IMG/VR virus record: IMGVR_UViG_3300021256_000003
Span: 64,001 to 128,000 of that record
Strand: one strand, 5' to 3'
Source: a virus
Lineage: Duplodnaviria > Heunggongvirae > Uroviricota > Caudoviricetes
Length of the DNA: 64,000 bases
Shown here: piece after piece, positions 1-64,000 of the stretch
How the letters are laid out: every line of letters begins with the position of its first letter
Numbering within the stretch: position 1 is the stretch's first letter
Position numbers and translations under genes: made by a program
Notes under the pieces: generated by a model
The model's input: the letters and a program-made list of their open reading frames with translations, nothing else
Told to the model about the DNA's origin: nothing
Database searches by the model: none

Positions 1-3000
1 GCACTTATAGTAAATGCCTACGGGATAATATTTGTTCTGACATATCCGTTCAAATGAGGAACTGTAAGAATCATTCTTAACGGATTTGTACGTTCCATTA
101 CTTTATCATAATCGGCACAAGCCTACTATGCATAAGCAGGGTCTTCCATAAATCGAATAAAGTCAATAGGTTCTGCAGTATTTTCTTGATATTCCCCAGG
201 AACATAATTTAATTTATTTCTGTTATTAGTCATATTGACTGTCATTTCAGAAATAGTTTTAATAAATGTAGCGGCATCTTGAGGTTTGTTTTTAACTTCT
301 CTATTACTTGAACAAACTACACCGATAACACGCATTTCTTCGGCGCCTATTGCTAATTTCTTGAGGTCTCCTTTGACAGCTGCAGACGAGTTCCAAATCT
401 ATAAATCTCTTGAATATAGAGAAGTCCATTTCATCAAAGCTCGTAATCCATTGAAAAACTTTTGTTGTTCACTTAATTCTTCATCTGAATTTTGAGTTGC
501 TAAATACAAGTCATTATAAATATCATTAGATTTAATAGATTCTAGAATATCATTGAAATTAGGCTAAATAGCTAATGTATAGACAACTGCTTCAGGATTA
601 GTATAAACTTTACTTTGATTTCTCCAGCACTGTTTAATATATTCTCCTTTTAGCATAGCTGTTAAGATTTTATCTTGACGACTTGCGATATCGCCGTTAG
701 AGAATATAGCTTTACTGTTATCTTCATACCAATCAAAGAACGCTAGAGCCTGTTGATTATTTTGAACTCTATCTTTTATTAAGAATAGTTTACCGTTATT
801 TGTTATTAACTATAAAGCTTCTCCTAAATTTCTTCCAGAAAAACCTTGACTATTTATAACATCAGCTACTACAGCATTTAATCCAAGTTCATTTAGTAAA
901 TCAGTAATAGCATTGTCAACAACTTGTTGTTTTCTATTACCTCCTATTCTCATTCCCTTCGTATAACTATTATAATGAGATAAATACTTGCTAATATTAC
1001 CTTCTAAAACACTAATTGCTCCAATTGCATTTCTTTCAGAAGGCATACCATCATAAGTATTTTCTTCAGTATATTTAGATATTAATTGACCTTGTTCTGA
1101 ATTTATAACATTTACTAAACTTTCAGAATCAAATCCACAAGAAATACCATAGTCATACATACCAATCATAGCTTGTCCAGCATTAATTTTAGCTAAAGTC
1201 AAAGACTTAGCATTATCAACAGCTTCAGACAACATAGCAGCTGCAGTTTCATTAGAATTAGTTTCTAATAAACCGCTACTAAGAATACTATTTATAATAT
1301 TTCTATAAGCAGTATTATTTTGAGAAGATACTTTTGGATCTCCGGACAAGTTAATTGATTGCTCTGTAGTTTTATCATAAATATTATTTACAATTAAAAC
1401 TCTTCCGTTAGTTCTTCCTTTCAATGCGTCAAACTATGTAGGAGTTGCAATTGGAATAGCCTAAAGTTTTCCAGAATTAAGAATTAAGTCATAATAACAT
1501 TGAGTGAAAGCATTTACTTTAATAGCTACAGCTCCAATACCAACGCAGTTTTTACCAACCTATCCTTCACGAATACCTTTTTGTACTGAAAATGCAGATC
1601 CTGGAGCAGATTCTAGGTCTTGAGATGCACTTATTGACTATCCAGCTAGCTTCTGAATAACCTTTGTTGGGACGTCAATAGACACCATAGCTTCCGTAAT
1701 GTTAGAAGGAGATTTAATAACATTCTAAATACGAGTTAAAATGAAATTCTTAATCATATCCTACTTAATATCATTTGAAACTCGATTGATATAATTATTA
1801 TGAGTATTAATAATATCAAGTATTTTATACCCAAGCTCTTCAAGCTATCCTAGATTCATTACCTCTGAATTAATGCCTTCTCTAACAACAATTAAGCTAT
1901 TTGTTTCAGTATAATCAGTATTCTATCCAGTTCTTAAATTCAATCCATTTTCATTTACATCTTTAATAAGATTTGCTAAGGCTTCAATCTATTCAGGAGT
2001 ATTTCTCTTTAGTCTAACAACTAATTCTCCTTTAGAATTGATAGATACATCAAAAATACCTGTATTGGGATCAAATAGATTTCGATATTGAATAAAGAAA
2101 CTATCTTTATTATTATTCTAAATCATTTCACCAGCTTTACTTGTTGGAGCAGGTAATAGTTTAGATGCTTCTAATGTGCTTTTAGACTATAAATTAGCAT
2201 AAGGAGACCAAGCTATATATTTGCCATTCTTAAAAGCAGATCCTAATAGTGTTACAGTATCAATATCCAAGTCTGAACCCTCTAAGAAAAGCTAAAATGT
2301 AGAAACCATAGCTGTGTTAGCATCTCTCGAATCAAATCCAGCAACTTTCTATGTCATAAATGACTGTTGCGATTGTCCAGGAATACGCCCAGCAACCATA
2401 TTTAATGACTCCTCAAAAGATACATACATAGCCTTACCATCAGCAGCAATTTTATTTAATAGTTTAGCATATGGATGATCTTTTGAGTGATTTTTAACAG
2501 TTTCTAAAGTAATACTATTAAAGGCATTAGCTTGATTAGTTAAATCTTCGTACCAAGTAGAAGAAGATAAATCAACTCTTCCTAATTGCGAATTAGGTGA
2601 AGATTCTTTTATTCTTTCAATACTTGCTTGTAATTCTTCTTTAGTAGTTAAATCAACTCCAGTATTAATAATCGCTGCGGTATAAGTTAAATTGTCTAAA
2701 TAGAATCCAACATTTTTTGTGCAGATTATATTCTAACCTTCGTATTCAAAGATTTTATCACGATTAGATGATATATCAAATAGATGTTCGTTATTAAAAT
2801 CAACAGCTTCATAAGTACCATCATCGCGTTTAACCTTTCGTACATTACTGGTCTATTTTACTAACTTCTAAAGTTCTGGACTAGCAGTCTTTAACTATTC
2901 TTCGTCTAAAATATAATAATGCTGTCCGTTCGCAGTTTTAAGTATATATGTACATAATCCTTTAACTCCATCTTTTCCTAAAATAGATGTATATCCTGTC

Positions 3001-6000
3001 TAACGTAATCTATTAATAGCACGTTTTGTAAAGTAATCAGGATCTTCTAAAATTCTTTGTAGATTAGTATGATAATCTAAACCAAATTCTTTACGATAAA
3101 GTTTAGGAACAATTAGTTCATAGGGAATTATGTCAATACTTTTTACATCAACATTAATAGGACCGTCAGATGTATATACAGTTCTATTAGGACCAGTATA
3201 ACTTTTTGATAGCTTTAGTAAGTCATCCTACTATATAACTCTTAAATATGAGTTGGCAATCTCTAAAGTCATTTCGGCAAAATCAGGTTTACATAAGAGA
3301 CGCACTAATAATTGTTCAGTAGTTTCATTATTCGGATTAGGTAAATTACTTGCCATATTTACTAATGTTGTGTAATAATCCTAACCAATAGTTTGTCTAA
3401 CTCGATTTAAGAAATTATGAGTTTGTGCTCCTAATATACCGCTGGTAAGAATATTATAAAGAATTGCAGAATTAGTAGCAGCTATACCTTTAATACTTGC
3501 CAACTAAAATATTTTAGCAGTACTATCTAAATCAAAGATACAAAATTCTCTCAAACCATCACTTGATTTAAAACGAACATTATATGCTGCTAGTTCCCTC
3601 GGTTTTATTATATTTTCATATACTTTAGTTACTACTCTAGTTCCTTCAGGATTTAAAATAAGACGACGTAAATTATAATAGTCTTGTGGTGTATTAATTG
3701 TCTTTTCTTCAGAAATAATATTACCTTCTTCATCTACTTCGTCATATTCAATTATATAATTATGTTGAGTTTCAATATGAGAAATTTGATTCTTAATTGC
3801 CTATTGATTATTACCATCTCTTGTAATATCAAAGATTAATCGAGAACCGTTATTCTCTAAATCACCATTTCGTATAGCCTCTTGTTCTTTACGTAACTAA
3901 ACTTCTGGAGAATCAAATCCTTCAATAGGATCAAAATCTTCAACCTATTCATAATAGTCTAGAGTTTTATCTCCGTATAAAGGGGCAATGTGTCCAGGAG
4001 TAATAACTGCGAGTATACCAGCAAATTTCATTCTAATAGCATTTTTTGTTAAATGCGATGCTACTTTTGAAAATACTTGATTGTAAATAGAATTACTACT
4101 CCAGGCAACTTTACCAATAACATCAGCAGGCGTAATGACCTCTCCTGATTTATATTTATTGACTAAATCTCCCAAAACTTTCTTTAAAGCCTCATTATTT
4201 CCTTTAGTTTCAGTAATGTCTTTAAGGATTTGAAGAGCAATAGTTGTTTGAAGTTTTCCTTTATATCCAGGAACATTATCCAATAATTCTTTAACTCCAT
4301 CAATATAAGGATTTATAGCTAAATCAGTTAATGTAGATAATGCGTAATATATATCAATAGCATCATTCTAAGTAAATCCTCTATTGATACAGGCTTGAAT
4401 GATCTATGTAGGCATAGATACATCCTCATCGTCAGCCTCATGCTCCTTATCCAATTGAACGCCCAACTATCTTACATCGAATGAGAAGAAGTTTAATGGC
4501 ATATCAGTATATAAACAGTCAGATGGGTTAATATTAGTATAAGAGCTTTTAATAGCTCCCTTATTAGCTAAATACTAAATTTCAGAATATTTTAGAGGTT
4601 GATAAAAATCGTCTTGAGTTTTTATTTCAGGACTATCACTAATCTTCCATCCAACCTAGTTGATAGTTTCAACCATACGATGTATAGAATTTTCAGATGG
4701 AATAAGACGTCCGTTAGAACCTATTTCTAAAGAATTATACCCGCCAAATACTTCTGTAAAAATCCCCCAGTTAGTGTTAATATTAACTCTTCGTGTTTCA
4801 ACAACTCCTGTCGTAGCTATACCTGTAGAATTTACTAATACTTCCTGAATTTCAAATTCGCCAGTCAGTTGACCATTTTCATTAGTAATAGGCATTACAT
4901 TCTCTAATTTATAGTAATGTACTTTACCATTTTGTTCACGAGAATAATACACATCACCGTGATTAATTTTATTTCCTGTAATACCATTTCTAGTAAAATC
5001 AACTATAATTCGATTTCCATTCTAGTCAATCCAAGGAATATTAGTCATATTTTTCTGAGCTTGTCTATAAACACCATACTTTCTCATACGGTCATTAGTA
5101 CAAGCAAAAGAAGCAGTTTTAACTGTACCAGCAGCAGCAAGATTTTCGAAGTAGAATGTACCAAAAGGTTTAGTATCAAGACCTACAGCTTCTCCCTCAA
5201 GAGAGTTATTGTTAAGGTAAGCATCCCAACCATTGCCAATCATACTACCGTCAAGAGGAGTATGAGTTCCAACAAATCCCATAGGATTATATACAGAACT
5301 TTCAATATCATCCATGATAGCAATACGACAAGTTCTTGCACATCCGTTTAGAACATTTGGTAAATATGTATGAATAGTAGCAGTTAATGCATTATTACGT
5401 TTATTATAAGCATTCCATCCGCTTCCTTCCAGTTCAATAGCATTCTCACCTTTTTTAGATTTATGATAAACATGTGAACCTACCGTAGTTAAATCCCATT
5501 GTTGAGTAAATAAATAATGAAGTCTATTCATTTTAGATAACATAGGATGTATCTCTATAGCAACATCGGGAAATCCTTGATACTGTTCTAAATCATAAGC
5601 TGTAGTAATTTCATATTCTTCTCCGTCCATAGCAATTGCCTTTGCAATTATCATTTCGCCTTCTTCATTTACCCAATTTGGAAATTGAGTACGTAAGAAA
5701 ATTGCTTCGGGAGAATCAGTATTAGTTGCAGAGTTAGCAAGATTTACTTTAAAATTAGAATTTAATAAATCTCTTGCGGTTAGAATATCCTTCATTCTGA
5801 AAAACTCAGAAGTAGTACTCTAATGATCCACAAAAATAACTCTAGAATCTCTATTATTAGGATCAGATTTTAAAATGTTTATTGCTGTAGGATTAAATCT
5901 TCCATACAAAGATGTTAAAGTAATATTTGGAATTAATAATCCGTTATCATTAAATTTATAATGTAACTCTTCACCCAGTTGTAATGGATTATTTAAATGA

Positions 6001-8975
6001 CTTTGATTATAGTCTCTAGTTAGCATCCATAATCCAGTTTGAATAGCATTTTTACTTTTCTTAGAATAAGCAGCTAAACTTGAATTTGGATTTTGAGAAC
6101 ATTGAACAAAATAATCAGAAAGAAAGTTTAAAAGTATTCTATTTTTAATAACAGGGTTTAATGTATTGTAGTTAGATGGAATCATGTATCTTAATTCCTC
6201 TATACTCTAACCAAATAATCTTTCTCCATTATCCCGTAAATATCTAACAGCAGTCTATAAATCTGTTGCTAAATTATTCCAAATATTTTCATAAACAGGC
6301 CCAAAGGTTTTTATAATAACCTCATTTAATTCATCATCTGTTAAGTCTTTATAAGCTTTTCCAGTAGTCTGTTCTATAGTATTTAAATTGATAAGTAGTT
6401 TATCAATTTGTGGCTTATCTGAATTAACAGTAGGAATAAATCCAACAATACCATTTCTAATAGTATCATATTGATATCTATCATCAACTGCTGCAGTTCT
6501 AGCGTATCCTGCAACAAAATCATTCAAGAAAGCATATTGGAATCCTTCACCGCCGGTAAATGATATAGATTTTTTAGCTGTGTCAGTACTCTTAAATTCC
6601 TTTGCTACTACAGGTTTTAAGAAAAGACTTCTATCATTAATAATATTTAATGATTTTGTAGCTGATGTTTCTTTATTACACTAATCAGTAATTTGTGCAA
6701 GAGCATTACTTTTCAATGTGCTCAACATATAATTTGATACATCAGTTCCCTCACCAGTACGTACTCTAGCAGAAGCAGCAGTACCTTTTAGAATCATATT
6801 TACTTCTGCGAGTTTGTCTACATAAGCTCTATCTTTAGTTCCGAGTATAGAAATAGTACCATAGTTTTGGTTAAATCTTACATCAGATTGTCTAAATTGA
6901 GTAAGCATAATTCTTCTACACGAATCATATGTTCTAGAAGTATTAAGAGTTTTTAATGCTTGAGGTAAGATTTTATTATTATAGTATAAATTAAACAAAG
7001 CACGCCCAGCAACTTTAGTTAATGTACGTACAGCCTCAGATGATTGATTTTTATGTACTTCAAGTAATATTGATTTAAATTCAGGATCTGCGTTTAAATC
7101 AATACCTAAAACCTACATAACAAAATTATTTAATTTATCGTTAGCAGTTTTATGTAGAGAATCATTTCTAAACCATGAAATTCCTTGAGGAATAATTGGC
7201 ACTTGAGCTCCTTCTGGAGTAACTTCAATTGTAATACTAGGACCATCAAGGTTTCCACTTATAGGAATACTAATTGAAAGATTTTGTAAAACTTCAATTG
7301 ACTAATTACTACCTTCTAATGTAACTGCTTTTAATTTGGGTGTTACTTGAACACCAGAATTACGTATAATATCGTCAAAATGATTAGAATCAAAAGCATT
7401 ACTTTGTTCATTAATTCTATTAATTACTGCTTCTTCTTCACGATATTTTGCATAATCAATAAGAGATCTTACACGTTTAATACCATTATCATCCTCATAA
7501 ATTTGACTATAATCAACACCAAATAGAGAATTAGCTAATTGAACAATCGTAGAATACGGTCCATAAGATTTAACATCTTCACAGATTCTTAAAATAGAAC
7601 GATCTCCTTGTCCAAAAATCTCTTTATCGATAGTCCAAATTATATTTTTAGTAAATGGTGATATATTCAAAGATGCTTGACTACTAATTTCAGAATGCGC
7701 TAAAATTTCTACAATATACTGAAAATTTCTAAACGGGTCTTGAGAGATTTTTGCAGCTAATTCGCCAAGTGTCATATTTGGATTTCGGTTGATAAAATTT
7801 CGAGTAGATTGAGAAATTGCTTCTTTTTCTCCAACATTAAATGTTAAATTACCAAGCGATCCAAATTCTGTCCAAGCAGTAGGATTATAAGCTAAGTCTT
7901 TAATAGAACTAATTGCAGAATTAAACTAAGCAAATGATAAATTTTGATTAGTTAGTGGAATATTTGATCTCCATCTATAAAGATGAGAAGATTCAATAAG
8001 ATGCACAGTTACTGATGAAACTAAATCAGCAACATCTTCTACATCATCTCCGAATTTATTACTCCACATATTAGTAGCTGTTGTTATATATCTATATTTC
8101 TAATTGGAATTATGAAATTTATTTATATAACGTGGATCGATTGTAACTACATTACCTATAATCTATTGAATACAGGTATCGAAGTTAGTTAATAAAACAT
8201 AGGCATTATAAGCATCCAGATACTTTTTAGCATTCTCATCACCACTCAAATAATCATTATATTTAATAGTAAGCTAATCGTGAAATTCTCTTTTCATTGA
8301 TTCAGCATCGTTCGGATTTGTTTCATTTTCCCAAACAGCGAATTCAATTGATGCTCTATCCATCAAATCAGCAATACTACGATAACGTCCTGTATTTTCA
8401 TCAAATGGATGTGTAGGTACAACATTTAAATATGAAGCTAATCTATCTGCCAATATATTTTGATAAGCCTTTACATTCATATTTAAACTTTTCGTATCTT
8501 CTGCCAATCGTCTTTCAGGATTACTACGATTAACTAGTAAAGTATCAACAAGTTCTTCTCTAGCTTGGTGTAAAAAGTAATGTCTTGCTAAAGAAATACC
8601 ATACCTATCTTCTAAAAAATCTTCTGTTACTACGCTTTTCCGAGCATTTAAATCCTGTTCATCAAAACCTTCTGCAGCTACTTTGCCATCAATCTAGGCA
8701 GCTAATGCAATATCGCTTACAAAAGCTGCCTAAATATCAGGTAAAATGGCACCAAGTTCTTGACCAGCTTTAGTCTATTTATAACGATTATAAATATCAA
8801 CAAGACTGTTCTAGACTTCAGCACTACTATTATTAAGGTAGATTTGTTGAACTCCTTTTAAGAAAAAATTCTTACGTTCTTCTATCGGAAGGGACTTTTT
8901 CAAACCTACCTTAACAAGTAGCTAAGTAAAGGCTTTTTCTGATGATTGAGGTGTCTAACAATTTACAGTAGCCAT
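1..8975 (-). CDS. Virion-packaged multisubunit-type (double-psi beta-barrel) RNA polymerase, >2990 aa, 3' end outside window (code 15)
   Basis: ATG at 8973-8975 (MATVNCQ...). Track fragments 8274, 7302, 6681, 6255, 5820, 5022, 4656, 3945, 810 and 126 share one frame and each ends at TAG. Catalytic motif GSDLDID (DxDxD) at 2259-2279 is preceded by RIPGQSQQSFM, typical of crAss-like vRNAP. The frame stays open to position 1. Confidence 0.88.
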
Positions 8976-8983
8976 ATATATTA

Positions 8984-11900
8984 TTATAATTTTATTGTGT
9001 AGTTATAGATAGAACAAGTAAAGTTATCTTCATTAGAGGTAGTATCAGTAATTTCCCAAGGAAGATTAATACTATCATCTTCAAAAATACCACTTAACAT
9101 TTCATCATTTTCTATAACTTCTTTTATCTAAGCTTTGATAGTTTCAAAATCTAAATCATTATTATTAAATATATTCCTTAATTGAGTCACTGACTCTTCT
9201 GAAATTCCTTCGCATAAAGTCATTAATTCTTCAAAGGAATCACTATAAAATTCTTTAGGTTGAGAACTAACTGGTTCTGATGAACTATGTTCTTCGGCAA
9301 AAGCATCCAATTCGAGAGTTAAAAGAGTTCCATCTGCGCTTAATGTTGCATTTATAGTCTTCTATTCTTTTGTAGATGGATTTTGTAAAACAATTCGATA
9401 TAAATTAGTATTTTCAATAACCGAACAAGACAACGTATTCCATCCTGTAATAGCTTTAACCTAAGGAATATCAGCAGATTCGCCGTTTAAAAGATTTGTT
9501 AATATGAGAGAATGTTTCAAACCTTGCGTAATTGGAACTGCGATATTATTTGGATAGTTATGCCAAATATTTGCAATTTCTTGTAGATATTCAACTTCTC
9601 CAATATTATCAGGAATCTACTCTAATCTTTCTCTAGTATAGTCATCTTTTGGTAATTTTCCAAGCAGATTACCATAAGTTTTCGAGTATTGCTATTTAGG
9701 AGTCTATATTGTTTGTGGTTGAGGTGTAGGTTGAGAAATAGTTGAAGACTACTATTTAAATGCAGCAGTTTCTGCTACTTCATACCAATCGTTGACAGTA
9801 GATTGAGTATATTGATATAATGGTCCATTCTAATTAACACCTTGTAAAAACGAATATATAAATCCAGAATTAATAAATGCATTTGTCAAATCAAATCTCG
9901 GAGTAGTAATTTTTCCAAAAATACTAAATTCCTAATTCGATGGTAAACCTTCAATAATAAAACGATTTTTAGGATCAGAAACATTATTTACTTTAACTAA
10001 ATGTCCATATCCAGCAATAGTATTACCTAGTTGAAGATTTGATGCGTATAATCTCGGATGTGTTAAAATTCCAGTAATTCCTTCTTGTTTTGCAATAGAA
10101 TCAAGTACTGAAATGGCATTAACATCTATCACACTATCATTTCCTTGATGTACTACAAACATAGATTGAAGAGCTTTATTTAAAGCATAACCAGCAGTAA
10201 ACGATTGTTTAAATGATCTATCTTGACTAATTTGAATAACATTTTCTACAAATTCATTTAATAAACTGTTTTCAAGTTTAACTAACTGATGATTTACTGT
10301 ATAATTGTTAGGAACTCTAGGATTATCCTATAATATTTTTTCTTCTTTTTGTAAAATATTTTCTATAAGATCATAAGATACTAAAGAACCTATTTTTAGA
10401 CGTTCTAACAATCTATTAACTTCGGGATTACTTCTATTCTTATATAATGCATACAGAAGTCTTAACGGAGTCATTTTATTTCCATAAGGATTAACAACTT
10501 TGGCACCATCTTTACTCTGTTTCCATACTTTCATCTATTCTTGCATATATTCTTGAATAGATACTTGAGGAGGAGTAACATAAACTAGTTTAATAGTAGG
10601 ATGTGGATTATTAGTTGAAATTTGCTTTAAATAATCTGACATCATTAGTTCAGTATTAGCAACTTGAGTATCATTAGAATATTTAGGATCAGAAGAAACT
10701 AATACAAACGGGTATGAAGGAGAAGCTATGTTATGTAATCCAGTAGAATCTTCCCAAGTTTCATTCATTGATTCCATTACATGTGAAATATGAATTCCTT
10801 GAGTTTTCTATAGATCAGAGAGACTTGTATATTCTCCATTATATAAAATATAACGTCCACTTAAAGTTCCTCCATTAACTTCAGACTAATCACGTTGTTT
10901 AATAATAGGATTACCTAAATTAGTACTCTGTGTTGCTAAATTCCATGGATTTGTTTGATCCCCCAAACGCACAACAATATTACTTGTGACTCTCCACAAA
11001 TAACATAATTGAGCCAAATTAGCAAATCCTGGTTTATTAATATTAGTAAGTGTTCTTTGAATTATTTCTAATTTAGAAGTTATAGGTAAATTCTAAGATA
11101 CTAGACTATTCCAAGTAATTGCTACAGGATGAGTTGGATTATCATGGGCAAATTTATATAATAGTGTTAATGGATTACTTAAAGATACGCAAGGTATTTC
11201 TAAGAATGGTACATTATTTGCATCACTTAATATAAGACTAATTGAATGTAGAGGAACAGTTTTACCTCTATTATATCTTGAAAATCTTCCAGTGTTTGTA
11301 GAAATACTGTCATTACTTCTAACAATAAAATTCCAAGATAAATTTAGAGTAGTATTAGTATTAATTTCTTGAACTCCTGCATTGTTTAGAATAGTCTTAA
11401 TTTTATCAAGAAGAATAGCGTTATCTTTTTCATAATAAGCTACCTATTCTAATTTACTCATTACATCTTGAATGACGGCTCTATTATTAAATACAGAAGG
11501 ACTTAAACGATGTAAACCATAAGTTCCATCAATACGATATGAATTACGTAAATTTTGAGAAATTACATTCCCTGCATTGTCAAACTCAATTCCTGTTTCT
11601 CCAAGATCTCTTACATTGAAACTTTCTGAACCAAGAGTCCAAGCTATATCACCTGTATCAGTTAAAGTGATATCTCCGAAGGTTTCATCAGGTAATTCAT
11701 CTAATGTAATATCATTATAAGTAAATCCAGTACCTTCAATTGCTTCTGCTTCAGTTGTAGGAGGAATTATATCAGAATTAGTTTCTTGATAATCTTGTAA
11801 TCCAAAAATATCATTTTCTGAAACGGTAATCGTCTACTTCGTTTTTGCATTTTCTAACACATAATTAATCTCATTATCATTAATTATAACTTGATTAATT

Positions 11901-14900
11901 TTATATAAATCAGAAACTTCGTCTGAACTGTTTACCTTTAAAGTTACATATTGACCTTCGATGTATAAAGGATTATTTATCGAAGTAGTATAATTTGATA
12001 AAACAGAATCGATAGATTCTTCACGAGTTTCAGAAGTAATAGTACCATCAGCTTCATCTCTATTAGTAGATAATGTTACTGAATCATCTGTCACTGTAAC
12101 TATTTCTGAACTTTCTCCGTCTTGATTATAGATAGTTGTTCCAGGCTATAAGTTTTCCGGAGTTAATTCATTCTGACCAACTGGCTGTGCAGGAATTAAT
12201 GAATAAGTATGTTCAGACTCAGAAACATTATTTGATTCTGAAGAACTAGGTGTAGCAAATTCAGTTTTTCTATCTCTTTTATAGAAAGTTAATTTGGTAG
12301 GCTATAAATTGTAGCCTTCAAGTGATTGAAGAACACTCTTCTTATAACGCTCTATACCTTTAGCAGTAAAAGCTTCACGTATAACTTCATTTTCTACAGG
12401 ACTGTTAGAAACATCAAATAATGTATTAGATGTTCCGGGAGTAACTATCAATGAAAATTGTTCTGCACGAGAAGCTCCTGTATAAATAGTTTTAAAATAT
12501 GTGTCTGTTTTAATAGTAGAATCTGATTCTACAGGAGGAAATGCCTCAACAACATAATACCTTGCTTCGAAACCTTGTGCTTTCTATACAGGTTCAGGCT
12601 CCATAAAATACTATTTATAAGTAGCAGAACTAATTAGTTGTGAAAGCTTAGAATTAGAATCACTCTATATAAATCCTATTTTCTCATTAGGTCTTAAAGT
12701 AGCTACCATTTTGTCAATAGTTACTTTAATTTTTGCAATCTCGGCGTCAGTTTGTTTATCAGAATCAATTGTAGAAATTACCTAATCACCAAATAAGCCT
12801 TCGGAAGTTTCAGCATAACGTAATTTAACAGTTTGATGCGATGGACTATTCTAAAACTACATGTGATAAGCCTACATTGCCTGTAAGTTAGCAGATTTCT
12901 GTCCATTATCAGTTCTCATACTTACACCTAATTTTAAACCATAAGGATGAGAACGTCTATCACCATTTAATATATGAGTAACCTTCTAACCGTTATTATA
13001 GTTTGCAAGAGGTCCAGTTTGATCATAATCGCCAGTAGCAATAATTTGAATTCCATAAGCTCTAGCAAAACGATTAAGCGCTGCAGCTTCTGGTTGAGTA
13101 TATTGTGACCATTCATCAATAAATATTATTGCTGGAAGATCATCTTCGCTAAGTGCAACTTGTTGCCAAGATGGATTAAATCCATACTTGGTCATTGTAC
13201 CATGTGTACCTTCAACATATTCATAAGATAATTCATTTCTACCACTACGAGTATCCCAATCTGTAAAAATGTATTTTAATAAAGAGTCGTGATCAAAAGT
13301 TTCAATTCGATTCTTTAATTCATCAGAAATATCAAATTTATTAGCTATTCTTCTAGCATTTTCACGAGTAGTTTGAGCTAACCAGAATTTTTTATTTGCA
13401 AATTCTTCTGGCATATTTTGCTGCAAAACTTGAAAAATAGTATTTAATACTGCAAATGTTTTACCGCTTCCAGGGATACCCTCTATAAATAATATATTAG
13501 GAAAGTTCGGCATAATATCATGCTTTAATATATTATCTACTTCAGTTCCAGAAACCGCGTCTTGAGCATTAATTTCGGAAGCAATATTACGTCTACTATC
13601 TTCACTCATATCTTTCCACGAGTCATAAATAGCATCACGTGAGGCTTTTGCAAAAGTTGAAAATACATTGCCGTTATATATTGCAGCAATTCCACTATAA
13701 ATACTTAATTCTTGAGTTGGAATAGGTGCAAGATCTTCATGTTGATTATTGAGTACATCTTTATATACACTATAAAAATCAGAAGCTCGTAATGCTGCAT
13801 TACTTGCTAGCCACCACATGAAAATAGTATCACCTACCTGTTCAGTATCTTTAGTAAGAATTTCAGTTTTCTTATTAAACCAACTAAATGGTCTAAGTAA
13901 CTCTTTTAAAGCATTTGAATTACTAAGTAATGTTGGATTTTCAGAGAAAAAGTCGTAAATAGCATTTTGTAAAGTAAAAGCTTCTTGATTTAATTTATTT
14001 CTCTCGTCTTGAGTTAAATCGAATTTTCTATCTTTTACATCAGCATTGGATCCCTTCTCGTGAATATCCATAGAAGTCAATGCTTCTTTTAATTTTGCTA
14101 AAGATTCAAGAGTTACATACTTCTTAATTTCAGAATCGGGTTTAGACATCTAATCATCTAAATCAGTAATAAATTTCTACATTCTATTATAGAATATATA
14201 GTTTTTATTAATAGATGTATGATTCTGAAGATTTAACTTATTACCAGAATTTAATGCATTTATTTGCTATATTACTTCAAGTCTATTAATTGCACTATTA
14301 ATATCAATTAAAGCTAATTGAGCAGTCTATTCATCAATTTCAACAAACTTTTCAGATTTTTGCCAAGGAGTTTTACCTACAGCATTCATAGTTCTAGTAT
14401 TACCAGACAAATTGTCAATATCCATATTATCATGCTATGAACCTGCAATAATTGACCTGAATAACTTTAAAACTTTAATTGCTTCATCAAAATCAGATAC
14501 AGTTTTTGAATTTAAAAATAAATTATAAAGACCTGTTTCATTAGAATTTTCTTGATTGATAGCTGCCTCAATAAGAGATACAACATTAGATTTAGTATCC
14601 AAATTAACCACAAACTGCTCCAACATTGAAATTAATGGAGTATAAGGTAAATTTTGAATCTATTTTAATTTTTCAGATAGCAAATTGCTCTTTTCTTCTA
14701 ACGAATAGGCAAGATCGTCATCTATAGTGTTTGCAGAATATTCAGATAGACTATGCTATGCAGCATTTACAATTTTTTCTAGATTATGTTTTACTTCTGG
14801 ATGTATGAATTTAACATTATTGATAAAATCATCAAGTAAAGTATCTAAAGGTTCAATAATATCATCATAAATTAAATTATACTTAGCAAATACTTTATCT

Positions 14901-17900
14901 TGTTGATTTGGATCAGCATCGATTTCATTGAGCCTATTAATTAATTCTGGAGAAAATAATGTAACTGCTTGAAGAGGGGCAGCGTTAGTTGAAGTATTAA
15001 AATCGCTGTTAAATTCTGTAATTAACTTTTGTAGCTCTTCAACTGGATCTTCTCCACGTTCTAAGATATTCTGCATTATTGTTAGTTTCTTAGCAGCTAC
15101 ATCATTAATTGTTTTTATATTATCAAGTTGTCCATTAACTGCTTGTTTGAAATAATCATACTGCTGTTGGAAAGCCTCTGTATATGTATCCATAAGATTC
15201 CACCAATATTTAGCTAAATCTCTAATTTGTGATTTCTTTTCTTGAGTTTTCCAAGTTTCGTATGAAGTAGTAAGTTCTTTGATTCTGTCAGGATTAATTT
15301 CCTCAATTCTCTTACCTTCAACTAATTCAATATATTGAACAGGATTTAATAAAGTAAACTCTCCACTGACACTAGGATTAGTTTCAAATAGGACAGATTG
15401 CATAAATTCAGCATCTCTGTCTCCATTCATAATAGCATCTTTTCTTTTAAGAGCGTCTTTAAGATTATCTTCCGCTGCTTTTAATTGACGTTTTTGTTCC
15501 TCAGTAAATTCAGCGTGATCTTGTTTCGATTTATAAAGGTTTTCAATTTGATTTGATGCAGTTACAATATCAGCACATGCTTTTCTCCAATCATCAAGCA
15601 TTGCATCAGCTGTTAAACTCTATGAGAAAGCTTGATAACGAAGATTTCTAACTACATCATAATTTTGTAGTTCAGGTAGAACTTCTAATATTTTCTTAAT
15701 AACACTGTCATCTGCTAAATCAGCATGGTTAGCTTCTAGAGTATTAGTAATTAAAGAAATCTGCCGCTTTATAGTATCCTTTACAAATTTATCCTAATTG
15801 TCTTCAGCAGTGCCAGGACCAAATATTCCTTCACTATTAGGCGTAGCACTTAAATTCTTATTAGCAACTTCAGTTTTATCCAACCATTTATAAAAATCAT
15901 CAAGTTCATTGTTTTGGGACATTCTAATAAGTTCTTTTAATGCTTCTTGTTGAGTTTTATATTCAAATGTTGGACGTGACTTATAATTCATCGATATAGA
16001 ATTAGCTGCTCCACCTCCAAAGCCACCTAAAAAGTTTAAAGCATAACGAGTAAATGTATCTTCTGGAGAAGTAAATATTTCAAATTTAGCATTAGGAGAA
16101 TTAGTTAATTTTAATTGAGATGCTAAATTAAAGCAACTTTTACTGAAGTCAGCTAATACCTCTTCTGACACTTCTTCAAAACCTTCAGCTAAGCCTCCAG
16201 CAACAGCCATTCCTATACCACCTTTAGTAGTATAGTCAAGACTTGCAATCTTTTGTCCGGTTTTAAATAGTTTATTTATCCAAGTATTCTTTTGCTCCGT
16301 TGTAGCAGTACGTAAGTTATTACCAATAGCACGAGTTTCAGGATCGATTAAATTCAATCCTTTTACAATGCCTTTATAACGCATTTTATCAGCTCGCAAT
16401 TCAGGATAAATCCATCTACCTATATCAGATTTCAATAACTTATTTTCAAGAAAAGCATATCCTAAAGTAAGAATTGTTGCTTCGTTAGAAGTAGCACCTG
16501 CTTGCAATGCTTCACCATAAGTATCTTGAACAGTAATAGCAGTCATATAGGTTCTTGCTATTTGCTCTCCAAGTTTATTATAAGATTTAAAATATTGATT
16601 AACTAATCCATTGGAGTATTCACTAATAGCTGTATTATATGCTGTAAAGTCTTTAAATGTTTTAGCGGAAACTCCTTTATGAAATAATTGTTTATAAACA
16701 TCCTAAACTGAAGCATTACCTGACATTATTTTAGATGTAATGTCATTAGTATATTTTGCCTTCAATGCGTCATAACCTGCTTGTGTTTGATTTATTCCCC
16801 ATTTACCTTTAAATATAGCAGGAACATATTGGAATATTGCTCGTTGTTCTCTCAACTAACCAGCAACATCTCCTACCATATCAATAAGATTTTCCCAACT
16901 CCAAGGATGTTCTTGTGCATATTCTGATTTTGCATACATTCTATTTACAGAATGAGTGAATCCTTCGAGATTATTTAAAAATTGAGGATTGTCATTTCCA
17001 AACACACGAGATCCCATTTTACCAAGAACCGCAGCTAGCCCAGCTCCTTGAGTTAATACAGATAAACCGGCAATGCCCCAACCAACATAAGGAATAAACA
17101 TACTTCCTACTAAAAATAAGTTCTTCATTGCAGTAGCTCCGACACTATTTTTTATATCGTCAGAATCAAAGAAGTCAAATTTATTAGCAGATGAACCATC
17201 AACACTTAAAATATTAAGTTTATTTAAGACCTGTTTACCATAAACATCTCGTCCATCTAAGTTTTCATAGTAGTAATCACCATTTGGATTTAACTTTAAA
17301 TCACCTTTTTGATGTTGAACAGTCTCTCCTGTAATAGGATCAGTATGCTCACCGTCCTATTCCCATTGAGCTAATACGCGAGTTTTAAAAAAGTCTCCCC
17401 AAAAATCTTTATTAAATAAACCAACGCCTAATTTTTCCCATTCTGCATCAGCTCCTTGACTTACAGCTATAGGATTTGCTAAAACATATCCACTAGCTTG
17501 AGCTAACTCATCTCTACTCATTTTACGTTCACCCTCAAATCCAAAATGTTCCATGCCAATGGTAGTATGATCTGGATTAGCAGATCTAAATATAGCGGGA
17601 CGTACATCAAGTCGTTTTACTTCTGGAGAAACATATCTATTAGATGGATCAAATCCAATAGAATTAAGTATATTAATTTTAGAATCAGCATCGGTCAATT
17701 GAGAATATTCAAATAACGCAGTTTTGTATGCAGTATTAAATTTATCCTCATTAAACTAGCCATTCTCTGTAAAATAATCTATTACTTTCTAATTTTTCTT
17801 ATACTCATCCGGAGTTAATAATACCGAATTCGTGCCGTGTCCTACAGAACTTAAATCATATAAAGTAGCAGTAGGATTGGCTAAAGTATCATAAAATATA

Positions 17901-17914
17901 TCCTTACCCGGCAT
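8984..17914 (-). CDS. Giant virion cargo protein (2976 aa) with SF1 helicase-like P-loop domain (code 15)
   Basis: ATG at 17912-17914, TAA at 8984-8986. Eleven track fragments (17357 to 9128) are in the same frame and end at TAG. Motifs GIPGSGKT, IFIDEW, TGDYDQ, QKAQGFE and YTGASRA. Hydrophobic N-terminal segment LFLVGSMFIPYVGWGIAGLSVL. Confidence 0.85.
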
Positions 17915-17919
17915 AATTA

Positions 17920-19842
17920 TTAATTAGCAAACATATCAGCGCCATCATTATACATGAATTGACGATTAATCTAACCATCTTTAACATACATAGTATTAGC
18001 TTCGACCGCAGTAGGTTTATAACCAGTACCATACATAGCATTTAAATTACTATCTCTTAATGGAATATAAATCATACCATCATACATATGATCTCTTCCA
18101 CCAAAGACTCTATTAAATATATTATTACTGAAATTAGGTTCATCGCCCGTAGATTTCTTTAAATTATAAAGAATCTATTCAATTTTTTCAGTATCATTTA
18201 TTTCATTTAAGTAGTAGGAGTTTTCAGCTTCGTCTGGATTAACAAATGCTCTATCGAGGGCTTGCCCGTGTACGGCACCAAATGCTCTATATGAAGAAAT
18301 TCTTAGATTTCCTCTATTGTCAAAAATTAGTGGTAAGTTTTTACTAGCGTAAACTTGATTAATTTTTTCAATAGTTTCAGCAGTTGGTTTCATAGCGTCA
18401 ATTCCCATTGCCTTTAATTCCTTGTGAGCTTCTGCTACTTTATCTAATAAAGCAAAATCAGGTTTATTAGGATCATTCTTATCAAAAGGTAAAAAGACTC
18501 GATAAAAAGAATTTGAATCAATTTTAACTAACGGAAATTGATTAGCATCTATACGCTATCCTCCCATAGTTACATTATCCCAATCAAGTATAGCTGCAAC
18601 ATTACTTCTACTAGCTTTTTCTAATGATTCATTAGCACCTAACGGAGTATTTTCATCTGCCATTAATGGAACTACATTTCCGTAAACTTCAATACCATGA
18701 GTACCAATTCCTCTTAAAGTAACTTGAGTTCCTGCTGTAAGTCCATTAACAAACATCATAGCGCTTGTTAATTTACCATTATCTCCAGATAATCCATCAC
18801 CTACATTATCAGCACCATTAGCGTTTTTAGTTGCCTGAATATTAACAGAATTAGTATTATTAACTTTACTTCCAACATATTGGAAAATTAAGTTATATAC
18901 TCCTCTACCATCTTCATTTAAATTCATAGTTTCTGCTTTTGACTCCAACACAGCTTTCATATTATTAGGCATAGTTGTAAAAATATAATTAATTGCAGCT
19001 AAGGCCTGTTTTGTCTATGTTTCAGATAATGTAGTATATTTATATATTCCATCAATTGTCATAGGAGCTCCGACAGCTAAAGAAGCATCGCCTACAGTTG
19101 ATGCGGCTTGTTGCAAATAATTTAACCCGTCAACAATTTTATTAGCTTCAGTTTTAGAATACCCTTCTCTTTCTAATTTATCACTTCCGAGATTACTAAG
19201 TCTATCTTCAATAAATTTAGATATTGTGTTAGTACCAACTCCATTAGCAACAGTCTTAATAAGATCAAGATTCATTGCATTTTCAGGTGCTAAAGCACGT
19301 AAATCTAATAATTGAGAATTGGTCAAAGCAACATATCCATTTTCTTTTTGCTCTTTTGGAGTCATTAATTGAAAATCTCCAGTTTCAGGGTCTTGACAAA
19401 TTAAATGTCCGGATGTTGTAACCGCAACTTCATTTAAGCCTCCATTTGCACTTACTATTTTAAAAGCTTCATCATATTCGTGTTTGAAATGTTTAGCCTG
19501 AGTAAGATTATCCAAAAGATTTAAGTATTGCATTGCAATAGCAGAAGTATTATAGGTTGAACTCTGTCCTAATGGCGATACTCCTAAGGCTGAATTAGCA
19601 AAAAACTATTTCGCACCATGAATAATATAAGATGCATCATTTGGCAGAGCATCTATTTTTTTCTCTATTAATTCTAATACATCTTTTAAAGATACGTCAT
19701 CAGACTTACCTTTACTATTACCACTTGCTGTATTTGTTGCTGTAGTCGCAGCAACATCACCACGAGGACGTGTTACAGCAACTGGTGTAAATGAAACAAA
19801 TGGGGGAACAGATGCTCCCCCATCTTGAAACTTATATATCAT
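17920..19842 (-). CDS. Virion cargo/ejection protein (640 aa, code 15)
   Basis: ATG at 19840-19842 overlaps the upstream TGA (ATGA). Fragments 19606, 19015, 18556 and 18175 are in frame. TAA at 17920. Begins MIYKFQDGG. Function is inferred from its position between cargo and RNAP genes. Confidence 0.7.
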
Positions 19843-22800
19843 GCCTTATCAGGTAATTTATACATTGATTTAGATAATCTTTCCAACTTTTTCCAATTTA
19901 ATTTCTGTTGATGCTTAATACTATCAATAAATCGATCAGCATTTTTTATGCGTTCTCTAGAAGCATTACCACCATCTTTGTAGAAATTAAGTAATCCTCC
20001 TAATTTTCGGCTGTCTACTTCTTTAGTTATATCAAAATTAGGATTAGAAACTCCTGATAGTGTTCTAGGAGCATAATGTAATCCTCTCATTCGAGCATAC
20101 TCAACAAGAATTGCATTTTGAAGTTTTTGTGTTGCTCTTTGATAATTGATAAGATATTTCTTCTTATCTTCATCTGATATAAGAGGGTCACTGTAAGCTT
20201 CGTAAGCTTCTTTCTCTGGAGCAGTAAGGTATGCTTCTAGATTAGACAATACAGTATTTTCAGCATTCTTCATATCTAGACTTTCTTGCAGACTTTTTCT
20301 TTCATTAAGTCTATTTTTAAAATCGTATTCTAAAGATTGTCCAAATATATCCCAATCCTATGTAATTTGATTTAATCTAGCAATTTCAATAGCACTCTTA
20401 TTCTTTAAAGTCTTTAATTGTTGAAGTCTATTTTCCATTGCAACTTGATGTCTATTATCAATATTTTCATGATCTTGAGCTATACTTAATTCGTGAGTTC
20501 TTCTTCGCATAGCATTGTCTTTTGTAAGACCTTCGATAATAGCAGCATTACCTTGTTTTTGAGATTCTAACTAAAATGCTTGATTAGTAGCAGCATCGCT
20601 AGTTATAGGATGGGCAGTAGCTATACGATTATATTGCCCATATATACGTTGTCCAGTATTAACATCTTCTAATGAACCGTATACATCCCTAAATTTTTCT
20701 ACAGGATCTTTTAGATAAGGAATTTCAGCAGCAAGAGCTTTATCAGTTACACGATTAGTATTCCATAATAGATTACGTAATCTAGCATAAGCGATACCTT
20801 GTGGTGCTAAATCACCCACTGCATTTAAAATTCTACCTAATAATGGATTAGGTGTACTTGAATTTTTACCATTTTCTGTTCCATTCTCTGAATCAGAATG
20901 TGCCTATGTATTAGATTTACTAGGAGATTGAGGATTATTTCCTGTTGGATTATTTTCAGGATTATTACCTTTTACATAGAAAATATTAGAATGAGAGTCA
21001 TTATCATTTGGTCTATAATAGACACCATTAGCACCTTCGATAGGATACTCGGTATATCCAGATACGTCTTCTACTTCTATCCAATTATCTCCAGCTTCGT
21101 TTGGAACAAATTTATGAACCTTCTGGCCAGCTGTGGGTGTAGTCATTTCAGGGGTATAATGATATGTTCCAGGTTTATTATCCATACGTGGGTATAAGAT
21201 ATTTCCTTTATCAAAGAAATTATATCCTTGAGTACGGATAGCAGCTAATGTTTCAGGTTTCCAGGAAATTTTACCATCTGCATCAACATTAGCCCACTGG
21301 GTTACCCAATCCTTAGCTTTTTGAGGGGTTCTGGCGTCGTTATAGATTTGTTGGAAATATCCTAAAAGATTATTATAATTATTATCAGTTCCAGCAGTTG
21401 TTAAATATTCATTAAATTTTTTATAAGCGTTTGTATTATATAAAGCTTGACTAAAATCAGATGTTTTAGCAGTATTTAAATTACCTTCGGTATCAAAATA
21501 GCTATCTCTATCTGCTAGTTCTTTAAAAGCAGCATCACTTTCCCATGCCTTTTTGTTAGCTTGGTTATAATAGACCCAGTTTCGATTTTCATTTTCCTGT
21601 TGATGAATGTAATCAATCGGATCATATTCTGGAATTAAAGAAGGAGCTTCGCCTGTTCCTTTTAATTGAAGAGCTAAATTCTTTAAAGCATCAGTAATTA
21701 TACTACCTTGCTGAAATTTTCTAATATTACCACCAGATTTAAATAGTCCTATAGAACGTAACCATCCTTCAATTAATGCTTCTTGCGAACCGTCAGTTGT
21801 AGGTCTCATTTTTTGTTTAGATAAATAATCTTTAAGAGACTATAACATCTATTCACGATTTAAATTATAGTTTCTTCCTTTAAATGAAAAATTAACCGTA
21901 CTGCCTAATCCGAGTTTATTATTGAAAATATTAACTAAATTATTAGATGCTTCTTCAATTTTTGCTCTCTGTGCAGTAATTGGTAAGTTAGTTCCTGCAA
22001 CTCTACTTATAGGAGTAAAACTAGATTGTTCAAATAGTGTTTCTAATCTTGGAATAGATGGAACTTCTCCAGGATATTTAGATTGTGGAGTAGATTCAGA
22101 CTGAGCAACTGGAGCTTCCCACGGAAGCTCAGATTCTCGAACTGGCTATGGAGTGGAATTATTTGGTTTTGTAGGAGTGGATTGAGGTTTAGGTTCAGTT
22201 GTTTTTACTTCAAGACCTTCAAAACGATTTTCAGATTTACGAGTAAATCTTGGATTCATTACCCATTCGTAGTTAGGCTCAAACGTATTAATAGTTTGAT
22301 TCTATTTAAATGGTAAGCTGACTCCAAAATAGCTATTTCCTACAAAAGGATTAGTCCACTTCATTCCTTTAGTTGGAGCTAATCTAATGTCAGAAGCTAA
22401 TCCGTTAAATCCAAGTTCTTTCTTAAGAATAGGAGCAAGTTTTTCTTGTTTAGCTTGTGGTGTAAGTTTAGTATCATTTACAATACTTCTAGCTTGTTTT
22501 CCGCCATCTCCTGATAATATATAATCACCTCCTTCAGTTCTAATTCCTATTGAATTTTCACGAACATTTTCTGAATGAAGATGCTTCATTCTAGAAGTAT
22601 TAATTCCATATTGTTTTAAAGTTAATAAATATTGTGCAGCCCAAATTAAATTTTGCCAATCCTCTTTATCCCAAGTATCTGGATTTTTTTGGAAAGTAGG
22701 TAGAAGCTGTGCTAGATTAGTCACTCCACCTACTGTAGCTAAGGTTTTAATTACGGGGCCAGCCATTCTTGCAAATTGAATACCTAATTTAGAAGCTTTA

Positions 22801-24503
22801 GATCCTTTAATGCCAAAACCTGCTGCGACAGTACCTACAGTATTTAATCCTGCATTTGCAGCAACACTGCCCCATCCAAGTTTACCTTCAGAGGCATCTT
22901 TAATATCAGCAACAGCACCCATAACTGTACCAGCCGCACCAGTACCCCAACTTGCCCATCCTTTGCTTGCTAAAGATGCAAAATCCAAAGCCATTTGAGT
23001 TAATCTTGGCCAATTTTCAGCAGACCAAAATTCTTCCTCTGGATTGTATTTTGTACTAAATGCATTTACTTTTTCTTTATCGACAGTTTTATTTGGCTAT
23101 GAATAATATTTATCCATATAATCTATTACTGATGCGTATTCAGGATCAGTTATATCACCTCCTTCCTAAAATTTTCCAGCAGATGGATTCAAACTTCCCT
23201 AAATTTCCTAATAAGTTCCAGAGTTTTTGAAGAATCCAGCCCATACTCTATAAACCTTTTTATTAACATCGTCGTAGAGAATAGCCCAGGGTTTATTAGT
23301 AGGAGTGTAGAAATGCCATCCTTGTAAGTTATAAGGCAAAGGTACCTTGGTGTGGGTTCTAATTAAATTAGCGGCGTTAGAATCATCAGATAAACTATTA
23401 AATTTATGATTAGGATCTTGACTATTCCAAAGTAAATTTAAATAAGCATTTATACCAGAAATATCCTCAGTTTTTCCATCAAAATATTTTATTCCTAATC
23501 CTACTAATTCTCTAGTTCTTGCATCATTTACCATATATTCTTTTCCTTTTGGAAAATTACCAATACGACCTATCGTAGGATATGTAGAATTATATTCAGT
23601 AAAATGATTTAAATAAGTTTGTTGAGATTGTGTTTCTTTTTGTTCCTATTCAGCTAATGCTTCTTTAGCAGCTGCTTCAGCTTGTTGTGAAGCTTGCTAT
23701 TCTGGAGTTAAGTCAGTTACATCTTTATCCGCGAAATACGAATCTAAGAAATTAGATTTTTCGAAGAATGGATATAACACAGAATAATCACCAACTCCAA
23801 AGTTTCCGTCATCTAATGCAGAGATTGCAGCTTCAAATCTAGGAGTCCACATATTTACTGTACTTTCATCATATCCTGCATTCTAAAAGTCAGAATATGC
23901 TTTTTTAAGATATTCACTAAGTGCATTCGCTCTATTAAAATTTCCTTGAGCTTCTCTAGCTCGAAGATCGTTAAAATATCTTGCAGGAGCACCTAAACGA
24001 TAATGTTCAAAATTCGCTGCAATTGATTCGGGTTTGAATTTTATAGGTTTTTGTTTTTGAGGCGAAGTATTATTCACAGCTTTAATTAGCTCCTAACCTA
24101 TAACTTTAGCATAAGTTGCCACCTTTTTACTAGGATTAAATGAACGTAATTTACTTTCATATTTAGCCTATTTTTCTTGTAACTTTTTTAACTTTTTCTC
24201 ATCAGTTTCATTTGAAAAGTCTGGAGCTTGATACTGTGTACCATCATTATTAAACAAAAAGGACTTAGTATCATCTAAAAACCCATTAGTATCTGTTATA
24301 GTATAGAAAGCATCAGTAGAAAATCTTCCAGATTCTAAATTCTTACTATACTCATTATAATATTGTTTAAAAAGTTCTTTTTCAGCAGGAGTCCAATCCT
24401 ATGCATCTAAATAACTTGCAACATTATTATCAAGATTTTGTTTAAATAAGCGAGCATCTATTTCCTGCTCACCTATCTTATATTTTGGTGTTTTATCAGG
24501 CAT
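19839..24503 (-). CDS. Large virion cargo/ejection protein (1554 aa) with Gly/Ala-rich hydrophobic segments (code 15)
   Basis: ATG at 24501-24503. Fragments 23883, 23208, 22302, 20904, 20571 and 19839 are in one frame. TGA at 19839. Internal KFQEGG and KFQQGS motifs. Function inferred from synteny. Confidence 0.72.
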
Positions 24504-24525
24504 ACAAAATCATTTTATAAAAAAT

Positions 24526-24558
24526 AAAGGAGTGTACTTTGATTTAGCACACTCCTTT
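24526..24558 (-). terminator. Rho-independent terminator
   Basis: Inverted repeat aaaggagtgt/acactccttt, followed on the minus strand by a U-rich tract, just downstream of the 93-aa gene. Confidence 0.75.
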
Positions 24559-24569
24559 CTACGTTACAT

Positions 24570-24851
24570 TCACTTGCTAATTCTACGAGAGAGTTTACCA
24601 CCCATACGATAAACGGGTTCTCCTTCAGCAGGTGCAGGAGCTGCAGTTTCAGCGGGAGCTGCCTGTGCAGGAGCGGCCTGCTGAGTAAGCTCAAGTAACA
24701 TCTGGCAAACCTGTAAGGCTACTTGACAATCATTAGATTGAACGGCTTGCTGAGCACCTTGAATTAATACTGCCATTGGGTCTTGAGCGCCCTGTGGAGC
24801 ACCAGCAGGTGCAGCACCACCTTCTTGAAATTTAAATGTTTTTAATTTCAT
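24570..24851 (-). CDS. Small Ala/Pro/Gln-rich virion protein (93 aa)
   Basis: Intact ORF with no TAG, ending at TGA. N-terminal KFQEGG and C-terminal YRMGGKL motifs. Confidence 0.75.
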   Translation of the reverse strand: MKLKTFKFQEGGAAPAGAPQGAQDPMAVLIQGAQQAVQSNDCQVALQVCQMLLELTQQAAPAQAAPAETAAPAPAEGEPVYRMGGKLSRRISK

Positions 24852-24988
24852 TTTCTATTTAATTTTAAGTTAGCTAATTAAAATATCTTGTTATATCTAC
24901 GTCTTGTTTATAATATATACATACAATAAATAATCCAAAAAGAATATATTTATTTATTTTAATAGAATAATTAAAAAGTTATTTCTTA

Positions 24989-25579
24989 TTATTTTGGGGT
25001 TTCGACATATTGAGGGTCTCTAGAATCCTATGCTTTTAATTCCTTAAATACTATTTTACCGAGTCTTCTACAATATTTAGGATATAAATCAGAATCATCT
25101 TTTACTTCCTCTGCTTTTTTAGCCCATTTAATCATATGTCTTGTAGAAATACGAGAAAATATACGTTCTCCACCTTGTAGAAAACCTTGAGTACCCCCGT
25201 CAGAACCGATTATTTTCATTGTATATTTATCTAGATTTTCATCATCAATGTCTAGTTCGTCGCCTTCTACAATTCCAGAATTTATATTAACTTCAAGAAT
25301 ATATTTACAATTTTCAAAAGGAATTAACGTTTCATCATTAGGCTATGCAGTATATATTTTAACTACTTCGTCATCATCATTGATACCTATCTAATCTAAT
25401 GGGATTTTAGTATCTTTCATCCACATTTCCCTAGTTCCTTCTTTTGACCAAACAAACAACATTCCTTCGTCTGGAGCCAAAAAGTCTCTATTCATTAGTC
25501 CTTCTTTTCGAGAATCCTCTGTATCTGCTATTTCAACGATATAAGATTTTTCTCCTATAGTAATTTTCTTTTTTTCCAT
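24989..25579 (-). CDS. DUF192-family protein with C-terminal extension (196 aa, code 15)
   Basis: VEIADTEDSRKEGLMNR...EGMLFVW...MWMKDTKIPLD(Q)...YILEV is the DUF192 signature. Fragments 25391 and 25028 are in frame. TAA at 24989. Confidence 0.8.
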
Positions 25580-25581
25580 AA

Positions 25582-26319
25582 TCACTTATTATAAGAATTC
25601 CAAACTTTCTATAATGTTGTTCCTTGAGGATCTGTATATGTATCGTAACCTTTTTCAAGGTAATTCTATAATGAAGCTGGTCTAAACCACCCTCCGTAGA
25701 TAACTTGTTCAACTGTTAATCCTCTTTTATCAATTAAAGGTTTCCATTTAGAAGAATTATAATATTTATTATAAATAGATTTATATAATTTTGTAGCTGC
25801 GGCAATTTGTGCTTGCTTATCCTATTTAAATTGTTCTCTATTTAAAGTACTATATTTTTGTCTAGTAGAATCAATAAATTGAAACCAGCCAGATGCCGAC
25901 GAAGTCGGGTTCTAAACTATTGGATTATACGCAGATTCATGAGCTGCAATATTTGCTAAAATAGTTTGCATTTGTTCATCAGCATCTTCAGGATGAGATT
26001 GCAAATAACGTTCATATTCATTTACATAATCCTAATATCTACTTGAATAATTCTACTAGATATTCTAAATTCGTTTACCTGTAAAAATATCAGACTGCTT
26101 AACTTGCTCTGTTATAGGTACTTGTGGAAATGAATAAAATTCATTATTTTCAGGCACATCTACTAATTCCTACGAAGTTTTATCTGAAGATAATATTTGA
26201 TTATTCCTACTTTGCATATAATTGATCCAATCGGTTGATAAATCAGGAAGTTCAGACTAAACTTTTCTAGTAGATTGAACTACTTTAAAAGGAACAAATA
26301 AATCAGTTAATTTCATCAT
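25582..26319 (-). CDS. Lytic transglycosylase (SLT/lysozyme-like), probably virion-associated (245 aa, code 15)
   Basis: Missing from the ORF track because of several TAGs. Hand translation gives IAAHESAYNPIVQNPTSSASGWFQFIDSTR (catalytic Glu-Ser and GxFQ motifs). ATG at 26317-26319, TGA at 25582. Confidence 0.8.
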
Positions 26320-28090
26320 TGTTTACCTCCTTTTTAAAATAATTGAAAAACTCTGGCCATCCTGTTTTATATTCTTTACTGAAAAGTTCAGCTTCATTTT
26401 CATTAGGAAATCTTAAGATATTATTATGTTTAATAGCATAGCCAATAGCTTTTTCGTCATCGTCGAATTTAATAAGATTTCCCTCTACCTCCTAAATCAT
26501 AGGAAAAACTACTGCTCCGTTATTATCAGTATAATAGCTTAACAAATGTGTTCCAGTATGTTCTATTGTAGAAGTATTACCATCTTCATCTTCTTTTTCC
26601 TCAGTCCATATAACAAATTTTACAGGTTCAGATAGTCGTTGTATAAATCGTGGGTTTTGACGCTTAGCTTCTTCAATTAATTCTTCTATAGAGCGATTAG
26701 TTCTAGAAGGAATATTTCCTCCTTTTTGTAAAGAATTAATAAGACCTGTTCTATCGTCAGTATTATTTATAATCTAGTCATGTAAAAGTTTTCCTGCGAG
26801 TAATGCAAGCTCTTCTTTCCTAGAATTCTTAGTATCCTCATTATAAAACTCACGATATAATTCTTCAAGTTTTTTAGTTACTTCAAGATTAAATATAATT
26901 TCATTTAATTCAATTTCTGCCTATTGACGACCACCGTTATCAACTACAGGAATTCCCTTTTTAGTAATTCCAGAGTCATCAAATCCAGTATCTCCTAAAT
27001 GATGTTTATTTTTATGTAAAGCCCCTTCTGGAATTAAGTTGGGTTGATTAGTTTCAATGATGATATTTTCATCAAGAGCTTTACCTCCTTCTTTTAACTT
27101 TACTGTAATAGTCGGAGACCATAAATCTACAGTTCCGCCATTTTTATTTATTTCTATATTAACTTTTGTAGAAATAGTCGGAGTCCAATCCTAACTTATA
27201 TCAATTTTATCAAGTTTCATACCGCGTTTAGCAGCAAGAGCATATCTCCAATTCCAACCTCCTTGTTTAGTAAAAGCATCTTTTAAGTATGTAAAATCGC
27301 TCATTGAAGACATTGCATCATCATAATCCTAAGTTTCTGCACTAATTTTCTAGAGTTTAGGAACCATTGCCTGTGCTTCTGAAATAGCTTCATTATCTCT
27401 ATCTCGTTGTCCAAAACTAAATAATGAGTATTGTTTATCAGCTTTATCCTAAGCGTTTAAACGTTGTGCAGTTGCACCTGTATAAGATCCGTTAATATTC
27501 TCTGTAGAACGAATGTCGTCATTATATGACATTGTTCTAGGCCCCCAGGCATTATTAGCTACATCATAAACTAATCCGGCTGTTTTTGCTGCAAAGCCAG
27601 CAGCTGCTAAATAAGGATTACCTGACTATAGTCCAATGTTAGATAAGGTATCAATGCTTGTTCTTATATTATCTTCTGTTTTGGAAGTATTAATTCCTTG
27701 ACGTAATGCAATACTTCCTGCATCCATACCTTTGGCGGCAAGGGAGCTAGCCATAGCTCCCAAGCCTACAAAGGATTCATTTCTAGCAGTTTCCGCTGCG
27801 GTAAGTTCCGTCTAAGCTGTTGTAAGCTTATCGTTCAACTATGTATAAATGCTTTCTGGATCATTACTATCATAGGTCAGTCCGAACTGTTTTGCTAAAT
27901 CTTGTTTTTGTAATTCAATGTTGTTAATCTATTCAGCAATTTCACTCTCGTTACCTAGCATTAATTTTCCCTTAAGCATTTCTTGCTGTTGTGTTAGATA
28001 CTGCCAGTCGGTTTGAAAGTTATTTAAACTATTAATATTTTGTCTGGCAGTCTTAACTGCCTATATGCTTTGTGACCAATTATTAGGCAT
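26303..28090 (-). CDS. Virion cargo protein (595 aa, code 15)
   Basis: Missing from the ORF track. ATG at 28088-28090 overlaps the upstream stop. Hand translation with TAG=Gln is open to TGA at 26303. Contains NLIPEGALHKNKHH and GIPVVD...QQAEIELNEIIFNLEVTKKLEEL segments. Confidence 0.7.
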
Positions 28091-31000
28091 AACTCACTTC
28101 GTATATTGTATTTAAGAAATCAATCACTGCTAAATCTTTACCGCTATAGCGGATACGAACTTTCATAAATCTATCTCTTATGTCTATCTCTTTTCTATTT
28201 TGAGCTTCCCCAAAATTATAAACATTTAGATTATTTAACCAATTTGTATAATCAATACTTTTAACTGGGTTAGCATATAATCCCTCAAATGCGTTATCAG
28301 AATTATCCCCAGGATACGGAAATCCTAACTATCCGGATTCTCTAATAGGTTCAGGAATGTTTGTATTAAAGATAGTTATCGGAGGTAATTTCTATGTAGA
28401 ACCATTAGCGTCTACCCATGTAGAATGTTCTGGAATACATAAAGGAGTAGGATCATTGTTAGGTTTAGCATACTCGTTTTTATAAGCAATTAAGATAGGA
28501 TTAATAGTAACTCTCCATTTATCTTCCAAATACTAACAATTGGCTCGAATGATATTTGAAGCGTTATCCTCATCAAGATTATTGAGATTAATTGCCTAAA
28601 CATGATTCCAAATTCTAAATTCCTATCTATAAGGATAATATGTTATTTCAGCTCCAGATAAATTTCTATAATCTTTATTATCAGAAGTTCTACTAGCATA
28701 ATAATCATAAATCTCATTTATAGTATCTTGTCTTTCAAGATAATAACTTATAAGCTCAGCAGATTTATGTTGTTGCTTTGGTTCGACTGTTAGGAAGTTT
28801 TTATTATAATTAATATCGACGCCATTATATTGGAATAATGCCTTTCTCGCTTCCTATCTAAAATACATATTCGGTTTATCTTTTGCAAAATCATAAGCCT
28901 CTCCAACGATTTCGTAATGGAAAGATTCAGGTTCTGCTTTGTTTGCGATAATTTCCAAATTTCTAAATATTTTATGTTGAGAAGAATCACCAATAACTAC
29001 ACATTCAAACTCAAAAGGATGTTGCTCACCATACCAATAAGTAGGATAAATTTCATCTGCGATATCAATTAATCCTGCTTGACCATGCTTCCAGAAATCT
29101 GAAGTTAAAAATTGCTTATTCCATTTAGAAGTGACAGCAATAGTGCTCTTATATATACCTACTTCAACATCATAATAACCGTCAGATGCAGTAAGTTCAT
29201 TTCCTCTTAAATATTCTGCCATTTGAGGATCAGTATTATTAGTAGGAATATGTGCGGTAATTGTACAACTAATATTAAGTAACTAAACTATTTTATTTTT
29301 ATTAATAGGCTTACTTAATAATTCACGCTTACCTAACTTATTTTTATAGATCGGCATATTTGATACATAAGTAAAGTATTCATACTTTCCAGAATCGGTA
29401 GTTAAATCTCTACCATCATAAGGATCAACTTTGTTTACAGAATAATCAGCATATGCATGATTTGCACTATTTCTATAATAAAGTTCAGTCATTAATGCAC
29501 TATATGTCGATATATAATTATAATTAGATCCTAGATAGATTAAATCATCATCTGCTGATGAATATTCACTGTCAGAATTTCTATCGATATAGACAGGAAC
29601 ACCATTTATTGTTATAGATGAAGACGGGTGATGAACTTTCAAACATAATTGCTAAGTAGGATTACCATTTGAATCAATACTATTCTTGATTTCAAAATGT
29701 TTGTAATTTCCATAAATATCTCTTTCTAATTTGAAGTTATACTTATATGTAACATCATTACTAATAGTAGGCAATACAACATCACTTAAAGACAAAGTGC
29801 CAATTACCGGAGATGAAAAATCATATATATTGTTGCTTAATGTAATACCGTGAGCAAATGAATTATTCGTATGACTTATTCCAAGTTTGGCAATCCATTT
29901 AGATACATCTCTGTTAAAACTAAATGGAATATTATCAATGTTTTCCATGAAACTTGGAACCCAGGAGTAGAATGTAATAAATTTCTTTAAAGGAATATTA
30001 TAACATAAATTCCATACATTATCAACATGAGAGTCCAAATTATCATAGAAAGTAAACATTACATCCTGCTTAAAAGCATTATATACTGTTTTAACATTTC
30101 TAATTCCAAGAACTGGAGTTAATTCTCTTTCTCCTAAAGTGATATTATCATTCAAGAATTTCTAAACAGCAAAGTCTGAAATAATTTTAAATTTTCCAGA
30201 TTCATACATCCAAATTTTCTTAGCGACAGTATCAACACCAAATATTATAGAGGATACATCACCTCTTTGAGGAGTCTAAATAACACTATCGGGCCATTGA
30301 GTACCGAATGATTCAGATACAATTGTTAAATCTTTAGGTAAAACGTTATTAGAAGTTATATAAGCATTTCCTGATTTAGCTTGGGCTGCAATCATTTTTT
30401 CATTAATCGGAGCAAATCCTATACCATGTTCGAAAATTACTAATAAATCATCTTGAATATTAAGAATTTTAGTAATTTCACCATACTATCTAGTATAGTC
30501 ACGATAAGTAGTTCCTCTGAATACTCTAAAACTATTTCTAAAAGCATCAGTTATTTGAACATCAGAATACATTATTCTAGTTCCATACCAATTTTTAATT
30601 GCAGGCTGATCAGGCATTTCTACATTAACCCTTTCTGATAGTGTTTTACTAAATCCAAGATTATAAGTAAGAGCATCACTATGCTTAAAATTACCTTCAG
30701 TACTCATTCCAAGATAAGGATAAAATCCTCTCGGATGCCCCATTAAATTAACTTCAGAAACTTCATTACTATCTAAAGTTCTAATATTAAGATTATATTG
30801 AGAACGTACTCTAAAGGTAACCCACATACCTAATTGAACAGCATTAACATCTCCTAAATTAATCAACGCCTATTCTTCGGTTTTATTAGGATTATAATGT
30901 TTTTTCCAACTTTTTCCATCAACAATGGTATCATTATAAGGAGAAGTTGGATCTTGGAAATTTCTATTTAATCGATGAGTAAACTAACAAATATAACAGT

Positions 31001-33905
31001 CTCCACGATATGCTAAAAATGAACAATTTTCATCAAGAGTAGAATCATTAACTAAATTACTAGGATTTAAATAGTAATCAGTTAAATCGTTAATATCAAT
31101 TCTGTCGGTGATAGCATAATAAGGATTAGCATCACTCATTCTAACTTGAATATAATCATCTAAATTTCCACTACTATATTCAGGAACCATAATGTTTATT
31201 GTAGTACAAGGAGCACCATCAAATCCTTTTAGCCCAAGATATGGACCATAGTCTCCACGAACAATATCAGAATTCACTTGATTCCAAGTAGCAAATACAT
31301 CTAAAGGATCACCATTCTCATCCTCAATATCTGCTGCCTTATCACCTTCCTTATTGATTTTAGTGAAATTAGATTTATATTCTTTACCAACAGATTCATA
31401 TCTCCAAGCTTCTTCAGGCCAGCCAGCTCTACTTCTAAATTTCTCGTCTTCAAGCATAACTAATTTACGACCGTCTGGGACAGCTTGAATTTTTACTGTT
31501 TGATAAGTCTCAAATGAGGAGTCATCGGTATACTCTGGAATAAAATAATGTCTTCCTTTATCAAAGAAATAAGGATATCCACCAGACCCTCCATTATCAC
31601 GAAAACTACATTGAGTTTTAGCAGCAGTGACAGTATATTCTAGACCAGTGAATAATTGATTATAATATGGAGCATTTACATCATAATCAGGACATAACGC
31701 AGCATTTACTGTATTATCTTCACTTGACTTTACAATAAGTCTCTAAATATAGTCTGCTCCTAAAATTCTGGAATCATCCTTTTCGACTTGAACTCCGCCT
31801 TCAGGAACAGTGGTATTTCGACCATTAAATATATCAGACTTTCTTTCTTTCCATTTAATTCTATTATCCAAACTAGTAGCTGCACCGACAAGTACAGCAG
31901 TTGCTGTAATAGCTGCTGCAGTAGCAGCTACAGTACCTATTAATACACCAGATGAAACAATGGCAGCGATACCCGCCGCAGCACCAGCTCCCGCAGCACC
32001 TCCTGTAAATATACTTCCTACAACACCAACTACAACTAATGCTGCGATAGCTGCAATAGCACCAATAGTTTTCCAATGAGAATCCTTTTTCTTTTCAAAT
32101 CCAAACCGATATTTAGACATAAATCCTTCGGAAATATAATTTACAAGATTAGAATTCTAATCAAATTCCATATAAGTCTATTCTGCACCAGCAGTTGCTT
32201 TAGAAATTGTCTCTCCAAGAATAGGAATAGTAGGTATGTGTGCATTATTATCAGTAGCGATAGTCAAAGCTTGACATAATGTTAAAGGCAATCTTTTCTA
32301 TCTTACAAAGAAAAATCCTTTAACACCTAAATTTCTTAGTCGTTGTAATGTTTCAGATTCTACTCTGATATCAATACCATGAATTGTATTAGTATCTCTA
32401 TCTGGAGCTAACGAAATTACACCTTTACTATTTTCATACTAGCAAGTTCCTGGAATACCTTCATTGCCTTCCGGGAATTTAATATAATTTGTACTTTCAT
32501 CAGATTGTATAATTACTTCTTTATCATCAGCTTCAAATTCAAAGTGACTGAACTAAGGATACTCTCCCTCTTCAACCTATTTATTAAATTCTTTAATTCC
32601 AATACCACCACGAATGTTAAATACTGGAGTTAATTCATTATTAGAAAGAATATATACAATACCTAAACGATACAAATCATTTTCCCAATAGCCGACAGAT
32701 GAATAAATAACTTGTGGGTCATAGTACCCTTTATTTCTAGACCTGATTGCATAATTTTCATTCATTTCTAATTCATAATGAGTATCTTTTAAATAAGGTA
32801 AGAAACGCAATGAAAGGTCTGACAATTTTTCATAAGGTATTGTCTATTTATGAACATTTGCCAGGAATAACATTCCTTTGGCAGTAGCTTGACTCTTAGC
32901 AGAATCAATAATATTATATTGTAAATTAATATCTTCAGCAGTTATATCTAATTCTTGCTCGAATCCAGTTATAACTATATTACATTGATGTCTGCTGTTA
33001 ACAAGATATTTTTTATCTACCTTTTTATATTCAATTAATGCATTTTGATCTTGCTCAGCATAACTTCTAGAATAATATACTTGAACATATTCATAAGCAC
33101 TATCAATATTTTTTAGCTAAAATAATACTTGTTTGGTACTATTTTCATTTGAAACTCCAGTGTGGATACTATGAGGATGTTTTTCACCAATAAATACACT
33201 AACTAACCCAGATTCTGCAACAAAATCGGTTTCATTGCCATCCTAATCAGTATATTTAAAATAAAAATGATAATTTCCACATTTTAAATTACCACCAAGA
33301 GAAACTCCTTTAAATATTAATTTCGGAATATTATTAACTTTCTTATAAAGCGATGTGTCAATATCAAACTAATCTCCTTGGTCATAGATATTAGTATCAC
33401 CATCGCCTTTTCTATTTATAATCTCATAAGTATTTAATCCAGTTGTACTAAATCTAGTATTTATTAATCTTGGTTCATTTAATCCATCGTTTAATATTAA
33501 ATTAACTGACCCGTCATAAGAATACTATGGAATAATGTTTACTGGATGTTCTAAACTAAAAGATAATTGACTTGTAATAAAATCACAAAGTTCTCCTTTT
33601 AGTCGTTTTATAGGCTATTCCTCTAATTCATAATGATGTTCTACATCAGAATCATTTAAGTCTAATTGATACTATGCTTCATTTAGGTACCAATTGCCGG
33701 AATTATCATCTAAATAATATCCAAACTATTCTTCTAATTCTTCTTGAGTATATAATCCATTTCGATATTCCCACATTGTCTAATCAATGCGATAATTACG
33801 AAATGGATTATATTCCCAAGCAAGTTTTCCTTTAGTTGGAAGTTGTTTTAAATATGTACTAAACGTCTTTGACGATTGTACAGGATTAATCCAGTAGTCT
33901 GACAT
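28083..33905 (-). CDS. Tail stabilisation / muzzle protein (P22 gp10-like, 1940 aa, code 15)
   Basis: ATG at 33903-33905 (TAATG overlap). Fragments 32577, 31743, 30984, 30486, 29652, 29283 and 28854 are in frame. TAA at 28083. C-terminus IRYSGKDLAVIDFLNTIYEVSYA resembles the crAss stabilisation protein end. Confidence 0.75.
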
Positions 33906-36900
33906 TAGAGATTGTTATAATTAAATAATTTATTAGTCATTCCGAAATTACTTATCGATGCTGTCCTGTGTCGAACTGTACTATCGTGTGATACATTTAT
34001 TGGCTATAAGAAGTCAGGATCGATTCTAGTTATTCCATTTTTAATTACAAATGCCTTATTTAAGTCGGAGTATGGAGCTAATTGTAATAAATTAGATGTT
34101 TTACTAGCGTATACAAATCCATCCTATTCAGAATAATTCGATAATATATAAAAATCATTAGATGTGTCTAAGTCACTTACACGATTATCAGATGTTATAC
34201 AGTATCCTTTGTTTTGTTCAATAGAAACACCATCACTATTAACCTACAATAGATTATTTTGATTTGTAAAATCCTGTATATAAACTCCAGAATCTTCATA
34301 GGCATTTAACAATGAATTAACATCATAATTAGTATTATATTTAAATGCAAAACATTGTGTACTTGTTAGTTGTAAAGAGTCAGAATTATCTGCACCAAGA
34401 TTATTTATTGTAAACGGAGACACATTATGTAAGTTGATATCAGATCGATTTGTTATATTACTTTCGCTAACAGTTCGATTTATAATATCATATAAACTAA
34501 TATACACTGAGGTTATATCCTATAATGCTACCATTTGCTGGTATGTACTCTATGCTGAAGAATTAATTGTAATTTTAGAAACTATATCTTTCTACCATAC
34601 TTCTTGATAATCTTCTAATGTTACAAGATTAGTATATTTATACACCTGCGAAGTTTTAAGACCGTCCCAAGTATAAATTTGTCCTAGTAAAGAAGCAACC
34701 ATACTTGCCTAGGTCTAAGGTTTGCCGCTGTCATCTTTCCAATAAATTTTCTAATTCGGTACTCCAGGACCTTGATATCCATAATTATTTCCGTATGTGT
34801 ATACAGCCTCACATAAAGGAACAAGTGTATCTGTTCCTAAATGAGCTTCTATATTATAAGGTGATTCTGTGTTGGTAATACATAAAATAGCTTGCTATCC
34901 AGATGTAAAAATCGCATCTAAATCTTGATTTATAATTCCAGGTAAGTTAACATCATTAGTGCTATTATTCTGTGTTAATGCTCTAGTTAAATGCAATGGA
35001 ATAAATCCATAATCTCCACCTTTGCCGAAATCATTAGTTACCTACCTCATAATACTTTTTAATGACGTGTGTTCTCCACCTGAGATAGTTCCGTCATGAC
35101 TACTATATCCATCACTTAAATCTCCAGTAGCCTAATCATCACACATCCACCATACTTCTTGATTATAACTAGGTGAATAAGAGGTACTTATAGCATCAGA
35201 TAGAGAATTATAAGAAATTTCTTCCAACTAGTAGGCTAAAAGATGGCTAGTATGATCACTACCTGCTCCAGAATAATTATGATATCTATGATACCAAATT
35301 CTTAAAAACAATGCTCGTGAAAAATATGCATTTCCTGGATTATCATGGCTAAGATTATAATGTTTCCAATTATCTTCATTATAAAGCAAACTCTTTAGTA
35401 TTTTACAATTATTATTTAATATACTAGAATAAGCATAAGCTTTACTATAACATATTCCTTTTAATTTAAGAGCAAATCCAATTCCATTAGCAGCTTCTTG
35501 TCCTCCTAATTCTGTATATTCAGTAGTAATTGACTGATTTTCTCCAGCTTCGTCGATATACTAGAATGAATCTTGATTAGATGTTTTATCAAGAACTTCT
35601 AATGAAAACCAATCTTTAAAATTTTGATAACTATCTGCAGTATAATAAATATCTGCATTCTAATTATTTTGATTTATTTGCGAAACTAGAGTCTCATGAT
35701 TTTTCAAATGTTCTTTAATAGGTGTGTCGTAAGATGAACTATTTAATTCATCTGTAGATGCAATAACAGGCTTTATAAATTCTTTATTGAATTTATCTCC
35801 GTCACTATAGATATGTTGTAAATCATCAGGAGTAATTTCTGTGTTATTTTTAGTAAGTATTATTTTTGGATTATTCGTAGCTACTTTAATAGTAAGCTAA
35901 TTATAATAGTTGGTATTAAAAACAAAATTAGCTTGATTAGCAAATCCAGGTTTGATATTTAAATAAATAAGCCCTGTATTACCATTAATGGCCTGTTGTA
36001 CGCTTTCTTTAGAATAATTTGGAGAACTATTATTATAATAGTTTTCATAACGTCTAGTCCAATTCGGTAAATTCTCTAGATTAAATCTAATACCACTTGT
36101 TGTTCCAACTTCAACTAAACCTTCATTATTTAAAGTAGATCCTGGAATATTATTTAATAACCACTACGAATACATATTTTCATAACCAATAGAGGTAATC
36201 TATGCTCCTAAAGATTTATGATTATAACTTACTGGCATTTCCACTAAAAGATTCTGATTAAAATATGTAGTGGATAATTCTTTCAAATCTCTTCCATCTA
36301 ATGAAATTTGTGCTGACAATTTTAAAGGAAGAGGTAAAACATCAAAATCATTTGTATGCTATTTATCATTATAAATACCATTATTCCATAACCATCTATG
36401 ATATATTTTCTATTGAGGCTATCCGCTTTCTTTATAATTAATTGTAATAGTTACCTGATATAATCTTCCATAGTACAGGGTTCCTGCGTCATTCTTAAAT
36501 ACCTTAAATAGATGAGAATATTGTGGGTCCTCATAAGCAGTTTTAAGAACTTCTGAAAAATTAGGAGGAAGGAGCTAAATATTAGGAATATTGTGTGAAG
36601 GTGGAGTAGCACTTAAATCAAAATAAACAGGACTTCTCATCCTCAAACCTTGTAGGCTTCCCTATTCAATCATTGAAGTTAAAGAGTCATCGGAAGGATT
36701 TGTGAATTTATAATAGTTTAAAGGATTTCCTTGACTATCCTTAAATATTACATAAAGTGCGGAAGCATGTCGTCTCATAGAGAAAGCATCGCCACTATAA
36801 GAATAAACAATTCTGTAATCATTAAGATTATTATAGTCAACTTCATCAACCGGGATATAATGAGAGAAACGAATATTGTTTTCAGAGTAGCTGATATTAG

Positions 36901-38644
36901 AATTGCCTCCAACAGAATTTAATGCAATATATTCAGTAAACTAACCGTTATATGATTCGTAATTAGAAGCAGTGAATCTTGCTGCGTGACCCATAAAGTC
37001 ATAAAAATCCATTACTACTGAAGTAATTTCTCTAACTTCACTGCCTAAAGCTGTTTTTAATCCCCAAGTTAATTGTAAAGCGTTGGGAGTTACAGAATAT
37101 TTCCAATGAGTTAATTCGATTCCGTAATTATACTGACTAAAATCAATAACTGCAGAAACTGCTAAATCATCTAAAACTCCATACTCCATACACGGAGCAA
37201 CTGTAAAAGTAAATGCTCCTTTATATGTATAACCCGACGATGTTTGTGTTTTAGGAATCTTAACTGTTCCTATAAAAGTTAATACATCGTCATTAAAGCG
37301 ATTGACAACTATATCAGCAGGAATTATTTGTTTTTCTATTTTAGTACCGTCTGTAAAAGTTTCAGTAAAAGTCAAGTCGTCATCGTATTGATAATTATCT
37401 TGAGTTGATTCAATTGAAACTATATCAGAATATCCGTCTACTATATTAAAATAATTATTTTGATGAAACTCTTCATAAGTTGTTACAGTTCTTGGATTAT
37501 ATCGAGTTGTTACATCATTATAAGCATCGTAAATATCGTAAGTATATTCATAGACATCAGTTCTATTTCTATTATCACTAATTCCTTCATCGTTATCCCC
37601 GTTAAATTTGGTTTCTTCTATTACAGTATTTTCTTCATTATATTTAACAAATGTAAAATCCTTTATATCATTAGTTTTACTAATAGAAGCATCAGTAATA
37701 ATAAGCCCAATAGGATTAACATTTGGATTATCAGTATCCCATGAACTACTTAAATATATATCAAAATAATCGAAATCATCACTAATTTCGTGAATATGAC
37801 TACTTTTAGTAATTTTATAAGAAGTACTAAATGTATTAATTCTTTCTAGATCAATTAGTAAAGCTAGTTTGCCAGAAACTTTACTCTAAAAGACAGAATA
37901 TGCACCGTTTACTGAATTTCTATAAGCATCAATATCGGGAATATTATTTTCGGAAGTATTTTCTGGAGCTTCTTTGAGAAAATACGGTCCTTTATTATTA
38001 TACTCATACCATTGTACAGAAGAATCTAAATAATTAATTTTTCCAGAGTCCTCAATTCCAACTAAACGGATTCTCATCAATTTTGGCCAGTCTAATCTTG
38101 TAGAATCATTTGATTTTGACGGATTTCCAAAATTACTAGTTGTTGAATAATTTGTATTATTAATACTGTCATCATCCCAATGTATAACAAATTTATCACC
38201 AGGATTTAAACTATTAACAGTTAATAATTTTTTAGTTGAATATTTATGTACTTTTCCTGTAGGAATATTATTATCATCTAACTCGACAAATTCATTTTCA
38301 CTTAATATAGGAGTAAATTCACTTAAATCGTCGCTTTCAATGTTTCTTTCAGGAGAAGGAAAACATCCAATCTATGATTTATTTTCTAATGGATTATAGG
38401 AAACTATATAAATAATCCCTCCAAATGAACAAGTACCTACTGGAATATAACCTTGCGGAAGAGAGGCTGTTTCTACTCTTCCGTTACCCATATCATTTTG
38501 TAATGAAAATTCATTACCATTATAAGTAACAAGGGTTGCATTCAAGGCATTAGATAGACAACTGTCAGGAGTATTCGTAGGAGATAAATCCATTACTAAT
38601 CCATTTTTAAAATAATTAGTCTAAGTCTATAATTTTTGTGCCAT
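33905..38644 (-). CDS. Large tail protein with stabilisation-protein-like N terminus (1579 aa, code 15)
   Basis: ATG at 38642-38644. N-terminus NGLVMDLSP...LSNALNATLVTYNGNEFSLQNDMGNGRVETA. Fragments 38372, 37886, 36941 and 34244 are in frame, and the 34508-36940 gap reads openly with TAG=Gln. TAA at 33905. Confidence 0.72.
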
Positions 38645-39248
38645 ATTTTTTTCTTAACTATTTAATTCTTCTATCTAATAATTCATATTCATAATTACTT
38701 GTTAAAACATCGGATAATTTTTTCGGAGCTCTTTCTTCTATTAGTTCGGCTTTATCTGTTTCATATTCTCTATAAAACAATATTGCTCCAGCCTCTACAG
38801 GTCTCTCTAATCTAAAAAGAGCAGGTTTGTTAGAATTTAATAAATCACATTCATCCTTGCATTTATACGCATATAGATTAGTGAATTTAAATTTTTTTCG
38901 AGGCCTTCCTTTTTTATTTTGCTATGCTTTGTAGGCATCATACTAAGATTGATTTAACGCAAAATAATAATATCCGTCATAAGGTACTTTATATCTATTA
39001 TATAGTATTCTAAGCTTAATTGCTAACTTACGTCTGTAATAATCATGCCATTTTAACGAATCGAACATGAGTTTACCACAGTAAAGCCAGAATTTTTTAG
39101 ATCCAATACAAACATCGGCACCATAAACATTATGTAAATAAAAAGATTTCCATCCAAATTGAAGAATTTTCTTAATATCACTTTTTGGAACACCTGGAAA
39201 TTCCTAATACATCTGTTCATAGTAGTCCTATATAGTTTTTTCTATCAT
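38616..39248 (-). CDS. Conserved crAss structural-module protein, IHF/HU-like by synteny (210 aa, code 15)
   Basis: Fully hand-translated (MIEKTIQDYYEQMYQEFPGVPKSDIKKILQFGWKSFYLHNVYGADV...). Five TAGs, TAA at 38616. Absent from the ORF track. Confidence 0.6.
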
Positions 39249-39345
39249 ATAACTTAAAAGATTTGATAATCATAATAATCATTAACTCTTTTATTAGTAC
39301 ATATAATTATGATTAAATCAAAATGTAAAAGGCACTTTTATAAAT

Positions 39346-39789
39346 TTAATAAGAAACTCCTTCGTTAGTTCTTTCAGTTATACGATTCCTTTGAGCTGTA
39401 CTTAAATAAATACGTTTTTTTCTCTAAGCAGAACTTGATGCGTTTAATACTAGACACATCTAGTAGCCTGTAAAAAAAGATTTAATAAAATCTACATCTC
39501 TCCACTTACCCATTTTAAAAGCCTTCTTAAATGTTTCACCTTCTATGCGATCCATGTACATATAAGAGGATCCTCGTCCGACAATTGGTAATTTAAAATG
39601 TACATTATTTTCTATTATATCATTAACTACTAATTCAACACTTCTAGCAAATATAATAGCACAGAAATCTCTTTTACTTCCATCTGAATACCATTTTGGT
39701 ATATCTTTCGTCTTTATTTTAAGACGATTTAATTTCATATTATCAAACAATTGCTTTAACGAAAAAGCGTGTCCTAATGCAAGTCTCAT
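39346..39789 (-). CDS. IHF/HU-like DNA-binding protein of the crAss structural module (147 aa, code 15)
   Basis: Track ORF 39460..39789 extends through TAG to TAA at 39346. Basic protein in the syntenic position of the crAss IHF-like genes. Confidence 0.6.
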
Positions 39790-39800
39790 AAAACAAATAA

Positions 39801-39829
39801 AGGGAATCTAAGCTAAAGTCAGATTCCCT
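39801..39829 (-). terminator. Rho-independent terminator (putative)
   Basis: Inverted repeat agggaatct/agattccct directly after TAA 39836. Confidence 0.6.
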
Positions 39830-39835
39830 CTTAAA

Positions 39836-40531
39836 TTATAATGTTGGTTTAAAACTATAGCCCTTCTTTTTTCTATTCCACGATGCTTTTGTGTCGAGTA
39901 TTTTATCCATATCATTTTGTGAAATATATTCAGGAACTCGTGCAGCATCACAGTGAATTAACCACTAAGATTTTAGATCTTTAGCCATAGTAAAAAGATC
40001 TTTATTATGTGTTTTTATAGCCTCTTTATATTTCTAGGTATAAGCTATATATTCGGCTATAGCTATAGCCTCTTTATCATTAATATACGGAAGGCCGTTT
40101 TCATCAGCCATCAACTTATGATAAAGTAATGCAATATGACCGAAGCCTTTGTTGACATAGATATAATTGCCTTCACGTCTATATTTTACTAGTTTACCAC
40201 GTTGATAAAGCGGGTCTAAAAATGTTTTTTGGCCTTCAATATAGTCTTCAACATAAGAAGAATTTATATCTCCAAAATTATAAATATCACTAGAATATTG
40301 CCAATCTTCTGGTCCTATATATGTAGCGACTTCAATCATATCACAATCGCAGGGTAATTCTGCTCTCTACAATTTACAGTCTATAGGTAATATTGCACGT
40401 GCTAACTCAGTTTGTTTATTTCCAATAAAACGATGAGCGACTAACCCAATTTCCTCTAGGTCTTCAGTATCACCTTCTACATCATAAAGTAATTGTGCTA
40501 ACGTTATAGCATAATGAAAATCTTCCTTCAT
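39836..40531 (-). CDS. Tail tubular / ring protein (231 aa, code 15)
   Basis: ATG at 40529-40531. Contains track fragment 40034. Motif LYHKLMADENGLPYINDKEAIAIAEYIAY and C-terminus WNRKKKGYSFKPTL. TAA at 39836. Confidence 0.7.
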
Positions 40532-40533
40532 AA

Positions 40534-41235
40534 TTAATTAGCAGTTGTATAGGTTTGATCATTAGGTCTAAGAGGAGCAGCAATTTGTCTATAATAATAT
40601 AATTTCTCCTTAGTTAATTTATCTTTAATCATTTGTGAAATATAGGATAGATTATTATCAGGACCCGTTAAGGAATATTCATCCTATTGACAACATGAAT
40701 AATTTTCAATTTGCCTAGGATCTTTAAATATTCCAACAACAGAAACTTGTTTAATTAAAGGAGCGTTAAAAATAAAACAATCTAACATTCCTCGGCTATT
40801 TGGAGCAAAATCTATCCAAACATATGGTTTATTAGAACCACGTTTTCTATATTTATGATTTTCTAATTCTGAAAGAGATGTTATAACTCGAAACTTATTT
40901 TTTCTATCAGTAGAGCCGATGTAATCAATTGCCTATACCCCAAAATTATACATAATTTGAGGAATTTCAAAATGTGCAACAAGTGTATCATCTACAGAAC
41001 CTCTGCATTTACATCTTTCTAAAGATTCACAATCGACATCAATACAGTTAATGGCAACTAATAAATCTTTTAATGGAAGACGGCCTTGTCTAAATTCTGA
41101 CTCTATAATAAAAAGTCTAGTATTGACAATTTCATCAGCTAACTAATCCATATTCATAGATAAGTTTTGATGATAGCCTCTCAATCCAGAAAGTACGTCA
41201 TTTTTTATGGCACTAGCTAGCTTTTCTATATACAT
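40534..41235 (-). CDS. Ring / head-tail connector protein (233 aa, code 15)
   Basis: Hand translation: MYIEKLASAIKNDVLSGLRGYHQNLSMNMDQLADEIVNTR...VSVVGIFKDPRQ. Absent from the track. TAA at 40534. Confidence 0.65.
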
Positions 41236-41651
41236 TATTCAGGACATTTTGTAAATGGTTTACAGAGTGTACGCTTTTGACAAGTTATATCACTGCAACA
41301 TAAACCACGATAATAATTTAATTCAACTGACACATTAGCAAGTTCTGCTCTATTTCTGAGAATTTCTGCTTGAGCTTCGTGAATTTTTTGATTATATTCT
41401 TCAGCGTCTTTCACACATTCATCTTGTAATTTAGAATAGGCTTCATTAATTACCTATAATCGTTCCTCAAGAAATGTATAACTTTCTTTAAAATGCTAAT
41501 CACGAACAAAATGTATCGTATCCTCAGTTTTAGTAGCTTCTGCGTTATTTTTTCTTCTTTCACTACCTACTTTAACAAGTTGAAGAATTAAAGCTCCTAA
41601 TCCTCCTCCTCCTAAAATTAGGCCAATAAGTTCAAGTATTGTAAGTGTCAT
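41235..41651 (-). CDS. Membrane protein, putative holin-like (138 aa, code 15)
   Basis: N-terminal hydrophobic helix (ILELIGLILGGGGLGALILQLV), a coiled-coil body and a Cys-rich C-terminus (LCCSDITC...LCKPFTKCPE). Two TAGs. TAA overlaps the next ATG. Confidence 0.45.
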
Positions 41652-41660
41652 ATTTAAAAG

Positions 41661-41689
41661 AAAAGGCGGGCGTTATACCCGCCTTTTTT
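41661..41689 (-). terminator. Rho-independent terminator
   Basis: GC-rich inverted repeat aaaaggcggg/cccgcctttt after the 336-aa structural gene. Confidence 0.8.
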
Positions 41690-41706
41690 AAACATTATTT
41701 CAAATC

Positions 41707-42717
41707 TCAAGCATTAGGATTTTCGTAAGCTGCAACGTGGCTTTCATACTCACCAGTATCAGAAGTATCACCATCCTTATTAAGGTCACCAAGGTTATTT
41801 AAAGTTAGTCCTGCATCGGTAACAAACTTATCAGCAAAAGCTTTAGCTGGAGTACCTGCCTGAGTATAATCACCCTGCACCCAGAATACGTGAGTAGTAG
41901 TACTCATACCCTCATGACCAATAATAGTTAATGAAGGTTTAGCCATAGAAGGAGCGCTGTAGGTTACAATGAACTGAGAGTACATAGCACCAACAACAGG
42001 AGTCTCATCTTCGCGTAGTCTGTAGAACTTAGTGTTTTCAGCAGTAGGAACACGAAGGTTACGAACAATATAATTGTAAGTACCAAAAGCATTTTTACCA
42101 TAAGTATAAGCAGTTACAAAAGAAGTATCTGTATCACCATACTCCCAAGAAGCAATCTTATCAGTCTCAAAAGGAGTATCAATAGTAATAGAGACGCTCA
42201 CAATACGCTGGAACTCATGAGTACCATTGATAATGATACCAGTTGTACTATTAGCAGTAATAGTGAAAAGGTCACGACCATAAAGTGCAAGAGCATATTT
42301 ATTAACAGCTTCAGTAATTTCAGACACAATGCTACTGACAGTTGAACTAGAAGTTACTTTAAAACCAATAGAGAAAGGCTTACCTTTCTTATACCAATCG
42401 TTGGCATAAATAGACTCCTCGCTACCCTCAAGCTGAATGTAGAAATTCAGGCAAGCAGTAACTGAAGTTAGACTATTAGCAGTAAGATAACTCTTAATAT
42501 CTGTAAGAGCAGTGCCAAGAGCAACAGTTGCAGAGGTAATAACGGCAGTGTTAGGTTTAGCTGCATAAATAGATCTGATGTATTTCTTTTCAAAAGTAAG
42601 ATCACGAGCAATACGAAGAATTTCAGATGTGCTATCGTATTTAATTACTTTGTCATCAAGGGTGCCATTAGCACCAGGAGTTGCATTAATAATGCGAGTT
42701 GTTGTCCAATTAAACAT
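41707..42717 (-). CDS. Abundant structural protein, probable auxiliary capsid protein (336 aa)
   Basis: Intact ORF, no TAG, beta-rich, with its own terminator. Size and position match the crAss auxiliary capsid protein (inferred from synteny). Confidence 0.6.
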   Translation of the reverse strand: MFNWTTTRIINATPGANGTLDDKVIKYDSTSEILRIARDLTFEKKYIRSIYAAKPNTAVITSATVALGTALTDIKSYLTANSLTSVTACLNFYIQLEGSEESIYANDWYKKGKPFSIGFKVTSSSTVSSIVSEITEAVNKYALALYGRDLFTITANSTTGIIINGTHEFQRIVSVSITIDTPFETDKIASWEYGDTDTSFVTAYTYGKNAFGTYNYIVRNLRVPTAENTKFYRLREDETPVVGAMYSQFIVTYSAPSMAKPSLTIIGHEGMSTTTHVFWVQGDYTQAGTPAKAFADKFVTDAGLTLNNLGDLNKDGDTSDTGEYESHVAAYENPNA

Positions 42718-42776
42718 AATTGTAAAATTTTAATTTTTTAAGATATATAAAAGACTTATCTAACGTCATTTATAGC

Positions 42777-44024
42777 TCACTATCTTCTAGTCTGCTAAGG
42801 TTGCTATTGCTGCTATTGCGGTCTAGCAATAGACTAATCAATAGCAATATTAGTTTGTAATCTAGGATCAGCCGTACGCTCCATAACAAGATGTACAAGC
42901 TCATTTATTATTTCTTGATTAACATAATCAGGAAATTCCATGATTTGTGAAGTATCTTCAGTCAAATCAATTTGTTCTTGTGTCAGACGAATGTATTGAG
43001 GTACTTTTACGTAATCGATTTGAACTTCCTTTAATTGAAATAAAGAATCGTCTTTACCATAACGAATTTCACATCTTACGTTACTAGTATTCCCAAGTCT
43101 TAAACCTGTAGGCTTTTCTACTGTTGAAATATTTGTCTCAGGAGTTCCATCTCCATTCAAATCAAGTTTTATAGTTCTTGGAAAGTTAGAACCAAATTGA
43201 TTTGATGTAGTTGCTGTATTATCATAGAAGATATTTTCAACAGTTAATGTATTTGAACTACTTGCAGTATTAATATTTGTAGTAGCCTAAATGAGTGCAG
43301 TATCTGTAAGAGGACTGCCAGGATTGCTAGGATCAAACGTTCCTGAATTACTATAATAATTGCCATCAATTAAATAATAAATATATTCAGTTCCGTTAAT
43401 ATCGCAAGTATATTTTGTATAAGAATTAGAACTTACTTGATAAGTACCAGTCATATCAGTGCCATCAGGAGATCCATTACTATTAATAGAAGTAATAGGA
43501 TTCGTTGGAAGATATAAATTCGTATTACGATTATGTAAATAGTAATAAGGTCTCATAGGGCTAGGTCTATTATAGATATCATTTATAATAGCACTCCAAG
43601 AATCTGCTGTTAAGCGCTCAGCAGGAACTTCAATATAAGAACCTCCGTCATAACATTTATAATTTTTGGCTACATAAAATATGCACACACAATTCAATAA
43701 ATGTAGATAATCTAAAGGTAAATATACTTCATAAGTAGCACCATGTAAAGATTGTATCTAACTGTGGTGAGAACTTAAATATGAAGTTGCATCATTAGCA
43801 GCAGTATGAATATCGATATGTTTAGGCGTTAAATACGCAGTACTTTTCAATACTCGAAGATCGTCTGTAGATTGCTAATTTATATCGTATAGGTTATAAA
43901 CCTTATTGACGTATATATTTATAGCTTTATTAAACAGATAATTAAATTCGTAAAGTTTCAACGAAGGAGCCTAAACTTTACTTAATTCAATTAACGTAGC
44001 TTCAAAAACCTATCGTGATGTCAC
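42777..44024 (-). CDS. Ring / neck structural protein (415 aa, GTG start, code 15)
   Basis: GTG at 44022-44024: MTSRQVFEATLIELSKVQAPSLKLYEFNYLFNKAIN...QQSTDDLRVLKST. Fragments 43287 and 42834 are in frame. Gln-rich tail, TGA at 42777. Confidence 0.7.
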
Positions 44025-44045
44025 TGTTTATTATTATAATAATGA

Positions 44046-44921
44046 TTATTCTTCTACAAACATATCAGAATAAGCATCTTTTGTTAGAATATCTAATGTC
44101 TGTTTATTTTTAGGAGCTTTCATCCAATCAATGATTGCGTCATCACTACCTCCAAGCGGCACTTCTCCGTAAAAGTAAATACCCTGAGTTTTCTTAATAA
44201 CTCCTTTTTCTTTAGCGGTAATGAGCAAGAAACGAAGTCCTAAATCACCACCAGTATAAAGGTCAATAATCTTTTCGGGAGTCTTTTCTGCGACTGAGAA
44301 AAGGAATTCCTCTACATCTGCTGCAGGTTGATTACTCATATTTCTACCAAGAACTTTAGCCATACGAAGCCATCCATCATATCCCTTATTATCATTACTA
44401 ATATAATTTTGAGCTTGTAGTATAAGTTTCTTACGAGTAAGTTTCTTGCGAGCTTCAAGACCAGGACGCTCAACATAATATTCAGCTGCTCCATAACGTG
44501 CTGTCATTCCATATGCATCATACATACGAGAGTCGGGAGTTCCATCAATTAAGAAATTTCCATTTTCATCAACAGCATCTCTACTTTCTGCAATTGCTCT
44601 GCAATTTTTAATACATTCCCATTCATTTCTACGGAATGGATTATTTAAATCAAAAACTGTTCCATCTTGAATTATAATATCATGATTTTCAGGAATAAGA
44701 GCAGCAAAATCGTCAGGAGAAAGTTTTTTATCTGCATCCAAATAAATCATTTTTCCTGTAGAAGGATCTACTTGTCTTACACATTCAGGATACCTTCCCA
44801 TTTTATCTTTTTGAGGCTGAATAGTTGTATGCTGTCCACGTTTACCCCAAGCATTACGTAGAACAATAATATTAGCCATAATATCACCGTTCTGAGTTTT
44901 ATTTACTTTTACATTTGCCAT
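44046..44921 (-). CDS. Conserved crAss structural protein immediately downstream of MCP (291 aa)
   Basis: Intact TAG-free ORF ending at TAA, in the syntenic position after MCP. Confidence 0.7.
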   Translation of the reverse strand: MANVKVNKTQNGDIMANIIVLRNAWGKRGQHTTIQPQKDKMGRYPECVRQVDPSTGKMIYLDADKKLSPDDFAALIPENHDIIIQDGTVFDLNNPFRRNEWECIKNCRAIAESRDAVDENGNFLIDGTPDSRMYDAYGMTARYGAAEYYVERPGLEARKKLTRKKLILQAQNYISNDNKGYDGWLRMAKVLGRNMSNQPAADVEEFLFSVAEKTPEKIIDLYTGGDLGLRFLLITAKEKGVIKKTQGIYFYGEVPLGGSDDAIIDWMKAPKNKQTLDILTKDAYSDMFVEE

Positions 44922-44943
44922 AATTCATTAGATATTAAGTTAT

Positions 44944-44974
44944 AAAAAGGTGGGGTTTCTTTCAGCCCCACCTT
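44944..44974 (-). terminator. Rho-independent terminator after MCP
   Basis: Minus strand reads AAGGTGGGG-loop-CCCCACCTTTTT. Confidence 0.85.
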
Positions 44975-45003
44975 CGATCTTTTATTCAATTATTAATTAT
45001 TTA

Positions 45004-46416
45004 TCAGTCTTCAGCGTAGACGATAAAGCTCTTATAAGGATTGAAAACGGCGATACCACCATAACCCATAATGGTTTTAGCACCACCGGCAACCATTGTG
45101 CTTACTCTTTCAACTCCATAACCTGGACCATCTAAGCTAGAAGGCATATAGTCCTTACCCTTCAGTGAGAAGCACTGGATAGGAGGAGTTGCAGAGGTCT
45201 TTCCGCCAGTAAAATCAATACACATACCGAAAGGCATATTGTATTCGCGGCTAAGAGTCTTATCAGCTTTAAAGGATATTACATTTCCATTATATTCATA
45301 GGAACTAAAACTAGCACCTACTTTCCAACGGCTACCACCATTAACTTTTGAGTAGAAAAGAGCACCGTCAGTCTTCATCTCAGCAAGGAATTTCATTAAT
45401 ACACGATTAATGATACCCATTAATTTGCTGTTACAAACAAACACAAAATGGTTACCTTCAAGATTATCAGCCTTCTCTACCATAGCATCCATGATTTGAT
45501 GGAATGTATTAATGGTAAATTTAGAAGCGTAAAGCTTATTGCAGTAACGCTCGATCTGAGGAATTAGTCCCTCACCAATTTGGATTTCACGACCAGTATT
45601 TCTAGTACTGATTGTAGCTTTTCCGCTCACATCCATATTTGTTTTGCTCATTAAAAGCATTTGCTCACGAGCAGTCATAAAGTTGTCAGTCAGAACTTTG
45701 TCCATAGGATCCATCTTATAGACCTTCTCACTAAGAGAGTCTGCAGTCTTACCCTCAGCAATCTTAATAAGAGTATCTTCCATAAGTTTATATTTGTCAG
45801 AGAAGGTATCGTCAACTCTGAACAGAGTCATAAAGTTGCGCATTACCTCGAAATTTGACTGATATTTCACAAAACCACAATCTGACATTTCAGGTTTAGC
45901 ATTACCGATCCAGTGGCAAGTCATACCGACTTGACAAGCAGAAGTATCAAGAACTGAACGATAATCATTATCGATCAAACGCACACAGACTGACCACATG
46001 TTATCAGCTTTGCGTACAGGAGTAGTAGTGACAATACATTGCTGACCACTATTATCAATCTTGAAGATTTCCTCAAGCTGGAAATAGTTTTCATCAAATG
46101 TCATCTCAATCTCACTACCATCAGCACCATTCTGGGTAGGAACTTCTGCAAAATGGATTTTCTTAATCTGATTAACTTCTACATTCCACTCAAAATATGT
46201 AGAATCAATATTATTAAATTGGTTTAATTTCTTTTTACTGTCACCCATCCAGATATTGCCAAGCAAATCGGTAAGAGCAGTAATGGTATTTTCAGGATAA
46301 AGACGTGCAAGAACACCCATACGGTGGGCTTTAGTACCTAAAAACTTACCAAAATCTTCTAGTGTTCTTGTACGACCCATTTCAGGTCTAACAGTTGTAT
46401 AATTTGCTACTAACAT
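45004..46416 (-). CDS. Major capsid protein (470 aa)
   Basis: Intact TAG-free ORF. N-terminus MLVANYTTVRPEMGRTRTLEDFGKFLG and motifs FEWNVEVN, MRNFMTLFRVD and GEGLIPQIER resemble crAss-like MCPs. Followed by a strong terminator. Confidence 0.85.
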   Translation of the reverse strand: MLVANYTTVRPEMGRTRTLEDFGKFLGTKAHRMGVLARLYPENTITALTDLLGNIWMGDSKKKLNQFNNIDSTYFEWNVEVNQIKKIHFAEVPTQNGADGSEIEMTFDENYFQLEEIFKIDNSGQQCIVTTTPVRKADNMWSVCVRLIDNDYRSVLDTSACQVGMTCHWIGNAKPEMSDCGFVKYQSNFEVMRNFMTLFRVDDTFSDKYKLMEDTLIKIAEGKTADSLSEKVYKMDPMDKVLTDNFMTAREQMLLMSKTNMDVSGKATISTRNTGREIQIGEGLIPQIERYCNKLYASKFTINTFHQIMDAMVEKADNLEGNHFVFVCNSKLMGIINRVLMKFLAEMKTDGALFYSKVNGGSRWKVGASFSSYEYNGNVISFKADKTLSREYNMPFGMCIDFTGGKTSATPPIQCFSLKGKDYMPSSLDGPGYGVERVSTMVAGGAKTIMGYGGIAVFNPYKSFIVYAED

Positions 46417-46425
46417 ACTTAATTA

Positions 46426-47475
46426 TTAATTTATATATGCACCCTCATCAAAATCTACACCAATCATCGACATATTAGTATTTGGTGTTTGATTGGAGGG
46501 CTTTTGAACCGTAACTCTACCGTTAGTAGAAGTACCTTTGCTACCAAGTTCAAATCCTCGTTTATAAGCTTCTCTAATCTAATTCTACATTTCATTCATT
46601 AATTCGTTACCTTTTAGGTACCATAAGGCAGCAGTAGTAAATGTTTTCGGATTATTCAGAACTTTACCAAAATCAGTAAGACCGTCATCGTCTCTAGTTA
46701 ATATAAAATTAGCTAATTCATTTTTATCATCGGTGTCAAGTTCAAATACTTCACTAGAAGTATTAAATCCATCAATCTCGCTTAAAATACTGTTTGCAAA
46801 GTCTTGATATGCAGCTTCCTCTTGCTGTAAAGCTTCTTGCTGCTTTTGATATTGCATCTGATCTTCCATTTGTTTATATGTAGCACGCAGAGCTTCAACT
46901 TCTTTTTTATAAAGAGTCGGGTTTTCTTTTGCCTAGTCTACTCGTCTTTGTAATTCCTCTTCAGTTATATTTTCAGCGCCAATTTTACGCATAATATCTA
47001 AAGCATACAAATTATCATCATCAATCTCATCAACTTTATAATTAGGATGATATTGAGATTCAATTTCAGTTTTAGTATCTTGCTATAATTTAGCGATATA
47101 ATCTTTAGGAGATAATTTACTTTCTCTGATAGTATTAATAAGTTCTATCTCTGCGTCGTCTAAATCGCGCTCTGGGTCAGAACTATCAGCTATTATATTG
47201 AGTTGTTCTTCTCTACTTAAAGAGTTCCAATCTCGTTCAATAACTGCGCCTGATTCATCTTCAAATTTAATTTTTGACGGATCTATAATTCCTCTAATCT
47301 TTAGAATCTCTGTAGTTAAATCAGTTTCATCAGGATTATCTAAGTTGTCCGGATTATCATCAGGATTATCATCTTGATTTACAGAGCCCGGATCATTGTC
47401 TATTAAATTATCATCAATAGGGTCGTCATCAAAATCCATGTAGGTGTCGGGTAAATCATTTAAATCAGTAGCCAT
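46426..47475 (-). CDS. Acidic capsid assembly / scaffold-like protein (349 aa, code 15)
   Basis: Fragments 47083 and 46585 join via TAG. Very acidic N-terminus and a coiled-coil. Lies directly upstream of MCP. TAA at 46426. Confidence 0.65.
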
Positions 47476-47512
47476 GTTTCACATTCATTTAATTTACATT
47501 TATTAATCTATT

Positions 47513-47968
47513 TTACTGCATTATTTCATACACAGTACGTTTTCCAATTTTTTTAGCTCGTAAAATTTGGTGTCTATTATTGTTACCATTATATGATACA
47601 TGAACCCAAGCTGGCCCTTTATCATTACCAAATTCATAAATTAACTAATCAAAAGGTAAATTCATACTACGTATCAAATCAAATATTTCTTTATTGCCTT
47701 CTAAGGAAGCATTAGTACAATAAATGTCTGCTGCTTGTCCTTTCATATGTTGAGAAGTTTTAGAACCTCCAATTGCTAAATTTAACATCTTGCAACGAAA
47801 GCCGCTAGACACTATAATTGGTTTACCATATTCCGTCCTTAAAGGATCTAATACATTATCAACTAATGCAATTAAATTGGTTTTAATTTCTTCGGTAGGA
47901 ATATTTTGAATTCCTAGTCTAGATGCAGTAGCACTAGCACAAAGTTCATTAATTGTAAAATATTTCAT
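47513..47968 (-). CDS. Peptidase M15 family endolysin (151 aa, code 15)
   Basis: Motifs PIIVSSGFRC, SQHMKGQAADI and FD(Q)LI...WVHVS. The third Zn-ligand His (47600-47602) is reached only by reading TAG 47645 as Gln. Confidence 0.88.
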
Positions 47969-48030
47969 AGTTCTTAATATTTAAATCTATCTTATTAAGA
48001 TTATATATAATATACTACTGAACAAAATAA

Positions 48031-48072
48031 AAAAGGAGAAATTTCTTGTAATATATAGAAATTTCTCCTTTT
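48031..48072 (-). terminator. Rho-independent terminator closing the six-gene operon
   Basis: 16-bp perfect inverted repeat aaaaggagaaatttct/agaaatttctcctttt. Confidence 0.8.
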
Positions 48073-48120
48073 CATAAAATTATTTATAACTACTAATTGT
48101 TTGAACTACTAATAAAAGAT

Positions 48121-48510
48121 TTATCGATTACATTTAATAACTGCCAAATATATTGACTTTGCTAAATTCCCACTTAATACAGACGCTTCTTCTGAAAAGG
48201 GATCTATATCTAGTGTTTTACAAATATGCATTTCTATATGATTTTTTTCATGATTAAACGTGTCTAAAAATTCAGCAATGGTTGTCGCATTATTAATTAT
48301 CATATAACTTAAATGCCTTTTAAAATCAGAACATATAAATCCAGTATTCTTTCTGTGAATTATAGTAGTATATAATGTAGTTATTACTTTGTTACTAAAT
48401 CCTTCATCCTCCAATTCCTACATAATCTCAAATAGAGATTCTTTTACGGTAATAAAACATATACGGATTGTCCATTGATATTTATCTAAATAAACATCGA
48501 AGTCTATCAT
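48121..48510 (-). CDS. Small HExxH (zincin-like) protein (129 aa, code 15)
   Basis: ATG at 48508-48510 overlaps the upstream TGA. Motif FNHEKNHIEMH...SEEAS. TAA at 48121. Confidence 0.6.
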
Positions 48511-48905
48511 ACGAAATCCTCCCAATCAATAACTTCTCCGTTAGCTACCATAGTAGCATACCAACGTCTCATAGTAGTTCCATCTCCTGCATCTTCATCG
48601 TCGATAGTATCTTTTATATATAATGCAAGATGTGGCTCATCTACTATGCTCGAACCAAAATAGTCTGCTTTACACATATTAGCAACAAAAACATAATCAT
48701 ATCCTTTATTATTTGATAAGACGATGTTTCGATTTGCTAATAATGTATCAACCTATTCTTTAGTATAAGGAGTAATACGTTTATTATTTTTTACCATTTT
48801 AGAAATTGCCCAGTCACATAGTGATTTATTAAAATGCCAACCATAATTTCTTAGGTATTTAACCATGTTTCTGGGATAGCTGTCATAAAGATCTAAAGCA
48901 ATCAA
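48507..48905 (-). CDS. Hypothetical protein (132 aa, TTG start, code 15)
   Basis: Hand translation: IALDLYDSYPRNMVKYLRNYGWHFNKSLCDWAISKM...YDYVFVANMCKADYFGSSI...RRWYATMVANGEVIDWEDFV. One TAG. Overlaps both neighbours. Confidence 0.7.
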
Positions 48906-49126
48906 TAGTAACGATAATAATCTGGTTTCATATTACGATTACGTTTTGTATAGTAATCTCTTTTACCGTAATCATCTTCATCTGGTTCCATATAATTTTT
49001 AGTATCGTAGTTACTAGAATTTAATTCTTCTAGTATATGCATAAGTTTTCCACTTTTGCTTAAAATTTCTTCTACGCAAGATGACATTTTCTCAATTTTG
49101 CTGTCAGTTACTTCTATAATCATCAT
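48902..49126 (-). CDS. Hypothetical small charged protein (74 aa)
   Basis: Intact ORF ending at TGA, with a Tyr/Arg/Asp-rich C-terminus. Confidence 0.7.
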   Translation of the reverse strand: MMIIEVTDSKIEKMSSCVEEILSKSGKLMHILEELNSSNYDTKNYMEPDEDDYGKRDYYTKRNRNMKPDYYRYY

Positions 49127-49128
49127 AT

Positions 49129-49605
49129 TTATTTGTTATAATTATTCATAAAATCCTTAAACATTTCTTTAAGAGAATTAATTTCTTCTTTTAAAGATTC
49201 AGTTTCAAGTTGCTATCTTTCCTTTTCAGCAATTTCGGGATTTAATTGTCTAATAATTTCATCACATCCTGCGATAATCTATTTATGATTATCAATACTA
49301 GATATTATATCCTAACTCTTCTATTTAATAGCCTAAATTTCAGAGTTTATTAAATCTTTATTACAAGATAAAACTATATCACTGCCCACATCTGTTATAT
49401 CTAGATGTGCAGGCAATTTCTGAAAATTAGTAGATACATCATTTACATTAGCAGTGATATCTACCATAGATTCTGAATTATATACTCCTGGATATCTAGG
49501 AATAGGTAATGAGACTGTTAATACTTTACCTATTTCTAATTTAGGAGAAATTCCTTTATGCAGAATATAAATTACATTATTATTCCTTAAATTCTAAAAT
49601 CCCAT
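49129..49605 (-). CDS. Hypothetical protein with C-terminal coiled coil (158 aa, code 15)
   Basis: Begins ATG GGA TTT TAG AAT (MGFQNLRNNNVIYILHKG...). Five further TAGs. TAA at 49129. Absent from the track. Confidence 0.7.
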
Positions 49606-49607
49606 AA

Positions 49608-49943
49608 TTATGCAATTAATTGTAAAGTATTAGTTTGACTCTCATACCAACATAAGTAAATTCCTGTACTAGTAATGTCAGATGCAGTAATAGCATTTCC
49701 ATTTTTACCAGTTAATTCAACACCTTTAGATACTCCTGCCGAAAATACAACAGGTAATGTTTGAGTAGTTGATTCAGGAATATTTTGATCTAGTCTTACA
49801 ATAATCAATCCACGAAAAGGATTTCCAACTTCTCTATGTGGATTAAATTGAAATACTACATTAGAATCAGTTACTTTTACACCAGTACTGCTAATAGTAG
49901 GTATACCATTTTTATTTACATTAATATAAATAGGTAATAGCAT
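49608..49943 (-). CDS. Hypothetical beta-rich protein (111 aa)
   Basis: Track ORF 49608..49967. True start is probably the ATG at 49941-49943 after AAGGAGGT. No TAG. Confidence 0.7.
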   Translation of the reverse strand: MLLPIYINVNKNGIPTISSTGVKVTDSNVVFQFNPHREVGNPFRGLIIVRLDQNIPESTTQTLPVVFSAGVSKGVELTGKNGNAITASDITSTGIYLCWYESQTNTLQLIA

Positions 49944-49957
49944 ACTTACCTCCTTTC

Positions 49958-50926
49958 TTAACCCCAAAGAGTTCCGTTAGTGCCAATAGGACCTAATAGT
50001 CCAGTCTGATAAGCTACTGAAGTAGGTATAGCAATAGTATTATTTGCGGGAACAACAGCAGTAGCAGGTAAATTATTCTGAATTGCAGTAACTTCGTTCT
50101 GTAATGTATTTAATGCTGAAGCTAGAGGACTTGTAGCATTACTTAGCATCTGTGAGAAAATTGCGCTTTGCTGAGCATTATTAATAATAACAGCCTGTTC
50201 AGCATTCTTAGCCACAAGATCTTCAATTTTATCCTGAAGAGCTTGAGTCTGAATCTCGCCAAGTTTATCAAGAATCTTCGTTGTATTAGCAGTATTGACA
50301 TCTCTGATTGTATTCTGAATATCACAAGTTTGAGTTTGATTTTGAAATCCGAGATTTGTAAAACCGCGTTCTACAGTATTTCCTACTGAATTGATGCTAT
50401 TAGTAAGTTGATATGTCTATCTTTCATTATTCAGTTGATTCTAATAACCCATCTCTAAGATACTCTTTTGAGTATTGCAGCAACAATCTTTAAATGCCTG
50501 AATAATATTACAATCTCCAAGATTTATAGCATTAATTACACGTTCAGAACTATATCCAAGCTGACTTCCTACTTCACCAATAGCATAACGTACACCAGAA
50601 ATAGCCTGAGAAAGCATATTAATATCACTACCTGTACGAGTTGCAAAATCTTGTAATGCAGTATTATTACCTTGAATAGCTTGCATTAATAAATCAGAAC
50701 TATGATTATCGGTAATCTGATTTTGAAGCATCTGTAATTGACGTTGAGTATCAGCGGAATTATTACCCCACATACCACCGTTCATCATTGACATAGCATA
50801 AATCCAAATGATATAAGCAAAAGGATTGTTGGCCCAGCCATTCATTCCTCCATTACTCATCATAGCCATTGTTGCTAAGTCATTATTGTTACCATCAGGA
50901 ACAATGTAAGTTTTTGAATCACTCAT
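49958..50926 (-). CDS. Gln/Asn-rich coiled-coil protein with N-terminal hydrophobic segment and DCCC motif (322 aa, code 15)
   Basis: Fragments 50441 and 49958 are in frame, and the linker reads YQNQLNNERQTYQL... with two TAGs. TAA at 49958. Confidence 0.75.
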
Positions 50927-51018
50927 TTTTAAATAAATTTTTAATTAAACATGTATTTTGTTCTAGAACATGTTAATAATATTTATTTAAAATGCGATTT
51001 CAGAAAATTACCAAAAAT

Positions 51019-51058
51019 AAAAAGGGAAGCCTAAGGTTTAACCCTTAAACTTCCCTTC
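51019..51058 (-). terminator. Rho-independent terminator after the HTH gene
   Basis: Inverted repeat aagggaag..taagg / cctta..cttccctt with a U-tract on the minus strand. Confidence 0.65.
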
Positions 51059-51061
51059 ACG

Positions 51062-51367
51062 TTAATTTTTATTATGTAACGTACCTAAATAATCATCTAA
51101 TACAGATTTATACCAAAATAATGATTTAGATCCTTCGTGTAACTTCTGACCTTTTGGAATAAATCCATCGCTTACTAATAAATCAAATGAGGATCGACTT
51201 ATTCCTAAATAATCACAAGCTTCTACTTTACTCATGACAGTATCTCCGTTTGATATTAAATCTAATGCGCGAAGTACTTTTAAACATCCATCTTCGTCAA
51301 TATTAGAATTTCCTACTTTTAAGTCATCCACTTTCTACTAAAGTAAATTAATCAAAATCTCTTTCAT
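51062..51367 (-). CDS. Helix-turn-helix DNA-binding protein, AlpA/excisionase-like (101 aa, code 15)
   Basis: MSKVEACDYLGISRSSFDLLVSDGFIPKG is an HTH_17-like motif. ATG at 51365-51367 (ATGA overlap), with tandem TAG TAG at codons 10-11. Confidence 0.75.
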
Positions 51368-51729
51368 ATTTTAGTAATTCCGTATTTAATATGATATATT
51401 GTATATAATATTATGAATACAAACGCCAAAATAAAATAAATTCCATAACTTATTGCTATTGGAATCTATGTATAATAATCAATTGTACCAAAACATACAT
51501 CGATAAGGCAATAATATAGCGGTAATCGATGAGTTATACAAAATTTTAACATAAACGAACTTACTATCATAAATATTAGTGGCAATATTGAAATACCACC
51601 AATAGTAGCTATAATTTCAGCTGAAATATTAAAATATGCAAGAATTAAATGGATAATTAAAAATCCTGCTAGAATAATAGGTAAATATTTTAATATAAGT
51701 AAATAAATTTTGTATAATGTTTTAGTCAT
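51364..51729 (-). CDS. Small multi-pass membrane protein (121 aa, code 15)
   Basis: Several hydrophobic helices. Extends through TAG 51466 to TGA 51364, which overlaps the next ATG. Confidence 0.7.
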
Positions 51730-51783
51730 TTTTTCTTTTTAATCAACTTTTTCTATTTTCCTCCGTCATCCAATATAGGTGGA

Positions 51784-52281
51784 TTATATGGACGTCTCCG
51801 TGTCAATTTTCTCGGCATACGTATTAAATATATCAGTTAGTTCTTCATTTATATTATCTTTTAATATTCTTCCAGCTTCCAAGACAGAATTTATATGTTG
51901 AGCCATAGCTTGACCAAAATCAGATAATTCAACATAAATATATACAGGATTATTATCTAATTCAGCTTTTATTTTCATTTCAGTTAAACCAGCAGCTTTG
52001 GCTATTAAAAAATCATTTTGGTTTTCAAGAGTTAACCAAATTTTATATCCATTATATGAAAATGCAATAATATCGTTAGTAATTTCAGAATTAATAAAAT
52101 CCATTGCCATATCTTTAACTTCTTCTAAAGATGGTTTATAATTGCAAATCACATGGTAACAACTATATTGCTGGTCTTCAATCTCTTTAAATCCAAAATT
52201 TATACAATAAATTTCTTTATTTGGGTTATATTTATAAAATTTTGGTGCGTTAGGGGAATATCCTATTTCTTTAGAAATCAT
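51784..52281 (-). CDS. Hypothetical protein, DUF4376-like (165 aa), translationally coupled to the DGR RT
   Basis: Intact ORF. Segment FSYNGYKIWLTLENQNDF resembles DUF4376-type phage proteins (family recognition only). ATGA overlap with the RT stop. Confidence 0.55.
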   Translation of the reverse strand: MISKEIGYSPNAPKFYKYNPNKEIYCINFGFKEIEDQQYSCYHVICNYKPSLEEVKDMAMDFINSEITNDIIAFSYNGYKIWLTLENQNDFLIAKAAGLTEMKIKAELDNNPVYIYVELSDFGQAMAQHINSVLEAGRILKDNINEELTDIFNTYAEKIDTETSI

Positions 52282-53324
52282 TGGCCAAATTGTTTGAATT
52301 TTTTAGATTTACAACTAATATATCTATAAGGCTTTGCAGGACACTATTTTATAACTCGATAGAATAAACGAGAACAATTAGCATGTTTGCACATACCATA
52401 AAAACTTCCCATTAATTCACGGCTTCTTTTCTTACTTTTAACTCTTGATAATTTACGAGCAAAAGATTTTTTAATACGTTTGCGAAGTTTAATATGAGTT
52501 GGATAAACAACATATCCAAGAAAGTCTAAACCACAAGTTAATGGAAAGATAGCTTCACTATTCTTAATCGTCAAACCTATCGATTCAATTTTTTCATGTA
52601 ACTTGTGGCGATATTCCCATAATTTTTCTTTACTATCCGAAAGAAAAACTATATCATCGCAATAACGAAAATAATATTTTACTCCTAAATAATCTTTAAA
52701 ATAGTGATCAATTAAATCAGATAAAAGTAAATTAGCTAAAGCTTGCGAAGATCGTAAACCTATACTAATACCATATCCTGTATCACTAACGGCAACAACA
52801 CACTACTTTAATATAGTATTTACTTGCCATTCTGGAAAGTATTTATCAATCAAATCAAATAAAACTTGATGAGGAATACTTTCGTAGAATTTTTTAATGT
52901 CTGCCTTATATACATACTGAGTTCCGACAGGATCTGAAGTTACTACTTTCCAAATATATGAAAGCATATCTGCAGCTCCTCTATTTTTAATAGCAGAACC
53001 AGTAGTTCTAATATATCGTTTCTCTAATCTAGCATCAATTACATTCATTACAGCACTTAATGTAATTCTACAGTAAATAGAGAAAATTTGAATATTTCTA
53101 ATTTTCGGACCTTCTTTGATTAATAAACTATAATATGATCCTAAATCAAATTCGCCCTTCTATAACTTCTAACTAACTTCTCTAGCAAATGTATCTAAAT
53201 TAGCTAATATCTGCCGACCTTGTCCAGTAAGTCTTTTTTCCGGCTTATCTAAAATATTATCGACAGCACATTTAATATTATCCAGATTTGTAATTTCTGG
53301 CATTAGATTGCCTATTTTTTTCAC
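52278..53324 (-). CDS. DGR reverse transcriptase (348 aa, GTG start, code 15)
   Basis: Begins (V/M)KKIGNLMPEI. Motifs KADIKKFYESI, GISIGLRSSQ (DGR-type GxxxSQ), RYCDD at 52653-52667 and DFLGY. In-frame TAGs at 53169, 53160, 52803 and 52344. TGA at 52278. Confidence 0.93.
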
Positions 53325-53507
53325 AGGCTACAAATTTTCATAAGGCTTTTACCCAGCCATATTCCTTTACACAGTACTAATCGCTATTGGTAATTGCCTT
53401 TTTGTTTTTTGGATCAATTAATAATATATTAATCGAAATCCAAGGTCCTTCGATGCTAGAACAATTAATTTAAAACTAATTATTCTATAAATTTATATTG
53501 CTTATTA

Positions 53508-53614
53508 ACAACTGAGAACCGTTGTTCGCATTGACGTTGGCTGAACCATTGTTCAGGTTCACATAAGCGACTCTGCCATTGGCATTGCCGTTGTTACTGG
53601 AACGACTAAGGCAA
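53508..53614 (-). repeat. DGR template repeat (TR), 107 bp
   Basis: Aligns without gaps to 53864-53970. All 22 mismatches are at TR adenines on the sense strand. Rich in AAC/AAT codons. Confidence 0.95.
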
Positions 53615-53720
53615 ACTATTGTCTCGTTTTTGCTTCGAAGCAACCTATTAGGAATATAATTCCCTAACATACCAATAGTATATATACTTGGCGACTGGTC
53701 CAAACATTTATTAATAATAA

Positions 53721-53782
53721 GTTTAAGAAAGGTAGAGAAGACTCATTTTTTATGGAATCTTCTCTACCAAAAAATCTTAAAC
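53721..53782. other. Stem-loop/cruciform downstream of VR (candidate DGR homing element and/or terminator)
   Basis: ggtagagaaga (53731-53741) pairs with tcttctctacc (53758-53768), flanked by gtttaaga/tcttaaac. Confidence 0.6.
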
Positions 53783-53807
53783 GTCGATCTATTTTAATTA
53801 TGATATA

Positions 53808-56800
53808 TTAAGCATCTAAAAACGCTGATAACGATTCAGCCACTTCAATGTTACCTGAGAAGGACAACCGAGAACCGCAGGCCGCACTGACGCTGGCCGA
53901 ACCATAGGTCAGGGACACATAAGCGACCCCGCCACAGGCATAGCCGTAGGCACCGGAACGACCAAGGCAACGGTTAGCTGACTCAGCATAATAATGTCCG
54001 TCTCCATAAGAATCAGCATAAGCCGTTTCCTTACTATACACACCCAAAGTATCAGCATACCTGCCTCCTCTCATAAGTGCAATAGTGCCTCCAGACGTAC
54101 CCTGAAGACGATTATAAAATCTTCTAATAACTTTATTTTGTGCTTCAGCAAGTAAATCAGGATTTGGAGTATCCGAACCTTCAATATTAAGTCCGCCATG
54201 AGGTTTTGTAAGCTACATAAGATAATTAACGGTTCCTAAATTCCACCAACTATTACCTATAACTTCCCACTTATCTCCTTGGAAATTATCATATCCCATT
54301 ACATTCGTACTATTTACTGTGCCTCCCCAAGTTCCATCAAGTTTATAATAACCAGCAATCTTTGGTCCGTTACCATTACTGAAACTAGTAGAAGTATTAG
54401 TATCATTCTTGTAATTAACATACCAATTCTCTGAAGTAGCATTCTAAGTATAGTCGGCATCTTTTTTATGTCCAGCAGTATCACGCATTCCAAGAAAATC
54501 AGTTAATCCCGTGATTTTTTGATAATCATGAGTTCCTGTACCACATTGCCATTGGCTATTTCTACATCCATATTTGGCATAATATAGATTTGCTACATCT
54601 TTCGATTGCTCATAAGAAAATGCGTGGAAACTTCCACCATTTTCATTGCTAGCACCTCTACGATAGCAGTTTTCTTGCATTATTCCGAAGTTAGTATAAG
54701 CTGTTGCAGCATTACTTCTAGAAAAATATGCAATCTGTCCTAAACTATTTGTACCGCTTGATGCTTCATATACTCCACCTAGACTTTCTTTATGGAATAC
54801 CCAGAAAGGCTCCCAATCTACTGGATTATTACTATTTGTCATCCAAATATAATTCCATAGATAAGTATCATCAAATCCTCCTGCACTTTGTGTATCCCAA
54901 AGTGATGAAGGGATTGTCACATATAAGTATTTGTACTTATTTTTATTATGATAAAGGAATGGTGAATATAAGGTATAACCACGACTTTGAGCATCTAATG
55001 TAGAAACAAGCGATGTATATCTTACAATATTATTAGAATCAACAATAGCAAGACATGTTACATTTTCAACCCAATATGCAGGGAATTGAATATGATCATA
55101 TTCAGAAATGTCAATACGAATAGTATTATATGCGCTATTTTGTAGTAGAGACACATCTCTGCGATTCAAATTATTAATAGTAGTATTACTTGCAATATAA
55201 TAATTAGGTACATATAATATACTTTCGGAAGAATTTGCTAAATTACCATATTCTACTGAAATTAGATCTTCTAATTTAATTAACTATCCTTTTGCAGCAA
55301 TTTTTTCAGGAATAGTTCCATCAACTGTAGGTAATTCATCTGATTTATCATTAGTACTGAAGAAGATATAACGAACGCCATTTTGATAGTCATTTACTCC
55401 TTTATAATAGTATTCTGGCTCTTTTATCCAGACATCATATACAGGTCTTGCAGAATCACTACCTCCACGAATATAAGATTGTGCAGAATTATCTTCGCCG
55501 TTTAAGAAGTTGTTTCTATTATTATCATCAAGTTGTAATAGAATTTCAGTATCAGTCGAAGCCTTATACTTACCTATATATGCATGTCGTTTATTTAATA
55601 TAATACCAATATGACCACTTGGTTTATAGTCTGGAAGTCCAGATCCATATCCAGTGTTGTTGTCAAGATTAGTAATATTATACATATCATTAATCCAGTT
55701 GGCAAAATTTCCTTCGTTGTCTAATGTATATTCAGTAAATTTAATACCAGTATAATCTGGAATATTTACAGACTAATTAGTTAATTGCTTGATCCAACTA
55801 AATAGTTCTGAATCTTCAGACATATAAGTTATTTCGTCAAAAACTTGTAAATATTTAAAGCTATTGATTGTTATAACAAAGTCATCTTTACTAATATTAT
55901 GATTAAATTCCCAATTAGAATTTTTTGCTAAAACTGCTCTGATTAAGTCTAATTGATGACCATCACCATTATAATTATCAATATCTAAAGATTTAGGATA
56001 TAAATTATTCTCAGCATCAAAAATACAGAATCTTTCAAGGAAGTAATCAATATCAATACCTGGAGAGTTCTTAATTGTAATCTAAGCAATTGAATTAGTA
56101 TTACCATTTTTAGAACCAAATTTATATCCTGTCGGTCCGTAGAATTGGATTGTATTAGGATGATCTCTATCGAATATTAATGACGTACAAGAATCAATTG
56201 TAATACCTTGAGTTGGATATGGAATCTTTAATTCAGTTAAATTAGCAGAAGAAATGGTTGAAATTGATGTAATAGAATTTTGACTATCAATATTCAAATC
56301 TTCCATATATTGAGCTGTAGCTAAATTTATCTGATTCCATTGACAAGTAATAGAACTATTAGATGGATTAGTAATATGGAAATGTTTTAGTCCTATCAAA
56401 TGAGTTCTTGGTGAACCCTCTAGATTCATAATATTTCCAGTACTAGAAACCCCCATTGTACTCAGATCGAAAGTAATTGTTTCTAACTTAGATAATGCAG
56501 TTGTATCAAACGAATCACCAATTTCAATGACTGCTTCTGTCGGGAAATTAAATTCATGACTATTAGTATTTGGACTAAATACTAAAGCGGACATATTCTC
56601 TATTCCAGAAAATATAGTAGCTTCAGCACTCGACGCATCACTTACCCAAGATGTAGTACCTGTTTTAGTACCTACAGAGCTTAATTGACCATTAACCCAA
56701 CATTTATCTGCTAGAATACCATAAGCACTAAATCTTCCAGGAAGACTTGTCTTACTAAATCTGAATCCACACATATCCGATTGTTCAGAACCATATTTAC

Positions 56801-59800
56801 CATATAGGTACGAATAACATTTATCAATAAGAGTATTTCTAAATAGGTATGCTGTACCTTGAATATTATCGATAAATGAAGTAGTAAATGTATTTGTATT
56901 AGCATTTCTTAATGAATAAGACCATTCAGTAATAGGTAATAGATACTTTAATTCTTGGTCTTTATTGTAGATAATATCTGGCCAGTTATTAGCGATTTGA
57001 TTATATCTATTTTTCCAAGCGTTTTTAGATTTATTGGTTAATAGAACACTAGCAGCTCCGACTAAAGTTGCAGGAATTTCTCCGTTATCAACAATTTGTC
57101 CATATGCGCCATAAAGGGTATCGCGAACAAGTTTCCATAAACAATTAGAATGACCTGCAAAATTAGGATTTCCTGTATTATCAAGAGTTTGTTCTGTAGA
57201 AGTATAAGGAATAGTAAAATTACCCTCATTATCCAATGACTTACCGTTATTATTTACACCTAAAACAGTATCGCTGTCATAAGGTATAAAATTCCAGTGA
57301 GCATATTCAATACCATTTTCACTATTACTTAATAAGTTAGTAGTGTTTAATGCATTTGCTTTTTCAGTTTCAGTCGCACGAAGTTGAACATCCCAAGTTG
57401 CTAAAGTGCAGTTCTTAGTTCTTTGGTCAAGAGCTAAATAAATTTCAGTATAAATATACCACAAACACAAGTTCTTAACATTGAAGTGTTTAGAAACTGT
57501 ATTTAGAAATTCATTTGACTAATAGATCTTACTTGCAGTAACTGGTCTTGAATCAGAACCATAATTTAGTTCGTCAGTACTCTTTGGCCAGTATAATTCA
57601 CCTGCGTAAATACCTCCTTCGTAGATAAATCCGCCGACAGTAGAATTCCAGGTAATAGTCTATACAGCAACATTATTTTCATAATGTGAATACTTAGTAT
57701 TATTAGTATTTGGAACTACAGTCCAATAACCTGTGTATAAAGCATTTCTCCAAGATTCAATGTCAGTTTTCCATCCTTTAAATCCACAAAGAACGTAGTC
57801 ATAATTCATAATTTTAGAATCCCAATATCTAAATCCAGGAGTTGTTGTGAAACTCACCCAAATATATTGACAAAGTTCTGCCCATTGTTGTGCAATATCG
57901 TCTGCCATAGTAACATCATGTCCAGATTTACCTTTCTCAATATTTTCTTCACAAGTATCAATTAAATCAGTTAAAGTTTCACCATCTGCATAATCAAGAA
58001 CTTCTTCTAAAGTATTTCCATCCCAAACTGGTACATTATAATTTCTAACTTCCCAACATAATTCAGTTGATGAATCACCATCACCTGAAGCTTCTTTGGG
58101 ATTAGCTGGATCAGAAGAATCATTATGGGTATTTACTAAGGTACTATCAAAGTAGTCTTTCACCATTTGTACAGTCCAACCAGTTCCTGTATTGTTATTA
58201 AGATTCCAATTAAGCTTATAATCTCCAGGATAAGAAATATCATACTATGAAGTACTACCTTTTAATATTTCCGGAATCCAGTTTGTCCACAAAAGACGAT
58301 TAGTACCAACTTCAATACAAAGATTAGGCACAGTGTGATCATAATATGATAAACCACCTTCTTGTGGTGTAAATTCGTATAATCCGAATAGATCGCCAGA
58401 ACTTTTCTTATCTTGGTTTAACATATATTTACCAAGATAGTTAGGAGTATTTTCTGTATAATATAACTTTTGTAATTGGTCTTGCCAATAATAATATCCG
58501 TCTCCATTCGCAGTTCTACCAGGAGTTTCTGGGTTAGTATTTATCCAGAAAACATCAATAGGAAGTCCTTCAATACCAGATTGATAACTAGTTTCATTTC
58601 CATCTGAATCCTTAATACTATGTGAAGGAGGAGCAAAGTCCTTATAAGTATCATACATAGAATTAAGAGCAGAACAAGTGCCAGTATTATGAGTTTGAGA
58701 ACTATCCACAAAGTCTGCTTTTAAACAGAATACCTTGGAATCTCCAGCTTCAGTTAAAGCAAATCCGCTATGGACTTTGATACCACTATTACTATTAGCT
58801 ATTTTAACAACAGCTGCTCCTTCGGGAACTGAGAAAGTCTCTTCGGTTTCTGTACCTTCATTAATAGTTACTAAATGAGTTGAAGGGTCAAATTGTAAAG
58901 TAGATATTGATGTTCCTTTCTTATATTCTCCAGCAAGTTGTACTTTATCTACAGCATTTAGAACTTCACATACAAATGCTCTTGATAAGACAACATAATA
59001 AGTTAAACCATTGTAAATAAATGATATATCTGTAGTCAATTTTCTGTTATTATTTGTAGTAGAAGTGAATTCAGATGCATTCACTTGAAATTCAATAACA
59101 TCATTAGACGCTTCGGAACCTAATACTGAAGCATAAGTAATATGGTTAAAACTAAATGTTAAAATACCATTATTATATGCCATGTAATCCGGATATAATA
59201 CACAATTAGTTGGATATTTATAAATATTTTTAGACTTTTTATAAACAGGATACCAAGTCATTGTATTATCGGTATATCCGATATCACCTACTGTAGGAGA
59301 AGATGACCTTTTTCCCTACGATTTCATCTTCATATACCAACGAATATTATGTATTGGATATACACGAGATGATGTTCCTTGAATTTGGTCTTCGGGATAT
59401 AAAGAAAGAATGTTTTTACTAAATCGATTATTAGTATTTAATGAGATATTTCCGTTCTCATCTGTAATCATATCTTTTGTTACATATGATTCACGCCCAG
59501 GAAATAATGCATGGTACTTTGCAACGATAGCATCCTTTTTCTACAGACTATTGTTAAAAGCACGCATATCACCATCAATTAGTAATACAGCATGATCAGT
59601 ATTATAACTAGTAAAATTAATATTAGGAGTATCAATGGTTTCAAGTAAGTTATTTCTTGCAATTTTATTACCAATTGTTTCGCTTGAACCATAAGCAGTA
59701 TTACTTAGTCCTAAAACTTGATCAGAAGTAAGAGCTTGATCATAGGCTCTCACGAATGCAATATTAATATTTGTAGAACTACTAGAGAAATTAATATCGG

Positions 59801-62114
59801 AATTATAATTGAATGCTCCATTCATCATAGTCTTTGATGAACTTCTAGTACCATCTATATAAATATGGAAGTAAACATCATTAGTATATAAAGAACGGCC
59901 TGCTTTCTTACTATAGAATACGGTATTGCCATTTGTCCATTCTCTACTACCATTTACTCCTTCACCTTCCATCACAACAACAATATGTACCCAACGACCA
60001 TAACTGATAGGTGCAGCAGCAAATCCTTTAGAAGATTGGTCAAATTGATATCCAACCTTAACACGATCAGGAGAAATTGCAAAAACATTTACCCCGTTGT
60101 AATTTGCTGTAATACAATCTAAAGAAGTATCCAAACAATTATTAAATTGTACAAGCATTTCAATACTTCTTCCTAATTGATTATGATTACCAAAAATTCC
60201 TGGAAGAGTTAATGCAGCACCATTAGATAATTGTAAATAAGCAGGCTATCCACTTGCTGGGTTTGCAGGATACCATCCTGAACCTACTAATGAATATACT
60301 ACATTAGTAAGCACACCAATTCTATTCGTTCCGGCAGTAGCATCTGCATAAATATTCACCCAATGATTTCTATCTGTTTGGTTATTTGACTTATATTTAG
60401 CATTATATTCATATGAAGGATTTGAACCTATAGGAATTACTCCCGAAACTTCTGATATACCTAATTGAATACGTTTATTATAAACTTCTTCATCGATAGT
60501 AATATAACTATTTGTATCAGAAAAGTTAATAACGTTATTTACCGTTCCTTCTCTTCCTACTACGTTAATTACATCTTTCGATACTTCTGTAGTTCCATCT
60601 AAGGCATTAAATGTAATAGGTATCGTAGTTGACGGAGCATTGAATGTTTTATAGTTAAATGAAATTGTACTATACTATGTTACGTGTAAAGTAGGTTCAT
60701 AGGTATAGCTAGAGAATGCTGTTACTTCTTCACCAGAATCTGAATATTGTACACAAATTGCGGAACCGACAACATTACCAACAGGTAATTCAATATACAA
60801 ATAATTAGAGGTGATTCCACTTAATTCAGATATAATTACAAATCTATTTATAGTATCTTGAACACATTCCGTTTTGTAAATAGTTAAGGTAGTATTATTA
60901 TTAATACGTTGGCCAACTACTTTAGAATTTCTAGCAGTTAAATTATATAGAGTTGTAATGATACCAGAAACATTAGCTTGTTCACCAGTAATGGTTAATT
61001 GTGCTCGTGATGGAGAAGTACTGCTCCAGTTAATTCCAGAAGTTGTTCCGTAAGAAGTAATATTACTTACCCAACTTAAAGATAATTGAATTAACTAAGA
61101 TTCGTGAGTATTTGTTGCAGTTGAAGTAACTTCAAAGTCTGCATTATTACCATCTTCAGACCATCCAGTCTCAAGAGTTCCGACAACTTTTACGTTATTT
61201 CTATCACCGAAATCCATAACTAGTGGAGTACCAATAGCTCGTGCTTGCGATTCTTCTATAGGAAGTTCTATAACACGAGTATCAAAAGGTTCAGAGGAAT
61301 TATTAGTATAGAATCTAAAAGTTAAAGTGGACCCACCAATATTAAACTCTGAAGCTCTATCCGCAGCATTAATTAAAGTAACGCCACATTGATAATTCAA
61401 ATAAATGGTACTTTTCTTATTAATATTACTAGTATGAGTTAAATTTCTTGCTTCGTTTGACAAGGCAAACGTTAAAGTAGGATAAATAATTTGTTTACTA
61501 GCAACACCAACAATCGGGTGAGCTGGAGTATAATAATATTGATTTTGGTTATTAACGAGTCTTAAAGCAATCTAACCATAAGACAACGTTGTCATATTTG
61601 TAGGTTCACTGTCAACCCATACTCCAATAGATTCAGCTTGACTTGGTACTGAAGTAGTAAAATTATATTCTTTGATATATTGATTCCAAAACTCCGATGC
61701 TGATACAGTTTTTGTTGGATCGACACCAGTAGTCTTTGATAAAATATCCTATTGGATTTTTAATAATTCTCCAGTTAAGTTAATTGCATTGTTATCATTC
61801 GCATCCGGTGATAATAACCCTTCAGTTGGATTTGTTGGATCCGATGCAGCTGCAATTCTTATACCACTAATCTAGTTTTTTAGTTTTTCTTGTAAATATG
61901 CCTCAATAAGTTCACCACTCATCTAATAGGTAGTATCATTTGTATAACCAGTATCAGGAATTGAGTAGTCCCAAGGTAAAGACGAGACAAAACTTAAATC
62001 TGTAAGAGCGATTTCTTCTCCATGATATATGATACTCAAACAAGCAACACCATTTAGTGTAAATGTTCTTTGAGTTCCGTCGCTAGGACCAAGTGTTAAT
62101 ATATTTTTCGCCAT
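53808..62114 (-). CDS. Giant tail fibre / receptor-binding protein, DGR target (2768 aa): LamG-like, CotH-kinase-like and C-terminal C-type-lectin-fold domains (code 15)
   Basis: ATG at 62112-62114. Nine track fragments (61923, 61095, 59541, 58245, 57660, 56082, 55284, 54444, 53808) share one frame, and only the last ends at TAA. LamG-like WVHIVVV...IYIDG...RAYDQAL. CotH-like QGTSS, LKADF..SS..HNTG, DQRTKN and YDSDT. CLec/FGE-like GYDNFQGDKWE...RLSF. Confidence 0.87.
53864..53970 (-). repeat. DGR variable region (VR) at the 3' end of the tail-fibre gene
   Basis: Encodes CLGRSGAYGYACGGVAYVSLTYGSASVSAACGSRL, versus CLSRSSNNGNANGRVAYVNLNNGSANVNANNGSQL for TR. Confidence 0.95.
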
Positions 62115-62117
62115 AAA

Positions 62118-62294
62118 TTAATTATTTTTCCATCCATCAGTAGATTTCCAACATTTATCTTTAGCCCATCTACCATTTCCAAAACAACTTCTGATTGCCT
62201 ACCAAACTAATTGAGAGGCAGTATGAGCATAGGACATGGCCTATTTAGCGAAATAAATTCCACTAATTTCTACAGAATTTATACGTATAGCCAT
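62118..62294 (-). CDS. Small tail-fibre-associated protein (58 aa, code 15)
   Basis: MAIRINSVEISGIYFAKQAMSYAHTASQLVWQAIRSCFGNGRWAKDKCWKSTDGWKNN. TAATG overlap upstream, and TAA 3 nt before the next ATG. Confidence 0.7.
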
Positions 62295-63391
62295 TATTCA
62301 GTTGTAAAATATATTAATGAATTATCTACAGTATTATTAGCATCTAAAGTTTCGTACTCTGATTCGCTCATTACTTGTATTAAATTAACCCAAGTATAAC
62401 CAGAAGTAGTTCCTGACCAAACTAATTTTTTGATTCCTAAATCTACTCCATCGGAAGTTGAAATAGAAGTATTATTCATTAATGATACTGGAGCAGCAGT
62501 AATACAATAAATAGTACTACTTTGTGCAGTTTCATTTCCAGGCATCATAACAACTACATAACCTATATTTCCAATACTTCCATAGAATACCCAAGTTATA
62601 TTAGAATTAGTTGTATAACTATGTAACTATTGGATTCGTTCTTTAAGGCTATCCCAACTAGCAACATTATTTAAAATAGTAGGTGTAGAAGTAGTATTAT
62701 CAAGAAATTCATAGTTACTGATTCTATCTGAACCCTCTCCACTTGCTAAATTATTTAAATTGACAGTTGAAAGTTTTATGATTTGCGCAAGACTGGAGAT
62801 ATTTCCTTCAATAGCAGATTGATCTGCTTCAATCTATGCAACGTCTGATTTGTAAGCAACAGTACGTTCAATTTCCTCAACATCGTCGTGTGCGGGAACA
62901 CCAAACACAGCTTCTTCTAACTAAGTAATTTTATTTTCATGCTGTGAACTTGTTCCAGATAATGTAGCTAATGTACTACTTGTTTGACTTTGAAAATTAG
63001 ACAAATTAGTATTTATAATTCCAATTTGTGTATCAAAAGTAGAAGCTGTAACATATCCTGTTAAGTCGATATCTTCTCCAAGACTATCTACATGAGAACC
63101 TGTTGACCAAGTACCCTCTTGAAGACATAAATATTGAGTAAATCCATTTATCTCATAAACTACTGGATCTCCCTAGATTTCTGTATAATCTACAACATAA
63201 GCATATTGACCTACTAGAGGATGAGGTACAGTTTGAGTTAATAAGCTATAATTCTAAAAAATACCTTTACATACGCTCATGCTGTTTGCAATACTAGTAA
63301 CTTCCTGATTTAATGTAGTAAAATTACTATTTAATTTGCTAGCAATGTCATTCCAGTTGCTATTTATTGGAATATTATTTAATGTAATCAT
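62294..63391 (-). CDS. Tail fibre-like protein with coiled coil (365 aa, code 15)
   Basis: ATG at 63389-63391 (ATGA overlap). Segment PHPLVGQYAYVV. Includes track fragment 62294..62548. TAA at 62294. Confidence 0.6.
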
Positions 63392-64000
63392 AGGTCAATA
63401 GATAGATTTTCGTAACTCCATTTAATTTGTGATGATTCACTATGACTTGTATCTAAATTTAGTGTAAATATAACTAATGAATTAGGGGTAATTTCTAACG
63501 GAGTATTTGGATCATCATAAGTAATAAAAATAGACACATGCGTATTATTCTTAATAATTATCTTAGATCCAATACTAGCTAAAATATGAAGTCTGCTTTG
63601 TTTACAGTCATACCATCTATTTTCAATATATCTCGGTAATTCAAGATGTATATTACTGTTAAAAACAATATTTCCATATTCCTAGAACCACCATATCGAA
63701 TCTAATTTAGACAAATCGAAAAATTCGTTTTCGTTAAAATTGTCAGGAAATAAAATTCGATAAGCTAATTGCTAGTTACCTTGTAATGTTCCATTAAATA
63801 TCCCTTTAAATTGCCCATGAGCAACAGTATTCAAAGCAACAAGAAATCCATCTTGTGTTACTAGATATTTACAATGAGAATTAGTATCTTCTTTAAATGG
63901 TTGATCACGGAATGTATTTGCTGTGAAAAGTATATTATCAATATCGTCTTCTCCTGACCAAAACGCCAATTCAGAACCGTTACTGTATCCTCCAGAAATT
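63388..64000 (-). CDS. C-terminal part of a tail/host-specificity protein (5' end outside window, code 15)
   Basis: Frame is open from the right edge through TAG 63772 to TGA 63388. Segment AFWSG...YLVTQDGFLVA...GQFKG. Confidence 0.55.

Follow-up and report, generated by a model that had tools for sequence, protein, structure and literature searches.

The closest described counterparts of the genes analysed here are the lysis cassettes of Gram-negative phages, which bring together a holin, an endolysin, Rz/Rz1 or T1 gp11-type spanins and, in T4, the antiholins RI and RIII. Lysis genes usually lie beside tail-fibre genes, at the ends of late operons, where unrelated accessory genes commonly settle. 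A further point of comparison is XhlA of Bacillus PBSX, a coiled-coil, membrane-associated protein of ~90 aa with a C-terminal membrane span, which belongs to Firmicutes phages and is encoded just before the holin. How crAss-like and other Bacteroidales gut phages exit their hosts is poorly understood: they persist with these hosts and cause no obvious lysis in culture.

Here we describe a widespread gene module, previously undescribed, from Bacteroidales gut phages. It shares with the Gram-negative cassettes a position beside endolysin and holin genes and, like them, forms a separately terminated, presumably late expression unit. Its anchor protein, g1, recalls the i-spanins in having a hydrophobic N-terminus and a coiled coil, and the small, presumably cytoplasmic partners of g1 bear a likeness to T4 RIII. 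However, the module has no sequence or family match to these cassettes and no lipoprotein partner, and the hydrophobic stretch of g1 is too short for a membrane span. Similarly, g1 would share with XhlA the character of a coiled-coil, membrane-associated accessory encoded in a lysis cluster, but the two proteins have no detectable similarity and XhlA has no partners of the g3 or g5 type.

The six genes and the borders of their unit

The module occupies positions 48121-50926 of the 64-kb stretch of viral DNA that was analysed (the window). Translated with table 11, this region falls into fragments and the six genes are not obtained intact; reading TGA as Trp does not restore them either. By contrast, reading TAG as Gln yields exactly six co-directional open reading frames on the minus strand, in agreement with the six tightly coupled genes of the preliminary description, and their coordinates place neighbouring genes at 4-nt overlaps or 2-nt gaps. 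In order of transcription, these are g1 (49958..50926, 322 aa, two TAG codons), the anchor gene of the module; g2 (49608..49967), of 119 aa from a TTG or 111 aa from the ATG at 49943; g3 (49129..49605, 158 aa, six TAG codons), the constant partner of g1; g4 (48902..49126, 74 aa), a charged, fast-evolving add-on; g5 (48507..48905, 132 aa, one TAG codon), an acidic DUF7841 protein and the third core component; and g6 (48121..48525), an HExxH add-on of 134 aa from a TTG or 129 aa from the ATG at 48510, the latter being the length of most database homologues. In standard-code homologues, the TAG sites correspond mostly to Gln at position 170 of g1, positions 109 and 131 of g3 and position 51 of g5, mostly to Glu at position 162 of g1 and positions 91 and 98 of g3, and mostly to other residues at the remaining sites.

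The genes are bounded by two minus-strand, terminator-like hairpins with a T-run, both of which had been claimed beforehand and both of which are kept in relatives. The upstream one (51021..51058, between the helix-turn-helix (HTH) gene p101 and g1) was recovered by a terminator scan as a 16-pair stem with 6 GC pairs; its T-run and hairpin are retained in ten zeta-type loci, with weak covariation in that alignment. The downstream one (48031..48072, between g6 and the endolysin gene) consists of a 15-bp perfect stem, a 10-nt loop and a T-run, and is absent from the scan output because of the length of its loop. It is found at the same place in relatives, with compensatory changes in 6 of 14 pairs. 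Searching the cassette against Rfam gave sub-threshold matches only, on the terminator hairpin.

A 10-bp palindrome, GTTCTAGAAC (50960..50969), lies 34 nt upstream of the g1 ATG. It occurs as one exact copy in the window and is invariant in ten aligned relatives despite diverging flanks. The 1.73 Mb of fetched loci contain 20 exact copies, all of which lie 34-53 nt upstream of g1 and in loci bearing p101. These properties make the palindrome a candidate operator or promoter-proximal element, and it is, with a conserved TAT box, one of the two elements from which a promoter is predicted upstream of g1. Together, the terminators conserved on both sides and the g1-specific palindrome mark the module as a predicted transcription unit of its own.

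Two further minus-strand genes precede this unit. p101 (51062..51367) encodes a 101-aa excisionase/MerR-like HTH protein with two TAG codons, as indicated by a weak match to the TIGR01764 excisionase family, by PHROG excisionase/regulator matches and by 36% identity to gp020 of cr116_1, which occupies the same genomic place. Among the 150 fetched loci with g1 that form the base of our census, p101 lies upstream of g1 in 29, and we regard it as a putative regulator of the unit. The g1 core almost always follows a small DNA-binding gene, albeit one whose type varies by lineage (excisionase-like in some, DnaA-C-like in others). p121 (51364..51729) encodes a 121-aa multi-pass membrane protein with one TAG codon and a Kyte-Doolittle 19-residue maximum of 2.43. 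In cr271_1, cr116_1 and at least 17 zeta-type contigs, a homologue of p121 immediately precedes the HTH gene and g1. No Pfam, PHROG or NCBIfam family and no holin family was matched by p121, which is possibly a holin- or antiholin-type protein. On the other side of the module, the adjoining lysis gene (47513..47968, minus strand, 151 aa, one TAG codon) encodes an M15 peptidase endolysin (Peptidase_M15_3 at 1.3e-19; the endolysin family phrog_894 at 1.3e-40), and an M15 endolysin follows the module in ~20 zeta-type loci. The order of the unit in this phage lineage is thus p121, p101, terminator, palindrome, g1 to g6, terminator, endolysin.

Distribution and protein families

The module is present in at least 497 IMG/VR loci. 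Its universal core consists of g1, g3 and g5: g1 and g3 occur together in 138 of the 150 loci, with g3 always downstream of g1 where both are present, and g5 in at least 117. The other genes, g2 (38 loci), g4 (27 loci) and g6 (28 loci, absent from 122), are add-ons found almost exclusively in recoded crAss-like and related large-phage loci. As a consequence, the "self-contained six-gene" unit proposed initially stands as regards its co-inheritance and portability, but the part inherited throughout is g1, g3 and g5, with g2, g4 and g6 confined to 27-38 loci; nor is the unit self-contained in crAss-like phages, where the upstream membrane protein and HTH genes are colinear with it.

All six genes, in the same order and with the same sizes, are found in cr271_1 (Intestiviridae) and in Bacteroides phage C3_41T2LP, and five of the six in cr116_1 (Steigviridae). 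Presence varies within Steigviridae: cr116_1 carries the module and crAss001 does not (BLASTP of crAss001 gp16, gp17, gp21, gp24 and gp27-gp31 against all module proteins revealed no similarity). Among the carriers are crAss-like phages from three families as well as Parabacteroides phage PD691P6 and Segatella copri prophages, the latter being integrated copies with an integrase on complete S. copri chromosomes, in which the module lies close to the integrase end. The gene order is fixed and sequence conservation deep across very different phages and hosts; co-occurrence and order extend well beyond close relatives. A DNA-level search of the phage collection gave short, distant matches only. 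The earlier proposal that similar cassettes occur in phages and prophages of gut Bacteroidota and Firmicutes was borne out for prophages (S. copri) and diverse phages, but a range that includes Firmicutes is unsupported, as these were represented by metagenome-bin contigs only. Bacteroidales phages carry this late-gene module as a portable unit, of which the six genes of the window are the crAss-type, expanded form.

On sequence comparison, g1, g2, g3 and g5 fall in existing families without assigned function: phrog_16490 (g1, 1.8e-21), phrog_31654 (g2, 6.7e-11), phrog_28898 (g3, 8e-41) and, for g5, phrog_38431 and PF25223 (DUF7841; 103.4 bits against a gathering cut-off of 25.2). None of the six matched a known head or tail family, in line with the earlier view that they are not core crAss head or tail proteins, and the DCCC and HExxH motifs pointed out at that stage are both present, with key residues invariant among homologues. 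An NCBIfam search of the module proteins returned nothing meaningful, and PADLOC models gave a single match, of the coiled-coil region of g3 (residues 82-156) to LmuB at 5.9e-5. PDB searches with the g1, g2 and g3 sequences and with g5 and g6 profiles gave nothing significant. Literature searches on DUF7841, C3_41T2LP, the depositors' labels and spanins of crAss and Bacteroides phages yielded no paper on the module genes.

g1, for which a database search gave 896 relatives (protein clusters) within the E-value cut, combines a hydrophobic N-terminal stretch rich in Gly, Met and aromatic residues, a long all-helical, Gln/Asn-rich region (coiled coil) and a CCC motif that is invariant across nine deeply divergent homologues. 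Its AF2 monomer is all-helical, with two helices of ~70 residues; because the pLDDT was only 47, this model was kept out of fold searches. The hydrophobic stretch spans 11-13 residues, too short for a standard membrane span, and in 33 of 34 homologues the highest Kyte-Doolittle value over 19 residues is 0.5-1.45 (usual membrane-span threshold, 1.6). g1 is probably membrane-associated. None of the six proteins has a 19-residue window reaching 1.6, a signal peptide or a lipobox; moreover, g2 to g6 display no hydrophobic N-terminal signal-like stretch and no window of membrane-span strength, which fits a cytoplasmic site of action. In the Protein Atlas, a 98%-identical relative of g1 fell in its own viral hypothetical clusters only, and g2 likewise retrieved viral hypothetical clusters only.

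g2, labelled beta-rich in the preliminary description, has homologues between g1 and g3 in cr271_1, cr272_1, cr273_1 and MT836190. Alignment of g3 shows a conserved N-terminal half with an ELNP motif, and its C-terminal half has family matches of coiled-coil type only. g4, with a Tyr/Arg/Asp-rich tail, gave two weak tblastn matches only, and positional equivalents of 74-85 aa are present in cr271_1, cr116_1 and C3_41T2LP. g5 has 938 relatives (protein clusters) within the E-value cut and carries invariant Asp residues, including D103-x-D105; a precomputed PF25223 match exists for all 120 of the g5 relatives listed.

The g6 family comprises 338 representative clusters. Among 112 relatives, W13, H87, E88 and H91 are invariant and E107 nearly so. 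In the AF2 model (pLDDT 97), the HExxH residues (H87, E88, H91) lie inside helix 78-99 and E107, a candidate third metal ligand, begins helix 107-128. The best BFVD match of this model is a protein named "PolyVal Metallopeptidase" (TM 0.86), followed by weaker matches to proteins named IrrE and SprT-like; Foldseek against the PDB gave nothing at E <=0.001, and a wide VIA search retrieved the catalytic part of an M3 oligopeptidase (Z 5.0) and an M9 collagenase (Z 3.9), with unrelated matches scoring equally. The window protein had no Pfam match, MPTase-PolyVal, SprT-like and Peptidase_M78 included, and 3 of the 112 relatives weakly matched M78 (ImmA/IrrE), SprT-like or DUF6782, all below membership significance. 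g6 thus resembles MPTase-PolyVal, SprT-like and ImmA-IrrE M78 proteins in its invariant HExxH and downstream conserved Glu, but, in contrast to the MPTase domain of polyvalent proteins, it is a free-standing protein of ~130 aa. The model suggests a small zincin-like protein, a putative peptidase.

Association of the module with lysis genes

The strongest clue to function, passed over in the preliminary description, is the recurrent adjacency of the module to lysis genes. An endolysin gene lies on the same strand within 4.5 kb of the core in 90 of the 150 loci (median distance 1.2 kb), and the same holds for 41 of the 56 loci flanked by 5 kb or more of sequence in each direction, counts that overstate the number of separate events because the loci are phylogenetically non-independent. 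These endolysins, found on either side of the module depending on the locus, belong to the mutually unrelated classes used as seeds (M15, GH108, GH19-like and L,D-carboxypeptidase-like). A fifth class, Amidase_2, adjoins the module in PD691P6. In this phage, g1 is divergent, with the motif ADCCCET, and the genes immediately following g1, g3 and g5 encode a holin (PF05105, 25.2 bits; cut-off, 22.2) and the amidase. g5 is likewise directly upstream of the holin and endolysin genes in S. copri prophages, whose order is HTH-g1-g3-g5-holin-lysozyme-u-spanin-like; cr116_1 has holin, endolysin and then module; endolysin and holin are upstream of the module in cr4_1 (Suoliviridae), as is a holin in Dulem virus 40.

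The module often stands beside a complete holin-endolysin-u-spanin-like set, with genes of u-spanin build (lipobox and C-terminal membrane span) in L041, L064 and the S. copri prophage L105. Since complete sets adjoin it in several phages, the module is not a known lysis part (holin, endolysin or spanin), and its coexistence with them makes it an addition to these parts, not a substitute for them. The syntenic position of crAss001, flanked by the tail fibres on one side and by the endolysin/scaffold/MCP genes on the other, is occupied not by the module but by genes annotated "lysis regulatory protein" and holin (gp27-gp29).

Our preferred reading, a tentative one, is that the module serves the lysis step as an accessory that acts on the membrane and is regulated separately. 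The HTH protein (here p101, on the palindrome) would time transcription of the separate unit, late in infection. The long Gln/Asn coiled coil would let g1 oligomerize, and the invariant CCC would add a metal or thiol layer, while the short Gly/Met/aromatic stretch would bind the inner side of the cytoplasmic membrane or disturb the membrane there. The acidic g5 and g3, which have no export signals, would act with g1 in the cytoplasm, and the three proteins would tune or assist holin-endolysin-dependent envelope breakdown, for example through holin triggering or timing or through membrane destabilization. g2, g4 and the small zincin-like g6 would be lineage-specific accessories, g6 perhaps cleaving a component or a host target.

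A role in lysis is proposed through guilt by association, there being no homologue of known function, and it is plausible rather than probable. Indeed, phages with complete holin-endolysin-u-spanin-like sets show no obvious missing lysis function. In addition, none of the seeded endolysin classes lies near the module in ~40% of the loci (contig ends truncate some, and others may use different enzymes), the module of C3_41T2LP follows recombination genes with no annotated lysis gene within 7 kb, and the g1 model is of low confidence.

Alternative readings and significance

We consider it unlikely that the module is virion-borne, with g1 a trimeric coiled-coil needle or fibre whose hydrophobic Gly-rich N-terminus would enter host membranes during DNA delivery, much as gp26, the needle of P22, or the fusogenic segments in pb2 of T5 do, and with g2 and g3 as its assembly factors or as beta-domain subunits attached to it. 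Depositors have labelled g1 homologues "outer capsid protein/viral fiber" and "spike protein/glycoprotein", the module often comes just after tail-fibre genes, and virion proteins need no export signals. The all-helical prediction for g1, with its two ~70-residue helices, is also in keeping with a fibre. The N-terminal Gly-rich hydrophobic peptide, the heptad regions and the Cys motif (C-x8-CCC) recall, as we see it, class I fusion proteins, which share with P22 gp26 and g1 long helices, predicted in g1 to fold back on each other, and a Cys cluster between them. However, g1 has no C-terminal anchor, its model is unreliable, no fibre or needle was matched in the PDB sequence search, and the context is not a tail module. 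The annotated late region of crAss001, from portal to RNA-polymerase genes, has neither room for the module nor a homologue of it; L041 and L064 have the whole lysis cassette between module and tail genes; the genomic position of the module varies; and structural genes seldom form a unit that is terminated independently and has a DNA-binding gene to itself. The secreted fibre and processing protease first suggested are themselves unlikely given the lack of a signal peptide or lipobox, the short hydrophobic stretch of g1 and the absence of the HExxH protein from most copies.

It is also unlikely, in our view, that the module is a moron-type unit for manipulation of hosts or competitors (superinfection exclusion, envelope remodelling, counter-defence), carried by temperate and virulent phages and lying near lysis genes only because this is a permissive insertion site. 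The anatomy is that of a classical moron (a predicted promoter region of its own and terminators on both sides), g1 is probably membrane-associated, the accessory gene content is variable, and the patchy presence in Steigviridae and the prophage copies near the integrase end point the same way. By contrast, deep conservation and fixed order are unlike fast-evolving exclusion genes, and a group I intron with a homing endonuclease, found inside g1, is typical of conserved, important phage genes. Moreover, no PADLOC defence family was matched beyond coiled-coil noise, and insertion-site preference alone hardly explains adjacency to five endolysin classes.

That g1 is a spanin equivalent, fusing inner and outer membranes at the last step of lysis with its partners as cofactors, appears improbable. 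The module adjoins the endolysin gene, the order of hydrophobic N-terminus and coiled coil in g1 is that of i-spanins, the whole window yielded no candidate for a u-spanin-like protein or a lipoprotein, and the genes in the same slot of crAss001 are coiled-coil membrane proteins annotated as lysis regulators. However, g1 falls short of a membrane span in both the length of its hydrophobic stretch and its hydropathy, a partner with a lipobox is missing among g1-g6 as in the window, g3 and g5 have no export signals, and genes of textbook u-spanin build co-occur with the module in L041, L064 and the S. copri prophage. On hydropathy and on these co-occurring genes, we rejected g1 as a plain transmembrane i-spanin.

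Finally, a regulatory switch in which an ImmA/IrrE-like metallopeptidase, g6, cleaves an HTH repressor to control late genes or induction, as the nearly constant DNA-binding gene before g1, the invariant palindrome and the weak Peptidase_M78/SprT-like and IrrE resemblances of g6 and a few of its relatives might suggest, is very improbable and was rejected as the main function because most copies (122 of 150 loci) lack g6 and yet keep the HTH-g1-g3-g5 arrangement, the HTH types also differing between lineages and g1, g3 and g5 being left unexplained.

To return to the lysis-accessory reading, the module is very common and tied by position to five endolysin types, and its occurrence in cultivable systems (PD691P6, C3_41T2LP and the prophages of sequenced S. 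copri isolates) makes the question of its function directly testable. The invariant palindrome and the adjacent HTH gene give a way into how phages with recoded TAG time their late genes. A bolder proposal, which we put forward as possible but doubtful, is that g1-g3-g5 represents an unrecognized functional class: a membrane-acting coiled-coil complex of Bacteroidales phages, working at the cytoplasmic face and needed besides holin, endolysin and spanin for timing or completing release, with the crAss-like version elaborated by a dedicated membrane protein, an operator-binding HTH protein and a small zincin. If this were true, the g1-g3-g5 class would be a missing part of the poorly understood lysis and persistence behaviour of crAss-like phages.

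The gene block and its inherited core

Read with the standard bacterial code, positions 48121–50926 of the window yield fragments only; with TAG read as glutamine, the same interval resolves into six co-directional minus-strand genes joined by 2-nt gaps or 4-nt overlaps. These are g1 (49958–50926, 322 aa, two TAG codons), g2 (49608–49967, 119 aa, or 111 aa from the first ATG, no TAG codon), g3 (49129–49605, 158 aa, six TAG codons), g4 (48902–49126, 74 aa, no TAG codon), g5 (48507–48905, 132 aa, one TAG codon) and g6 (48121–48525, 134 aa, one TAG codon); the ATG at 48510 would give g6 129 aa, the length of most of its database relatives. Reading TGA as tryptophan produced no such six-gene set in this interval. 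At several of the TAG positions the homologues from standard-code phages mostly carry glutamine, and at others mostly glutamate or another residue. The phage is crAss-like and TAG-recoded, and the entire window is one long late region on its minus strand, with TAG heavily used as a sense codon; ARAGORN found zero tRNA genes, hence zero suppressor tRNA genes, in these 64 kb.

A terminator scan placed a hairpin followed by a T-run upstream of the block (51058–51021). The downstream hairpin (48072–48031) has a perfect stem of 15 bp and a loop of 10 nt and is followed by a T-run; relatives retain it in the same position, and 6 of 14 pairs show compensatory changes. The TAG-as-glutamine reading frames and the two hairpins thus confirm the six-gene block bounded by terminators that the preliminary description had recognized, and the DCCC and HExxH motifs mentioned there are both present.

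All six genes recur, in identical order and at comparable sizes, in cr271_1 (Intestiviridae; gp33–gp38) and in Bacteroides phage C3_41T2LP, whose sixth gene was named PolyVal metallopeptidase by its depositor. Five of the six are found in cr116_1 (Steigviridae), and partial sets in cr4_1 (Suoliviridae), csAssE-Sib and Dulem virus 40. Loci carrying g1 were fetched from IMG/VR (80) and from a genome collection (64) and scored with iteratively built profiles that started from the window's proteins; components were counted over 150 loci, which are mutually related, so that the counts are not numbers of independent events. In this set g3 accompanied g1 in 138 of 150 loci and g5 in at least 117, the latter being a lower bound because Pfam detects a DUF7841 copy in one locus (L041) that was missed by the profile; g2, g6 and g4 were present in 38, 28 and 27 of the 150 loci, respectively. 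The inherited unit is therefore g1–g3–g5, and the six-gene form is an expanded version, found mainly in recoded crAss-like phages and related large-phage contigs.

In crAss-like phages the block also extends beyond six genes on its upstream side. Indeed, p121 (51364–51729, a multi-pass membrane protein) and p101 (51062–51367, an excisionase-like HTH protein) are colinear with g1 in cr271_1, cr116_1 and zeta-type contigs, the order in zeta-type relatives being p121, p101, g1 to g6, M15 endolysin and scaffold-like protein, identical to that of the window. The same six genes do recur in cr271_1 and C3_41T2LP, but the core is smaller, and the crAss-like block longer, than a self-contained operon of six. 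Between the DGR reverse transcriptase gene and p121, the window also encodes a 165-aa TAG-free protein (51784–52281) that belongs to phrog_19239, a family without known function; we place this protein outside the travelling module because a homologue was found in only one (L025) of the first 86 loci scored.

Integrated copies of the module, with a tyrosine integrase nearby, are present in complete Segatella copri chromosomes (L105 and L112), so that prophage carriage is real. The matches from Firmicutes and other phyla are metagenome-bin contigs, 58–65% identical to Prevotella-type genes, and these phyla cannot be taken as hosts. Of the range first proposed, phages and prophages of both Bacteroidota and Firmicutes, the S. 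copri prophages bear out one part, but the Firmicutes part consists of metagenome bins only. A 2272-bp contig of the marine isolate Vibrio olivae CECT 8064 (L146) carries a g1 (30% identity) and g3 pair, so that either the host range is far broader or the assembly is contaminated. No paper on the module genes was found in the literature searched. The general proposal of a mobile, co-inherited and undescribed system is supported.

Protein families of the module

None of the six proteins matched a family of known function, and NCBIfam, PADLOC and PDB sequence searches added nothing: g1 belongs to phrog_16490, g2 to phrog_31654, g3 to phrog_28898 and g5 to phrog_38431 and Pfam DUF7841 (103 bits), all families without known function. 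The g1 protein has 896 database relatives within the E-value cut. In nine deeply divergent homologues (28–59% identity) the CCC triplet is invariant, and the N-terminus of all nine contains a short aromatic-hydrophobic stretch inside a Gly/Asn-rich region. Since this stretch is only 11–13 residues long, and since in 33 of 34 homologues the 19-residue hydropathy maximum does not reach the value customary for a membrane span, we read it as a putative membrane-associating or membrane-inserting peptide and not as a standard transmembrane helix. The AF2 monomer model of g1, of low confidence (pLDDT 47), is all-helical, with two helices of ~70 residues.

In the zeta-type relatives L019 (6054–6990), L017, L020–L024 and L151, an insert of ~0.3–0.9 kb interrupts g1 immediately behind its conserved NNP motif; the split is shorter in L148. 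The insert of L019 contains an HNH-type homing endonuclease ORF of 180 aa together with a group I intron (Rfam RF00028, 72 bits, E = 5e-18). By contrast, g1 of the window is uninterrupted. The deposited CDS of the g1 homologue of cr4_1 (gp16; L002, 5797–6774) has an in-frame stop that is read through when TAG encodes glutamine, and the DUF7841 gene of this phage, which bears the annotation 'RNA polymerase sigma factor/ubiquitin-like protein', is located upstream and not downstream of g1.

The g6 family comprises 338 representative clusters; among 112 relatives W13, H87, E88 and H91 do not vary, and E107 hardly does. The g6 model is excellent (pLDDT 97) but gave only weak matches to solved structures; the best hit among predicted viral structures bears the name 'PolyVal Metallopeptidase' (TM 0.86), followed by weaker matches to SprT-like- and IrrE-named proteins. 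We call g6 a small zincin-like protein, without assigning it to a named peptidase family.

Predicted separate transcriptional control

Almost without exception, a gene for a DNA-binding protein stands before g1, of an excisionase-like kind in crAss-like phages and of a DnaA-C-like kind in Prevotella-type phages. In the zeta-type lineage, a 10-bp palindrome, GTTCTAGAAC, is found 34–53 nt upstream of the g1 start; it does not vary among ten aligned relatives, although the sequence around it does. It has one exact copy in the window (50960–50969), and all 20 exact copies in the 1.73 Mb of fetched loci lie at this distance upstream of g1, solely in p101-bearing loci. The palindrome is a candidate operator for the adjacent HTH protein p101, which would bind it. 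Taken with the two conserved terminators, these features indicate that the module is an independently timed transcription unit.

Neighbouring lysis genes and the proposed role of the module

A same-strand endolysin gene lies within 4.5 kb of the module in 90 of the 150 loci (median distance 1.2 kb), and in 41 of the 56 loci whose flanks extend for at least 5 kb in either direction. These endolysins are found on either side of the module and fall into four unrelated seeded classes (M15, GH108, GH19-like and L,D-carboxypeptidase-like), to which Parabacteroides phage PD691P6 adds a fifth, Amidase_2; in this phage a divergent g1 (motif ADCCCET), g3 and g5 are directly followed by a Phage_holin_4_1 holin and the Amidase_2 endolysin. 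Prevotella-type phages of three kinds have, next to the module, a holin-like gene, an endolysin gene and a gene whose product combines a lipobox with a membrane span at the C-terminus, the architecture of a unimolecular spanin; a small HTH gene with g1–g3–g5 behind it stands before or after this set. In crAss001, where the module is absent, the same slot, with tail fibres on one side and endolysin, scaffold and MCP genes on the other, is occupied by gp27–gp29, annotated 'lysis regulatory protein' and holin; no sequence similarity was found between gp27–gp29 and the module. The repeated adjacency to non-orthologous endolysins is the best functional evidence and points to the lysis step. With complete holin–endolysin–spanin-like sets next to it, the module most likely forms an additional layer rather than a replacement.

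The gene following the amidase endolysin of PD691P6 (L153, 6366–6965) has a product that matches DUF6549 (124 bits) and combines a membrane span at the N-terminus with a coiled coil, a build shared with crAss001 gp27, the protein labelled 'lysis regulatory protein'; it may be the i-spanin-like component of these phages. In Prevotella-type phages and S. copri prophages (L041, 5827–6360; L064, about 5939–6412; L105, 9903–10424) the gene directly after the endolysin encodes a protein of 160–177 aa with a lipoprotein signal (lipobox Cys) and a C-terminal span, again the architecture of a unimolecular spanin; those of L041 and L105, the two scanned, matched no Pfam or PHROGs family. The S. copri prophage L105 also encodes a tail-fibre-sized protein of 1761 aa (999–6284) with a CotH-like domain (2e-7).

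All functional statements made here are based on gene context and sequence features. On these grounds the best explanation, which we put forward tentatively, is that the module is an HTH-regulated, membrane-acting accessory of the lysis step: the HTH protein would regulate the module, g1 would be a coiled-coil component contacting the membrane, and g3 and g5 would be its cytoplasmic partners. A virion needle or fibre, suggested by depositors' labels ('viral fiber/spike') and by the resemblance of the g1 N-terminus to a fusion peptide, seems unlikely, since the module brings a regulator and terminators of its own, varies in position and is absent from crAss001; the picture envisaged at the outset, of a secreted fibre accompanied by assembly factors and by a protease for processing, was not supported. 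We consider equally doubtful a moron-type exclusion or host-manipulation unit, whose anatomy and patchy distribution the module shares, but which fits poorly with its deep conservation and its linkage to endolysins. The hydropathy of g1, the absence of a lipoprotein partner and the co-occurrence of the module with u-spanin-like genes make it improbable that g1 is a plain spanin. An ImmA-type switch is the least credible reading and cannot be the main function, because g6 is absent from most copies.

The module proposed here to assist lysis is carried by phages that can be cultivated and by S. copri isolates with sequenced genomes, which makes the decisive experiments ordinary ones.

Follow-up and report, generated by a model that had tools for sequence, protein, structure and literature searches.

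The reverse transcriptase (RT) gene of a DGR in a ruminant gut phage carries four in-frame TAG codons, and these appear to be ordinary Gln-type codons of the recoded gene block around them, with neither an RT-specific signal nor a dedicated switch. The stretch of DNA analyzed, referred to here as the window, is 64,000 nt long and corresponds to bases 64001-128000 of a virus record of 175,026 bp, which has a 127-bp terminal repeat, is rated complete, and derives from ruminant gut samples. The account that we consider quite probable is that an intact RT of a Hankyphage-type DGR, one lacking Avd, sits inside the block of virion genes of a complete, ~175-kb crAss-like phage from ruminants, and that its TAGs are everyday codons of this block. 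The block would be written in code 15, with TAG read as Gln by a phage tRNA(CUA), and the four RT TAGs would have been gained by the same drift as the TAGs elsewhere in it. The full-length RT and the target fibre would then be translatable only while the suppressor tRNA is active, and DGR mutagenesis would be confined to the suppression phase, like every other late function. The last of the four TAGs, at residue 327, would be a sense codon that closes the folded RT core, and the tail behind it would be a retained linker. Such a phage would be a clear case in nature of a DGR that stays functional with an RT gene that the standard code cannot read, and would provide indirect functional evidence of TAG translation in an uncultured phage. 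DGR finders and RT surveys that use code 11 would be expected to miss such cassettes.

The cassette and its RT gene

The cassette is ordered as target gene with VR, TR, RT, and a DUF4376-like gene (Table 1). All 22 mismatches between TR and VR fall at TR adenines, which occupy 29 of the 107 TR positions, and the VR ends 54 nt ahead of the target-gene stop codon. A sequence-only reading that preceded this analysis had placed at least eight TAGs of the target gene upstream of the VR, and the full count agrees, with all 17 lying on that side. A Pfam search with the last 369 target residues returned no family, so a lectin fold of the VR domain has no Pfam support.

The RT frame is opened by reading TAG as sense, and we found that homology stays in this one frame through the TAGs. 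Pfam RVT_1 matches residues 70-256 (1.3e-14), Bacteroides phage RTs align to residues 1-321 at 41-46% identity in tblastn, and the Bordetella DGR RT 8ub7 is matched at 3.7e-24 in phmmer. Both DGR-type motifs, [LIV]GxxxSQ and YxDD, are present, and three of the four TAGs (residues 52, 55, and 174) precede the YCDD at residues 221-224, as had been read at first sight. An AlphaFold2 model of the RT reached a pLDDT of 80.7, and its top fold match in the PDB was again 8ub7, with TM-scores of 0.70 and 0.74. The GTG at 53324 lines up with Met1 of the code-11 RT homologues. Translation might alternatively start at a TTG (53331-53333, minus strand) with a fifth TAG behind it; the TTG-TAG pair is kept in L004, a Logan contig whose RT is 76% identical to that of the window and is itself TAG-recoded.

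Table 1. Positions of the cassette features, related genes, the suppressor tRNA, and early genes ending in TAG (window coordinates unless another sequence is named)
Feature	Position	Strand	Remarks
DUF4376-like gene, 165 aa, TAG-free	51784..52281	(-)	start overlaps RT stop (ATGA)
DUF4376-like genes	window 51784-52281; L004 1809-2303; L003 4302-4787; L002 4283-4777		
DGR reverse transcriptase gene	52278..53324	(-)	348 codons + TGA, GTG start
21-residue C-terminal tail (328-348) past TAG327	52281..52343	(-)	kept in L004
RT TAG, residue 327	52344..52346	(-)	CAA (Gln) in L004; Lys in 108/118 code-11 homologues
Catalytic YCDD, residues 221-224	52653..52664	(-)	
DGR hallmark GxxxSQ (GLRSSQ, residues 189-194)	52743..52760	(-)	Gln is CAA here, TAG in L004
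RT TAG, residue 174	52803..52805	(-)	AAG (Lys) in L004
RT TAG, residue 55	53160..53162	(-)	GCT (Ala) in L004
RT TAG, residue 52	53169..53171	(-)	TAG also in L004
TR-to-RT spacer, non-coding	53325..53507	(-)	holds possible alternative TTG start (53331-53333) and a TAG
Template repeat (TR)	53508..53614	(-)	
11-bp hairpin, then T-rich run	53731..53768	(-)	just downstream of target gene; also in L004
DGR target gene, 2768 aa, 17 in-frame TAGs	53808..62114	(-)	VR at 3' end
Variable repeat (VR)	53864..53970	(-)	varies within and between samples
tRNA(CUA)	genome 148025-148098 (L010 28-98)	(-)	ARAGORN; Rfam tRNA model 53.7 bits
Early genes ending in TAG	genome 6961-7665, 11896-12717, 31813-32739, 36652-37533, 43524-44177, 156284-156712, others		

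A blastn search of the phage collection with the RT gave no match. Scans of IMG/VR and JGI metagenomes recovered only long-form RTs at 37-40% identity, none of which needs read-through and one of which ends in TAG as its stop. A short-fragment search for recoded relatives gave few matches, including one contig on which the RT is divided over three called genes. Contig L016 was considered as a recoded relative and was rejected, as it carries an N-truncated RT remnant.

The spacer between TR and RT contains long blocks identical to those of L004, and was observed to be better conserved than coding DNA. It is probably the structured part of the DGR RNA that is recognized by the RT. At the other end of the RT, the 21-residue tail and the ATGA overlap with the following gene are as the sequence-only reading had described them. 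This following gene is homologous (E ~ 1e-12) to the ~160-aa gene behind the RT of Hankyphage and of Bacteroides phage BT-TP2, where it is annotated DUF4376. A DUF4376-like gene of ~160 aa thus stands directly behind the RT in the window phage, L004, Hankyphage, and BT-TP2, with three TAGs in L004 compared to none in the window phage. Among the neighboring ORFs, no Pfam match to Avd was found, the one below-threshold match being not Avd-like. The Hankyphage and BT-TP2 records likewise annotate no Avd, which is thus not universal among DGRs, and AVD genes were reported in only two zeta crAss-like phages, Lera and ct1yV3 (PMC12386605). Given that no Avd is seen in these cassettes, the DUF4376-like gene may serve this DGR lineage as an accessory factor.

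The late block and the reading of TAG

Stop-to-stop ORFs cover 56% of the window when TAG is taken as a stop, and 97% once it is read through. The TAGs are concentrated in a late block (genome 56.8-146 kb), at 1.36 per 100 codons compared to 0.38 elsewhere. Within the late block they make up 28.7% of all TAG, CAA, and CAG codons. This block holds the genes for TerL, the portal, the major capsid protein, giant virion proteins, and a LysM lysin. TAG is found in TerL, portal, and LysM lysin, while the exonuclease and a DnaD-like initiator are free of it. TerL and portal match PHROG families, and the major capsid protein shares 25% identity with crAss-like major head proteins and 44-48% with those of two phages of 117-122 kb. 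Outside the block, read-through ORFs have their TAGs at the very C-terminus, as true stops, or before likely starts, with the exception of homing-endonuclease genes that contain TAG. About eight early genes were seen to stop at TAG with a back-up TAA or TGA 1-21 codons further on, so late read-through would append only a short tail. It thus appears that TAG ends translation early on and that the late block depends on its suppression, and such an early region readable in the standard code with a recoded late block is a published pattern in crAss-like and other gut phages (PMC7886860; bioRxiv 10.1101/2021.08.26.457843).

The genome encodes 26 tRNAs, one of them with a CUA anticodon, and no release-factor gene was found in it. 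The tRNA(CUA) is flanked on one side by a TAG-free cluster with the DnaD-like initiator and on the other by a gene for an HNH endonuclease whose codon 42 is TAG. In the 40 kb scanned around the tRNA, no match to a theta or HDV-like ribozyme attained the Rfam gathering score. The tRNA has an unpaired U1-C72, a G73, and an encoded CCA. The unpaired U1-C72, G73, and U35 fit the GlnRS identity elements of E. coli tRNA-Gln. We rejected global similarity to the phage tRNAs as a guide to its isotype because the measure does not discriminate: the tRNA(CUA) is only 62% identical to the phage tRNA-Gln, and other phage tRNAs are equal or higher.

TAG appears to be read as Gln, a reading that is supported by several alignments and for which we regard L004 as decisive. 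L004 places a TAG at the invariant Gln of the catalytic GxxxSQ motif, which is Gln in 118 of 118 homologues, and TAG and CAA are exchanged between the relatives, with CAA in L004 at the TAG327 of the window. In TerL, TAG725 faces Gln in 110 of 111 homologues and TAG528 in 86 of 120. The mean Gln fraction at the TerL TAG columns is 0.22 compared to a background of 0.049 (4.5-fold), evidence that is partly circular, as Gln in some homologues may itself be TAG-encoded. One TerL codon behaves differently (genome 135372-137768; L009 7372-9768, minus strand): TAG681 faces Ala in 118 of 120 homologues, which is unexpected for Gln. The RT itself was also compared with its code-11 homologues. Gln stands opposite the window's four TAGs in 6, 0, 2, and 1 of 118 homologues (residues 52, 55, 174, and 327), in variable columns otherwise occupied mainly by polar or small residues. 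The check thus came out Gln-compatible, as the sequence-only reading would have it, and while these four codons appear by themselves to be no proof of Gln, the amino acid is directly shown in L004.

Could TAG be decoded as some other amino acid? The mostly non-Gln residues opposite the window's RT TAGs, the conserved Ala opposite one TerL TAG, and a suppressor tRNA not clearly derived from tRNA-Gln would all fit such a decoding. We nonetheless consider it very unlikely, in view of the GxxxSQ codon of L004 and the two Gln-dominated TerL columns, the TAG/CAA swaps between relatives, the match of the tRNA(CUA) to the GlnRS identity elements, and the metaproteomic finding of TAG as Gln in crAss-like phages (PMC9523058).

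Not all late genes contain TAG. The major capsid protein gene and two neighbors (window 45004-46416, 44046-44921, and 41707-42717) have none, and at block density the probability of this absence is P = 0.0017, 0.019, and 0.010, respectively. In these three genes, CAG is about as common as CAA or commoner, while the block as a whole uses CAA five times as often as CAG. Either highly expressed genes avoid TAG, or the three genes are a recent gain from a standard-code phage.

Activity of the DGR and the end of its RT

Compared with L004, the RT shows a dN of 0.198 and a dS of ~1.6 (dN/dS ~0.12), and every RT segment behind each of the TAGs is constrained. Goat and bovine gut contigs from public runs depart from the window mainly in the VR, where the departures are concentrated, while the RT differs by one to three changes only. 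The population evidence on VR and TR consists of contigs, not raw reads; at this contig level, 14 of the 16 listed VR differences between samples lie at TR adenines. One bovine sample holds two VR alleles, present as alternative 134-nt contigs between unique flanks, and an independent RT contig from this sample (L005) keeps all four TAGs. It was also observed that a TR change in the bovine sample, 53539 G>A, is mirrored at VR position 53895, exactly 356 nt away, in both VR alleles, which points to a template mutation copied from TR to VR. Contigs from two RNA libraries span portions of the RT and the TR (53424-53616), not the VR side. As these libraries may include DNA, the contigs were left out of the evidence for transcription on account of possible carry-over.

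From these comparisons, the RT gene appears to be alive and the DGR intact and working. The opposite reading would take the TAGs as true stops, the RT as a pseudogene, and the DGR as a fossil, and it can point to the code-11 translation, which breaks the RT into pieces of 51, 81, and 76 aa. We regard it as extremely unlikely. Purifying selection is strong across all of the RT segments, there are neither TAA or TGA stops nor frameshifts in 348 codons of DNA with 31.5% GC, the VR varies at TR adenines within and between samples, with the transfer of a TR change to the VR, and TAG read-through is required by the whole late block.

The sequence-only reading had further proposed that TAG327 may be the ancestral stop of the RT, and that its read-through now yields a 21-residue tail by which the RT is coupled to the gene behind it. 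The structural model has features that would suit this idea, given that the confident fold stops at about residue 325 and residues 328-348 have low pLDDT, and a 326-aa product would be close in length to the 328-aa Bordetella RT. However, the comparison with relatives refutes it, and the proposal is now highly improbable. In L004 the codon is CAA, and the tail behind it is conserved (pN 0.14, pS 0.49). The 108 of 118 code-11 homologues that have Lys at column 327 run on for ~105 residues more and share the basic S-F-K motif that comes next. L004 and the code-11 Hankyphage likewise have the ATGA overlap of the RT with the DUF4376-like gene. The most fitting reading of the tail is a piece of linker that stayed behind when the extra C-terminal domain of the 433-aa homologues was lost. 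The RT of the window lacks this ~105-aa domain of most Bacteroidales and Hankyphage-type homologues, yet its DGR appears active.

Suppression dependence and known systems

The first reading had argued that the DGR has adopted the code of the phage, and the codon counts support this fully: TAG makes up 31% of the Gln-type codons of the RT, close to the share in the late block. It had also held that neither a full-length RT nor a full-length target is made if TAG is a stop, and this stands, with early genes that stop at TAG and a tRNA(CUA) encoded by the phage. Its further claim that diversification is tied to TAG suppression holds in one part and is unsupported in another. The RT and the target do need TAG to be read, but a gate specific to the DGR finds no backing, as the RT has 4 TAGs compared to the 4.7 expected from late-block density, and only one of its four TAG positions (TAG52) is common to L004. 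A TAG count at block density together with turnover of the positions makes suppression dependence a property of the late block, and not of the RT.

An adaptive gate would give these codons a purpose of their own. In this scenario, the RT TAGs, mainly the N-terminal pair, would be selected to delay or throttle RT synthesis, so as to hold mutagenesis of adenines back until the code has been switched and then to keep it low. The first 55 codons do contain two of the four TAGs, with TAG52 being the one that L004 shares, and the use of TAG as a stop in early genes makes a temporal switch plausible. The TAG-free capsid gene and its two neighbors suggest that TAG cuts yield; if these genes avoid TAG, suppression may be costly, which would leave room for an effect on RT dosage. 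Against this, the RT has no more TAGs than the block would predict, and L004 differs at the other three positions and carries, in the catalytic GxxxSQ, a TAG that is not found in the RT of the window. The TAGs are spread nearly uniformly along late genes (KS p = 0.22), with no robust 5' bias. The RT lies inside the virion-gene block, where transcriptional timing alone probably makes it late, and the tRNA(CUA), whose neighbors are TAG-free genes of replication type, may be switched on early or midway through infection. A scan for sigma-70 promoters was uninformative, the host being likely a member of the Bacteroidota. On balance, we think that such a gate is unlikely. The same holds for its extension to the whole cassette, which we would call improbable: that the TAGs of RT and fibre are kept as a timer and dose limiter, with retrohoming taking place after the switch, on replicated genomes near packaging and at low RT, and with the cassette dead in a standard-code genome.

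With the RT TAGs taken as ordinary codons of the late block, temporal gating of the DGR would follow as a corollary of the published model of late-gene recoding, and we claim no new mechanism. Amber codons in DGR RT genes have already been reported in zeta crAss-like phages, with seven RT genes under amber suppression (PMC12386605). That study treats the TAGs as an annotation obstacle only, and does not address timing, TAG turnover, or natural activity. We found no paper that ties recoding to DGR timing. What the present case appears to add is of modest value, namely the natural activity of such a DGR and the TAG at the catalytic Gln in L004.

The zeta crAss-like phages (PMC12386605) resemble the window phage in genome features and in the make-up of the DGR. 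They have genomes of ~145-192 kb, many tRNAs, a suppressor tRNA(CTA), and amber recoding. Their DGR targets a tail-fibre gene and mostly has no Avd, and the RT has the GxxxSQ motif and a variable C-terminus. In contrast, they come from the human gut and the window phage from the ruminant gut.

The closest named RTs, at 41-46% identity, are those of Hankyphage (Bacteroides phage p00, BK010646) and BT-TP2. Both phages share with the window the order of target with VR, TR, RT, and a ~160-aa gene, without Avd, and the Hankyphage RT likewise has a stop codon that overlaps the start of the following gene. Unlike the window phage, they are temperate and siphovirus-like, have ~42-45 kb, and use code 11, and their RTs of 431-434 aa have the ~105-aa extra C-terminal domain that is absent here. 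The DGR RT of Bordetella phage BPP-1 (PDB 8ub7 series) is the best PDB match in sequence and fold, with 328 aa compared to 348, and its system has the same A-specific mutagenesis from TR to VR. It differs in needing Avd, which was not found here, in its identity of 24%, and in its standard code.

Finally, phages with recoded late or lytic genes (bioRxiv 10.1101/2021.08.26.457843; PMC7886860; PMC9523058) share with the window phage an early region that the standard code can read, structural and lysis genes rich in TAG, and a suppressor tRNA. Neither bioRxiv 10.1101/2021.08.26.457843 nor PMC7886860 mentions DGRs or reverse transcriptases. With the present case, the DGR and its mutagenesis would join the functions for which the code switch is needed.
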